Shown piece after piece: positions 1 through 50,964 of a DNA stretch of 50,964 bases; position 1 is the first letter of the stretch; each line of letters opens with the position of its first letter. Both the position numbers and the translations under genes were made by a program. The DNA lies in assembly GCA_009887135.1 (NCBI GenBank), contig QXYA01000101.1:1-50964 (forward strand), written 5' to 3'. This DNA comes from Candidatus Poseidoniales archaeon. Its GTDB lineage: Archaea; Thermoplasmatota; Poseidoniia; Poseidoniales; Poseidoniaceae. The notes beneath the pieces are model-generated. The model saw only the letters and a list, made by a program, of their open reading frames with translations. It was not told where the DNA came from and did no database searches.

Positions 1-2
1 TC

Positions 3-815
3 CTATTCGCTGAAGGCTTTGGATTTGTCTGGGATGGGACTGGCCACGTAATGGGTGGTTCATCCCCGCTCATTGGTTTTTATGATTGGACCTATGATAC
101 TATTCACTTCCCAGCCTTTGTGACAGATACACTCGGCATGTCCCATACTCACATTCCATTCCACAGAGCAACTGGCGCTCTCACAGATTATGTTCTTCTT
201 TCCGTTTACATCGGAGCCCTTCATCTCTTCATCGGATTCATTATTGGATTCTTCAACGTCATGAAGGCTCATGGAATCGTCGCTGCTTTCTTCGAAAAGG
301 GAAGTTGGATGATGATTCTCCTCGGCGGTTTCTTCCACATCTACGGATACATGAACAAGGATAACGAAGTCCTTGCGGCAACTCTCCCTGCTATGATTAT
401 GCTTGCAGGTGTAGGGCTGCTCATCATCGCTCTGGCAATCTTCGAAGGATTTGGCTGGGCTGGTGGCGTTATCATGGGTCCAATCGAGACCTTTGGATTG
501 TTGGCAAACACACTCTCCTATCTGAGAATCATGGCAGTTGGTGTCGCAGGCGTCAAGATCGCTGAAATCGGAAACGACATGGGCTTTGCCTCCATGACAG
601 ACGCTGTTTCAGCAGGTGACTATGTCATGGTCCCACTCTTCTTCTTACTCTGGATTGGCGTCCAAGTGTTTGCAATAGCACTCGGCCTCCTATCACCTTC
701 AATTCACGCAGCCCGTCTCCACTTTGTGGAATGGATGGGCAAGTTTTACGATGGCTCAGGCAGGGCTTATTCCCCGCTTGGCGGCCAACCCCTACATGTT
801 GAGGGGAATTCATAG
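3..815 (+). CDS. atpI: A/V-type ATP synthase subunit I (a), C-terminal part; 5'-truncated by the window edge
   Basis: Frame is open from position 3 (LFAEGFGFVW...). Multiple TM segments, conserved 'NTLSYLRIMAVG' (essential Arg) and 'RLHFVEWMGKFY.G.G..Y.P' motifs. First gene of the ATP synthase cluster. Confidence 0.95.
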   Translation, partial: LFAEGFGFVWDGTGHVMGGSSPLIGFYDWTYDTIHFPAFVTDTLGMSHTHIPFHRATGALTDYVLLSVYIGALHLFIGFIIGFFNVMKAHGIVAAFFEKGSWMMILLGGFFHIYGYMNKDNEVLAATLPAMIMLAGVGLLIIALAIFEGFGWAGGVIMGPIETFGLLANTLSYLRIMAVGVAGVKIAEIGNDMGFASMTDAVSAGDYVMVPLFFLLWIGVQVFAIALGLLSPSIHAARLHFVEWMGKFYDGSGRAYSPLGGQPLHVEGNS

Positions 816-843
816 TCCACTGGACGTTAAGGAGGTAGAAAAT

Positions 844-1155
844 ATGAACAAGAATACCCTAAAGAAAAGCCTACGAATGATGATCGTGCTCGGTGCACTC
901 GTCCTGATTGCTCAGGGCGTATCTGCTCAAGCAGACGCTGACACAACAGAAACAACCGAAAGCTGGGGCAAGGACATGGGAGCAGGAATTGCTCTCGGTC
1001 TTGCTGGTCTCGGCGCTGGGTTCTCCCAGGGAAGCATCGGCAGCGCAGCTGTCGGTATGCTCGCTGAAGACTCAAGCAAATTCGGTCCTGCACTCATTTT
1101 CACGGCTCTTCCTGAGTCGATTGTAATTCTCGGTGCATTGCCACTCTTCCTATGA
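844..1155 (+). CDS. atpK: A/V-type ATP synthase subunit K (c, proteolipid) with N-terminal leader
   Basis: GGAGG RBS at 831-835 before ATG 844. Gly/Ala-rich hairpin 'GAGIALGLAGLGAGFSQG' and carboxylate motif 'ALPES'. Lies between atpI and atpE. Confidence 0.93.
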   Translation: MNKNTLKKSLRMMIVLGALVLIAQGVSAQADADTTETTESWGKDMGAGIALGLAGLGAGFSQGSIGSAAVGMLAEDSSKFGPALIFTALPESIVILGALPLFL

Positions 1156-1207
1156 AGTTGTGGCGTTACAACAGACACTCGTCTGTTGATTCGCTGGAGA
1201 TGATGAT

Positions 1208-1771
1208 ATGACACTTGAAACACTTGCTAAAGATATCGCTGCATCAGCCGAGGCGCAAGCCAAAGCTATGCTCAAAGAAGCGAAAGCAGAAGCAGATGCA
1301 ATTGTCGGTGAAGCAGAAACAAAGGCATCGTCCATCTCGGACGAAGCAAGTGCCCGTGCTGGGCGTGAAGCTGAACAAATCTCACAAGAAATGGTCGCCA
1401 GTGCGCGACAAGGAAACCAGAAAGAATTGCTTATTGCACGTCGTGGCGTCTTGGATGCTACGTATGATGCTGCAAAAGCACAACTTGCCGATCCCGGAAT
1501 GAAGGGAAGAGCAACTCTACTGAAGTCTTTGTTGAAGCATGCAGGAGATATTTCTGGAAAGGATTTCGTTCTAAGGCCAGTTACTGTCGATTCGGCTGCA
1601 TTGAAGAAAGAAGCAGGTTCTCGTACAATCGGAGACGAAATTAACGGACTTGGTGGCTTCATGATGGAAGCTGCAGATGGTTCCGTTTCATTCGACTTCC
1701 GCTTTGATACACTTCTTGACAGAACGTGGAACGACGAACGCGCTGCAATTAACGAAACACTATTTGGATGA
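1208..1771 (+). CDS. atpE: A/V-type ATP synthase subunit E
   Basis: N-terminal Ala/Glu-rich coiled coil, C-terminal 'LGGF....DG....DFRFDTLL' motif, operon position. Confidence 0.9.
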   Translation: MTLETLAKDIAASAEAQAKAMLKEAKAEADAIVGEAETKASSISDEASARAGREAEQISQEMVASARQGNQKELLIARRGVLDATYDAAKAQLADPGMKGRATLLKSLLKHAGDISGKDFVLRPVTVDSAALKKEAGSRTIGDEINGLGGFMMEAADGSVSFDFRFDTLLDRTWNDERAAINETLFG

Positions 1772-1778
1772 GGGATGA

Positions 1779-2819
1779 ATGATGTTATCGGGTAATACAC
1801 CATATGTTGCTGCACGGGCTAAGGCTCGTCGTCAAGCATTGATGGACAAAGCTCGACTACGTCAATTGATCAATCAATCACCCGACCAACTCACCAATGC
1901 TGTTGCAGAAAGTGGGTATCAAAACGAAATCAACCTCTATGCTTCCAAGTACACTGGTGGCGACTTGGTTGAAGCTGCACTTGCGCACAATCTCGAGAAT
2001 GAATTGTCAAAGATTCTCTCGTATTGTAACGGAAGAGTACGAAAAATCGTTGAGATTTATACGGGCCGATATGAATACCAAAATGCCAAAGCAGTATTGA
2101 GAGCAGTTGCGAACGACATTGACTCTGAAAAACTCGGGAAGGATATTTTACCTGACTTGAATGAAATCAATACTCCATGGATTAAAATCCTTGAGAGCGC
2201 AGATGACTTACCGTCTGCTGCTTTGCAAATGCGTCGAAAATCATTCGGGTCAGCTCTAACGAGTTTACCAGAGAATGCAAGTCTTGCACAATACGAAGAT
2301 GCTCTTGACCGACATTACTTCTCATACGCAATGACTTCTCTTTCACACAGCAGCAATGATGCAAGATACTTGCGAAATGTCTTGGCCACAGAAATTGACC
2401 ATCGAAACATCCTCAACGTTATGGAAGCATCCGCTTTCGGAATCGAAGGAAACGATCTTCTCGATGAACTCTTATCCGGAGGAAGGCTATTGCCAAAGCG
2501 TGCGTTATCCTCTGTCGCCAATGGTGGCAAAGATGCAATGATGGATCTTCTTCGAAGCAATTCACGCTTTGATATTGCAGGATTTGAAACCGCATTGGAG
2601 ACCGCAGAAAAAGAACGATCTTTGGACGCTGTTGTTACATGGCTTCACGCACGAGAATATCAACAAATGCAGAGGATGAGCTACCTCCATCCAGTATCTG
2701 CGTTGCCGATTGTTCACTATGTTGCAATGAAAGTCAAGGAAGTTACGGACCTTCGAATGATTGTCCGAGGACGTCTAGCAGGTCTACCGCCCGAGTTACT
2801 CGAGGCGCACGTACTATGA
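1779..2819 (+). CDS. atpC: A/V-type ATP synthase subunit C
   Basis: 'PYVAARAKAR', 'EID..NI' and 'EV.DLRMI.RG' motifs, 346 aa, operon position. Confidence 0.9.
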   Translation: MMLSGNTPYVAARAKARRQALMDKARLRQLINQSPDQLTNAVAESGYQNEINLYASKYTGGDLVEAALAHNLENELSKILSYCNGRVRKIVEIYTGRYEYQNAKAVLRAVANDIDSEKLGKDILPDLNEINTPWIKILESADDLPSAALQMRRKSFGSALTSLPENASLAQYEDALDRHYFSYAMTSLSHSSNDARYLRNVLATEIDHRNILNVMEASAFGIEGNDLLDELLSGGRLLPKRALSSVANGGKDAMMDLLRSNSRFDIAGFETALETAEKERSLDAVVTWLHAREYQQMQRMSYLHPVSALPIVHYVAMKVKEVTDLRMIVRGRLAGLPPELLEAHVL

Positions 2820-2825
2820 GGTGAT

Positions 2826-3128
2826 ATGATGGAAATTGCAGTAGTCGGTTCACCAGAATTCACACTTGGATTCCAGCTTGCTGGTATCTCAACACTATTC
2901 AATCCAGAAGATGAAGAAGAGCGTATCAAGGTCTTCCGTAATCTTCTCAATTCAAAGGATGTAGGAATCGTCGTGGTTGACTCCGCGGTTCTTGCGTCCT
3001 TGCCAGATCGTTTGCGTATGCAACTTTCTGGTTCTGTCTCTCCGACCGTTCTTGGTATCGGTACGGAAGAAGACAACACGCTCAGAGAAACCATTCGAAG
3101 AGCAATTGGAGTCGACCTATGGAAATGA
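2826..3128 (+). CDS. atpF: A/V-type ATP synthase subunit F
   Basis: 'IAVVG..EFTLGFQLAGI' N-terminus and 'IRRAIGVDLW' C-terminus; GAGGTGA RBS. Confidence 0.93.
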   Translation: MMEIAVVGSPEFTLGFQLAGISTLFNPEDEEERIKVFRNLLNSKDVGIVVVDSAVLASLPDRLRMQLSGSVSPTVLGIGTEEDNTLRETIRRAIGVDLWK

Positions 3129-3152
3129 TATTCCAAAAAGGAGGAAATAAAT

Positions 3153-4892
3153 ATGAGTAATGAAGGAGTAATTTACAGAATTTCGGGGCCTGTGGTCACC
3201 GCGACAGGAATGAGCGCAGGAATGTACGACGTTGTCCGAGTTGGCACCGAAGGATTGATGGGAGAAGTTATCGAATTGCACGGTGACAAAGCTGTTATCC
3301 AAGTATACGAAGATACGTCAGGCATGCGACCAGGCGAACCAGTTATCAACACTGGGGAAACCTTGTCCGTATCTCTCGGACCCGGTCTATTAACACAGAT
3401 TTACGATGGAATTCAACGACCACTTCCAACTCTCGAAGAAGTCATGGGTGTTTTCATCACCCGTGGTGTCGATGCTGATGCATTTGACCTCGAGAAGAAG
3501 TGGACCTTTGAGGCAGTTGCTGAGAAGGGCTCCGCAGTTGAAGGTGGACAAGTTATTGGACACGTTCAAGAAACCGAAACCATCGTTCACAAGATTATGG
3601 TTCCTCCAACAATGAACGGCGTCATCAAGAGTATCAAATCTGGAGACTTTAACGTAACAGAGACTGTTTGTGTTCTCGAAGACGGTGGCGAAATTCAGAT
3701 GATGCAAAAGTGGCCTGTACGAACACCTCGTCCATACCGCCAAAAGTACGCACCTGACACTCCTCTTGTTACAGGAATGCGTATTCTTGATTTCCTTTTC
3801 CCACTTGCTAAGGGTGGTGCAGCAGGTATTCCTGGTCCATTCGGATCTGGTAAGACCGTTACACAACAATCTCTTGCAAAGTACTCCGACGCCCAAATCG
3901 TTGTCTATATCGGATGCGGTGAGCGTGGAAACGAGATGACTGAAGTATTGGACGAGTTCCCTCACTTGATTGATCCAAATACAGGAAAGCCTCTCATGAA
4001 CCGTACTGTCATGATTGCGAACACTTCCAACATGCCTGTCGCTGCTCGAGAAGCATCTGTATACACAGGAATCACCATTGCAGAATACTTCCGTGACATG
4101 GGATACGACGTTGCCCTCATGGCAGACTCGACCTCTCGTTGGGCTGAAGCAATGCGTGAAATTTCATCACGTCTTGAAGAAATGCCTGGTGAAGAAGGCT
4201 ACCCAGCGTATCTTTCATCACGAATTGCAGAATTCTATGAACGTGCTGGACGTGTTGAAACCAACAATGGTGACGACGGATCAGTTACCGTCATCGGTGC
4301 TGTAAGTCCACCTGGTGGAGATATTTCTGAACCAGTTTCACAAGGTACACTTCGTATCGTTAAGGTATTCTGGGGATTGGACGCAGGTCTTGCAAGACAA
4401 CGCCACTTCCCTGCAATTAACTGGTTGAATTCATACTCTTTGTACCCTCAGAGTTTGAATCAATGGTTCCGAGATAACATCGCTCAGGACTTCCCTGAAA
4501 TAAGAACCCAAATCAGTGGTTTGTTACAAGTTGAATCTGAACTTCAAGAAATCGTACAATTGGTTGGTTCCGACGCATTGCCAGTCGATCAACAATTGAC
4601 GCTTGAAGTTGCACGTATGATTCGTGAATACTTCTTGCAACAGAACGGATTCCACGAAGTTGATGCATTCTGTGACATCAATCTACAATACTCCATGTCG
4701 AAAGCCATTCTAAGCTTCCAAGAAGCTGCAAAGAATGCTATGGCAGCAGGTGCACAACTCAACGACGTTGTCAATATCCCTGCTCGTACTGCGCTTATGC
4801 GTGGTCGATTCGAAAAGGGCTACGTCGATACAATCGAATCCATGGTGAAAGACATGGTCGATGAAATCGCTGCCACCGTGGAGGAAAACTGA
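3153..4892 (+). CDS. atpA: A/V-type ATP synthase subunit A (catalytic)
   Basis: Walker A 'GPFGSGKT', 'GCGERGNEM', '[12 protein letters not shown]', '[12 protein letters not shown]'; GGAGG RBS. Confidence 0.98.
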
Positions 4893-4904
4893 GGACGTGA
4901 AATT

Positions 4905-6284
4905 ATGACAGGAAAGGAATATCGAACCATTACAGACGTAAAAGGGCCGCTCGTGTTCTTGAACAAGACTGAACCCGTAGCATTCGGTGAAATCGTCAGC
5001 CTACGACTTGCTGATGGAAGCATCAAGAATGGACAAGTTCTCGATACATCAGACGATTTGGTTATTGTCCAAGTTTTCGAAGGAACTGCAAAGATCGACC
5101 GAACAGCTGGTGTTACATTCATGGGGGACGTTTTCAAACTCCCAGTTAGTACAGACCTTGTTGGACGTATTCTCGATGGTGCAGGACGCCCAAAGGACGG
5201 TGGACCGGACATTGTTGCAGAAGAAAACGCCGATATTATCGGGGCTGCAATCAATCCATTCAGTCGACAAAGCCCTCACGATTTCATTCAAACTGGAATT
5301 TCGGCTATCGACTGCTGTACAACACTCGTCCGTGGACAAAAGTTACCGATTTTCTCGGCTTCTGGTCTTCCACACAACGATATTGCACTACAGATTGCTC
5401 GACAAGCGAAACTCCCTGGCAGTGACGAACAATTTATCGTCGTATTCTGCGCAATGGGTATTACTGCTGAAGAATACAATTTCTTCCGTGCAGATCTTGA
5501 ACGAACAGGTGCTCTCGAAAATGCGGTATTGTTCGTCAACCTTGCTGACGACCCTGCTGTTGAGAGAATCATTACGCCACGTCTTGCTTTGACTGCTGCT
5601 GAATATCTGGCATTCGAACATGATTACCACGTACTTGTTATCTACACAGACATGACAAACTACTGTGATGCACTTCGTCAAATTGGTGCAGCTCGTGAAG
5701 AAGTTCCTGGTCGACGTGGATACCCTGGTTACATGTACACCGATCTTGCAATGCTCTACGAGCGCGCAGGTATTGTAAAGGGCAAGAAGGGATCGATTAC
5801 CCAATTCCCAATTCTAACCATGCCTGGTGACGATATTACACACCCGATTCCTGATTTGTCTGGATATATTACTGAAGGACAGATTGTTATCTCCCGTGAG
5901 TTACATCAACAAGGAATCTATCCGCCGATTAACGTTCTTCCATCTCTTTCCCGATTGATGGGATCATGTATCGGTGCAAAGACAACTCGAGAAGATCACA
6001 AGTCTGTTTCTGACCAAATGTACGCTGCATATGCTCAAGGCCGTGAACTACGTGGTCTCGTTGCTATTGTCGGTGAAGATGCACTCAATGAGCGTGACAA
6101 GCAACTGCTTGACTTCTCAGGTGTCTTTGAAGACCGCTTCCTGCGTCAATCACGTGATGAAGACCGCTCTATCGAAGATACATTGAATCTATGCTGGGAA
6201 CTTATGGCTTCAATCGATACCAAGTACCTTGTTCGTCTTGACCAAGATTGGATTGACAAGTACCATCCTGAGAACCGCTCCTGA
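4905..6284 (+). CDS. atpB: A/V-type ATP synthase subunit B
   Basis: '[11 protein letters not shown]', '[18 protein letters not shown]', '[10 protein letters not shown]', 'PSLSRLM'. Confidence 0.98.
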
Positions 6285-6300
6285 ATACTGAGGTGAACAA

Positions 6301-6918
6301 ATGGCGCTTGACATTAAACCAACCCGAAGCGAGTTGATTAAACTCAAGGGGCGCATCAAGCAGACCAAAAACGGATACAAACTTCTGAAAATGAAGCGTG
6401 ATGGTCTTTTCCATGAATTCCGTCAACTTCTATCGGTCATGATCGAAGCGAAGAAAGAAATCACTGAAGCATATCGACTTGCAAAACAACGCATCGATTT
6501 AGCTAATGCAATTGAAGGAGGTCTTGCAGTTCGAGCCGCAGCAATCGCTAACAGTGCTCATCCTGAGGTCGAAGTTGAACGAAGAAACATCATGGGTGTT
6601 GTCGTTCCTTCCGTCAGCGGTACCAACCTGAAGTCAACATTTGCAGAACGCGGTGTCGGTTTCATTGGTTCATCCCCATACATCGATGAAGCAAGCGATA
6701 CATTCAGCGAATTGATTGAGAAGATTGTCACTGCTGCTGAAATGGAAGCAACTCTAAAACGACTTCTCGAAGAGATTGAAGCAACAAAGCGTCGTGTCAA
6801 TGCTCTCGAATTCAAGGTCATTCCAGAACTTGAAGAAGCGAAGGTATTCATTCAACTTAGACTTGAAGAAATGGAACGTGAAGAAACGTTCCGATTGAAG
6901 CGATTCAAGAATAAGTGA
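6301..6918 (+). CDS. atpD: A/V-type ATP synthase subunit D
   Basis: 'KPTRSELIKLK', 'GYKLLKMKRDGL', 'TKRRVNALE', 'EMEREE.FRLK'; GAGGTGA RBS. Confidence 0.96.
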   Translation: MALDIKPTRSELIKLKGRIKQTKNGYKLLKMKRDGLFHEFRQLLSVMIEAKKEITEAYRLAKQRIDLANAIEGGLAVRAAAIANSAHPEVEVERRNIMGVVVPSVSGTNLKSTFAERGVGFIGSSPYIDEASDTFSELIEKIVTAAEMEATLKRLLEEIEATKRRVNALEFKVIPELEEAKVFIQLRLEEMEREETFRLKRFKNK

Positions 6919-6999
6919 TTCTTCCATTTGCCTGTCTAAAGGGCATGATTGATGGGGGAGTTATGACCAGCCCAAACTACAAGGGGGGTGTTTCAACGT

Positions 7000-9465
7000 A
7001 TGTCTGAATCTAAAGATACTGAATTAATACCCCTTTCTGCACACAAAAACACGTGGACTCAACGTGATTTACTTGCAAGTATTATCGGTCGATACATGAC
7101 TGTGAAGTCTCACCTTGGGGGCCTCTGGCCAACGTGGGATGTGGAATCTGAACATCTCGACAAACGCTTAATTGAACTGAACATCTATCTCGAAAAACTT
7201 GGATGGATGGCACGTTTACGTCGCGGCGATAACAATCAACTCACAGCATTACCACTCCCTCACGGTCAGTTTCCTGGAAAAAGAATTCACATGTATATGT
7301 GGATTGCTTCGATCATAACAGTTCTTATTTCTGGCGTTCGTTGGATGGATTCTGGTAGGCCAGAAGGTGGCTGGTTCATTGAATCGGTCTACCTTGATGC
7401 ATTCATTGGATATGTATTGCCTATTCTCTTCACTCTCGGACTCGCTTCCTTTGTACAAGCCAAGATTTCATCGCATTATGGTGTTCGAAGCGGGCATATT
7501 TTGCCTATACCAGACCCTTCGATACTTCTTTGGCTCTTCTCAGGTTTATCAGCATCTTATTTCATCTGGCCGTTTGGAATCTTCTTCATACCGACATTGC
7601 CCAGGATGGATGCCCGCCCATGGCCAGATCGTAAATCACTTGCCTACTCTTCACTCAGTGTTCCCGTGGTTATGCTGCTAAGTGGATTTATCCTCTGGAC
7701 AGTAGGGATATTCCTCTCATCTGACCCGTTCACACTTACAAGTGAGCCAATTCGACTCAATGCTCCATTCTTGATTGAACTCTTTGGCTCTGGTTTCGAT
7801 CAATACTTTGATATTCATCTCGATTGGAGTCATCCTTTCCTCTTTGCTGCATCGTATATGACATTGGTTGGATGGCTTCTTCTTCTTCCAATTCCCACTT
7901 TCCCTGGCGGCCGATTACTTGTTTCCAGAATGGGGATACATGAGGCTAGAAGCTCTAGCACTCAAATTCTGATGTTTATGATTCTAATCACTGCAGCATT
8001 TTTCATATTCAATGCCTTTGAAGGATTCACAATTTGGATTCCTATACTTGCAGTCGTTCTTCCGTTGTTATTGTTTATTGGTGGAGATCCTCGGATTCCA
8101 GTTCTCCTTGACGGCGATGTACCGCTTGATGAAGAATCTCATCGCAGTCTAGGGATCATTCTCTTTGTTGCACTTCTGTTTGCCATTCCTCCCGAATTTC
8201 CTCTAGAACCCGTTGATCGTTGGGACTCAGATTTAGAATATACAATTGAGGATGCAGGATATGCGGAATTGGTTGATGATTTTTGGAATTCGACTCAAAC
8301 TATTATCCTATCAAACCCTTCGATGCAAGCAAATAGTTACAAATTATCCCTTGCTTTAATTTCTGACTCGGATTGGATTTCGACACTATCGTGTGAATCA
8401 ACGAATTGCGAGGGAATTCTTGATTCTGATGATTCCCTCTCCATCACAATAGATTTTAGCCATGTCAATTCATCGATAATGCCGACATATCTTGTTTATG
8501 AGATCCAACTCGTTCTTGGAGAAGAACAATTCTTGGAATCCTTCATGCTTTATCCTGACTTGAATTCATCAGTTGGTTCCGAATGGAGTTACCTTCGAAC
8601 TGAATCGAGTGTCTTAACTTGCCTTTCAGTATATCTTCTTGAAGACATGACTGCAACTGTATCATTGCCTAATCTCGATGCAAAATGGGCATCGTATCTC
8701 TGGTTTGCTGGTGAAGCAGGTCTGGAAACAGAAGTTGACTGGCAATCCAATTCAATATGCTTGGAGAGTAATGACCACGGGCTGACAGATTCTCTCTCCA
8801 CCGAGTTGGAACTTGTTGAACTCGATGGTAATCAATTTCATGTTGGTTTCGACAAGACATGGCCGCATGTTGTATCTGCTTCTGAAGCAGGTTGGCTGAT
8901 TAATGATGAACTTGGCTGGGGTGCTCCGTTTGGAAACGATACAGGTTTACTTTACAGAGAAAATAGTACGACGTGCACCGGTAATGAATTCTTGAGCACA
9001 CCTCGACATTCAAACACAACCAATTGGACATGGGACTTGAGTATTTGGCCTAGTCAAAGGATACCTCTAATCGATGAGAATGAATCAGTCCACGTCAAGT
9101 TCCCAAGTGGCCATTATTATCATTGTAATATTGAATCATTAGAACAAACCAGGTTTATGATTCAAGAGGGACCTGATATCGTTCTTAAAATCGATGACCA
9201 ACTCCTGAGACTTTGGGATGCTCCATTGAATATAAGCGGTGAAAGCATAGAGTTTTCACTCTACAATAGCAACAATGAATCTGTTCTTCTTCGACATGAA
9301 ACAAATGGAGATGCTCAATGGACTCTTTCATCCCTCCCCAGCGCTTTACCTCAAGGTTGGACGCACTTCGATGTGCCTGTTCCAAGTACTGAACGTTCCA
9401 CAGTTCAACTGATTCATCAAGATGGAGCAATACTGCTTCAGTTCGGTGGCTACTTGGAGGGTTAG
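7000..9465 (+). CDS. Multi-pass membrane protein with site-2 protease (M50)-like N-terminal domain lacking catalytic motifs and a large acidic C-terminal domain
   Basis: About 8-9 TM segments. 'ILFTLGLASFVQAKISSHYGVRSGHILPIP' aligns by eye with the M50 HExxH helix region and 'LLLLPIPTFPGGRLL' with the NxxPxxxxDG motif. Start at ATG 7000 (GTG 6988 also possible). Confidence 0.6.
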   Translation: MSESKDTELIPLSAHKNTWTQRDLLASIIGRYMTVKSHLGGLWPTWDVESEHLDKRLIELNIYLEKLGWMARLRRGDNNQLTALPLPHGQFPGKRIHMYMWIASIITVLISGVRWMDSGRPEGGWFIESVYLDAFIGYVLPILFTLGLASFVQAKISSHYGVRSGHILPIPDPSILLWLFSGLSASYFIWPFGIFFIPTLPRMDARPWPDRKSLAYSSLSVPVVMLLSGFILWTVGIFLSSDPFTLTSEPIRLNAPFLIELFGSGFDQYFDIHLDWSHPFLFAASYMTLVGWLLLLPIPTFPGGRLLVSRMGIHEARSSSTQILMFMILITAAFFIFNAFEGFTIWIPILAVVLPLLLFIGGDPRIPVLLDGDVPLDEESHRSLGIILFVALLFAIPPEFPLEPVDRWDSDLEYTIEDAGYAELVDDFWNSTQTIILSNPSMQANSYKLSLALISDSDWISTLSCESTNCEGILDSDDSLSITIDFSHVNSSIMPTYLVYEIQLVLGEEQFLESFMLYPDLNSSVGSEWSYLRTESSVLTCLSVYLLEDMTATVSLPNLDAKWASYLWFAGEAGLETEVDWQSNSICLESNDHGLTDSLSTELELVELDGNQFHVGFDKTWPHVVSASEAGWLINDELGWGAPFGNDTGLLYRENSTTCTGNEFLSTPRHSNTTNWTWDLSIWPSQRIPLIDENESVHVKFPSGHYYHCNIESLEQTRFMIQEGPDIVLKIDDQLLRLWDAPLNISGESIEFSLYNSNNESVLLRHETNGDAQWTLSSLPSALPQGWTHFDVPVPSTERSTVQLIHQDGAILLQFGGYLEG

Positions 9466-9466
9466 T

Positions 9467-10393
9467 ATGCGGATTGGAATCATTGGAGCCGGTTCAATTG
9501 GTTCCCTTGTTGCAGGATGTCTAGCTTCAACTGATAGCACTCTTCTTCTCTATGGAAGAGGGCTACATGCTGCTGAATTGATGGTTAATGGATTGACACT
9601 ATCGGGAGTGAAAGACGATCAAATCAATGGCGATCGCTGGGAGGTAATTCCTTCTGAGCACCCACTTCCTTCTACAGTGTACTCCTCTTGTGATGTTGTT
9701 ATTTTTACTGGAAAACCTTCCACTGACATGGAGTTTCTTGAAGTCGGTAGGCATCTTTTGAAATCAGATGGTATTGCATTTTCACTTTCAAATGGAATGG
9801 GGTTCGAGGAAAAGATGGTTCATGCATTTGGTGCAAACCGTGTCCTTTCTGCAACGACAACTCATGGTGCTTACAGGCCAACCTCCGGTCATGTGGAGTG
9901 GGCTGGGAAAGGAGAACTCCTTCTTGGATCTTTTATTCACCCATATTCCTTTGAAGATTTCAAACCGCTCCTCTCCACTCTAAACAAATCAGGACTCGCT
10001 CCACGTTGGGTCGATGATGGGAGAGTGGCATTATGGAATAAAATGCTTCTAAACATTGCAATCAATCCCGTTGCAGCAGTAATTGGGAAAGAAAATTCTG
10101 CACTTCTTGAACCAATTCTATTCGATTCCGTTGTAGCTCTTATGCTTGAAGGTGTAAAGATTGCCCGAATGGAAGGAATCCAACTCGAGAATGATGAGCA
10201 ACTTGTCAATCGTTTACGAGAAGTGTTGGTTCATACTGGATCAAATTATTGCTCAATGTTACAAGATGTTCGGGCAGGAAGGCCAACCGAAATTGAAATT
10301 CTCAATGGAGAGATTTGTAGGAGAGGGGAGGGAATCGGCGTCCCCACGCCTCTGAATCAACTCATGACATCCCTTATTCATCAATTGAGATGA
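9467..10393 (+). CDS. panE: 2-dehydropantoate 2-reductase (ketopantoate reductase)
   Basis: Rossmann 'IGIIGAGSIG', 'SNGMG', catalytic 'LWNKMLLN', 'SMLQDVRAGRPTEIE.LNG'. Start reassigned to ATG 9467, just after the upstream stop. Confidence 0.9.
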   Translation: MRIGIIGAGSIGSLVAGCLASTDSTLLLYGRGLHAAELMVNGLTLSGVKDDQINGDRWEVIPSEHPLPSTVYSSCDVVIFTGKPSTDMEFLEVGRHLLKSDGIAFSLSNGMGFEEKMVHAFGANRVLSATTTHGAYRPTSGHVEWAGKGELLLGSFIHPYSFEDFKPLLSTLNKSGLAPRWVDDGRVALWNKMLLNIAINPVAAVIGKENSALLEPILFDSVVALMLEGVKIARMEGIQLENDEQLVNRLREVLVHTGSNYCSMLQDVRAGRPTEIEILNGEICRRGEGIGVPTPLNQLMTSLIHQLR

Positions 10394-11978
10394 TGTCTTT
10401 ATTGTAATGAAGGCCTCTGTTCTCAGTTCGCTCATTTGCATCTTCGGCTACAAGTCGACCAACCAAAATCATATTGCGAAGTTCCACGATTTCACGTGTG
10501 GGAATACTCGCTTTCCAAATAGCATCAATCTCTTGCTCCAAGAGAATCAGGCGACGAATGGCTCGTTGAAGTCGTGAATATTTCCTCGATATACCGACTT
10601 CATATCGCATCGTCTGATTCAATGTTGTACGGTCATGAGCGATGGGTCCATGTTCAGATAAGGTGTCGAGTCCATCGGATCTCCACTCAGGGAGTTGTTG
10701 AGGATTGGATTGAGGTTGATTTTTAATCAGATATTCTGAGGTTTGATGAGCAAAAACAACGGCTTCCAACAAACTGTTCGAGGCTAACCTGTTTGCTCCG
10801 TGCATACCAGTGCAAGCCACTTCACCGATGGCAAATAGACCAGGTATGACGTGATTATTGGAGGCGAGCAAAGCTCTTCCGTGAATGTCAACTTTCATTC
10901 CACCAACCATGTAGTGTGCGGCAGGGCCAACTGGTAATGGGTCCTTTCCAAGAGTCAATCCATAGGTCTCTAGACGATCAGCAATCATTGGAAATCGTAG
11001 TTTTAATTTCTCACTCTCAAGGTGCTGAGTTACAAGCCAAACATGTGACTTTCCAGTCTCAGCAAGTCTTTGATCGATTGCTCTGGCAACGATGTCTCTG
11101 GTTGCCATCGATCCTTCTTTTGATGCCGTAAGCGTGAACGAGAGTTCAGCAGGGTCCTGTTTTTTGTTTTTACACCATTCAACATATCCTTCATGGTCAA
11201 GAAGAACTGCTCCTTCACCTCGAAGGGCTTCTGTAATCAAAAATGGGCGCTCACCTTCCATCATTAAGGCTGTTGGATGGAATTGAACATAGGCCATACT
11301 TTCTATGCAAGCACCTGTTCTATAGGCCATAGCGACTCCATCTCCAGTAGCAACTGATGGATTTGTTGTCTTATCCCATAGTTGTCCTGCACCACCTGTT
11401 GCCAGGAGCACTGAATCGCCTGCAATCGTCTCGACTTTCCCAGAATCTTGATCTAATGCCCAGACGCCACATATTCCTTTTTCAGGGGATTTGTGCTCCT
11501 TCTGAATGAGGTCTATTGCTAATGTATTTGGTTTCATGAAAATATTTGGATGACGCTGCGCAGCATCGTTCAAAGCGCGTTCTATTTCTCTCCCTGTCGC
11601 ATCTTTTGCGTGCAGAATACGACGAGATGAATGTCCACCTTCTTGGGCTAATTGGAATTCGCCTTGTGTGGTTTTCTCAAACTGGACGCCAATGTCAAGT
11701 AAATCTTGGATGCGTCCGCCTGCTTCTTCTACAACCATCTGGACAACAGCCCTGTCACACATTCCATCGCCTGCACGCAGGGTATCTGCTACGTGACCCT
11801 CGATTTCGCTAACATTTGTTTTGTCAAGAATAGCTGCAATTCCTCCTTGCGCCCAATTTGTCGAGGAATCTTTTGGACGTTGTTTTGTCAGAACGGTAAC
11901 CGTCTGTCCTGCATTCGCCAACCGAAGCGCGGCAAATAGGCCCGCGATTCCAGTACCGATGATGAGCACTCTTGGCAT
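10374..11978 (-). CDS. nadB: L-aspartate oxidase
   Basis: FAD-binding 'IIGTGIAGL', 'NWAQGGIAA', 'EGGHSSRRILH', 'QFHPT', 'ITEALRGEGA', 'GMHGANRLASNSLLE'. Confidence 0.93.
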   Translation of the reverse strand: MPRVLIIGTGIAGLFAALRLANAGQTVTVLTKQRPKDSSTNWAQGGIAAILDKTNVSEIEGHVADTLRAGDGMCDRAVVQMVVEEAGGRIQDLLDIGVQFEKTTQGEFQLAQEGGHSSRRILHAKDATGREIERALNDAAQRHPNIFMKPNTLAIDLIQKEHKSPEKGICGVWALDQDSGKVETIAGDSVLLATGGAGQLWDKTTNPSVATGDGVAMAYRTGACIESMAYVQFHPTALMMEGERPFLITEALRGEGAVLLDHEGYVEWCKNKKQDPAELSFTLTASKEGSMATRDIVARAIDQRLAETGKSHVWLVTQHLESEKLKLRFPMIADRLETYGLTLGKDPLPVGPAAHYMVGGMKVDIHGRALLASNNHVIPGLFAIGEVACTGMHGANRLASNSLLEAVVFAHQTSEYLIKNQPQSNPQQLPEWRSDGLDTLSEHGPIAHDRTTLNQTMRYEVGISRKYSRLQRAIRRLILLEQEIDAIWKASIPTREIVELRNMILVGRLVAEDANERTENRGLHYNKDIISIDE

Positions 11979-12063
11979 CGTCTGTTCCTAGTCGTCGTGG
12001 TTCTTGACAACATCGGTTTGTTCCTGCGATACTCCTATTTGTTCCCGTCTCTAGGCTCGGTCT

Positions 12064-12822
12064 ATGTTGCGTAAGTTAATCGGTCTAACTGGCTTGTTAA
12101 CTCTCGTTTTTGTTATTGCCAATGTACACTTCGGTGCTATGGCGCCTTATGTGGTCGATGGTGCGCCGAATTCTAGGCTTGATGTTCTTCGATTAGCTGA
12201 CCCTGGATGTACAATTCCAGAAATGGAGAAAGAAATTTCGGAGACAGGTAACGCCTTCTGTCTTTCTGAATCAGGTACCTGGGGTACAGCTGATATCATG
12301 CTCTTGTGCTGGGGCTTGCTGATTGTAACTGCAGGGCGATTCAGAATGCCCGCTAATCCTAAACTTGCTCGAAGAATACGTCGAATGATGATGATTTCAG
12401 GTTCGATGCTCTTTGGATTGGCAATTCTAGATCGCTTTGAACTATTGCCTACAGGGGCAAATTCAGAGTCTCTCTCGGATTTGATTCCACTTCCACTATC
12501 TTCTTGGCTTGTCCAAATCATCATGGCTGTTGTCGGTGCTTTACTCCTTAGAGGTCCGAAGTATCACGTTTCTGAGTTTGAAGAAAACTACCGTTCACTC
12601 GAATCCGAACGCGAGAAGGAATTGAGAATGCAACAAGTATTCAATGAAAAAGCACGTTCTATGGCTGCTTCAAAAGAAGGAATTGCAAAGAGAAGTCGAT
12701 TATTGGACAGAGATGCCGGACTTGTTCCATTCAGGACACGAACCTCTCCAAGAGTACGTGCAACTTGCCCATATTGCAAAGGCGGCGGTTGCAAAGAGTG
12801 TAGGATGGCTGGTGTTGTCTGA
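12064..12822 (+). CDS. Hypothetical membrane protein (about 4 TM) with C-terminal CxxCxGxGCxxC zinc-finger-like motif
   Basis: Hydrophobic segments in the N-terminal 165 aa, charged helical tail, ends 'CPYCKGGGCKECRMAGVV'. Confidence 0.7.
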   Translation: MLRKLIGLTGLLTLVFVIANVHFGAMAPYVVDGAPNSRLDVLRLADPGCTIPEMEKEISETGNAFCLSESGTWGTADIMLLCWGLLIVTAGRFRMPANPKLARRIRRMMMISGSMLFGLAILDRFELLPTGANSESLSDLIPLPLSSWLVQIIMAVVGALLLRGPKYHVSEFEENYRSLESEREKELRMQQVFNEKARSMAASKEGIAKRSRLLDRDAGLVPFRTRTSPRVRATCPYCKGGGCKECRMAGVV

Positions 12823-12947
12823 GAAACGGCACCATTTTTACTCCTATCAAACGTGTGCCTCAGACGTATAATCAACCTATTGTTTAAATCCCCTCGACGA
12901 ACGGTGTTCGCGTTAAGGTCAGTGAAATATCTGGCAGAGGGATTGGG

Positions 12948-15900
12948 ATGTTTCTAAAAGCACTTGAAATGGAGAACTTCAAATCGTTTCGTGGAGAGGT
13001 AGTAATACCTCTTGATCGTGGCTTTTCAGCAATTACAGGCCCTAATGGATCTGGCAAGTCCAACTGTGGAGATGGCATCCAATTTGTATTGGGGCCTAAA
13101 TCGACTCGAACCATTCGAGCTCAAAACACAAAGCAGTTGATGTTCAATGGTGCTGAGGGATACAAACCTGCTCGTAATTGTACAGTGACATTGGTATTTG
13201 GAAATCCTGTCCTCTCAAACGGAAGACGACGCCTCCCTATCGAAAACGATGAAGTCCGCATGACTCGATCAATTCGATTAACAGCCTCGGATAACGTCGT
13301 TTCCTCATACTTACTCGACGGAGAAGAAAGTTCTCAGAAATCGTTCCACCGTTTACTCAATGCTGCAAATGCACGTCCTGATGGCTACAATATTGTTCTT
13401 CAAGGCGACGTAACAGGTTTGGCTCGAATGACTCCTATTGAACGCCGTAAAGTTCTGGATGGAGTTGCTGGTGTAACATCCTATGATGATGAAATTCGTA
13501 AAGCTAAGAAACAACAGGACAACGTCGATTCTTATCTTGAACGAATTGGTATGCTTCAAGAAGAGCAACAAGTGCGTCTTAAGGAACTCTCAGAAGAGAG
13601 GAAAATTGCTGTTAAAGCTCAGTCGATCACAGATGAACTTACACTTTCTCGTTCTCAACGGTATCAAGCCATGTATGCAAGTTTACAATTTGAACTTCAA
13701 CACCAAATCGAAGAACAACTTCGGTATGTAGAAGAAGCTTCTGCCCTGGAAGGGGAAGTCAAAGAAGGAAGTAAAACACTTGTCAGATTAGATGACCGGA
13801 TTGGTGAAATCCAGAAACAAATCGATGACCTACTCGGTGGGGACGGTAATGCACTCTCTCAAGCCATTCACAGTTTGCGGGTTCAAGTCGACAGAGATAA
13901 AGATCGTATTGAAGATGCCAAACAAGCAGATATTGATGATAATGAAGAACTCGAGATATCACTTGAACGCTACAATGAAGCTGCTCATGCTCTCGAATTG
14001 TTGCTCACAGAAGTCAAAACCAGTAAGGCTCAACTTGAAGAATGCGAGAGAATGTTGGCTGAAGCACAATCTGAGGAAGATGAAGTACGTTCACTTCTCG
14101 AAGGTTCAGGTAAAACCAATGCGGAACTCAACAGAGCACTGGGGGATGCTATTGGGGCGCTTGAAGAAGCGAAAAAAGCAGTTGCTGCAGCCCAATCAGA
14201 AGTTGATAGGACTGCTGCTCAAGTCGAAATCATCGCATCCTCTCTTGGGGAAGCAGAAGAAAAATTCGAGGAATCTCGACTTGAACTTGAAGAAAAAGAA
14301 GCAGAATTCAAAGCTGTTAGTGGTTCAGGAAAGAAGGTTGATCGTTCTTCTTTAACACAAGGAATCATCGATTCAGAGAAAGCAGAATCAAGGCTACTCG
14401 AGGAAAACGCAGCAATTGAACGGAGAATGACGGAAACAGAGCGTCAACTTCGTTCTGCCAGGGCAGAACTCGAATCTAAATCAAATTCCAAAGGAATGGC
14501 AGGAGGGGCCGCAGCAGTGCTAGGGGCACGAGATCGTGGCGAATTACGAGGCGTTATCGGCACCATTGCAGAACTATGTGGTCCAATAAATGCTGAACAT
14601 GAAACGGCTCTTGCAACTGCATTTGGTGGAGCTATGACCTCCGTTGTGGTCGATTCAGACCAAGTTGCAGCAGAGGCTATTCGTTGGCTTGCTCAGCGTA
14701 AAGCAGGTAGGGCAACATTCCTTCCACTGAATAAATTAACAGCGAACCGGGCCGGTGGAAAAGCAATGATGGTTGCCAGAAAGCCAGGAGTTATCGGATT
14801 TGCATACGAACTTCTCGAATATGATCCACGAATCGATGCAGCAATCAAATTCGCTCTTCGAAATACTCTCATCGTTGACAGTATGGAAATAGCCCGACAA
14901 AACATGGGCGGGGTCCGGCTTGTAACAATGAGGGGAGACATAACCGAAGCAGGTGGTGCGATGGTTGGAGGTTCACGTGCACGTATGTCCGTTGGATTTG
15001 GCGGAGGAATTGCAGGTGCAAAAGAAGTCGAGCGTCTCTCATCAGAGATTGAACGTCTTCGCCTAATGTCAGATACTGTATCTGCAGCACTGGTTGATGT
15101 ACGCGCTGAACAGAAATCATTGCGAAACCAAATCAATGAACTTGCTAATGAAGAAGGGACTCTCAAGAGAGAAACGCTTCGAGCAGAACTTTCAACATTC
15201 AAGAAAACTCATGCGACATTAATTGGTGATGTAAAGAGATTAAAAGAACAACTGCAAGCACTTGAGGCACTTGGAGGCGTTCAACTGGAAGCACTGGATA
15301 CTGCTGAATGCAGTGTGGCTGATGCCGAGATTGTCCGTAAGAATGCTCACAATGCACTTGAAGATGCAAGTCCACAGCATCTGAAAGATCGGTTGCACGA
15401 ATCAACTGTCAAGCGTACAAAAGCCGAAGGCATTCGTTCGAATGCAGAAGTTACGTTGAAAGGTGCATCTGAACGTAAAGATTTACTTACAAACAGTGCT
15501 GATGGCGAGAAAGAACGTATTTTACAACTTGAAACAGGTCTTTCAACGAGAGCTGAATCTGTTATCGCCTTGAAAGCGTCAATTCAAACCAATGGGGCTG
15601 CCCTTGCAGAAAAGGAAGCAGAACGCGCCCAATATCTTGAGGAGAATAAGGGGCTTGAAGATGAGCGATTGGAACTGGTTGAAGAGCGTGCAGGTCTTAA
15701 TTCCTCATTGACTCAAAAAGCCAACCAAGCCCGAAGCCACCGTAATCTTTCTTCTGAATTCGAACGTACGATTCAACAAAAGCGACAGGAACTCCATGGT
15801 GTCGAAATGGACATGGGGGCCACTGGAATTGAACCTGCGGAAGAAGGAACAGTGCTTGACAGTGTTGCAGACATCGATCGTAGAATCCGTCGACTTGAAC

Positions 15901-16817
15901 GACGCTTGGAAGAGTTCGGAATGGTCAACATGCGTGCTATCGAACAATACGATACCGTAGAAGAGCGATTGAATGCTATGGACGGTGACTTCAAGAAACT
16001 CAGAGATCGCAAGAAACAGTTGATTGAAGTTGCAGAACGCCTAGAAGAACAACGTAAGATTCGCTTGATTGCAGTCCTCGAAAAGGTCAATGAGAACTTC
16101 AAGAAGGTGTACAAGGCTGTCAGTAATGGTGGCCGCGGAGAATTATATCTTGAGAATAAAGATGAACCATTCAAAGGTGGTCTTGAACTATGGGCTCAGC
16201 CGAAAGGAAAGTCATCAAATGTTACCCGGCATCAATTATCTGGTGGTGAGCAATCTGTTGCTGCTTTGGCACTTATCTTCGCAATTCAGGATTATGACCC
16301 AAGTCCGTTCTATTACTTTGATGAAGTCGACCAGAATCTTGACAGTGTAAATGCTGAATGTATCGCTAAGATGTGTCGTGAGCGCAGTAAGCGAGCACAA
16401 TTCATCATGGTCACGCTCAGAAAGGTCTCGCTGCAACTCGCCGATCATCACATTGGAATAACTCACGGTGGAGATGGCTGCAGCCGAAGGATTGTGGATT
16501 TCGATCAGGAGCAAGCCATTGCTCTTGGAGAACAAGCTCTCAAGGAAGCCGAAACTGCAGCAGCAACCAATCTGAAGCGGGCAGAAGAAGAGCAAAAAGG
16601 ACTTGCAGAGATGCCAACAGTTCCAGAACCACTTCCTGCTCCACAAAGCCTTGGTGGCTTGTTAAAGCACATGGCAGAGGATGAAAGTATTGCTTCTCTG
16701 ACCGAACGTACACTTGAAACGAATGAGGATATTGAAGAGCGAGCAAAGCTCGTAGAATCAATTGCATCAATGGATGAAGAAGAACAAACTGAATCCTCTA
16801 TAGAAAAGGCTGAATGA
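12948..16817 (+). CDS. smc: Chromosome segregation protein SMC
   Basis: Walker A 'GPNGSGKSN', Q-loop 'VLQGDV', long coiled coils, hinge ('GRATFLPL', 'G.....GG'), signature 'LSGGEQS', Walker B/D-loop 'FYYFDEVDQNLD'. Confidence 0.96.
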   Translation: MFLKALEMENFKSFRGEVVIPLDRGFSAITGPNGSGKSNCGDGIQFVLGPKSTRTIRAQNTKQLMFNGAEGYKPARNCTVTLVFGNPVLSNGRRRLPIENDEVRMTRSIRLTASDNVVSSYLLDGEESSQKSFHRLLNAANARPDGYNIVLQGDVTGLARMTPIERRKVLDGVAGVTSYDDEIRKAKKQQDNVDSYLERIGMLQEEQQVRLKELSEERKIAVKAQSITDELTLSRSQRYQAMYASLQFELQHQIEEQLRYVEEASALEGEVKEGSKTLVRLDDRIGEIQKQIDDLLGGDGNALSQAIHSLRVQVDRDKDRIEDAKQADIDDNEELEISLERYNEAAHALELLLTEVKTSKAQLEECERMLAEAQSEEDEVRSLLEGSGKTNAELNRALGDAIGALEEAKKAVAAAQSEVDRTAAQVEIIASSLGEAEEKFEESRLELEEKEAEFKAVSGSGKKVDRSSLTQGIIDSEKAESRLLEENAAIERRMTETERQLRSARAELESKSNSKGMAGGAAAVLGARDRGELRGVIGTIAELCGPINAEHETALATAFGGAMTSVVVDSDQVAAEAIRWLAQRKAGRATFLPLNKLTANRAGGKAMMVARKPGVIGFAYELLEYDPRIDAAIKFALRNTLIVDSMEIARQNMGGVRLVTMRGDITEAGGAMVGGSRARMSVGFGGGIAGAKEVERLSSEIERLRLMSDTVSAALVDVRAEQKSLRNQINELANEEGTLKRETLRAELSTFKKTHATLIGDVKRLKEQLQALEALGGVQLEALDTAECSVADAEIVRKNAHNALEDASPQHLKDRLHESTVKRTKAEGIRSNAEVTLKGASERKDLLTNSADGEKERILQLETGLSTRAESVIALKASIQTNGAALAEKEAERAQYLEENKGLEDERLELVEERAGLNSSLTQKANQARSHRNLSSEFERTIQQKRQELHGVEMDMGATGIEPAEEGTVLDSVADIDRRIRRLERRLEEFGMVNMRAIEQYDTVEERLNAMDGDFKKLRDRKKQLIEVAERLEEQRKIRLIAVLEKVNENFKKVYKAVSNGGRGELYLENKDEPFKGGLELWAQPKGKSSNVTRHQLSGGEQSVAALALIFAIQDYDPSPFYYFDEVDQNLDSVNAECIAKMCRERSKRAQFIMVTLRKVSLQLADHHIGITHGGDGCSRRIVDFDQEQAIALGEQALKEAETAAATNLKRAEEEQKGLAEMPTVPEPLPAPQSLGGLLKHMAEDESIASLTERTLETNEDIEERAKLVESIASMDEEEQTESSIEKAE

Positions 16818-16824
16818 GGCGATT

Positions 16825-18003
16825 TTGGTGATTCAAAAAGGTCTAGATCAATGGTTCCTTCGCCAGGATGTCATCGATCAATTGCTCCAAAGTGGGGATG
16901 ATGACCTTGAAGGAATCAACGCTTATGCCGACAGAATCATGATGATCGCTCAAACTGAAGAGGCTGAGCATCAAACACTTGACGACCCATTTGACAGAAG
17001 CGTAGCCTTAGTCATGTCTTTGGTTGGTAGTGAAGGATTAGATGCTTGGAATATTGATTTGACCAGTTTTCTGAAACAATTTACAAATCGGGTAAAATCC
17101 CAGGCGAGCGATTTGGATTTACCTGCCTGTGGCCGACTTATTCGTATGGCATGGGAAGTGCTTCATCACCAAGCCGCTCTACTTTTCGATCGTGTACAGT
17201 ATCAAGATCAAGGGGACGAATGGGATACAGGTTTTGATTTCGGTTGGGAAGCAGAGTATGATGACCAAGAATTTCACTTTACCAACACTGTTCTCCAAGG
17301 TGATGCTGACGATGTACTTGCAGGGCTTTTTGATGAGCGAGTACGTCGTGAAGAAGGGCGCCCAGTCACATTAGGTGAACTTCTATCGGCACTAAAGGAT
17401 GCGGCTGAAGATGCTGATGCGATTAAACAACGTGAGGTGAATAGAGCTGTGCATGCAGTCGAATTAGAAGACATGCTCTCGAATGTCGGGGGACGAATGC
17501 ACAATGAAGATTTAGATGGAGATATTGAGCGATGCTGGACAGCTCTTCGTCAAACTACTCAATCAATGGAATCGGATAATGTTCCTCTTTCAGAAGTGAT
17601 GAACGCTCTGCGGCCGATCTTAGAATTGACATTCGGAGTAATTCCTGAAGGTTATGAAAAGGATGCCAAGGTGAGTTCCTTCATTGCCGGATTGTTCCTC
17701 ACTCACAAGGGGATTGCTTCCATTACACAAGGGAATGGGGTTACAGACGTCATTATGATTGAAGATCTGTGGCCACAACTAGGTACCTTTTCTGAAGTCA
17801 TTGAAGCGAGCCAGGAAGAAGATGAAGTGTCTTTAACAAAACGTGAAGACGCCAAAACGGGTTCTATGCTCCATGCTGAGAGATTGCAATTAAGGGCTGA
17901 GAAGGCACGTGAGGCAGAAGAAAAACAGCGCCTGAAGAGGGAGAAGGAACTTCTCCATGAACAACATAAGGTCGATGAAAATCTTGACTGGCTTGTTGAA
18001 TGA
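16825..18003 (+). CDS. scpA: Segregation and condensation protein A (kleisin), extended
   Basis: Sits between smc and scpB; 'LDAWNIDL' and 'RPVTLGELLSALK' are typical archaeal ScpA motifs. Start TTG 16825 or GTG 16828. Confidence 0.8.
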   Translation: MVIQKGLDQWFLRQDVIDQLLQSGDDDLEGINAYADRIMMIAQTEEAEHQTLDDPFDRSVALVMSLVGSEGLDAWNIDLTSFLKQFTNRVKSQASDLDLPACGRLIRMAWEVLHHQAALLFDRVQYQDQGDEWDTGFDFGWEAEYDDQEFHFTNTVLQGDADDVLAGLFDERVRREEGRPVTLGELLSALKDAAEDADAIKQREVNRAVHAVELEDMLSNVGGRMHNEDLDGDIERCWTALRQTTQSMESDNVPLSEVMNALRPILELTFGVIPEGYEKDAKVSSFIAGLFLTHKGIASITQGNGVTDVIMIEDLWPQLGTFSEVIEASQEEDEVSLTKREDAKTGSMLHAERLQLRAEKAREAEEKQRLKREKELLHEQHKVDENLDWLVE

Positions 18004-18012
18004 GGTGATCAT

Positions 18013-18615
18013 ATGACTGAATTAGCATTAGAAACTCTCTTGGAAGCCACTTTGTTCGGATCAGGTAAATCAATGTCAATCCCTGAACTCGCAGAATCTC
18101 TCGGGTATGAGGCGGAAGAGATTACAGAATCGCTGAATACTCTTCAAGGTACTATGAAGCGAAGACGAGGCGGTGCATTGCGACTTGTCGAAATCGGTGG
18201 TAAGTGGGCGATGGAGGTTCGTAATGAGGTTACGGAGCATCTTCCTGCAAGCACCAAGACAGACATGCCAAAGAAGTTACTCAAGGCTGCTGCATTGATT
18301 GCCTATCATCAACCAATGCATCAATCAAGACTTGTTGAATTACTTGGTCAAAAAGCGTATGACTACGTTCGAGAACTTGCTCAGTATGGGATGATTCAAA
18401 GAAGAAAGGAAGGCAACACTCGTCGCTTAACGACTACGCGTCGCTTTTCAGAAGCCTTTGGCTGCCCCCACACTGACCTTCGAAAAGTACGAAAATGGTT
18501 CAGAGAGCAAGTTACTGATGCGGGTCTATTCGATGGGATGGAAGAGGTAGATGCACTACAAGAAATTGGCGAAGATGGCCTTATTCAGGCCACGTTGCCT
18601 CTGGAAGAAGAGTGA
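18013..18615 (+). CDS. scpB: Segregation and condensation protein B
   Basis: 'LEATLF', 'AALIAYHQP', 'TTRRFSEAFG' tandem winged-helix motifs; GAGGTGA RBS. Confidence 0.92.
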   Translation: MTELALETLLEATLFGSGKSMSIPELAESLGYEAEEITESLNTLQGTMKRRRGGALRLVEIGGKWAMEVRNEVTEHLPASTKTDMPKKLLKAAALIAYHQPMHQSRLVELLGQKAYDYVRELAQYGMIQRRKEGNTRRLTTTRRFSEAFGCPHTDLRKVRKWFREQVTDAGLFDGMEEVDALQEIGEDGLIQATLPLEEE

Positions 18616-19911
18616 TTAAGCACGATATGCTTCAAGTATCTCTGAAACTTTAGTTTGAGTAATTGGTCCATCGTGTTCAATCAAGAGTTTCGCAACATCC
18701 TCTATTTCTTTACCTTCTGCACCAGCACTGACGGCCATATTCCTTGCGTGGAGTCTCATGTGACCTTTCTGTATCCCGCTTGTAGCAAGTGCTCTAAGGG
18801 CTCCTAGATTCTGAGCAAGTCCTGCTGCAGCCATCACTGAAGCGAGTTCTTGAGCAGATTCAACACCGAGAATTTCGAGGTTCGTTCGGGCAACAGGATG
18901 TACTTTGGAGGCGCCTCCAACAATCCCAACCGCCATAGGCGTCTCAATTGAACCAACCAGATTACCTTCTGAATCAAGTTCCCAGTGAGTCATGGATCCA
19001 TATCTGCCTTGTGAATAGGCAACATACGCATGACAGCCTGCTTCGATTGCTCTCCAATCTTGGCCACATGCTACAGCAACGGCTGATATGCCGTTCATGA
19101 CGCCTTTGTTATGCGTTGCAGCCCTGTATGGGTCTGCAACTGCAAAATGGTATGCTTCAAGTATGCCTTCAATGATTTTGGAACCATCGAGTTTTTCCCC
19201 GGAGTTACTAATTTCCTCCGGAGTGAACGTAGCCCTTACACGTGCAAGTCTTTCAGTGGCTAGATTGCTTAGAATCCGTAACAAAGCCCTCCCATTGGTT
19301 ATTCGTTCGAGTTCTGGTGCCAGGAGTTCAGCCATTGTATTGACGGCGTTTGCCCCCATCGCATCTCTGCAGTCTACGTGAATGTGGACGATAAACATCT
19401 GTCCCGAGAGAGTTTCTATGCTTCGAGTTGTGATATCTTTGCATCCTCCTCCTAGACGTACCATGGTCGAAGGTAAGCTGTTTGCCAATTTGATTAAGGT
19501 ATCCTTATTCTCAAGAACTCCTTGTTTTGCCTCATCATGATCGTCAATATCTAGGAGTTGAATTTGAGCAATCATCATTGGTCCATCATTGCTTGATGTG
19601 AAACCTCCATGCACATGACAACGCTTAGCCATGTTCGATGCAGCAGCGACAACGCTTGATTCTTCAAGACAAAATGGGATGACATAGTGCTTTTCGTCGA
19701 TGATGAAGTTTGTTGCAACCCCGACTGGGAGGGACATCGTTCCAATGACATTCTCAATCATTCGATCTGCTGCACTATCGTCCAGTTCTCCGTTTTTCGC
19801 TAACGCAGCAACTTGTTCAGGGAGAAGATTAGAACTTTCTGCAATAAGTTGTCGTCGTTCAATGACAGACAGTTTGTAGAATCCTTTCAAGCGGCTGTTA
19901 TTGACAGGCAT
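18616..19911 (-). CDS. mvaA: Hydroxymethylglutaryl-CoA reductase, class II (MvaA/degradative type)
   Basis: 'IENVIG', 'EESSVVAAAS', 'DAMGANAVNT', 'RILSNL', 'THNKG.MNG', 'GIQKGHMRLH'. Start reassigned to ATG 19911 with a purine-rich RBS upstream. Confidence 0.92.
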   Translation of the reverse strand: MPVNNSRLKGFYKLSVIERRQLIAESSNLLPEQVAALAKNGELDDSAADRMIENVIGTMSLPVGVATNFIIDEKHYVIPFCLEESSVVAAASNMAKRCHVHGGFTSSNDGPMMIAQIQLLDIDDHDEAKQGVLENKDTLIKLANSLPSTMVRLGGGCKDITTRSIETLSGQMFIVHIHVDCRDAMGANAVNTMAELLAPELERITNGRALLRILSNLATERLARVRATFTPEEISNSGEKLDGSKIIEGILEAYHFAVADPYRAATHNKGVMNGISAVAVACGQDWRAIEAGCHAYVAYSQGRYGSMTHWELDSEGNLVGSIETPMAVGIVGGASKVHPVARTNLEILGVESAQELASVMAAAGLAQNLGALRALATSGIQKGHMRLHARNMAVSAGAEGKEIEDVAKLLIEHDGPITQTKVSEILEAYRA

Positions 19912-19967
19912 AGTCTCTCTCCCCGTGCGAGCCAGATGTTCTTGAAACATCAACCAATCGGAACAAG

Positions 19968-20022
19968 TTAACGCGTTTAACGCTTTAATTAACGCGTTAA
20001 AAAAGCGTTAATGGTGCGTTAA
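19968..20022. repeat. Nested inverted-repeat array of six TTAACGC units around the perfect palindrome TTAACGCGTTAA
   Basis: TTAACGC at 19968, 19977, 19989; GCGTTAA at 19994, 20005, 20016. TTAACGCTTT (19977-19986) pairs perfectly with AAAGCGTTAA (20002-20011). Located in a divergent intergenic region. Confidence 0.85.
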
Positions 20023-20128
20023 TAGGGGTTGTTTATAGATTCTCGTCGTCGGATTAACGTGTCCTAACAGGTCTCTCATAGCCCCAAATTCCATGAAAGG
20101 TCATATACTTGTTCGAAGTTGCTCGTAC

Positions 20129-21835
20129 ATGCATACTGGAACGGTTGATTTGCGACTACCAAGTCTCCGAAAAGATCCCTTTTCCCAAGGAGCTATCTCG
20201 GCAAAGGAGTCCAACCTTCTTGTTGGAAGGCACTCACACTTCGAAGAGATGGAGAAGAATATCCAATTCAAATCATCTCGAAGGATTCTTCTTGTAGGCG
20301 AATATGGGTCTGGGAAGACTTCATTCGTCAACTGTATTGGCGGTAAGACAAATTTGCACATCCATGTTGACCGAATTGATACAATGAATCCTGGTTTGGA
20401 GTTACTTCGAGATATTTATTCCCAAGTTGTTAATGCCACAGCGCCTAATGATCATAAAAAACTTGAACGAGAACTTGAAGCCTCTCTTCACAACAAAAGA
20501 AATTACTTGCCGTTAATATCAGTTGATGCTGATATGGCTAATATTGCTTCTTTAGAGGCTTGCTTACTGGCCTCAATGCCCTTTTTCGAACGTTTATCTG
20601 CATTGATTGTTGTAGCCGTCAATCCAAATCAAAAATCTCTTCTCTCTGAACAGATAAGAGAACGTTTCGAAGTAAGACTGATGCAGGAATTGGATGTAGA
20701 TTGTGTAAAAGCCCTTGTTGAACGCCGAATTGCGACGTGTTCAAACGAACCCTATCAGATGACTACAGAGGAAGCTGGAAAGGTATTGGCTGCGAGCCGA
20801 AACGGTCATCCAGGATCTATTATCAAAGTTCTACGAGCCGTAATTGATGGTCAGATGTTACCTGAATTACCAAGGAGTTCGATTGCAGAACAGACCGTCA
20901 TCGAACAAATTGCCCCCCCCACTCCTCAAGAAGTTGATGCGAGCCCTTTCAATCAGGAAGAGGAACTACTCGATGAACTTGAATCAGCGGGAATTCCTGA
21001 GCAAGAAGAAGAAACAGATGTCCAAGCTACCGATGAGTGGGAGGATGGGCCTGGTATGTCTGGTACCATGGGCTTTGATCTCAATCTCGAATCACTTGAA
21101 GAACCAATTATGGAGGAAACTAAGGAGAAGCCCATTGAGGATACATATGTGACTGAAGACAGTTTACAACCAGTTGGTATCTTTGGAGGACTTAGAGGTC
21201 GTTGGAAACAGACCAGCCAGTCGATAAACGAGGCAGAAGAACCGGAAGGCGAGTATAAACAACTCGATGGTGCTAATTCCTTATGGGTGAGCAAAGACTC
21301 ACTTACGTTACAGGACGATTCTGAAGAGGATGTTTTAGAGGTTGTAGACGATCAAGAACCTGAAGATCTCATACCGGATTCCTTTGAGTCCGACTACCAA
21401 CAGATGGTTGAAGAAAACACTCCTCTGCCAAACCAATCGATGTTGGAAACACTTACCGATTTACTCTCAAAACTTCTTTCTCCCTCAGGAGATAATACGG
21501 TTTCGAACAAGCTTGCTGAAAGCCTACAAACTCTTTCTCGCCCCAAAATAGGAACTAAAGCAGAACATCCTCTAAAAGTCCAAGTTCTGACATCACTCAC
21601 GAATGCAGAGACGATTGTTGTTTCAATCGCTCAACAACGAACGATATCTCCTTCCGACAAACAGTTGTTGGAGAAATTGAACATTAAACGAGCAAGACTG
21701 TCACAGATTTGTAATCGATTACACAAAGCAGGCATACTTGATGTAAGGATGGTTGGACGGTCGAGAATGTTTGGTCTAACCCGAACAGCACTTGCCCAAA
21801 TGATGGCATGGGGCCTCGTAGGAGGTGATGTGTGA
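20129..21835 (+). CDS. AAA+/P-loop NTPase-like protein with long acidic linker and C-terminal winged helix-turn-helix
   Basis: 'LVGR..HFEEM' then Walker A 'ILLVGEYGSGKTS'; degenerate Walker B 'LISVDAD'; 'NGHPG.II' lid motif; ~200-aa D/E/P-rich linker; C-terminal 'LNIKRARLSQICNRLHKAGILDVRMVGRSRMFGLT'. Start ATG 20129 (20093 also possible). Confidence 0.7.
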   Translation: MHTGTVDLRLPSLRKDPFSQGAISAKESNLLVGRHSHFEEMEKNIQFKSSRRILLVGEYGSGKTSFVNCIGGKTNLHIHVDRIDTMNPGLELLRDIYSQVVNATAPNDHKKLERELEASLHNKRNYLPLISVDADMANIASLEACLLASMPFFERLSALIVVAVNPNQKSLLSEQIRERFEVRLMQELDVDCVKALVERRIATCSNEPYQMTTEEAGKVLAASRNGHPGSIIKVLRAVIDGQMLPELPRSSIAEQTVIEQIAPPTPQEVDASPFNQEEELLDELESAGIPEQEEETDVQATDEWEDGPGMSGTMGFDLNLESLEEPIMEETKEKPIEDTYVTEDSLQPVGIFGGLRGRWKQTSQSINEAEEPEGEYKQLDGANSLWVSKDSLTLQDDSEEDVLEVVDDQEPEDLIPDSFESDYQQMVEENTPLPNQSMLETLTDLLSKLLSPSGDNTVSNKLAESLQTLSRPKIGTKAEHPLKVQVLTSLTNAETIVVSIAQQRTISPSDKQLLEKLNIKRARLSQICNRLHKAGILDVRMVGRSRMFGLTRTALAQMMAWGLVGGDV

Positions 21836-22872
21836 TGTCTTGGACAGTTTCATGGTCTTGGCAAGCCCCATCGCGGATTAGTGCAATAGCCGTAATAGAT
21901 GGTCAACTTGCAGTAGCCTATGGTTTGGATTTGATTCTCTTTAATGAGTCCAATGAGATCCAATGGAAGCAAACAATGCCGTTCAAGGTTCACGCTATTT
22001 GTAATGGTGAAGGGACAATTGGTATCCTAGCAGCACACGGTTTCTTTGTTCTGAAAACAGTTGATGGGACCATGCTCCACGAAGGTAGAAGCAGCCCAGG
22101 TGGCTTCTTGCACCTTCTTCATCGACCAGGAGGAGGATGGATTCTTTCTGGGAGAGATGGAAATCTCCACCTTTTCGATTCAAATGGTAAAGGAATTCGC
22201 AGAATTTCCTCTGGGATTGTTCGAAGACTTGTCGGATGGCTAGATCGGGAACATTTGCTATGGCAATCTTCTGAAGGAGTTATTTTATGTGGGCAAATCG
22301 CTAACCAAGACAAACGTAGAGTCATTGATACAACAGTTTGGAGTTGGTGCTCTTTGCTTATGGATGGCCGATTGCTTCTGTTATCTTCCGATGGTCAATT
22401 GTGGGAAGGAACCCCCCATCCATTTGGATGGGATTCCATGAATCGAGTTGAAACAGATTCTCTGGAACCTCTCATGGCTACAAGGGCAGGAGATGGATGG
22501 TGGGTGCTCGGAATTGAAGGGCATCTTGACCATTTAGCTACTGAAAACGAATTATCTCGAATAGGAGATGGTATGGAACTTGGCGATTTACTTCTACGAT
22601 TAGGCCGTAATTCGATGATTACTGCTCGTAGAGATGGTTTGACAAGACGTTGGGTTGATCCTGCTCTTGCAGAAGAAGAAAAGCGGCACAGGCATCAAGA
22701 AGCAGCAGATGCGAAACTTGCTCGTAGCTGGGAAGAACGACGAACATTGTTCCAGAGAGCACAAACTGCAGAGGATGAAGGTCGCCTTTCACGAGCGATC
22801 GAATTGTATGAAGCTCTTGGTAGAAAAGACGACGTAAAGCGTCTCTTAGGGCGACAAAAAGGTGGTGATTGA
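21832..22872 (+). CDS. Beta-propeller (WD40/PQQ-like) protein with C-terminal helical/TPR-like tail
   Basis: Trp-rich beta repeats such as 'ILSGRDGNLHLFD', 'LLLSSDGQLW' and 'ITARRDGLTRRW'; tail 'AEDEGRLSRAIELYEALGR'. GTGA overlap with the upstream stop and GGAGGTGA RBS. Confidence 0.6.
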   Translation: MMSWTVSWSWQAPSRISAIAVIDGQLAVAYGLDLILFNESNEIQWKQTMPFKVHAICNGEGTIGILAAHGFFVLKTVDGTMLHEGRSSPGGFLHLLHRPGGGWILSGRDGNLHLFDSNGKGIRRISSGIVRRLVGWLDREHLLWQSSEGVILCGQIANQDKRRVIDTTVWSWCSLLMDGRLLLLSSDGQLWEGTPHPFGWDSMNRVETDSLEPLMATRAGDGWWVLGIEGHLDHLATENELSRIGDGMELGDLLLRLGRNSMITARRDGLTRRWVDPALAEEEKRHRHQEAADAKLARSWEERRTLFQRAQTAEDEGRLSRAIELYEALGRKDDVKRLLGRQKGGD

Positions 22873-23169
22873 ATGGATCCAGGGAAAACGTTGACCGAAG
22901 AGCGAGTTGAACATTATCTCTCAATTACTCGAAAAGCCCGTGAAAAAGCAACACCGCTCGTTCAAGAAGGAAGTCCAGAAGCGGACATGCTCAACACATT
23001 GTTATCTATGGCCGATGACTATTCTTCCGATGCTCAATATTTCTTGAAACAGGGCGATTTCATACGAGCCTTTGGAGCAATAAATTACGCCCATGCCTGG
23101 ATTGACGCTGGAGTTAAATTACGCCTACTAGATGGGCATGGTGATGACGTATTGTTTACGCTACCATAG
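22873..23169 (+). CDS. DUF357 family protein
   Basis: 'MA.DYSSDAQYFLKQGD.IRAFGAINYAHAWIDAG' matches the archaeal DUF357 motif; directly abuts the upstream stop. Confidence 0.85.
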   Translation: MDPGKTLTEERVEHYLSITRKAREKATPLVQEGSPEADMLNTLLSMADDYSSDAQYFLKQGDFIRAFGAINYAHAWIDAGVKLRLLDGHGDDVLFTLP

Positions 23170-23575
23170 ATTCTGAACCTTGTTCATTGGAAATAGAATG
23201 TACGATATTTTTGACTGTATCGATCCCACAAAGGATATCTTTGGCGCGAACTTGTGCAATTTGTATAAATGGCATAAGAGATTGTTCTAATGTGTGTCTC
23301 AAACGATACATGTGAGCAGGTCTCCCGCGATTGCTCTGATTAATAGCACTATGAACAATAAGGTTCATTTCACGAAGTTCATTAATGGCGATACTTACAT
23401 CAGGTTGGCGTAAATGACACTTTGTTTGCAGATCTCTGGATGTCGATGCTCCATGATAATGGAGGCATGTAAGGACAGTGGCCGTATGTGCTTGTATTCC
23501 GAGTTCAATTAGTTGTTTACAAAGAGAGTTATGTAGGATTTTAGAAGGTCTATTGACAGTTGTAGGTTCATCCAT
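23156..23575 (-). CDS. Predicted transcriptional regulator, TrmB/ArsR-like wHTH (COG4738-like)
   Basis: 'TSRDLQ...LRQPDVSIAINELRE...GRPAHMYRL' resembles the euryarchaeal LRQPEVS family. Confidence 0.75.
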   Translation of the reverse strand: MDEPTTVNRPSKILHNSLCKQLIELGIQAHTATVLTCLHYHGASTSRDLQTKCHLRQPDVSIAINELREMNLIVHSAINQSNRGRPAHMYRLRHTLEQSLMPFIQIAQVRAKDILCGIDTVKNIVHSISNEQGSESMVA

Positions 23576-23692
23576 ATATACCCCATTTAGTTACCTTATT
23601 TTAACTTCTCACCTACTTGTATCCAAAAACCGCTAGGTATAATGGAAAGACCTATTATTAAAGGCTAAAGTCTCCAATGACGTTTCTGTCTT

Positions 23693-24067
23693 CTATAGAG
23701 AGGATACTAGACGCAGGGTTTTTCGATTCATAACTTCAATCACATCAACACTTGATTCGAAGCATCTTCGCTTCAGGTTTGCATCAACGGTAAGGAGAGG
23801 GATTTCATTTATTCTTGCATGTTCTAGGAGTAAATCATCTGTATGACCAGATTTCTCCTCAACGATTGTTGATCGTTGAAGGAGGAGTTCAAGCATGATG
23901 GTATTTCTGAGGTTTCTTTTTTCTTGAATGAGTGTAAGTTCTTCCAATACTGAAGGCAGGAGAATGAAATGTGGAGGCCCAATAAGTGAAGACAATGCGC
24001 TGTCAATATTGAGTCCAGCATCGATAAGTGCAACCCAGCCACAAGCATCAATGAGCACATCGCCCAT
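23693..24067 (-). CDS. PIN-domain protein (Fcf1/Utp24-like)
   Basis: 'VLIDAC', 'VLEEL', 'TDDLL', 'LTVDANLKRR'; conserved position downstream of eif2g in archaea. Confidence 0.82.
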   Translation of the reverse strand: MGDVLIDACGWVALIDAGLNIDSALSSLIGPPHFILLPSVLEELTLIQEKRNLRNTIMLELLLQRSTIVEEKSGHTDDLLLEHARINEIPLLTVDANLKRRCFESSVDVIEVMNRKTLRLVSSL

Positions 24068-24076
24068 GACATCATC

Positions 24077-25315
24077 TCACTGGATGGTCCCGTGACCAAT
24101 TAATCTCCATCGTGCGCCAACTCTTCTTGAGAGTGAAACACGTTGACCTTCATCAGCGCAGATTGGAAGTCGTAGATGGAGTGTGGCTTTTCCTTTCTCA
24201 GCACCCTTCACTACACCTACTGATGTTGAAGTTGCTACGTTTACCATCAACATCTCATTGTTTCGAAGAGGATAAATTTTGTCAGCTCCTTCTCCATCAC
24301 CTGAAACCATCGTATCCATTAGTTCCACTGAGATAGAACACTCAGTTCGAATTGTCGGTAACTCGCCCTTCTTGGCTAGAACCTGTCCAGAGAGGTTATC
24401 CGCAGTTGTAATTGACGGGTCGAGAAGAGTTCCAAGGCCACACAATCCACCTGCCATCATGACGTCACGTTTCCCGCCTCCGCCTTGCATGCTCGTGATG
24501 GTGGTTTCAATGGGCTCCCATCGTGTTTTGTTTCCTTGTTCGATTTTTCGTCCTGGTCCGATGATGATTTCGTCACCTTCTCTGAACGCCCCCTCGACAA
24601 TTGATCCTCCGATGACGCCCCCTGTCAGTTTTGCAGGGCGTGTGCCTGGTCGATTTACGTCAAATGAGCGAGCGATATGCATGACTGCTCTTTCGTCTTC
24701 TTGACGGTTTGGAGTTGGAATTGTTTGTTCGATTGCTTCGATCAGGATATCGAGGTTTACATCATGGTGAGCAGATACTGGGATTACAGGAGCATTTTGA
24801 GCAATTGTTCCCTCTAGGAATTCCTTGATTTCATTGTAGGATTCCATTGCTCTTTCTTTGGTGACAAGATCAATTTTGTTTTGAACAATAACGATGTTCT
24901 TGATTCCTGCAATTTCCAGTGCCATAAGGTGCTCTCGTGTTTGTGGTTGAGGGCATGTTTCATTCGCAGCAACCATCAACATAGCGCCATCCATAATGGA
25001 CGCTCCAGTGATCATGATTGCCATCAAAGTCTCGTGACCGGGTGCATCGACGAAGGATACAACCCGTTGTAGTTCAGAATCAATGTCTTTCCCACCCTCT
25101 GGGCGGCGGCCTGTGGCATAGTATTGCCCAGAGTCGGTTTTGTAGAATGCAGTATCGGCATATCCCAACTTGATCGAGATACCTCTACGTCGTTCTTCAG
25201 AATGAGTATCGGTCCAAACTCCAGAAAGAGCTTGTGTAAGAGTTGTTTTCCCGTGATCAACATGTCCAACAAGGCCAATATTGACTTCAGGTTGGGACGG
25301 AAGCGTTCTTGCCAT
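24077..25315 (-). CDS. eif2g: Translation initiation factor 2 subunit gamma (aIF2-gamma)
   Basis: 'QPEVNIGLVGHVDHGKTT', 'RGISIKLGYA', 'DAPGHE', 'QNKID', 'RWRLIG.G'. Confidence 0.97.
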   Translation of the reverse strand: MARTLPSQPEVNIGLVGHVDHGKTTLTQALSGVWTDTHSEERRRGISIKLGYADTAFYKTDSGQYYATGRRPEGGKDIDSELQRVVSFVDAPGHETLMAIMITGASIMDGAMLMVAANETCPQPQTREHLMALEIAGIKNIVIVQNKIDLVTKERAMESYNEIKEFLEGTIAQNAPVIPVSAHHDVNLDILIEAIEQTIPTPNRQEDERAVMHIARSFDVNRPGTRPAKLTGGVIGGSIVEGAFREGDEIIIGPGRKIEQGNKTRWEPIETTITSMQGGGGKRDVMMAGGLCGLGTLLDPSITTADNLSGQVLAKKGELPTIRTECSISVELMDTMVSGDGEGADKIYPLRNNEMLMVNVATSTSVGVVKGAEKGKATLHLRLPICADEGQRVSLSRRVGARWRLIGHGTIQ

Positions 25316-25355
25316 GCTTCCATTCCTCCTTATTCAACGACGACCCTCTCGGGTT

Positions 25356-25877
25356 TCACTCCGCAGGTGCTGCACCTTCGCCTGCACCGAGCAATGTGTC
25401 AAGTCCGATGTTTCCTGCATCGACAACTTTCAGATTGATTTGACGTGTGTCTTGAGTGATTGTGTTTCCACGGAATACTCTACGCATTCGCATACCTTCT
25501 GGCTTGTATCGGAAACGCTTCTTTTCACCTTTCTTGGTCTTTGAGACCAAGTAATGTCCTTTGAAACCAGTTGAAGCAGTAACAAGAATTGCTTGTCGGG
25601 AACCTCCTTCGAGGTCACGACGCATTGGAGTGCCAGTTTTGTCTGAGCCTCCAGTGATTTCGAGTTTGTAGCCAGTAAGGAGTGATTCCCCTTCGCCGAC
25701 GAAGACACCTTCGATAACATCGCCGATCTTCTTTCCGAGTAATTGAGCATGGTTTGTACCTGAAATAACCGTCTTGTATGACGGGGAGTACGTCTTTTCC
25801 TTACCACCGTTTGTGGTTCGAGTCAACTTGGTTGTGGTGTCGTTGACCACTGCAACAAATGAGTTTCCTTCAGCCAT
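25356..25877 (-). CDS. rps6e: 30S ribosomal protein S6e
   Basis: 'LLGKKIGD', 'YKLEITGGSDKTGTPMRRD', 'RGNTI...RQINLKVV'; upstream of eif2g. Start reassigned to ATG 25877. Confidence 0.93.
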   Translation of the reverse strand: MAEGNSFVAVVNDTTTKLTRTTNGGKEKTYSPSYKTVISGTNHAQLLGKKIGDVIEGVFVGEGESLLTGYKLEITGGSDKTGTPMRRDLEGGSRQAILVTASTGFKGHYLVSKTKKGEKKRFRYKPEGMRMRRVFRGNTITQDTRQINLKVVDAGNIGLDTLLGAGEGAAPAE

Positions 25878-25944
25878 AAAGCATTCCTCTAGCAACTTAG
25901 CGACAAACGACCCCTATTTAGCCTCACCGCATTGGATTCGTTCA

Positions 25945-27129
25945 TCATCCGTTCAGTTTTTTGACAACACGGCCTTCAATTCTGGCAGCAACATCCATTG
26001 GAAGGGCATGCGGCATCGAGATATGGGTCGTTCTTCCACGACCATCACCAACAGTATCTACGCGAGTGTCAATAATGCTCAACCCCTCAATTATTTTGAG
26101 ATATTTCCAAACTGTTGTGTGGCTTCTAGGCTTTACTTCGTATTCTTCACAAACGACCGTGTACATCGATTCTACATCTTTACTTGTCATGAATTCAGTT
26201 TTGCGTAGGCGTCGGCAAATACCCAAAAGAACCAGCATCGGATGGCCTGTTAACTCATCAAGAACATCTTCAGGCATGACCTGAGGTATGGCTTTAGCCC
26301 GTGTTTGAACATGTTCTGGCTCGAGCATGGATTTCCCGTCAGACTCCGCATGTTCGACAGCACCATTGAGTAATTCGATGACTTGACGCGCATCGCCAGA
26401 AGGTGCTGCAGAAGTGGCAATAAGTTTGAGAATTTCTTCAGTCCATGATTGTGGGTTCAGTGCAGCTTCTGCTCGCTGACGAGTAATCGCTAGTAAACCG
26501 TCGTAATCATATGATGGAATCGGCAAATGGTTCGTGTGTCCAAAGCGAGAGATGACTGCATTTTCGAGTACATCAAGAACCTGCTCTTGACTGATTAGAA
26601 TAAGAGAAATCGTCCCACTACCTTCCTGATCTTCATCAATACGAAGGAGTTGGTAAATCAGATCGTTTCCAGATTTTCGCAGCAGGTGATCAACCTCATC
26701 GAGTACAATAATCAGATGTCGTTCATTTGAGCGTAGTAGGCGTCGAAGGCTGTTGAGCAACTCGCCCATTGAAAGTCCTCTATCCGGATGCCCTGCATCC
26801 AATGTCTGAACAATACGTTGTGCGACTCGGACATTTGTTGTTGCATTCCTACAATTGATGTGGACGCTTCTAATCTGACGTTTATTTCTTAGATGATGTT
26901 CAATATCACGACAAAAAGTCCTAGCAAGTAATGTCTTACCACTTCCGACTGGTCCCGTGATGACAACGTTAGCACTACTGTTTGGATGGGATATCGAATG
27001 AAACTTTGCAGCGAGGTTACTTTGAATCTCTCCGCGCCCGACCATCGCTTCTGGCATGAAATCAAAATCCAACGGACCAGGGTCTAGAAGGATAAGACCA
27101 GAACCAATTCGATCAAGGTAGTCGCTCAT
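25945..27129 (-). CDS. cdc6: Cdc6/Orc1 replication initiation protein
   Basis: 'LDFDFMPE..VGR', Walker A 'GPVGSGKT', 'HINC', Walker B 'IVLDEVDHL', 'GDARQVIELL', C-terminal wing 'GRGRTT.I'. Start ATG 27129. Confidence 0.93.
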   Translation of the reverse strand: MSDYLDRIGSGLILLDPGPLDFDFMPEAMVGRGEIQSNLAAKFHSISHPNSSANVVITGPVGSGKTLLARTFCRDIEHHLRNKRQIRSVHINCRNATTNVRVAQRIVQTLDAGHPDRGLSMGELLNSLRRLLRSNERHLIIVLDEVDHLLRKSGNDLIYQLLRIDEDQEGSGTISLILISQEQVLDVLENAVISRFGHTNHLPIPSYDYDGLLAITRQRAEAALNPQSWTEEILKLIATSAAPSGDARQVIELLNGAVEHAESDGKSMLEPEHVQTRAKAIPQVMPEDVLDELTGHPMLVLLGICRRLRKTEFMTSKDVESMYTVVCEEYEVKPRSHTTVWKYLKIIEGLSIIDTRVDTVGDGRGRTTHISMPHALPMDVAARIEGRVVKKLNG

Positions 27130-27196
27130 GCTGATTGGCTCTTGTCGCCAACCGTTCTTGAACACTCGTACTCAATCAAGAATGAAAAGTAGAGTC

Positions 27197-28306
27197 TCAG
27201 GGTATCTCATCAAATTGATATCCCATTTCCCACTTCTTTTCGCCAAGTGCTACTTCAAGTTCGTAAGGAGTAATCAGCGGTTTAGCATACCTGACCGCAT
27301 CATCAATAGCGATACGTGGACAAGCAGTGTTCACAAAGGCATCTACTGGATAGAAGTCAATGAGCTCTGGTCCAACGTGTTCGAGAGCGAGAAGATATCC
27401 CTTCTTTCCATGCTTTTCAAGGAGTCTTTTCATTCGAAGAGCGAGTGTTCGACGCATTTGTCCAGGCTTCTCTCCAATCAGGATTCCAAATCGATTTGCG
27501 TCCATGCACGACATAATCAGTCCAGATCGCTGTCGTAGAATGCGCTCGATACGTTCAAAGGACATTTCAATTGCATCGCCTGAGTAAGGATCGAGCATAG
27601 CAAGTGGTTTTCCAGTATGCAAGACAAGGCCAATCGGATGGAAATCTCCACTTCCGAGGAAGAGGTAATGCCCAATCGTATCATCGTCACCGGAATAATT
27701 GCAACCAAGAACTTGACCGGGGAATGTTAAACGAGCCCCACCCATCGGTATTGTGACATCATATCCTGCTTTTTCGAGACGGTCATGGAAATCAGGTAGG
27801 AGGTGAAGATGTTGGATACTCCCCACAAGCCCTAATTTGGTGTCTTTAAGCGGAGTCATTCTTCCCACAGCATCCATAAATCGATCTTTTGCTTCTTCTT
27901 CAGAAAGGTCAGTCTCGACATCTTGATTCTCCATACGTCCCTTGGCGATTGCAAGATGCTTGTTCAACATTGGAATGACAGGAGCCAAGTCTGGATCTCC
28001 ATCATATGTGACGTCAATAAATTGAGTTGGCATACCCGATTCGATATTCATCTGAGAGTGGCCCATGTGGGCGACTAATTCCACGCCCATCATCTGCATT
28101 TTATCGTGAACAAGATCACAGGCCCCGTAACAAGGATCTGCAGCCAAAACAACTTTTGCACTTGAAGCAGTTTCAATTTCGTCCATCATTTCTAATGCCT
28201 GCATTTTCAACCCTTCAGGAACTTGTAAGGCCACAAGGCGATGATCATTTTCCTGAATACGTCCAATTAGTTCGTCAAGTTTGAAATCGTGTCTGTCTAA
28301 GTCCAT
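27197..28306 (-). CDS. dph2: 2-(3-amino-3-carboxypropyl)histidine synthase (diphthamide biosynthesis Dph2)
   Basis: 'LQVPEGLK', Fe-S cysteines in 'PCYGACD', 'GQVLGCN' and 'NTACPRI', 'HMGHS'. Confidence 0.93.
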   Translation of the reverse strand: MDLDRHDFKLDELIGRIQENDHRLVALQVPEGLKMQALEMMDEIETASSAKVVLAADPCYGACDLVHDKMQMMGVELVAHMGHSQMNIESGMPTQFIDVTYDGDPDLAPVIPMLNKHLAIAKGRMENQDVETDLSEEEAKDRFMDAVGRMTPLKDTKLGLVGSIQHLHLLPDFHDRLEKAGYDVTIPMGGARLTFPGQVLGCNYSGDDDTIGHYLFLGSGDFHPIGLVLHTGKPLAMLDPYSGDAIEMSFERIERILRQRSGLIMSCMDANRFGILIGEKPGQMRRTLALRMKRLLEKHGKKGYLLALEHVGPELIDFYPVDAFVNTACPRIAIDDAVRYAKPLITPYELEVALGEKKWEMGYQFDEIP

Positions 28307-28887
28307 TATACCACCTCATCAAGAAGAACTATCTCTGCGCCGTCCATTGTTAATCGAACAATAGAAGATATATCGATAGTTGGATATTTCTTTTTGAGCA
28401 TCTCAAGGCCAGGACCTTTTTCGACAACAGCCACAATAGTCGTGACGCTTGCTCCGGCCCTTTGGACACCCTTGATGACTGCATCAAGTGTCCCTCCAGT
28501 CGAAAGTACATCATCGACAATAGCAATTGATTCTCCTGGTTTGATATCGTTGAGATACATACTTCCTTTGGAATAGCCAGTATTTTGATCGATGACAATT
28601 TCACCATCAAGACCATACGAACGCTTCCGAGCAACAACTTGTGGTAATCCAGTTCGCAAAGACAGAGAAGATGTGAGCGGTAAGCCCATGGCCTCTATAC
28701 CAAGCAGCAAGTCAATTTTACTCCAATCCACTGAGTCGAATACAAGGTCAACTACTGCTTGAAATACATCTGCTTCGAGTCGGGGCACCCCATCTGTAAG
28801 TGGATGGATAAAGTAAGGATAGTCTCCTTTCCAAACAACAGGGGCCTCTTTGAGTGAGGCTGTAAGTCGTTGAATAGCATCGAACAT
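28306..28887 (-). CDS. hpt: Archaeal hypoxanthine/guanine (purine) phosphoribosyltransferase
   Basis: 'YPYFIHPLTDGVP', 'EAMGLP', 'TGYSKG.MY.N', PRPP motif 'IVDDVLSTGGT'. Confidence 0.85.
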   Translation of the reverse strand: MFDAIQRLTASLKEAPVVWKGDYPYFIHPLTDGVPRLEADVFQAVVDLVFDSVDWSKIDLLLGIEAMGLPLTSSLSLRTGLPQVVARKRSYGLDGEIVIDQNTGYSKGSMYLNDIKPGESIAIVDDVLSTGGTLDAVIKGVQRAGASVTTIVAVVEKGPGLEMLKKKYPTIDISSIVRLTMDGAEIVLLDEVV

Positions 28888-28903
28888 GATTCCACGTCTT
28901 TGC

Positions 28904-29308
28904 TCAAATCTCAGAGAGGTACTCTACGTACTCATCTGGTTCGAGTAGGTTTTCCATGTCCAATTGGAATGGTTGGAGGACAAGAATCCACCCTAGGTCA
29001 TATGCGGATTCGTTGACGAGATCCGGATTGATTTCAACCTCTCCGTTTACTTCAGTGATTGTTCCTGAGAATGGGGCGCTAAAGGCTATTTTCTCTTCAC
29101 CAGTCCATAATGAGAACATGTCTTGTCCTTCATCAACAACGGTTTCAGCTTGTGGGAGTATCACTCGAAGCACTTCGCCAATTTCTACGCCGAGAAACTC
29201 GCTAATACCGACCATGATCTTCTCATCATCTTTTTCTTGGTACCATAAATGGTCAATCGAATATTTACGATTGTGGGCTATGTTAAATTCAACGACTTCT
29301 TCATCCAA
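28904..29308 (-). CDS. Glycine cleavage H-protein-like protein lacking the lipoyl-lysine
   Basis: 'KYSIDHLW', 'VGIS', 'APFSGTITEVN', 'PDLVNESAYDLGWI', 'LL.PDEY' are all GcvH motifs, but 'ESVK' is replaced by 'WTGEE'. TTG start with GGTGA RBS. Confidence 0.8.
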   Translation of the reverse strand: MDEEVVEFNIAHNRKYSIDHLWYQEKDDEKIMVGISEFLGVEIGEVLRVILPQAETVVDEGQDMFSLWTGEEKIAFSAPFSGTITEVNGEVEINPDLVNESAYDLGWILVLQPFQLDMENLLEPDEYVEYLSEI

Positions 29309-29427
29309 GTCACGTCACCTACTCGCGGCTCTTCCAACTCCTATTTGAACCATCGCTATTTCTGATGTGACATGGTGATTACACATTCATTAAGTGAGAT
29401 GCGCCCTTGCATTGGATTGGTGAGAGT

Positions 29428-30597
29428 TTGGATTACAAATCTACAGACGAACAAGACATGATTCGAGAAATGGTTCGAGACTTTGCCGAAACAGTTCTAG
29501 CTCCAACAATAGAACATCGAGATAAACATCAAATCCCTCCTTCAGAGGAATGGTCTCAATTCATCGAATACGGTCTCCAAGGTGTTACAATTCCCGAAGC
29601 GTATGGTGGTTCTCCAGTCGATGATATATCTGAATCGATCATTGTTGAAGAACTTGCAAGAGTAGATCCTTCATTCTCAGTCATGTACTGTGTTCACGTA
29701 GGCCTCTGTGCTAAGACGATAGCACTCCATGGTGATGAATATCAAAAAGAGAACTACCTCAAAAGACTTGCAGCAGGCGATGTTGGTGCTTACTCACTTT
29801 CAGAAGCTGGAGCGGGTACTGATGCAGCAGCCATGACCTGCAAGGCAAAACTTTCCGATGATGGAACACACTACATTCTGAACGGTGAGAAGATGTGGGT
29901 CACGAATGGAGCACAAGCTGAAATCATCGTTCTGTTTGCAAAAGATGTCGATCATCCCGACTATGGTGTCAAGAAACATGGAGGAACAACTGCCTTTATT
30001 GTTGACTCTTCTTTCGAAGGTTTCACTGTTGGTAAAAAGGAAGATAAACTCGGAATCCGTTCGTCTGATACCTGTACGCTTATTCTTGACAACTGCAAGG
30101 TTCCTGTAGAAAATGTATTGAAAGGGGCTGGAAATGGATTCCCAATCGCCATGAATGCATTGGACAACTCTCGAATCGGTATTGCTGCACAAGCCCTTGG
30201 AATTGCTCAAGGAGCCTACGAAGCATCGCTTCGCTATGCTCACGAAAGAGAGGCTTTTGGTAAACCAATCGCACATCATCAGATGATTATGGGCTATCTT
30301 GCTGATATGGCTACAAAGATTGAGGCTTCACGTCATCTCGTTTACAAAGCCTCCTGGTCAAAGCAACAACACTACGAGCACGGGGGCCCACGCCATTCGA
30401 AAGAAGCGAGCATGGCGAAACTGTATGCGGGAGATACTGCGATGTGGGTTTCAGAACGAGCGATACAGATTCACGGTGGATACGGATATACCAAAGAATT
30501 CCCTGTAGAGCGATTTTTCCGTGATGCAAAAATTACACAGATCTACGAAGGAACTCAAGAAGTTCAACGTATTGTTATTGCACGAAGTCTTCTCTGA
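29428..30597 (+). CDS. Acyl-CoA dehydrogenase (short/branched-chain, butyryl-CoA DH-like)
   Basis: 'SLSEAGAGTD', 'LNGEKMWVTNG', 'KLGIRSS.T', 'R.AFGKPI', 'QIHGGYGY', 'IYEGTQEVQR'. TTG start at 29428 after GGTGA RBS. Confidence 0.93.
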   Translation: MDYKSTDEQDMIREMVRDFAETVLAPTIEHRDKHQIPPSEEWSQFIEYGLQGVTIPEAYGGSPVDDISESIIVEELARVDPSFSVMYCVHVGLCAKTIALHGDEYQKENYLKRLAAGDVGAYSLSEAGAGTDAAAMTCKAKLSDDGTHYILNGEKMWVTNGAQAEIIVLFAKDVDHPDYGVKKHGGTTAFIVDSSFEGFTVGKKEDKLGIRSSDTCTLILDNCKVPVENVLKGAGNGFPIAMNALDNSRIGIAAQALGIAQGAYEASLRYAHEREAFGKPIAHHQMIMGYLADMATKIEASRHLVYKASWSKQQHYEHGGPRHSKEASMAKLYAGDTAMWVSERAIQIHGGYGYTKEFPVERFFRDAKITQIYEGTQEVQRIVIARSLL

Positions 30598-31572
30598 TCA
30601 GTTGTACTCATACGAGTGTACAGAGAAAATGGGACGTTTTCTACCGATGTTCCAGTTCGCAATATGAGCATTGATTTCAACAATATGATTCATTTGAAAA
30701 CTGCTCACAGAGTCGTTTGCTTCGGGTTGGAAAAGAAGTTCGATTTCCACTGAATTATCCTCTACAAGTGTTCCAATAATGGTTTTTCCATTCTTAAAAG
30801 ACTGAGGGGCAATGATGGTCGACTCAATCTTTTCAATCTTGACTGAAAAGTGATGATTATTTGTCGTTTTTTCCACAGCATCTCTTATCTCACTGCTTAA
30901 TTTCATGGAATTCAAGGCTTCGATTATTTCCAGAGGATTATTTTGAGGAGTTGTTGCTGGAACTGGATTTTTAACTTCAACGACTTCTTTGGTTTCTTCC
31001 ATCACTTCGTTTACAACGACCTCGGGAACTTCTTCTAATTCGATATCAATTTCTTGCATTGACTTCTCAAGTTCTTGTTCAGCGATAATTTGAGCAGCCT
31101 CTTGTTCAGCAGCCAATCGGGTGGCCTTTTGTTCAGCAGCCAATCGTGTGACCTCTTGTTCAGCGGCAAATCGAGCAGCCTCCTCTTCTGCAGTAATTCG
31201 AGCAGTCTCAGCAGGGTCTGGGATTCCGAGAGGTAATCCAATCTGCTCAAAATAGGTGAATAAATCGCCAACTGTAACCGTTTTGTCATTATCAGAATCA
31301 AGAAGCGTCAGTAAGCCATTGATAACCCAAGCAGGAGGTGATGTTCCAGTTGTCTTTTCCAATGCAGCAGAGAGTTCATGAGGTTGAATCACAGCGTCGT
31401 TATTTGAATCAATTGTGTTTGCAATCTCTGCTCCAGTCAGTCCTGATCCAAGTAACCAACTTGTGAATTGTTCATTCAATTGCCCGATCATTGGGTTCGT
31501 AGAAACCATTTGTTTGATGTGATTACGCATTTTTTCTTGAACCATATTCTTAGCAGCAGACATAGTACTCAT
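30598..31572 (-). CDS. Hypothetical protein with two EF-hand-like loops, a 9-aa tandem-repeat helix and a C-terminal beta domain
   Basis: 'DSNNDAVIQPHE' and 'DSDNDKTVTVGD' loops; (A)AEQ(E/K)xxR repeats. Confidence 0.65.
   Translation of the reverse strand: MSTMSAAKNMVQEKMRNHIKQMVSTNPMIGQLNEQFTSWLLGSGLTGAEIANTIDSNNDAVIQPHELSAALEKTTGTSPPAWVINGLLTLLDSDNDKTVTVGDLFTYFEQIGLPLGIPDPAETARITAEEEAARFAAEQEVTRLAAEQKATRLAAEQEAAQIIAEQELEKSMQEIDIELEEVPEVVVNEVMEETKEVVEVKNPVPATTPQNNPLEIIEALNSMKLSSEIRDAVEKTTNNHHFSVKIEKIESTIIAPQSFKNGKTIIGTLVEDNSVEIELLFQPEANDSVSSFQMNHIVEINAHIANWNIGRKRPIFSVHSYEYN
31075..31209 (-). repeat. Intragenic 27-bp tandem repeat (about 5 degenerate copies)
   Basis: TTGTTCAGC recurs at 31075, 31102, 31129 and 31156 (exact 27-bp period), with a degenerate fifth copy at ~31183. 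Confidence 0.85.
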
Positions 31573-31607
31573 TCACCCCATTTCGTCGTATGGTATCAAA
31601 CTGCCTC

Positions 31608-32918
31608 CTACGGGAATTGAAGTTTTGGCCAATGAGTGAACTCGTCCTCATGCCAGGATAAGGTGCATAGAAGGGTTTCAATTTGATCTAGGTCAGTTAG
31701 ATTCCGAGCAATCTGTTCACGATGCAACCAGTTCTTCAGTGCCCCGAGTTTTGGACCTTGTTGCACATGGGTTTGAGACATTATCCATTCACCTGTGGCT
31801 AAGGATTTGGATGTTCGGCTTGTAACCAAGGCTTCGTTCCGAGAAATACGTTCCTGAATGTCTTCCTTGGAATGTCCACCTTGATTTAATGGTGCGAAAA
31901 GGGCTTCAATTCGAAGATGTTGCTCTGCCCAATCTCCTAGAACATGTCTGTGAATACGCAAACTTGAATCCAAGAGTTCTGGAATATGGCCTAAGCAGAG
32001 GTGACGGAAGATGAGTGTTTTCTTTTCCAGATTGCTGAGTTTGAGAGTTCTGGCTGCGTCCTCACAGGTTGTAATGGGTGTGCCACGGAAGAGTATGACA
32101 AGCCTATCGAGTACATCATCACCTTCAAGCAAGTCGAGTGAAGAAATTCGATAATCATCTAACATCCAGTCGAAATTAAAGATTTGTCGAAGGATACCAT
32201 CATCAGCCATTTGTTGAAGTATTATCGAAGCGTTTTTTCCTATGAGGATGCGTTTTAATTCTGCCCAAACTCTTTCAACAGCTATCTTTGAAAGCATACT
32301 TCTTGTCGACCTTAAAGCATTGGCTAGGCCATGTTCAGGTTTCCAAACACCTGCATCACCTTGATCCATGAAACGATACGTTCGTAGAATTCGTAATGCA
32401 TCTTCAGAAAGTCTTGATTTTGGTTCACCTACTGCGCATATCCGTTTTCTTTGCAGGTCTTCAAAGCCCCCATAAGGGTCATAATAAACGGCTTTGTTGA
32501 CATCTAAAGCCATCGAATTCATGGAGAGATCTCTGCGAGATAAATCAACAGAAAGAGAAAGTCCCCATTCAACTTCATCCGGTCGCCTTCCATCACCATA
32601 TCCTTTCTCAGTTCTAAGCGTAGTAATCTCATAAAAATCACCTTCTGAACGAAATGTGATCGTACCAAATTTCTCACCAGTAGGGATCATTTCAGGATAT
32701 GTCTTCATCTTATCAGGAACCATTGTGGTTGCTAAATCATATTCAACAATGGGTATCTCAAGCAATGCGTTTCGTATTGCTCCACCAACAATCCAAACAG
32801 AATGACCTTGTTTTTCAAACCAATCAACAATCACCAACAGGCTCGATGGAAGGTTTTGAACCATCTGAATAAGTTCTGGAGTGAGAGGTTTTGCATCAAT
32901 GCCACTTGTCGGTTCCAC
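31608..32918 (-). CDS. cca: tRNA nucleotidyltransferase (CCA-adding enzyme), class II bacterial-type
   Basis: 'WIVGGAIRN', 'EYDLAT', 'GEKFGT', 'EITTLRTE..Y.DGRRP', 'DLSRRDLSMNSMA', 'EDALRILR..RF', 'ERVWAEL'. Confidence 0.85.
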   Translation of the reverse strand: MEPTSGIDAKPLTPELIQMVQNLPSSLLVIVDWFEKQGHSVWIVGGAIRNALLEIPIVEYDLATTMVPDKMKTYPEMIPTGEKFGTITFRSEGDFYEITTLRTEKGYGDGRRPDEVEWGLSLSVDLSRRDLSMNSMALDVNKAVYYDPYGGFEDLQRKRICAVGEPKSRLSEDALRILRTYRFMDQGDAGVWKPEHGLANALRSTRSMLSKIAVERVWAELKRILIGKNASIILQQMADDGILRQIFNFDWMLDDYRISSLDLLEGDDVLDRLVILFRGTPITTCEDAARTLKLSNLEKKTLIFRHLCLGHIPELLDSSLRIHRHVLGDWAEQHLRIEALFAPLNQGGHSKEDIQERISRNEALVTSRTSKSLATGEWIMSQTHVQQGPKLGALKNWLHREQIARNLTDLDQIETLLCTLSWHEDEFTHWPKLQFP

Positions 32919-32988
32919 ACATCTCCCTCATGTTACCCGTTGCTCAAGTAAGAAAAAGCATTATCCTCTGAATTTGATTGGCAATGTC

Positions 32989-33432
32989 ATGGCTTGGGAT
33001 GAATCTGATGTGCGACTTGTTCCTCTCGAGTGGCTCAAACCTCACGAAGAAATCAAAATTAAAAACATGAAAAAGCTTCTCGATATGACTCTTCGATGGA
33101 ATGGATTCACAAAACCCCTAATCGTTGACAAAGCAACTGGAGTAATTCTTGATGGCCATCATCGACACGCTGTTGCAATGCGACTTGAACTTGCTCGAAT
33201 ACCTGTGATTGTTGTCGATTACTTTGAGAATGAATCAATCGACATTGAGTTGTGGCCAGCTTCAGAGCTCGAAGAAATCACCAAACAGGACGTCATAGAC
33301 ATGGCTTTGTCAGATCATTTGTATCCACCAAAAACAACACGTCATCGGATTGCAGATTATTTACCACCAATCCATGTTTCTCTGGAACGGTTGTCTCTTC
33401 TCAGTCCTACGACTTCTGAAGAGTCCGAGTAG
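32989..33432 (+). CDS. Stand-alone ParB/sulfiredoxin-fold protein, SerK/SbnI-like
   Basis: 'LKPHEE', 'KPLIVD', 'ILDGHHR', 'IPVIVVDY', 'ITKQDV', 'YPPKTTRH'; no HTH. Start reassigned to ATG 32989. Confidence 0.75.
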   Translation: MAWDESDVRLVPLEWLKPHEEIKIKNMKKLLDMTLRWNGFTKPLIVDKATGVILDGHHRHAVAMRLELARIPVIVVDYFENESIDIELWPASELEEITKQDVIDMALSDHLYPPKTTRHRIADYLPPIHVSLERLSLLSPTTSEESE

Positions 33433-35242
33433 TCGCTTTCCAGAATCGGTTTCCGTCACAAGCAGAAACAGTTGGGGATTTCGGCTCATTTATTGGAGTC
33501 ACGTTTACTTCTTGAATGATTGAACTTCGCGAATAAAGGATGGTAATCTCTTCCTCAGCATTGCCTTTAAGTGCAGTTTTTAGTTGTTCAGAAGAGGTAA
33601 TTCGCTGATCATTTATTGCAATGACTTCGTCTCCAACTTGTAAATGCTCGCGCACGGGTGATCCTTGGAGATGTGATGATACAAGCAGCTTGTTGTTTTG
33701 ATTACGTAAGTTAATTCCAAGCCAACCTTGTTCAAATTCCTTCCATGCAATTTTCTCAGTTCCATCTTTACGCTCTCTTGCTTTACTTGATTCATATGGA
33801 ATACCAAAAAGAGCGAATGCTTGATCTAAATCTAGGACTCCTTTTTTGGTGGTAAGTTCGTCAAGGAAGGTGCCAAGTCTTCTCCCCCCTCGTAGCGATG
33901 TCAAGGCTTTTCGGATATCCCTGTATTGTATTCCTCTATCACCTTTCTGCTCCACATTAATATTGTGCTTATGATAGAGTTCTGCCATGAGATCACAGAC
34001 TCCTGATTCTCCATTTGACCTCTTACGAAGTTCTGCATCAAGTGCAAAGATAGATAATTCGCCTTCTAAGTAGTATGAAATTTGAGTCTCTCTCGAGTAG
34101 GCATGCCCTCTATAGAGGTGTATCCATGCTTCATGACTTGCTTCACAAAGTGATTGAGAATCAATTCCACTTCGGGAATGATGTCGTTTTAGTTTCCTTT
34201 TCATGTCTGCAAAATAATCCTCTTTACTCCATGCACCGCTTTGCAAACAGATAATGTCTCCAAGCCATGATGTCGTACCTTCAAACCACCATAAGAGGTC
34301 AGAGTTGACTTCTCGCTGAAGATCATAATCAAGGAATTTCTTTGGTCTCAATCGCTTTACGTTCCACTTGTGTAAATATTCGTGGCTAAAGAGACTCACT
34401 AAATCTCTATATTCTTCGATATTACCTGGTTGCAATGAAGTTCTTGGAACCATTGAGGTTTGAGAGTTCATGTGTTCAAGTCCTCCGCGTGGTCCACCCG
34501 TCAAATGTAAAATCGTGTGATAGTCCTCTTCAATGATGCCAAATAATGCATGATGCTCCTTGACGATCCTCTTCATGTCATGAATAAATCGTTCCACCAT
34601 GACTGGATGTGGTTCTTTTCCACCAGCGTCCCAAATATCAAGTGTATGTCTTATTCCATCGATGGTGGTTTCGATGACAGAATTTGAGTTACATTCTGCG
34701 ATTCCATCGAGTAAATCATCACGATTTTTTGCTGAATAGATATGAATATTCATGTCATTGTTTTCTTCCAGTTCAATCTTATCGAGTTGAGTCGTAACCG
34801 TCCAACTTTTTGGAAGTTTGAATTGAATTGAATGCTGAAAGTTCATTCGTTCATCTTCTATGCCAGATGTCGGCAAAAACCAAGTAAAGGGAGGCATCAT
34901 ATGGAGATGTGACTCATCAAAATGATTGGAACGCACTGATAAATCTACAGCTAGGAGTTGATATTCCACAGTTACAGACTTGCAGGATTGTACATCTGAA
35001 ATAACAATTGAATCCACTTCTTTTCTCGAAAAAGTCAATGCATTTCCTGAATCATCACTGACTGATAAGTTGGTGACATGTTGAATTGGTTCGCGAAGGA
35101 AGTATGATCCGGGAACCCATCGAGGAAAGGAGAGTGTTAATTTTGACTTTGAAAACGGCGCTTGGATCTGTATTGCAACCTTGAGTCTCTGGTGAGAAGG
35201 CTGTGTCGCATCGACTGTGAAGGTGATACCTGACTCTGTCAT
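33407..35242 (-). CDS. M61 family glycyl aminopeptidase with C-terminal PDZ domain
   Basis: 'FPRWVPGSY', 'GGLEH..S', zinc motif 'HEYLHKWNVKRLRP', 'LWWFEGTTS', 'ISYY..G', PDZ 'GWLGI...GSP...LQVGDEVIAIND'. Confidence 0.9.
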   Translation of the reverse strand: MTESGITFTVDATQPSHQRLKVAIQIQAPFSKSKLTLSFPRWVPGSYFLREPIQHVTNLSVSDDSGNALTFSRKEVDSIVISDVQSCKSVTVEYQLLAVDLSVRSNHFDESHLHMMPPFTWFLPTSGIEDERMNFQHSIQFKLPKSWTVTTQLDKIELEENNDMNIHIYSAKNRDDLLDGIAECNSNSVIETTIDGIRHTLDIWDAGGKEPHPVMVERFIHDMKRIVKEHHALFGIIEEDYHTILHLTGGPRGGLEHMNSQTSMVPRTSLQPGNIEEYRDLVSLFSHEYLHKWNVKRLRPKKFLDYDLQREVNSDLLWWFEGTTSWLGDIICLQSGAWSKEDYFADMKRKLKRHHSRSGIDSQSLCEASHEAWIHLYRGHAYSRETQISYYLEGELSIFALDAELRKRSNGESGVCDLMAELYHKHNINVEQKGDRGIQYRDIRKALTSLRGGRRLGTFLDELTTKKGVLDLDQAFALFGIPYESSKARERKDGTEKIAWKEFEQGWLGINLRNQNNKLLVSSHLQGSPVREHLQVGDEVIAINDQRITSSEQLKTALKGNAEEEITILYSRSSIIQEVNVTPINEPKSPTVSACDGNRFWKATTRTLQKS

Positions 35243-36258
35243 GATGAGGGTTCATCGGTTACGGTTGATAGGTTTCGCGCTGCACTAAGAACAACTTCGT
35301 CAGAAGATTGGTCCAGAACTTTTCGTGCCAGTTCTTGGACAAGCACCTCATTTTGTCGATGTAAAATCCGTTCTAACATCCTCGACTTGTCGATACTGTC
35401 CACACGTTCATCGAACAGCAGGGTTTCGCGGAGGACATCACTTTTGGAATCATTCCTCCCAACAAGCCAGCGCGAGACTACTGAAGTACAATCCTCAGCA
35501 AGAAGTGTGTTTATTCGGTTGTCATCTGCTTCATGTATGTGCTCTCTCATACTCGCAACGAAGAATCTACGTTGGGAATTTGTGCACCCTTTAGCGAGAG
35601 AAATAAGGTGTTCACTCTCTTCTTTCATTGCTTTAGGGACTGCTAATTTCCATAGTGCAGTATCATTTGATATCGCTGTACTCAAGAGAGATTCTTCTTC
35701 TTTACTGAGGTTCATTTCAAGCATACGAATTCCTGCTTGCTTTCGAACATCGGGATGTGAGTCGTTGAGAGCATCTTGTAGGGATGGAATGTCATTAGTG
35801 ATGGCGAGAGAGGCCGACTTGATTACAGGATCCTTTGAACTCAGAAATATTTCTTCTTCTTCACTGCTTGAAAATTCATTGTCAATTAGATAGACTGAAG
35901 CATTTCTTTTCACGATTGAATCATCGCTTAGAAGTAAAAGGCGCGCTAATTCTTCTGCCAGTTTTAGATCCTGAATATTTCGTAAAACCGAGGAAACACA
36001 CTTATGACCATCGGTTTCTTTTCTTTTAGCCAATTCAATGAGCAGATGAGGGGCATGTTTAGGAGCCCATCTTCGATAGGCTTCGATGGCCTTATTTCTA
36101 AACCAGATATCTTTGTCATTGAGAAGTTTAGAAAAAGCCTCTACGCTTTCGTGAATATCTGAATCGAACAAGACACGTACAGCCCTTCTACGCTGGCGAA
36201 TGTCTTTGTGCTTAAGTTTAGCAATCGTAGACTGTACAGAGGCTGCCATGTATATCAC
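35239..36258 (-). CDS. HEAT-repeat (alpha-solenoid) protein
   Basis: Repeats such as 'LLNDKDIWFRNKA', 'SDDSIVKRNA', 'SKDPVIKSA' and 'LNDSHPDVRKQA'. Confidence 0.72.
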   Translation of the reverse strand: MIYMAASVQSTIAKLKHKDIRQRRRAVRVLFDSDIHESVEAFSKLLNDKDIWFRNKAIEAYRRWAPKHAPHLLIELAKRKETDGHKCVSSVLRNIQDLKLAEELARLLLLSDDSIVKRNASVYLIDNEFSSSEEEEIFLSSKDPVIKSASLAITNDIPSLQDALNDSHPDVRKQAGIRMLEMNLSKEEESLLSTAISNDTALWKLAVPKAMKEESEHLISLAKGCTNSQRRFFVASMREHIHEADDNRINTLLAEDCTSVVSRWLVGRNDSKSDVLRETLLFDERVDSIDKSRMLERILHRQNEVLVQELARKVLDQSSDEVVLSAARNLSTVTDEPSS

Positions 36259-37215
36259 TCAGGGCTTAAATTCATCAAAAGTTGGTCCAGAAGGTTGATC
36301 ATCGCCATCAATATCACCTGGTCTGGCAAGCGATGGCGCTAACATCAACTGAATCATGGGCCATAGATGGACAAATTGTTGCATATTTTCAACAATAAAT
36401 TCTTCCAACCTTTCATGTTCAGTGTGCTCCATAAGACGAAGTTGGTCCGCTAATTCCCCGAGTGCATATAAATCATTAGGGCCGCACAATTCCATCTCTT
36501 GACAGGTTTCGATCAATGTTTCAATCAAATCAACAATTTCCAATGCCGTTAACGGCTGTGGTTCACTTTCGATGATATTAACTGGACCAAAAGAGACTGG
36601 TCCCAAGGAAGTGGGGTGTAGTTCGTCGCCTTGACGTTCGATTTTCATCAACTCTTGGTTTCTATGTTCGCCTATTGGAGCGATTACAAAGCCATTTTCC
36701 ACAATTCGTTCTTTCATCCATAGTGGGATATCTGGAATCCCTCCTGTTACTACGATGCGATTCAAATCACCTGGTGTTTCAATCGGAGCCACCTCGACCG
36801 CTTCGATTGTTCGTACGTCTATTGTTGGCCAACCAGAGAGGGCTTTTGCAGTATGGCGGATAATTTCTTCTGATGGGTCGAGTAAGAGTACTCGACCCTC
36901 TTCTCCAAGGATTGTGGCTATCAAAGCTGCTAGATATCCACCTTTCGAACCGAGAACAAGAACTTCTTGACCTTTCGATAATTCGAGTTGATGTAACAAT
37001 GTTACGATCATATGTGGTGCAGAAATGGTCTTAACACCACCGTTTTTTGTTTCCATAAAAACAACTGGCCGGTCGTGGAAAAAGCAATCGTAATCATAGG
37101 ATGTAAATTGCTCAAGGTGAAGTGAACACATCGCTTCTCGGACCTCTTCGGGTACGATCATCCCCGAATCTTCAATCCGATTGAGGAGTTCGTGTATCCC
37201 ATCCATGATAATCAC
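36259..37215 (-). CDS. pcm: Protein-L-isoaspartate O-methyltransferase-like protein with C-terminal extension
   Basis: 'TISAPHM' pre-motif, 'VLVLGSKGGYLAAL' motif I (degenerate), 'GFVIAPIG', 'GPVSFGP'. Confidence 0.7.
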   Translation of the reverse strand: MIIMDGIHELLNRIEDSGMIVPEEVREAMCSLHLEQFTSYDYDCFFHDRPVVFMETKNGGVKTISAPHMIVTLLHQLELSKGQEVLVLGSKGGYLAALIATILGEEGRVLLLDPSEEIIRHTAKALSGWPTIDVRTIEAVEVAPIETPGDLNRIVVTGGIPDIPLWMKERIVENGFVIAPIGEHRNQELMKIERQGDELHPTSLGPVSFGPVNIIESEPQPLTALEIVDLIETLIETCQEMELCGPNDLYALGELADQLRLMEHTEHERLEEFIVENMQQFVHLWPMIQLMLAPSLARPGDIDGDDQPSGPTFDEFKP

Positions 37216-37245
37216 ACCAATCTGTTACGTAAAAACATGAGGAGA

Positions 37246-38112
37246 CTAATCGATGTCGTTTCGAAGCTCATTTAGAATCTCTTCTGGATTTTTAGATGAG
37301 TCAATCTCATTGAATTCAACAGGATTCTGTTCGAGTTCAAGTTCAATGTTATCTTTCATTCTTTGAATAAGTGATTCGAAACCTTCTGTTGTCATCCCTG
37401 TATCTTGCATATCTATCTCCATGCTAAGAACGATGCTTCGTGCATCTTCGGGACTCAAGCGGACATCGGTCATAGAAGAAAAAATATCATCCATCAGAAT
37501 CCCTTCTATTTTCGTTAGATGCTCGGATACAGTTGCTCTTGCTAAACCCATTTGTTCTGATAGTTCAGTAATCTTGATTCTTTTTGGAAGGTCATAATAG
37601 CCATTATCATAAGCGAATTTGGCGAGTTTCAGTTGCTTTTCAGAGAGGATCGTTTCGTATTTCTGAGGTGTAAGATTTAGGTTCCTTGCACTTGTACGAT
37701 CAGGTTTCGACATTAAGCGCATAACTCCAGACATGAGTCTTAACTTCAACGAAGGTCCTTGTATAATGTATGTGAGACCGCTTTCATCTAATCGTGAACC
37801 AGGCACTGCATAGGTGCCTTTTGTTCGAGCATTGAGGTTTGAAAGCGGATGAATTATTCTGCAGATTATGAGATGCCCTTCTTCTGGTTTTGTGGATTCA
37901 TGCATCACGTCGATTACCTCAAGGAAATCAAGTGAATCTATGTCAGAAATACTTACGCCTTCTTTAAGATGAAATTTCAATAAGCACTGGATGTCTTTTG
38001 GGGCTCTATTGATGTAAGAAAGGAATTCAATTCGTTCTGCAACATCGAGCAATGGAGCAATCTCAATTGCCCCCAAGCGGTCGCGTTTCCAGAAAAAACT
38101 AGCTTCCCGCAT
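37246..38112 (-). CDS. Transcriptional regulator with bacterio-opsin-activator-type HTH (HTH_10)
   Basis: 'LSEKQ....AYDNGYYDLPKRIKITELSEQMGLARATVSEHLTKIE' is the Bat/HTH_10 signature. Start ATG 38112. Confidence 0.85.
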   Translation of the reverse strand: MREASFFWKRDRLGAIEIAPLLDVAERIEFLSYINRAPKDIQCLLKFHLKEGVSISDIDSLDFLEVIDVMHESTKPEEGHLIICRIIHPLSNLNARTKGTYAVPGSRLDESGLTYIIQGPSLKLRLMSGVMRLMSKPDRTSARNLNLTPQKYETILSEKQLKLAKFAYDNGYYDLPKRIKITELSEQMGLARATVSEHLTKIEGILMDDIFSSMTDVRLSPEDARSIVLSMEIDMQDTGMTTEGFESLIQRMKDNIELELEQNPVEFNEIDSSKNPEEILNELRNDID

Positions 38113-38166
38113 GGATTTATCTAAGCACACTATGAATTAAGTGAATCGGCTATATCGGTTGATGTA

Positions 38167-38799
38167 TTATCGCATTTCTAGCCATCCAAGAAATGTTGCA
38201 ATTGGCAAGAAGATGGTCAATAATCGATTGATTTTTTTCCTCTGATTACGCAGTTCCTCGGATAATTCCGGTCCAACCTCGATGGCAGATGTGAATCTTG
38301 ATTGTCTTGTTTTTGAGAATTGCCCATCTATAGTCTCAAGCACAAGCGGCCGTAACCGAGGTTGCCGGCTTGCCGGGATGCCTCTCCCCACAATGTAACG
38401 TATCGGAAAAGTATCAACTAAGGGTAGTGTTGCTAAGAGAATCTCTTGTACTCTTGTTGAGTCATGGAGATCTAGGCGAACAGTCCTACCATCACTACGA
38501 ATATGACTCAAAGCCCTCCACTTTCCTTGCCCTTCATCCAATCCCTTTACGGCATCAAGAACTCGATTAAATGGAGGTATTTTTGAGATGACTGGCCTAA
38601 CTCTTCTTGCCAAAAAAGGTCCGAGAAGAATACTTCCAATGAATGGGGGTAAGACCATGAAGTATACGAGTCGCAAAATTTCATCTGGACGGGTTAGTGC
38701 TGAAACCAAAGCGAGGCTGAATCCAAAATACAGGCCTAGAAAACCACCTGCTTGGAGGCCAAGCCAAAGGCCAACTCGCTCAGTAGCCTGTTCAGTCAT
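38167..38799 (-). CDS. Membrane protein (3 TM) with Smr-like soluble domain
   Basis: Two N-terminal and one C-terminal hydrophobic helices flank 'VRLDLHD' and 'IRYIVGRG' motifs. Confidence 0.55.
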   Translation of the reverse strand: MTEQATERVGLWLGLQAGGFLGLYFGFSLALVSALTRPDEILRLVYFMVLPPFIGSILLGPFLARRVRPVISKIPPFNRVLDAVKGLDEGQGKWRALSHIRSDGRTVRLDLHDSTRVQEILLATLPLVDTFPIRYIVGRGIPASRQPRLRPLVLETIDGQFSKTRQSRFTSAIEVGPELSEELRNQRKKINRLLTIFLPIATFLGWLEMR

Positions 38800-38876
38800 A
38801 ACACGCCCAAGATGTCCAATGAAAAGAAACCGTCGATGAACTCAAGAATTAAAGGCGGTTTCTTTGTCATCGGAAC

Positions 38877-39575
38877 ATGGAGCGTAATGGTCTCAACTCA
38901 AGGTCGAGAGACAAGAAGGCTGGGCTTTGGATAGGAGGGATAAGCTTCTTTCTGTTCATTTCCTTTTTCATTGCCCCACTCATTTCGGAACCAGATACGA
39001 TTACCGACTTATCTGGGAGAGCCAATGCTCTGGACTACCACAACGACGATGGGCAAAATTTCACATGGACTGATTTGGATTTTTACAGTGCTTCAATCTA
39101 TGCCTTTGGAGACCTGAATTGTCATCAAAAACATGAACGATCATGGTCGATAAATGGTAATCAAATGCCAGTGTGTGTGAGGGATGTTGGAATATTTGCC
39201 GGATTGGCTCTCGGTGGATTCATCTATTCACGTAAGGGTGTAAATCGGTGGACGCTTAGAGATACTTTCCTTTCGGTCTTGCCTGATCAATATATGACTG
39301 ATGTGTATATTAAAAATAGAAGGACGCTCATGTTTATTGGAATTGGAGCTCTTTGTGTGCTACCACTTGCCATCGATGGATTTACCCAACTCTTGACAGA
39401 CCGTGAATCAACGGCATTTCTCCGATTAACAACGGGCATACCCTTTGGTTTTGTTTTGGGGCTTTTCTTTGCAGCTGCTTACAGTGCACGGCCGAACCGA
39501 TTCGATAGAGCGGGAGATGTTCGCCTTCCTGGAAATGTTCGATTCCAACGAACTCAAGAGGTTGAAGAAGAATGA
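38877..39575 (+). CDS. DUF2085 family membrane protein
   Basis: 'CHQKHERSW..NG.QMPVC.RD.GI', 'PLAIDGFTQL', 'LRL.TG..G'. Confidence 0.85.
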   Translation: MERNGLNSRSRDKKAGLWIGGISFFLFISFFIAPLISEPDTITDLSGRANALDYHNDDGQNFTWTDLDFYSASIYAFGDLNCHQKHERSWSINGNQMPVCVRDVGIFAGLALGGFIYSRKGVNRWTLRDTFLSVLPDQYMTDVYIKNRRTLMFIGIGALCVLPLAIDGFTQLLTDRESTAFLRLTTGIPFGFVLGLFFAAAYSARPNRFDRAGDVRLPGNVRFQRTQEVEEE

Positions 39576-40915
39576 TCAGGAGGTGGCATTGACCACCAAA
39601 TAAGCAACTGTTCACTGTTTTCTGGAACTGGACAGTTTTCGTGACCGCTCGTTAATATTTTTAATCGTTCAATGATGTTCTCTACAGTCTTTTTAGCCTG
39701 CCCTTGCTGCATACTATGCAGGATTTCATCGAGTCCGTCTTCCCATTTTTTATTTGGGTTACTTTTTCTCCAACTCGAAAGAGGGGTCCTGAGGGGCCAC
39801 ATCGCTAATGTCAATCGAGCAAATCCAATCATTGAATCTCTTAATTTGAATACCTGGCCCTCTGCGAATGGAATGTGATTCTGTTGCCGATGAATCCAAT
39901 TTGTTTCTTCAAGCCATTTTACCAGACGTTGTGTGTGGCGTCTTGTAACCATTCGATGAGGTCCAAGTGACTTGTGTAAACGAGGGATTTCACAAGAACC
40001 AGCCATCAAAGAAAGCGTTCCTAGCACCGACCAACAGGAACGTGCAAATGGGTTGCTTGGGACATCAAATGCCTTCGCTTCCTCAGATCGCCAACAGTCT
40101 TCTGCATATTGCATCCACTGCGAGGGAGATCTCCCTGATAACCATCCGATGTTAACTGAGGTTTTCTCCATAGGTGCCCCTGGAAGCCGAGTCTGTTGTT
40201 GAACATCGTGGGCGAGTTTATCGAGTAAGTACCTGTCTACTTGGTCGGAATCGACGTTTAAAGGAGCAGGTCGTCGATTGAAAAAAGTCCTTAACTCGGC
40301 TCGGAGTTTTTGCCGTAATTCATCAAGGCCTCCTTCATTCAAAATCGGCCCAACAACACAGCATTTGTCAAATGGAGCGGTTACAGCTATTTTTCCTGAT
40401 AAAAGGTCATTGAATCCTTTCCGAATGGTTCTTTGAATCTCAGGAGTTTCAAAATACTCTTGTTTCTCACTACTCATACGAAGCGTAGCATGTTTAATCC
40501 GATCTATTGCTCGGTCAGGGTCACAATCAATCCAAACAACGAGGTCAGGGATCATTGCAGCTGCATTAATACTGCAAACAGTATCTACTCCTAAGTTACC
40601 TACTACGCCTTGGTAAATCAGCGAAGAATGAATATTTCTATCCGAGACAACAACTTCTCCCTTCTCGAGTTTAGGCCGGATCCATGTGTGAGAATGGTCA
40701 AGCCGATCTGCAGCAAAGAGCCCTGCTTCTTGCAACGGGGTTTTGTTACCGATTTTCACCGATTCGAGTGCAAGTTTCCCAAGTTCACTATGTCGTCTGG
40801 GTTCGTGTGTCAAATGAACATCACTGAAAGGATACTGGTTGAGTAATTCAGCAATGATTCGAACTGCTTCTCCTTTTCCAGAGCCATCCCCGCCTTCAAC
40901 GGTGATAAGGTACAA
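39554..40915 (-). CDS. tmk: Thymidylate kinase domain fused to a ~235-aa C-terminal domain
   Basis: 'ITVEGGDGSGK', 'THEP', 'LFAADR..H', 'VVSDR...SSLIYQG', 'PDLVVWID'. TTG start at 40915 with GAGGTG RBS. Confidence 0.8.
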   Translation of the reverse strand: MYLITVEGGDGSGKGEAVRIIAELLNQYPFSDVHLTHEPRRHSELGKLALESVKIGNKTPLQEAGLFAADRLDHSHTWIRPKLEKGEVVVSDRNIHSSLIYQGVVGNLGVDTVCSINAAAMIPDLVVWIDCDPDRAIDRIKHATLRMSSEKQEYFETPEIQRTIRKGFNDLLSGKIAVTAPFDKCCVVGPILNEGGLDELRQKLRAELRTFFNRRPAPLNVDSDQVDRYLLDKLAHDVQQQTRLPGAPMEKTSVNIGWLSGRSPSQWMQYAEDCWRSEEAKAFDVPSNPFARSCWSVLGTLSLMAGSCEIPRLHKSLGPHRMVTRRHTQRLVKWLEETNWIHRQQNHIPFAEGQVFKLRDSMIGFARLTLAMWPLRTPLSSWRKSNPNKKWEDGLDEILHSMQQGQAKKTVENIIERLKILTSGHENCPVPENSEQLLIWWSMPPPDHSSSTS

Positions 40916-40916
40916 C

Positions 40917-41744
40917 CTATTCCACCTCTGGCTGGTCAAACTCGTCCTTTGCCAAGACCATAAGACCCATGCCGCAGAGGATTAAGAACGGGCCAAACAC
41001 GATGAAACCACGACTTAGCAGGGCGATTCCTGCAAAATACTGCGTTCTTCTATACCGTTTTTGATTTCTAGCACCAACAGCCGAGTATAGACCAACTACG
41101 CCTGCTACGATTGTGACTAAGGCGATTCCAGTCGAAAGAGCAACTGCATTTTCAAGTGTCCAACCTGAACGGGAGGTTGTCTCATCTTCTTGGACTAAGC
41201 CTTCACCAGCAGTAAGTGTGAATGCATCCTGATTGACATTTGTTGCACTAATTGTCCGTTCAACAGTTTGGTATCCTTCAAATGTAACCCGTATTATGTG
41301 TGGTTCAGGCACGACATTTTCAAATTCATAATATCCGTAACTGTTGGTAGTCGCAGTTTGTAAGATTGTATTGCTGCCGATTTCAAGCAATTCAATACTT
41401 ACTCCTTCAATTGAATCTCCTGATTCGGATTCGAGTACAATTCCTCTTACATCAATCACATCATCTACCTCAAGCGTGTTTCCAAGTAGGTCTGTAGGGT
41501 TCCCTTGGAGCAGGAGTAATCCAGTGATAATCCCCAGAACGCTGCCGATGAATATGAGGGATGATGCTAAGGCAAGTAACCCATTTTTGTCTTCGATGAA
41601 CAGAAGATCCTCGTTCTGAGTTGTTGACATTGTAATTTCTTGCTCTTGAACAACAAGATCATCCTCTTCAGGGAGATCATCGTCCCCGTCCAATTTTTTA
41701 CGAACACGTGCACGTAGAGCATCACGTCGTTCGTTAATGTCCAT
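40917..41744 (-). CDS. Membrane protein with carboxypeptidase-regulatory-like (CnaB/transthyretin-like) domain
   Basis: 'VRGIVL...SGDSIEGVSI...TTNSYGYYEF.NV......V...GY' beta domain flanked by TM helices. Confidence 0.7.
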   Translation of the reverse strand: MDINERRDALRARVRKKLDGDDDLPEEDDLVVQEQEITMSTTQNEDLLFIEDKNGLLALASSLIFIGSVLGIITGLLLLQGNPTDLLGNTLEVDDVIDVRGIVLESESGDSIEGVSIELLEIGSNTILQTATTNSYGYYEFENVVPEPHIIRVTFEGYQTVERTISATNVNQDAFTLTAGEGLVQEDETTSRSGWTLENAVALSTGIALVTIVAGVVGLYSAVGARNQKRYRRTQYFAGIALLSRGFIVFGPFLILCGMGLMVLAKDEFDQPEVE

Positions 41745-41810
41745 TTCAAAGCCTCAGCATTCCATTGCGCGGATAATAGCGCTCTCGGGGTATATCCGCG
41801 CTATACCTTC

Positions 41811-42989
41811 CTATCGTTTGAAACGTACGCTTCCGTGTAATAACCCGAAAGTGAGTAAACTCGCTCCGATAAAAGTAAAGGCAAGGATTGGATAGATAAT
41901 ACTTAGTTCAGTTGATTGTTTGGTTTTATTATCCGTATCTTCATTCAGGGTTTCGTTCTCTTCATTCAGCCAGGACCCTTGGCGGAGGCCAAGTTCGAGT
42001 ATACGTCCTACATGTGCTAACGATTCAGCAGAAACTTTGTCAGGTGTATCTTCATGAGTATGCCAATATCCGCCCCATTTTGTTGCATTTGGGCCGAAGC
42101 GAATATCGATGAGATCAATCGCAGGAATGCCTACTTCGAGCATTGGGACATGGTCATCGATAACGCCATCAAGTACGTTCGTATTGACAATGTCTATTCC
42201 AAGGCTACCGTCGCATGCAGCAACATCTTTTACCAATCCAAGAGATGATGCTAATCCATCTACTGCGTCCCAGAGTCTGTCGGTCTCTGATAGGCCGACT
42301 TTTGGAGGATACACCCGGTTAATCTGTAAATCAGCATCTCCTATCATGTCAACCAGAAGGAAGGCATGTATGGAATTGATTTCCTCTTGCGTACGGTCTT
42401 GGGCCCAAGCTTTTGCACCGAGCATCTGTGGTACGACGCCTTGGTCCTCTGCATCAGTGAGTAAAATCCAGACCTCATGTTCAAGGCCAAGTGTTGGCAC
42501 GATTCTTGCCAATTCAGAAAGAACCGCAACACCGCTTGCTCCATCATTTGCTCCAGGAATGGGTTCATCAGTCCGATTTTGATCTTCATCGCGCTCAGCA
42601 CGGTCCCTTGAGTCGTAATGTGCAGCAAGGACGACAACTGGCAAGTCGGTAACATTACTCTCTGGAGTATAGATTCCATGTAGATTGGTTAGATTCGTAT
42701 CTAGGTAAGGGTGTTTGTCGAGGGTCCAATTCCATGCTGTGTTGTTTTCCATAAAGGAATTCAACAGGTTATTTGAAGCGTTACTTCCGGGTATTCTTGG
42801 GCCAAGTCCGACTTGAAACGAGACAGATTGGTTCGCCGCTAATCCATCAAATTCGAGGGATTCAATTCCTTCGCAATTCAAGATGCTCTCTAGCGTCCCT
42901 TCGTCCTCGATTTCATCGGCATTAACAGGGTTAAGCATCGAGAATGAAATAACCAAAATAAATGAAATTGCGATAGATTTTCGTGGCAT
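41811..42989 (-). CDS. Secreted/membrane-anchored M28 family zinc peptidase, glutaminyl-cyclase-like
   Basis: Signal peptide, 'GPRIPGS', 'AAHYDSR', 'GANDGASGVA', 'DAED', 'DMIG', 'DDHVP', 'YWHT..DT', C-terminal TM. Start ATG 42989. Confidence 0.85.
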   Translation of the reverse strand: MPRKSIAISFILVISFSMLNPVNADEIEDEGTLESILNCEGIESLEFDGLAANQSVSFQVGLGPRIPGSNASNNLLNSFMENNTAWNWTLDKHPYLDTNLTNLHGIYTPESNVTDLPVVVLAAHYDSRDRAERDEDQNRTDEPIPGANDGASGVAVLSELARIVPTLGLEHEVWILLTDAEDQGVVPQMLGAKAWAQDRTQEEINSIHAFLLVDMIGDADLQINRVYPPKVGLSETDRLWDAVDGLASSLGLVKDVAACDGSLGIDIVNTNVLDGVIDDHVPMLEVGIPAIDLIDIRFGPNATKWGGYWHTHEDTPDKVSAESLAHVGRILELGLRQGSWLNEENETLNEDTDNKTKQSTELSIIYPILAFTFIGASLLTFGLLHGSVRFKR

Positions 42990-43078
42990 TATGGTGATGC
43001 TACGGACGCGGGGTATTAAATACCTCATTTTCATACCTGTAATTGTGATGCTGCATCACAAATTCTGGTGATTTCTTA

Positions 43079-46000
43079 ATGTCCGAACGACGCTCCACTA
43101 AAGCCATCCTTCTCGTTGCTCTTATGCTGGCCTCTGTTGCTGGTCAGGCTGCAGCAAATGAGCAAGACACATCACCCTCTGAAATTGAATCGGAGATGGG
43201 AGTTGTTTACGGCGACCTGTCCTTGTTCGACACCTCCCACGGTTCCGAATATCTGCTGATAGACGAGGACATTCCAGTGGTATCTGCAACATCATTCATC
43301 AAGCAAGCTTGGATTGAAGAAGGGCGTCCTGGAGTCGATGATATCGAGTACCGCCCTTCCATGGCGCGAGCCACCTGCACTCAGCACGTCGTCGGAGATA
43401 CCCTGACAGTCCCAATCTCTGGCGGTTCAACCAATGTTTATGTTGCTAAAACAACCAGTAGCGTCGCTTTCCTCGTACAATCAGGCAGGACTCTTTCCTC
43501 CACTGTTTTACAGAATCTGGCCTCCACGTGGGATCAGACTATCTACCCCACAATGACGACCTACTTCGGTAAAGACTACGGGGACGGTAGAGGCCTTTCG
43601 CCTCCTGACAATGACAACAATTGTCAAGTTGAGATTGTCGTTTATGACATTGATGGGGCATACAATATTGGTGGCTACTTCTCTCCAGGTACTGCGCCAA
43701 CCCGAGACGTTGTGTATGTTGATTTTGCTGACATCACTCTAAACTGGGGCAAATCGATTATTGCACACGAACTCCAACATCTTCTTCACAATGCTCAAGA
43801 TCCATATGAAAACTTGTGGATTGATGAAGGAAACGCAGACGTAGCCATCTATCTCTGCTTCGGAGCCGACAGCACGCTTGCAGGCCATCTTAACGGATGG
43901 ACTCAAGCATCAGACCTGAGTGTACGATGGTGGAATCAAAGGAATGCTGACTACGGTGCTGGATTCATGTTCACCATGTACTTGGCAGATCATCTAGGCG
44001 GTGGCCCAGCAATACGACAACTTGTTCAAGATTCAGCCACAGGTGGTTTAGGGGTTCAAAATTTAGCACTCTCTCCAGTGTCCGGTCAGGCTGGGAAAAT
44101 TGGCCGAACCATGGGGGAAATATTTGCGAACTTTTCAATCGCTGCTACCATTGATTCTGATCAAGGAATTTATGGATACTCTAATTTGGTGCTCAACCCT
44201 TCTTGCGGGGGGAGTACATTCTGTCGAATCCAGCCTGCTGATACCAACTCAAACTGGGCCACTCCTTGGAGTTCCACCGGCCATACAATGGAAGGTTGGG
44301 GCATTCGATCGTTCCAGTTCACTCCGGGTGGGTCCTCACCTGCTCCGCTAACGCTTAGAGTCACGTCAGATGTATCGAACTTTGATGGTGTACTTGTGTA
44401 CAAATCAACCGCAGACGGTCTTTGGTCTGTCCAAGATTTAGATTTCTCCAACAATGTAGCAACAGGCTTGATTCAAGGATTTGGCAATCTTACGGATGAG
44501 GTTCACGCTATCGTTTGGTACGCAAGCACAATCGGCGACTGTGATTACACCTCCTGCGGACCTTCGTACCCACAAGGTACAATCGATATCGAAGCTGCTC
44601 GAATCACATCACCTGCGACAATGATTCTCAACGGAACGACCCTGAGTGATCGTGATGGGGACGGTGTTGACGACACCGCTCAAGCAAACTACTCGATTTT
44701 GTCAAATGCGTTCTTTGAAGATCTTGATGTTGAAATTGCCGTACGTGATAGCAACGGAACAATCGTCGATTCGACCTCTACACGAGTACAAGCCGGTGGA
44801 GGAGTCTATGTTCCTGAGGATGCGTATTTCACCGCTCGTAAATCAGATCAATACACGTTTGAGTTCACAATGAAGGATATGTTAGGGGCAGTTCTCGACA
44901 CTGAAACTACATCGCCTCAAGCTTTAGGAAACATGGCTCCAGTTGCCAACGGATCGGTCTCCACAAACATGAGTCAAACATATGAGAAAATCCAGTTTAC
45001 TGGGGATGGATTTGATGCATGGGGTCTTTCGCTTGACAATAATACACTCCCTTACTTTGACGCTCCAGTCGCTTACGCATGGGATTTTGGAGACAACATA
45101 TCCTCTGGCCTACGTTCACCTCTTCGATACTTCTCACAAGTGGGTGAATACAATACGACTCTACAAATTATGGATATCGGGGGTACTTGGTCAGAACTCG
45201 ACGTGAACGTCGTGAACATAACTGACAATAGCGAACCTCTTCCGATTATTACGGTCAACAATATTGTCGTTGACACCTCGCTTGAGATTCTAACAAATCA
45301 AAGAATTGTCTTTTCTGCATATCAAACAAGTGACAACGTTCCACTCGAATTCCTTCAATTTGATTGGGACTGGGGCGATGGAACTTCTACTAGTAGTGGC
45401 CAAGGACTGTATTCTTCGAACCATGAATGGGGCGATGTCGAGGGGGCGAATGAAACGTTTAATCTCATCCTGACTGTCTCTGATGGAGTAAATATTGGTC
45501 AGAAAACGATTCAAATTATTGTTAACAATCGATTGCCATATCAGATTTTCTCTGATGTTTTGACGACTTACACCTACACGCCTCTGCCAATGCCGGATGT
45601 CTTTACCGACGATGATGGCGAGAATTTTACACTAGAATGGAATTTTGAAGGTGGAGTTAATTTGGATGGTATTGACGTTGATCGCTCAGATGACTTCGCA
45701 ACCACAAATTCAGCATCAATCTATCCATCTCCTGCTTGGAATTTACCTGGGATCAAAAACATCTCAGTCATAATCACTGACGAGGATGGTGGTATCTCCT
45801 CTGCACAACTTCAGGTGAATGTTGTAAATCAATTGCCTGTGGCTAAATATATTGTCAAAGAATCAGGGGCGACAGGGTCTCCTCAGATTGATTTCCTTAC
45901 TGAAAACGCAAAGGTCAATGTCCCTTATACGTTCGACGGACGAACAAGTTTCGACGTCGATGGTACGACGGGAACTTACAACGATGTGTCGTTTAATTGG

Positions 46001-47257
46001 TCGTTCCCGGATGGGACATTCAGCAACAAAACACTTCCAGCGTATTCTTTTACCGAACCAGGTGAACGTATTGTAACCCTCATTGTTACGGATGAAAATG
46101 GAGAAGAAAGTACGCCAAGAGTCATCATTGTCATCGTTGCAAACCCTCTTCCAATCATTGAATTACAGATTTTAGATGCTTGGGTCAATGGAAGTATTTT
46201 GATGGACTCGGATGTCTTCCCTGAGAATGGACTTCCAGATCAATGGTCAAGAACATTTGATGAGAACGGAGTCAACATCGCAATTCCTGGAGCTTTGCTC
46301 TACTTCGATTCAAGTGGAACCAGAGACGGTGACCAGAAGTTCGAAGGTAAGTACGTACCTCTTGAGCAAGAATCTCCTGATTGGAACGGCCTGCTGGAAT
46401 ATACATGGGACTTTGGTGATGCAACCCCTATTGTACATGACCCAATGCCTTGGCACGCCTATGAAATGGCTGGCCTTTACACAGTTAAACTAACTGTCAG
46501 GGATGCATTTGGGACAGGGGATGTAACTCGAGCGGAGTTCCAAGTCCATGTTGATGCGGCTCCTGTGATTGGTGGAATTGATGTTCCTGATGAAATCTAT
46601 GAGGATTATTCTACAGCGGTCGTTGTTAATGTAACCGATTCAGAATCTCTTGCCGACCTCGTCTTCTATAGAGACCTAGATGTTCTTGATGGTTCCAATA
46701 CTGACCGAGATGAAACAATTAGTAATGATTTGGTAATCGAATGGGAAGAGGACCTCTCTTTCGACAAAGATGAAGATGGTGATTCAGAGAATGATTGGTA
46801 TGTTTCGACAAACTCCTTGGCTACACTTACGACAATGAGTTGGGATACCCCCGGAGAAGTCACTGTCCAGGTTCGTGTTTGTGACGGAATGGGTATTTGT
46901 GTTGTAGCAAAACAGGATTTCACAGTCCTCCCTGAACAAGACGCTGATCCTTCATTATCGGACTTCAGTTGGGATGAATGGAAATCTTGGATGGGTGAAG
47001 CTGGCGGAGACGCACTCGGCTTTATCGCTCTCATTATTGCTGCATTAATTCTCGGTTGGCTCGTAATGCGTCAGCCAAATGAACTCGAAGAAGAAGCCAA
47101 GCAAAGTGCGGAAACCTATGAAGTTGAACATGCTGATGATGGGGGATTGCTCGGCATGGATCATCACACTCCGCCGCCTGCTCCAAAGATTCTGTCAAAG
47201 CAAGAAAGGAAGAGCGATGAAAGCGGATACATCCGGCCATTGCGCCGACGTGAGTAA
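43079..47257 (+). CDS. Large secreted, C-terminally anchored zinc metallopeptidase (M30/immune-inhibitor-A-like) with multiple PKD domains
   Basis: Signal peptide, 'IAHELQHLLH' plus 'WIDEG.A', PKD motifs 'AWDFGD', 'WDWGDG', 'WSFPDG' and 'TWDFGD', DxDxDG loops, C-terminal TM and basic tail. Confidence 0.85.
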   Translation: MSERRSTKAILLVALMLASVAGQAAANEQDTSPSEIESEMGVVYGDLSLFDTSHGSEYLLIDEDIPVVSATSFIKQAWIEEGRPGVDDIEYRPSMARATCTQHVVGDTLTVPISGGSTNVYVAKTTSSVAFLVQSGRTLSSTVLQNLASTWDQTIYPTMTTYFGKDYGDGRGLSPPDNDNNCQVEIVVYDIDGAYNIGGYFSPGTAPTRDVVYVDFADITLNWGKSIIAHELQHLLHNAQDPYENLWIDEGNADVAIYLCFGADSTLAGHLNGWTQASDLSVRWWNQRNADYGAGFMFTMYLADHLGGGPAIRQLVQDSATGGLGVQNLALSPVSGQAGKIGRTMGEIFANFSIAATIDSDQGIYGYSNLVLNPSCGGSTFCRIQPADTNSNWATPWSSTGHTMEGWGIRSFQFTPGGSSPAPLTLRVTSDVSNFDGVLVYKSTADGLWSVQDLDFSNNVATGLIQGFGNLTDEVHAIVWYASTIGDCDYTSCGPSYPQGTIDIEAARITSPATMILNGTTLSDRDGDGVDDTAQANYSILSNAFFEDLDVEIAVRDSNGTIVDSTSTRVQAGGGVYVPEDAYFTARKSDQYTFEFTMKDMLGAVLDTETTSPQALGNMAPVANGSVSTNMSQTYEKIQFTGDGFDAWGLSLDNNTLPYFDAPVAYAWDFGDNISSGLRSPLRYFSQVGEYNTTLQIMDIGGTWSELDVNVVNITDNSEPLPIITVNNIVVDTSLEILTNQRIVFSAYQTSDNVPLEFLQFDWDWGDGTSTSSGQGLYSSNHEWGDVEGANETFNLILTVSDGVNIGQKTIQIIVNNRLPYQIFSDVLTTYTYTPLPMPDVFTDDDGENFTLEWNFEGGVNLDGIDVDRSDDFATTNSASIYPSPAWNLPGIKNISVIITDEDGGISSAQLQVNVVNQLPVAKYIVKESGATGSPQIDFLTENAKVNVPYTFDGRTSFDVDGTTGTYNDVSFNWSFPDGTFSNKTLPAYSFTEPGERIVTLIVTDENGEESTPRVIIVIVANPLPIIELQILDAWVNGSILMDSDVFPENGLPDQWSRTFDENGVNIAIPGALLYFDSSGTRDGDQKFEGKYVPLEQESPDWNGLLEYTWDFGDATPIVHDPMPWHAYEMAGLYTVKLTVRDAFGTGDVTRAEFQVHVDAAPVIGGIDVPDEIYEDYSTAVVVNVTDSESLADLVFYRDLDVLDGSNTDRDETISNDLVIEWEEDLSFDKDEDGDSENDWYVSTNSLATLTTMSWDTPGEVTVQVRVCDGMGICVVAKQDFTVLPEQDADPSLSDFSWDEWKSWMGEAGGDALGFIALIIAALILGWLVMRQPNELEEEAKQSAETYEVEHADDGGLLGMDHHTPPPAPKILSKQERKSDESGYIRPLRRRE

Positions 47258-47288
47258 TCGAATACCTCATGAACCGACCGTACAACGA

Positions 47289-48335
47289 ATGAACAGGGGA
47301 ATAACAGTGCACCAGCGAAAAGCAGCATTCTTGTTGATTGTTTTCTTTGCACCGTTCTTCAGTGACATGTACGGAGTTGAACCAATTGGTTCTGCTTCAG
47401 CAGCAATCGATGATTGCGGAGGGGATCTGTCTCCAATCGTTTGGAATGAAACAATTTCTCGTCATGCAGAAGTTCCATTTTACGATTCATGGGGATGGGA
47501 TGACTTTGGATTTGAAGACAATGAAGATGGTCGCAAGGGTCAAGGCCGCTCTGCTGCCCAAGATGACCCAGAACAGGATTCTACAGATGTTCCAGAAGAG
47601 CCTTACATGTACATGAACTACCATTCCGATGTTGCCCTTGATAAATTTGAATCGAATATTGCTACAACAATCAAGGTTGGAAACGATAGCGTAGGGGCAA
47701 TTCGCGTCAATCTATCGAGCACTCATAGAACGACGATTTGTGTCGAAATTCAAGGTCTAATCGGCGATCAACTCGTGCCAGCTGAGGCCGATGTGTATCT
47801 TATGACCACAAATAATTACGAATCATATCAGGGTTCATATCAGAGGATGCATAGCGATAGCATTGACAAATGGTTTAGGCAAGAAAGCCAAAGTTCAGAG
47901 GAGTTTGTTGCTGAAACATCTCCTGAATGGGCTGCCTTTGAATGGACGGGCTGGAAAACATACCGGGATGTTCATGCTTATGATTCCACAGATTCTGTCG
48001 TTATGAGCGTCTCATTAGATGGTCCTGAAGTCTACAGTTCTCTCTTCTCTGGGACAGTGTATGAAGAGTTCTTCATCGTCATCGATACTTGGGACAATTC
48101 CCACAGAGGAGATGCTCCTGTCCAAAACAAAGTCGTCGTAGCTGACATATCGATCTCAACTGTTGAACGTTCCATTGTCTTGCCAAACTGGACTGTTTCT
48201 TTGGCGTTCTTAGTATTCTTCATGGCTATAGTGATGGCACCACTTATCGTAAACAAGCGATATATGAATGCTGGACTGGAACAAAACATCACTGAAGGGC
48301 AACAACTGATGCCTTCTTTGGAACAAAAATCCTGA
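47289..48335 (+). CDS. Hypothetical acidic exported protein with N- and C-terminal hydrophobic segments
   Basis: N-terminal 'AAFLLIVFFAPFF', acidic body, C-terminal TM 'WTVSLAFLVFFMAIVMAPLIV'. Start ATG 47289 or GTG 47307. Confidence 0.7.
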   Translation: MNRGITVHQRKAAFLLIVFFAPFFSDMYGVEPIGSASAAIDDCGGDLSPIVWNETISRHAEVPFYDSWGWDDFGFEDNEDGRKGQGRSAAQDDPEQDSTDVPEEPYMYMNYHSDVALDKFESNIATTIKVGNDSVGAIRVNLSSTHRTTICVEIQGLIGDQLVPAEADVYLMTTNNYESYQGSYQRMHSDSIDKWFRQESQSSEEFVAETSPEWAAFEWTGWKTYRDVHAYDSTDSVVMSVSLDGPEVYSSLFSGTVYEEFFIVIDTWDNSHRGDAPVQNKVVVADISISTVERSIVLPNWTVSLAFLVFFMAIVMAPLIVNKRYMNAGLEQNITEGQQLMPSLEQKS

Positions 48336-48345
48336 GTAGATTTGC

Positions 48346-49143
48346 TCAATACTCAAGAAGCGTCCATGCGTCTCTGAGGTCTCGAACGTTGATGAGGCCC
48401 TTATCGCTGATGCGATGTTCCATAGAGAGAGTTGCATAGACCATTGAGACGCCCAAAACCGGTGCGTGGATTCGAGCCCAATCGCCGCCACTGTTGATTG
48501 CCATGAGGCTGTATTCGTGTCCTTCGCCTTTCAGGTCGATTGCTGCATCAACAATCTGTAATGCATCGAGGTGTGAATGTGCGGTTGAGCAAAATTTGAC
48601 CATGTCTGAAGTTTCACTTCTCTCTCGAACATAAGCTGCGATATCCTCTGAATTTGGGGTTCCGTTGATATCATGTGATGAATGGATGATCTTACATCCT
48701 GCCTTCTTAGCGCCTTCATTCAAAGCATTGAATTCAGCTTCTTCGATGGAGGTTTCGATATCAATCCAACTGACCTTTGAAGCAATTGCTTGTTTAAGCA
48801 CTTCAATTCGTTCTTCTTCAGTACCTGGGAAAAAGCCACCCTCGCGAGCGGGGCGGTTGGTGAAGATGACAGGAATTCCAATTGATTCTTTCAGCTTTTG
48901 TATCGAAGCCTCAGCGTCTAAGGAGGATGCATCGTTTATTGACCATTCTGATTCGGGTGGCATAACCGATTTGGTCTCTCCATCTTCTTGTTCGACTTCT
49001 ACGGGTGCTGGTTTGGAGAGGTAAAGTCTGTCGAAACGGATTTCGACGATGTCTGCGCCTGCAGTGGAGGCTCGTGCGGCTTCGTCGACCATTGCTTTAA
49101 CGGTCGTAGAGTCAAGCGCAACGCAAATTGTAGGTTCAGGCAT
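48346..49143 (-). CDS. aroD: 3-dehydroquinate dehydratase, type I
   Basis: 'ICVAL', 'ADIVEIRFD', 'PVIFTNR...EGG', 'WIDIE', 'SSHD..GTP', Schiff-base 'DMVKF'. Start ATG 49143. Confidence 0.88.
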   Translation of the reverse strand: MPEPTICVALDSTTVKAMVDEAARASTAGADIVEIRFDRLYLSKPAPVEVEQEDGETKSVMPPESEWSINDASSLDAEASIQKLKESIGIPVIFTNRPAREGGFFPGTEEERIEVLKQAIASKVSWIDIETSIEEAEFNALNEGAKKAGCKIIHSSHDINGTPNSEDIAAYVRERSETSDMVKFCSTAHSHLDALQIVDAAIDLKGEGHEYSLMAINSGGDWARIHAPVLGVSMVYATLSMEHRISDKGLINVRDLRDAWTLLEY

Positions 49144-49267
49144 ATTGCACTCGACTGGGGACCTGTTCTTAACGCTCACGGCTGTAGACGTTCTTTCGAA
49201 GGGGGTAGATTATGTCAAAATGGGTGTTATTTTTGTCTATCATAAACATCACACGGGAGGCTTCTAT

Positions 49268-49289
49268 GGGGGTATGTTTACATACCCCC
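49268..49289. promoter_or_regulatory. Perfect 10-2-10 inverted repeat (GGGGGTATGT-TT-ACATACCCCC) in the aroD/gyrB divergent intergenic region; candidate operator
   Basis: Arms 49268-49277 and 49280-49289 are exact reverse complements. The regulatory function is inferred only. Confidence 0.5.
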
Positions 49290-49311
49290 GTCGGCCATCT
49301 TTAACAGTTAG

Positions 49312-50964
<1,653 letters not shown>

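What the first reader, a model, noticed from the sequence alone, without database searches (positions are those of the whole stretch)
19968..20061. Nested palindrome of six TTAACGC units: candidate centromere-, origin- or operator-like cis site
Seen: in 55 bp, three TTAACGC units point inward from the left (19968, 19977, 19989) and three from the right (GCGTTAA at 19994, 20005, 20016; spacing 11 and 11 bp, about one helical turn). They are centred on the perfect 12-mer TTAACGCGTTAA, with a variant TTAACGTG at 20054. I saw no comparable density of one motif elsewhere in the window. It does not match the archaeal ORB consensus (TCCA...GAAAC plus G-string) or bacterial parS. Inference: phased, symmetric iterated sites are typical of cooperative nucleoprotein platforms (iterons, centromeres, initiator or repressor arrays), and the DNA could also extrude a cruciform. 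The site lies directly upstream of an AAA+-wHTH gene and ~1.3 kb from smc-scpAB.
Basis: partly seen in the sequence, partly recalled or inferred. Interest (0 to 1): 0.78.

Follow-up and report, generated by a model that had tools for sequence, protein, structure and literature searches.

The report
Conserved operator array of Orc1-like regulator
A tight cluster of six to eight copies of the short DNA word TTAACG, kept at one single place in the genomes of an abundant order of marine archaea, is most likely the docking platform of the unusual Orc1/Cdc6-like DNA-binding protein encoded right next to it and controls that gene, and it is not the chromosome's replication origin.

Summary
Six TTAACGC units (three forward, three reverse) lie in window 19968-20022, with a variant at 20054. 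It is the only such cluster among 116 copies in the 1.87-Mb genome.

The array is a conserved cis-element. All 29 related loci with upstream DNA carry it before the same gene, as do 72 of 80 further loci. Units are mostly 11 bp apart and spacers vary freely.

The neighbouring gene (20129-21835) encodes an order-restricted protein: an Orc1/Cdc6-like AAA+ domain, an acidic disordered linker and a MarR/ArsR-like winged helix. Its ATPase motifs are degenerate.

The origin reading is disfavoured. Canonical inverted ORB pairs lie elsewhere in 9 of 11 genomes examined; two more hold a single ORB. In one single-contig genome the pair sits at the strand-bias switch, 428 kb from the array.

Best reading (about 0.5): a cooperative binding platform of the neighbouring protein that controls its own promoter and perhaps mvaA. 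Binding is inferred, not shown. A centromere-like role, an SMC-loading role or a second origin is not excluded.

The parts
19968..19974 (+). unit 1, TTAACGC (core TTAACG)
   Evidence: The core is conserved in 24 of 24 genus loci apart from T/C at its first base. The 7th base varies between C and G.
19977..19983 (+). unit 2, TTAACGC, 9 bp after unit 1
19989..20000 (.). units 3 (+) and 4 (-), overlapping as the perfect palindrome TTAACGCGTTAA
   Evidence: The 12-mer is unique in the genome. It is the best-conserved block of the genus alignment.
20005..20011 (-). unit 5, GCGTTAA on the + strand, 11 bp after unit 4
20016..20022 (-). unit 6, GCGTTAA on the + strand, 11 bp after unit 5
20052..20072 (+). 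distal site GATTAACGTGTCCTAACAGGT: one TTAACG unit plus a weaker TAACA unit 11 bp further on
   Evidence: Conserved block in 24 of 24 genus loci, between two variable spacers. Family f3 has an analogous distal CGTTAA followed by two GCGTGA-type variants.
20092..20128 (+). conserved promoter-proximal block with a TATA-like TCATATAC (20101-20108) about 25 nt before the ATG. It is the inferred promoter of a leaderless or near-leaderless mRNA.
   Evidence: One search shows near-invariant columns up to the ATG. There is no Shine-Dalgarno-like word, although such words are common elsewhere in the genome. The promoter role is inferred.
20129..21835 (+). gene of the Orc1/Cdc6-like AAA+ / acidic linker / wHTH protein (568 aa), the presumed binder
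   Evidence: The start is fixed by stop codons upstream in relatives. Fold. Distribution.
19948..19963 (.). conserved block CATCAACCAATCGGAA (genus consensus CATGAAnCAATCGGAAG) between the mvaA start and unit 1. Its role is unknown; it may be an mvaA promoter or leader element.
18616..19911 (-). mvaA (HMG-CoA reductase), divergently oriented and a possible second target of the array
   Evidence: Pfam PF00368, E 2.5e-111. Its distance to the array is not conserved in family f3.

Best explanation
The array is a set of iterated, helically phased recognition sites (unit about 11 bp, core TTAACG) for the winged-helix domain of the protein encoded immediately downstream. That protein is an order-specific, Orc1/Cdc6-like AAA+ protein with a degenerate ATPase site.

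I propose that several copies bind cooperatively, head-to-tail within each half-array and head-to-head at the central palindrome. This would form one nucleoprotein complex per chromosome, 105 to 160 bp upstream of the protein's own promoter. From these strong sites occupancy would spread to the weaker distal and promoter-proximal variants. The platform would then set the expression of the protein's own gene (autoregulation). In this genus unit 1 lies about 57 bp from the mvaA start, so it may also affect the divergent mvaA promoter.

Shown: the site is real, unique in the genome, conserved and phased. The neighbouring protein has an AAA+ plus wHTH fold and is co-inherited with the array. The main replication origin lies elsewhere.

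Inferred: that this protein is the binder, that binding is cooperative, and that the output is transcriptional.
For: (1) Conservation. All 29 related loci with upstream DNA carry 3 to 7 TTAACG within 450 nt before the gene. This holds even where the protein is only 25 to 31% identical. 72 of 80 further loci carry at least 4 hexamers in 120 bp; a reversed control hexamer reaches at most 3.

(2) Footprint. In 24 genus loci the units are near-invariant and the spacers vary, with no indels inside the array.

(3) Phasing. 11 bp is the commonest same-orientation spacing: 120 neighbour pairs in f2/f3, and 11, 12 and 9 bp in the genus. The extended unit is R-TTAACG-C-w-T-y-r.

(4) One locus per genome. 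The exact pair CGTTAA-N5-CGTTAA occurs in 107 of 151 genomes of the order. In 18 of the 19 genomes where one search also places the gene, the match lies just upstream of it. In the single-contig genome G039 it is the only non-coding cluster of 5 or more copies of any 7-mer in 150 bp; the other 6 such loci lie in ORFs.

(5) Coupling to the AAA+-wHTH gene. The distance from array to its ATG is 108 to 141 nt in 57 of 63 loci. The distance to the mvaA ATG ranges from -1 to 231.

(6) Weaker variants run toward the TATA-like box.

(7) The protein. The AF2 model has an AAA+ domain at 20-245 and a wHTH at 484-561. The top Foldseek hit is S. solfataricus Cdc6/Orc1 on origin DNA, 2qby_A, E 2.7e-8. The C-terminal domain resembles MarR/ArsR repressors. 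The wHTH is the best-conserved part, with invariant P, S, R, R, S, Q and G in and around the recognition helix.

(8) Co-distribution. The gene is found in 104 of 105 sampled genomes of families f1 and f3, and in 0 of 45 from other families of the class.

(9) Precedent. An Orc1/Cdc6 paralogue acts as a sequence-specific transcription factor in Sulfolobus (PMC6061795, abstract and passages read).
Against: There is no binding data of any kind. The pairing of protein and site rests on adjacency and co-inheritance.

The motif and the recognition helix are both invariant, so there is no co-variation to exploit. No independent lineage carries the wHTH alone.

The main array lies 105 to 160 bp upstream of the inferred TATA box. 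That is far for an archaeal repressor, so an activator or architectural role is equally possible.

A regulator with only one target locus is unusual. Single TTAACGC copies are not enriched in non-coding DNA: 14 of 110 against 9.9% of the genome. The copy before smc is conserved at that position in only 7 of 30 loci.

In 36 of 44 family members the Walker A lysine is arginine. None of 45 has a glutamate after the Walker B aspartate. ATP-driven assembly of the DnaA or Orc type may therefore not apply.

Synteny is conserved over the whole smc...orc1 block, so adjacency alone carries less weight.
Confidence: 0.5

Rival explanations
1. The array is an operator or upstream activating site for a different transcription factor encoded elsewhere. 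It controls mvaA (isoprenoid lipid synthesis) and/or the AAA+-wHTH gene, and the neighbouring protein is only a target.
For: The array lies between two divergent genes. In this genus unit 1 is about 57 bp from the mvaA ATG, beside a second conserved block of unknown role. mvaA is the left neighbour in all three families.
Against: The distance to mvaA is not conserved (-1 to 231 nt), whereas the distance to the AAA+-wHTH gene is. A dedicated factor with a single site per genome would still be needed. The neighbouring protein carries a well-conserved wHTH and has exactly the same taxonomic range as the array.
Confidence: 0.15
2. The array is a centromere-like or SMC-loading chromosome-organising site. 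The Orc1-like protein coats the phased repeats as a partition or loading complex next to smc-scpAB. Autoregulation would be a by-product, as at plasmid centromeres.
For: The site is unique in the chromosome and consists of phased iterated repeats. It lies 1.35 kb from smc-scpA-scpB in conserved synteny across the order. The degenerate ATPase fits a structural role. The long acidic disordered linker carries a small conserved element that could recruit partners.
Against: No ParA, ParM or SegA-type NTPase or ParB-like gene lies beside it. In the single-contig genomes G039 and G041 the site is 428 and 491 kb from the ORB origin. No evidence links it to SMC beyond synteny, which is conserved for the whole block.
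Confidence: 0.1
3. The array is a second, accessory replication origin with its own captured initiator, as at Sulfolobus oriC3 with WhiP or at multi-origin haloarchaea. It would work through the Orc1/Cdc6-like neighbour.
For: The initiator-like AAA+-wHTH gene lies directly beside inverted repeat arrays. A canonical orc1/cdc6 paralogue lies 4 to 7 kb away in conserved synteny: window 25945-27130 on the minus strand, and also in G026, G037 and G039. The layout recalls the two clusters of closely spaced (2 bp apart) DnaA sites of E. coli oriC (PMC6070618, passages read).
Against: There is no ORB match and no AT-rich unwinding element: GC is 0.43 in the intergenic region and 0.46 in the spacer, against 0.28 at the ORB-flanked element on C128. 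G039 shows no strand-bias or skew extremum at the array (614 kb). Its gene-orientation curve has one minimum at 185.7 kb and one maximum at 941 kb. The Walker A and B motifs are degenerate. The intergenic region is only 217 bp.
Confidence: 0.08
4. The inverted repeats act through nucleic-acid structure, either a DNA cruciform or an RNA hairpin such as a terminator or sRNA, and not as protein sites.
For: As single-stranded DNA, 19960-20030 folds to -15 kcal/mol, z -3.3, and 0 of 200 shuffles fold as well.
Against: Pairing comes from the units alone. Unit positions pair in 389 of 432 cells, spacer positions in only 62 of 120, with no compensatory pattern. Family f3 has a different order of orientations but the same units. 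No Rfam family matches the intergenic region.
Confidence: 0.02

Closest known systems
Archaeal Orc1/Cdc6 with ORB elements at oriC
   Same: Both have an initiator-type AAA+ domain followed by a C-terminal winged helix. In both, the gene lies next to an array of its presumed sites in inverted orientation. The best structural match is S. solfataricus Cdc6/Orc1 on origin DNA.
   Different: The motif is TTAACG, not ORB, and there is no unwinding element. The genuine ORB origin lies elsewhere. The wHTH is MarR/ArsR-like and not Cdc6_C. A disordered acidic insert of about 180 aa is present. Walker A is mostly GSGRTS and there is no Walker B glutamate.
Sulfolobus/Saccharolobus Orc1-2, an Orc1/Cdc6 paralogue working as a transcription factor (PMC6061795; PMC9738581 seen in the search listing only)
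   Same: Both are non-initiator members of the Orc1 architecture that recognise a short promoter motif (a hexanucleotide there) and regulate transcription.
   Different: Orc1-2 is a bona fide Cdc6/Orc1-family member with a regulon of many promoters and single sites. Here there is one locus per genome with 6 to 8 phased sites, and the protein does not reach Pfam thresholds for any Orc/Cdc6 model.
DnaA-box arrays of bacterial oriC and the autoregulated dnaA promoter
   Same: Both pair an AAA+ protein carrying a C-terminal DNA-binding domain with oriented short sites. In E. coli oriC each cluster holds four 9-mers separated by 2 bp (PMC6070618), which I work out as an 11-bp period. The two-oppositely-oriented-arrays description is known to me only from the title of a cited reference (Rozgaja et al. 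2011), which I did not read. DnaA also regulates its own and other promoters (PMC13438810, abstract start in the search listing only).
   Different: The domain of life, the protein family and the motif all differ. No unwinding element is present and the ATPase site is probably inactive. This is an analogy of mechanism, not membership.
MarR / ArsR-SmtB repressors and their palindromic operators
   Same: The C-terminal domain's nearest solved folds are ZitR, AdcR, CadC, HlyU and SmtB. A perfect 12-bp palindrome sits at the array's centre.
   Different: Those are small dimeric proteins with one or two operators overlapping the promoter. Here the wHTH is fused to an AAA+ domain, and the sites number 6 to 8 and lie mainly upstream of the promoter. 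Pfam and NCBIfam scores are far below the cut-offs.
Plasmid and chromosomal centromeres made of phased short repeats (ParR-parC, omega protein heptads, SegB sites; recalled, not looked up here)
   Same: Both are arrays of short repeats about one helical turn apart, in direct and inverted orientation. Both lie upstream of the gene of the binding protein and combine assembly of a higher-order complex with autoregulation.
   Different: No partition NTPase gene is adjacent. The binder would be a wHTH-AAA+ protein and not a ribbon-helix-helix or ParB type.
STAND/LAL-type regulators such as MalT (recalled)
   Same: The best Pfam signals of the family are AAA_16 (42 of 45 members) and nSTAND1 (15 of 45). 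In both, multiple boxes lie upstream of the regulated promoters and are bound by an oligomerising NTPase with a C-terminal HTH.
   Different: There is no sensor or repeat domain and no LuxR-type HTH. This protein is archaeal, and it has a single locus.

Membership tests
Archaeal replication origin (ORB/mini-ORB with DUE) | Repeats match the ORB consensus (core TTCCAGTGGAAA followed by a G-string, as quoted in PMC4153887 Table 2) | tested here: not met
   No match with up to 2 mismatches lies in 19900-20130 of contig C4. Full ORBs are found on C128 and C16 instead.
Archaeal replication origin (ORB/mini-ORB with DUE) | AT-rich unwinding element flanked by inverted repeats | tested here: not met
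   GC is 0.43 in the intergenic region and 0.46 in the spacer. It is 0.28 between the inverted ORBs on C128 and 0.449 for the genome.
Archaeal replication origin (ORB/mini-ORB with DUE) | Coincides with a switch of strand bias or skew | tested here: not met
   In single-contig G039 the gene-orientation minimum is at 185.7 kb and the GC3-skew maximum at 184.9 kb, at the ORB pair (186.2-186.4 kb). The array is at 614.4 kb with no extremum. Plain AT skew gives other extremes (342.6 and 1174.9 kb), none at the array.
Archaeal replication origin (ORB/mini-ORB with DUE) | Adjacent orc1/cdc6 initiator gene | tested here: inconclusive
   The neighbour has an Orc1-like fold but is not a Cdc6_C-bearing Orc1. 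A canonical orc1/cdc6 gene lies 6 kb away, at 25945-27130 on the minus strand.
Archaeal replication origin (ORB/mini-ORB with DUE) | Initiates replication | not testable with these tools
   This needs marker-frequency analysis or an autonomous-replication assay.
Orc1/Cdc6 protein family (for the neighbouring gene) | AAA+ base and lid followed by a winged helix, with structural similarity to solved Orc1/Cdc6 | tested here: met
   AF2 model, mean pLDDT 75.9, with the domains above 90. Foldseek rank 1 is 2qby_A (E 2.7e-8), rank 2 is 7jgr_A and rank 46 is 2v1u_A. RFC, MuB and RuvB score within about one to two orders of magnitude.
Orc1/Cdc6 protein family (for the neighbouring gene) | Reaches curated Pfam thresholds for Cdc6_C or ORC/Cdc6 AAA models | tested here: not met
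   There are 0 families at E 1e-3 for the 580-aa form. PF24389 ORC-CDC6-like is matched by only 3 of 45 members, best E 0.0015, and there is no Cdc6_C match.
Orc1/Cdc6 protein family (for the neighbouring gene) | Intact Walker A (GKT/S) and Walker B (DE) | tested here: not met
   Walker A lysine is present in 8 of 44 members (this genus included) and is arginine in 36. The Walker B aspartate is invariant, but 0 of 45 members have a following glutamate.
MarR / ArsR-type repressor with operator | wHTH fold of that type | tested here: met
   The C-terminal model has pLDDT 86.3. Its top Foldseek hits are ZitR, AdcR, CadC, HlyU and SmtB, with E 2e-4 to 3e-3.
MarR / ArsR-type repressor with operator | Reaches curated family thresholds | tested here: not met
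   MarR_2 scores 18 bits against a cut-off of 27. NCBIfam HTH_metalloreg scores 17.5 against 55.
MarR / ArsR-type repressor with operator | Palindromic operator overlapping the regulated promoter | tested here: inconclusive
   A perfect palindrome exists, but it lies 129 to 140 nt before the ATG. Only weaker variants approach the TATA-like box.
Partition centromere (parS / parC / SegB-site type) | Array of phased repeats bound by the product of the adjacent gene | tested here: inconclusive
   The phased repeats are shown. Binding is not shown.
Partition centromere (parS / parC / SegB-site type) | Adjacent partition NTPase (ParA, ParM or SegA) or ParB-like gene | tested here: not met
   Pfam and NCBIfam scans of the neighbours give none.

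The most novel reading that the evidence does not exclude
An abundant order of marine planktonic archaea has evolved, from the Orc1/Cdc6 scaffold, a catalytically degenerate AAA+-wHTH protein. This protein assembles on one dedicated, helically phased iteron array per chromosome, next to smc-scpAB. The assembly serves a chromosome-level function (a centromere, an SMC-loading site or an accessory origin) and not plain gene regulation. It would be an archaeal counterpart of ParB-parS or of a second, non-ORB origin.
Probability: 0.15. Interest if true: 0.8.

Novelty: new variant of a known kind. Interest (0 to 1): 0.55.

Why it matters
These archaea (record titles of related loci name Marine Group II / Poseidoniales) are, from my own knowledge and not checked in a call, among the commonest archaea of the surface ocean. 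None is in culture, so almost nothing is known about their gene regulation or chromosome biology.

This locus offers a rare, fully defined pair to test in vitro: a 55-bp array with a clear grammar, and a candidate binder of 568 aa from a family with no annotation.

If the binder is confirmed, it would be a second, independent case of the Orc1/Cdc6 scaffold being turned into a site-specific regulator or architectural protein. This one would have an apparently dead ATPase and DnaA-like phased site arrays.

As a by-product, the work locates the likely canonical oriC of these genomes: inverted ORB pairs about 160 bp apart. That is useful for growth-rate estimates from metagenome coverage.

Tried and rejected
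1. Regulon search. Single TTAACGC copies are not enriched outside ORFs (14 of 110 against 9.9% of the genome). The copy before smc (12910) is conserved at that position in only 7 of 30 loci, all close relatives. I dropped the idea that smc is a target.

2. The word GTGAAATATC is shared by the smc upstream region and the orthologues' promoter. It occurs only 3 times in the genome and is not a general promoter word. I left it as a possible BRE/TATA context.

3. 'Stand-alone' wHTH proteins (P0099-P0128) looked like an independent lineage for testing the wHTH-motif pairing. All 80 loci found with them are the same gene of the same order, so they are C-terminal fragments. No independent test was possible.

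4. Plain cumulative GC, AT, RY and MK skews of G039 disagree with each other. I relied on gene orientation and GC3 skew. These two measures are not independent of one another.

5. De novo search for other repeat clusters in G039. Only coding repeats turned up, plus one pair of 500-bp-spaced direct repeats. No alternative origin was found this way. The ORB consensus taken from a paper did find it.

6. Homodimer prediction of the wHTH domain: no verdict. It counts neither for nor against binding.

7. Reads. All runs laid were contigs, so no transcript starts could be read. RNA-library contigs over the region may be DNA carry-over. Parts without cover say nothing. Among the rows shown in table 3, the strain differences between 19968 and 20061 (19984, 19986, 20014, 20024, 20029, 20043, 20047-20051, 20061) all fall outside the units. 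The table was cut (60 rows not shown), so I do not build on this.

8. Rfam: nothing in the intergenic region.

9. Literature. Searches for 'Poseidoniales' with 'origin of replication', for 'Marine Group II' with Cdc6 and origin, and for the 12-mer found nothing on this site or protein in the searched library. Subscription journals are not covered, and supplements were closed and not consulted.

10. The Atlas search only returned the family's own weakly named clusters.
Full report
**Observation.** Window 19968-20022 reads TTAACGCGTTTAACGCTTTAATTAACGCGTTAAAAAAGCGTTAATGGTGCGTTAA.
- TTAACGC occurs 8 times in the window. Six copies lie here: three on the + strand (19968, 19977, 19989) and three on the - strand (19994, 20005, 20016).
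- The spacings are 9, 12, overlap, 11 and 11 bp. A variant TTAACGTG lies at 20054.
- In the whole assembly (1,868,900 bases, 174 contigs) the word occurs 116 times. These are 108 singles, one coding pair on contig C47, and this cluster of six. The central 12-mer is unique.
- Markov models expect 64 to 107 copies, so the word itself is not enriched. A cluster of six in 55 bp has a Poisson expectation of about 4e-12 over the genome.
- 14 public runs from 11 studies hold most of the stretch. Contigs from separate runs carry the array. It is therefore not an assembly artefact.

**Setting.**
- On the left, mvaA (HMG-CoA reductase) runs on the minus strand with its ATG at 19911. Upstream of it lies smc-scpA-scpB.
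- On the right, an ORF is listed from 20093. Its real start is the ATG at 20129, because several relatives have stop codons between the two positions and all keep that ATG.
- The non-coding region is therefore 217 bp.
- A canonical orc1/cdc6 gene (Pfam Cdc6_C over its cut-off) lies at 25945-27130 on the minus strand. The same 4 to 7 kb linkage is seen in G026, G037 and G039.

**Conservation.**
- A homologue of the right-hand gene is present in 41 of 41 relatives from three families.
- All 29 loci with upstream DNA carry 3 to 7 TTAACG hexamers within 450 nt before it. This includes loci whose protein is only 25 to 31% identical.
- In an alignment of 24 loci of the genus (protein identity down to 47%) the six units, a distal block GATTAACGTnTCATAACAnGT and a 40-nt promoter-proximal block are nearly invariant. 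The spacers of about 27 and 21 nt are free to vary. There are no indels within the array.
- In 80 further loci of the order, 72 have at least 4 hexamers in 120 bp. A reversed control hexamer reaches at most 3.
- The exact pair CGTTAA-N5-CGTTAA is present in 107 of 151 genomes of the order. In 18 of the 19 genomes where the gene had been placed, the match lies just upstream of it. G021's two matches lie elsewhere, and its own array has one degenerate unit.
- In the single-contig genome G039 the array is the only non-coding place where any 7-mer occurs 5 or more times in 150 bp. The six other places are protein repeats.

**Grammar of the array.**
- The invariant core is TTAACG. The seventh base is C in about 66 to 74% of units.
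- The extended unit is about 11 bp, R-TTAACG-C-w-T-y-r.
- The commonest distance between neighbouring units of the same orientation is 11 bp. There are 120 such neighbour pairs in families f2/f3, and 11, 12 and 9 bp occur in the genus.
- The order of orientations differs between families. It is three forward then three reverse in this genus. In f3 it is one reverse, two forward, two reverse.
- Both families add a distal unit and weaker variants running toward the gene's TATA-like box. These are TAACA here and GCGTGA-type in f3.
- The array keeps its distance to the right-hand ATG (108 to 141 nt in 57 of 63 loci). Its distance to the mvaA ATG is not kept (-1 to 231 nt).

**The neighbouring protein.**
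- It has 568 aa and no Pfam family at E 1e-3.
- Only 134 of 1.84 billion cluster representatives match it.
- In a class-wide sample it is found in 65 of 65 genomes of family f1 and 39 of 40 of f3. It is found in none of 43 and 2 genomes of the two other families with this query.
- The AlphaFold model has a confident AAA+ domain (20-245), a disordered acidic stretch (252-434) with a small conserved element, and a confident wHTH (484-561).
- Foldseek ranks S. solfataricus Cdc6/Orc1 on origin DNA first (E 2.7e-8) and Drosophila ORC second. MuB, RFC and RuvB follow at E up to about 1e-6.
- Family members weakly match AAA_16 (42 of 45), AAA_22 (27), nSTAND1 (15) and ORC-CDC6-like (3).
- The C-terminal domain modelled alone (pLDDT 86) is closest to MarR and ArsR/SmtB repressors. 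It is the best-conserved part of the protein.
- The ATPase site looks degenerate. The Walker A lysine is arginine in 36 of 44 members, though it is lysine in this genus. No member has a glutamate after the invariant Walker B aspartate.

**Is it the origin?** The ORB consensus quoted in PMC4153887 (Table 2, read) finds a textbook origin elsewhere.
- On contig C128 two inverted full ORBs lie 160 bp apart (6767 on the minus strand, 6927 on the plus strand). A weaker third lies at 7055. They flank a stretch of 28% GC.
- In G039 the only two full ORB matches of the genome form an inverted pair at 186,219 and 186,371. This is at the minimum of the cumulative gene-orientation curve (185.7 kb) and the maximum of GC3 skew (184.9 kb). 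The plain GC-skew maximum is at 192.6 kb. The array lies at 614.4 kb, with no extremum.
- Inverted pairs about 160 bp apart also occur in G002, G008, G041, G045, G046, G065 and G077. G031 and G037 show a single ORB. In every case the ORBs are on another contig or far from the array: 294 kb in G037 and 491 kb in G041.
- The array region has no AT-rich element.
- The main origin is therefore elsewhere. A weak accessory origin cannot be excluded by sequence alone.

**Other readings tested.**
- Hairpin or cruciform. The region folds well as single-stranded DNA (z -3.3). Only the units pair (389 of 432 cells). Spacer positions pair at chance-like level (62 of 120) without compensation.
- Known RNA. 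None is found.
- Regulon. Singles are not enriched in non-coding DNA, and the copy before smc is not conserved.

**Mechanism proposed.**
- One wHTH binds one 11-bp unit.
- The common orientation and one-turn spacing within each half-array put successive proteins on one face of the helix. Their AAA+ domains could then contact each other head-to-tail, as in DnaA or Orc1 assemblies.
- The two half-arrays meet at the palindrome.
- From this high-affinity platform, weaker sites toward the TATA-like box would be filled as the protein's concentration rises. This would feed back on its own leaderless transcript.
- In this genus unit 1 abuts the probable mvaA promoter region, so lipid-precursor synthesis may be co-controlled. 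That part is weak, because the distance is not conserved in f3.
- All steps from 'binds' onward are inference.

**Comparison with known systems.**
- The system works like an Orc1-type or DnaA-type protein on an array of oriented boxes, and like autoregulatory centromere or operator arrays of plasmids.
- It is not a member of the ORB-origin class. Motif, unwinding element and strand-switch tests all failed.
- The protein is not a curated Orc1/Cdc6 or MarR/ArsR member. The fold is shared, but thresholds and catalytic motifs are not met.
- The nearest functional precedent is Orc1-2 of Sulfolobales, an Orc1 paralogue that footprints a hexanucleotide in promoters (PMC6061795).

**Novelty and limits.**
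- I found nothing in print on this array or protein in the searched library. Subscription journals and supplements were not covered.
- I rate it a new variant of a known kind. It is an unannotated, order-restricted Orc1-like wHTH protein with a dedicated phased site array.
- The limits are the absence of any binding or expression data, the invariance of both motif and recognition helix (so no co-variation test is possible), and conserved synteny of the whole block.

Noticed in passing
genome contig C128:6767-7078 (not in the window); G039:C1:186219-186390; G002:C26:15086-15265; G008:C2:126319-126498; G041:C1:203746-203929: Probable canonical oriC of these archaea. It consists of two inverted full ORB elements 152 to 164 bp apart flanking an AT-rich stretch (28% GC on C128), next to a small 4Fe-4S ferredoxin-like ORF, and it is not adjacent to either orc1/cdc6 gene. 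In G039 it coincides with the gene-orientation and GC3-skew switch.
   Followed up: partly
genome contig C16:14967-15041: A full ORB (TCTCCAGTGGAAACAGGGGGG) and a partial inverted one lie in the intergenic region just upstream of a roughly 700-aa gene. Its N-terminus looks like MCM by eye, which I did not check with a family search. This could be Orc1 control of mcm or a second ORB site.
   Followed up: no
window 19948-19963: A 16-17 nt block (genus consensus CATGAAnCAATCGGAAG) between the mvaA start and unit 1 is as conserved as the units themselves. It has a different sequence, and its role is unknown.
   Followed up: no
window 21832-22872 (+): A 346-aa ORF overlaps the stop of the AAA+-wHTH gene by 4 nt and has no Pfam or NCBIfam family. 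It follows the gene in all genus loci with downstream DNA (73 to 99% identity, so it evolves more slowly than its neighbour). It is also found in L029 (f2) and L026 (f3). tblastn at E 0.01 did not find it anywhere in G039.
   Followed up: partly
window 25945-27130 (-): A canonical orc1/cdc6 paralogue sits inside a co-oriented gene string with no sizeable upstream intergenic region and no ORB nearby. The second paralogue (C167:1574-2899) has only 112 bp upstream.
   Followed up: partly
G037:C1:277905-279888 and G039:C1:614586-616710: In these two genomes of one genus the AAA+-wHTH gene is read as two overlapping ORFs in different frames (AAA+ part and wHTH part). The other genomes of family f3 listed have one ORF. 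This may be a frameshift, a sequencing error or a genuine split.
   Followed up: no
G039:C1:1103497-1104015: Two near-identical words of about 20 nt (CTAATTCACTTTCAGAAAT-like) lie 500 bp apart as direct repeats around a small minus-strand ORF, with a third copy of the 10-mer beside the first. This may be the border of a small inserted element.
   Followed up: no
L175: One of the 80 related loci carries a record title naming an Acidimicrobiaceae bacterium, although it holds the archaeal gene and an array of at least 4 units. It is probably a mis-binned contig.
   Followed up: no
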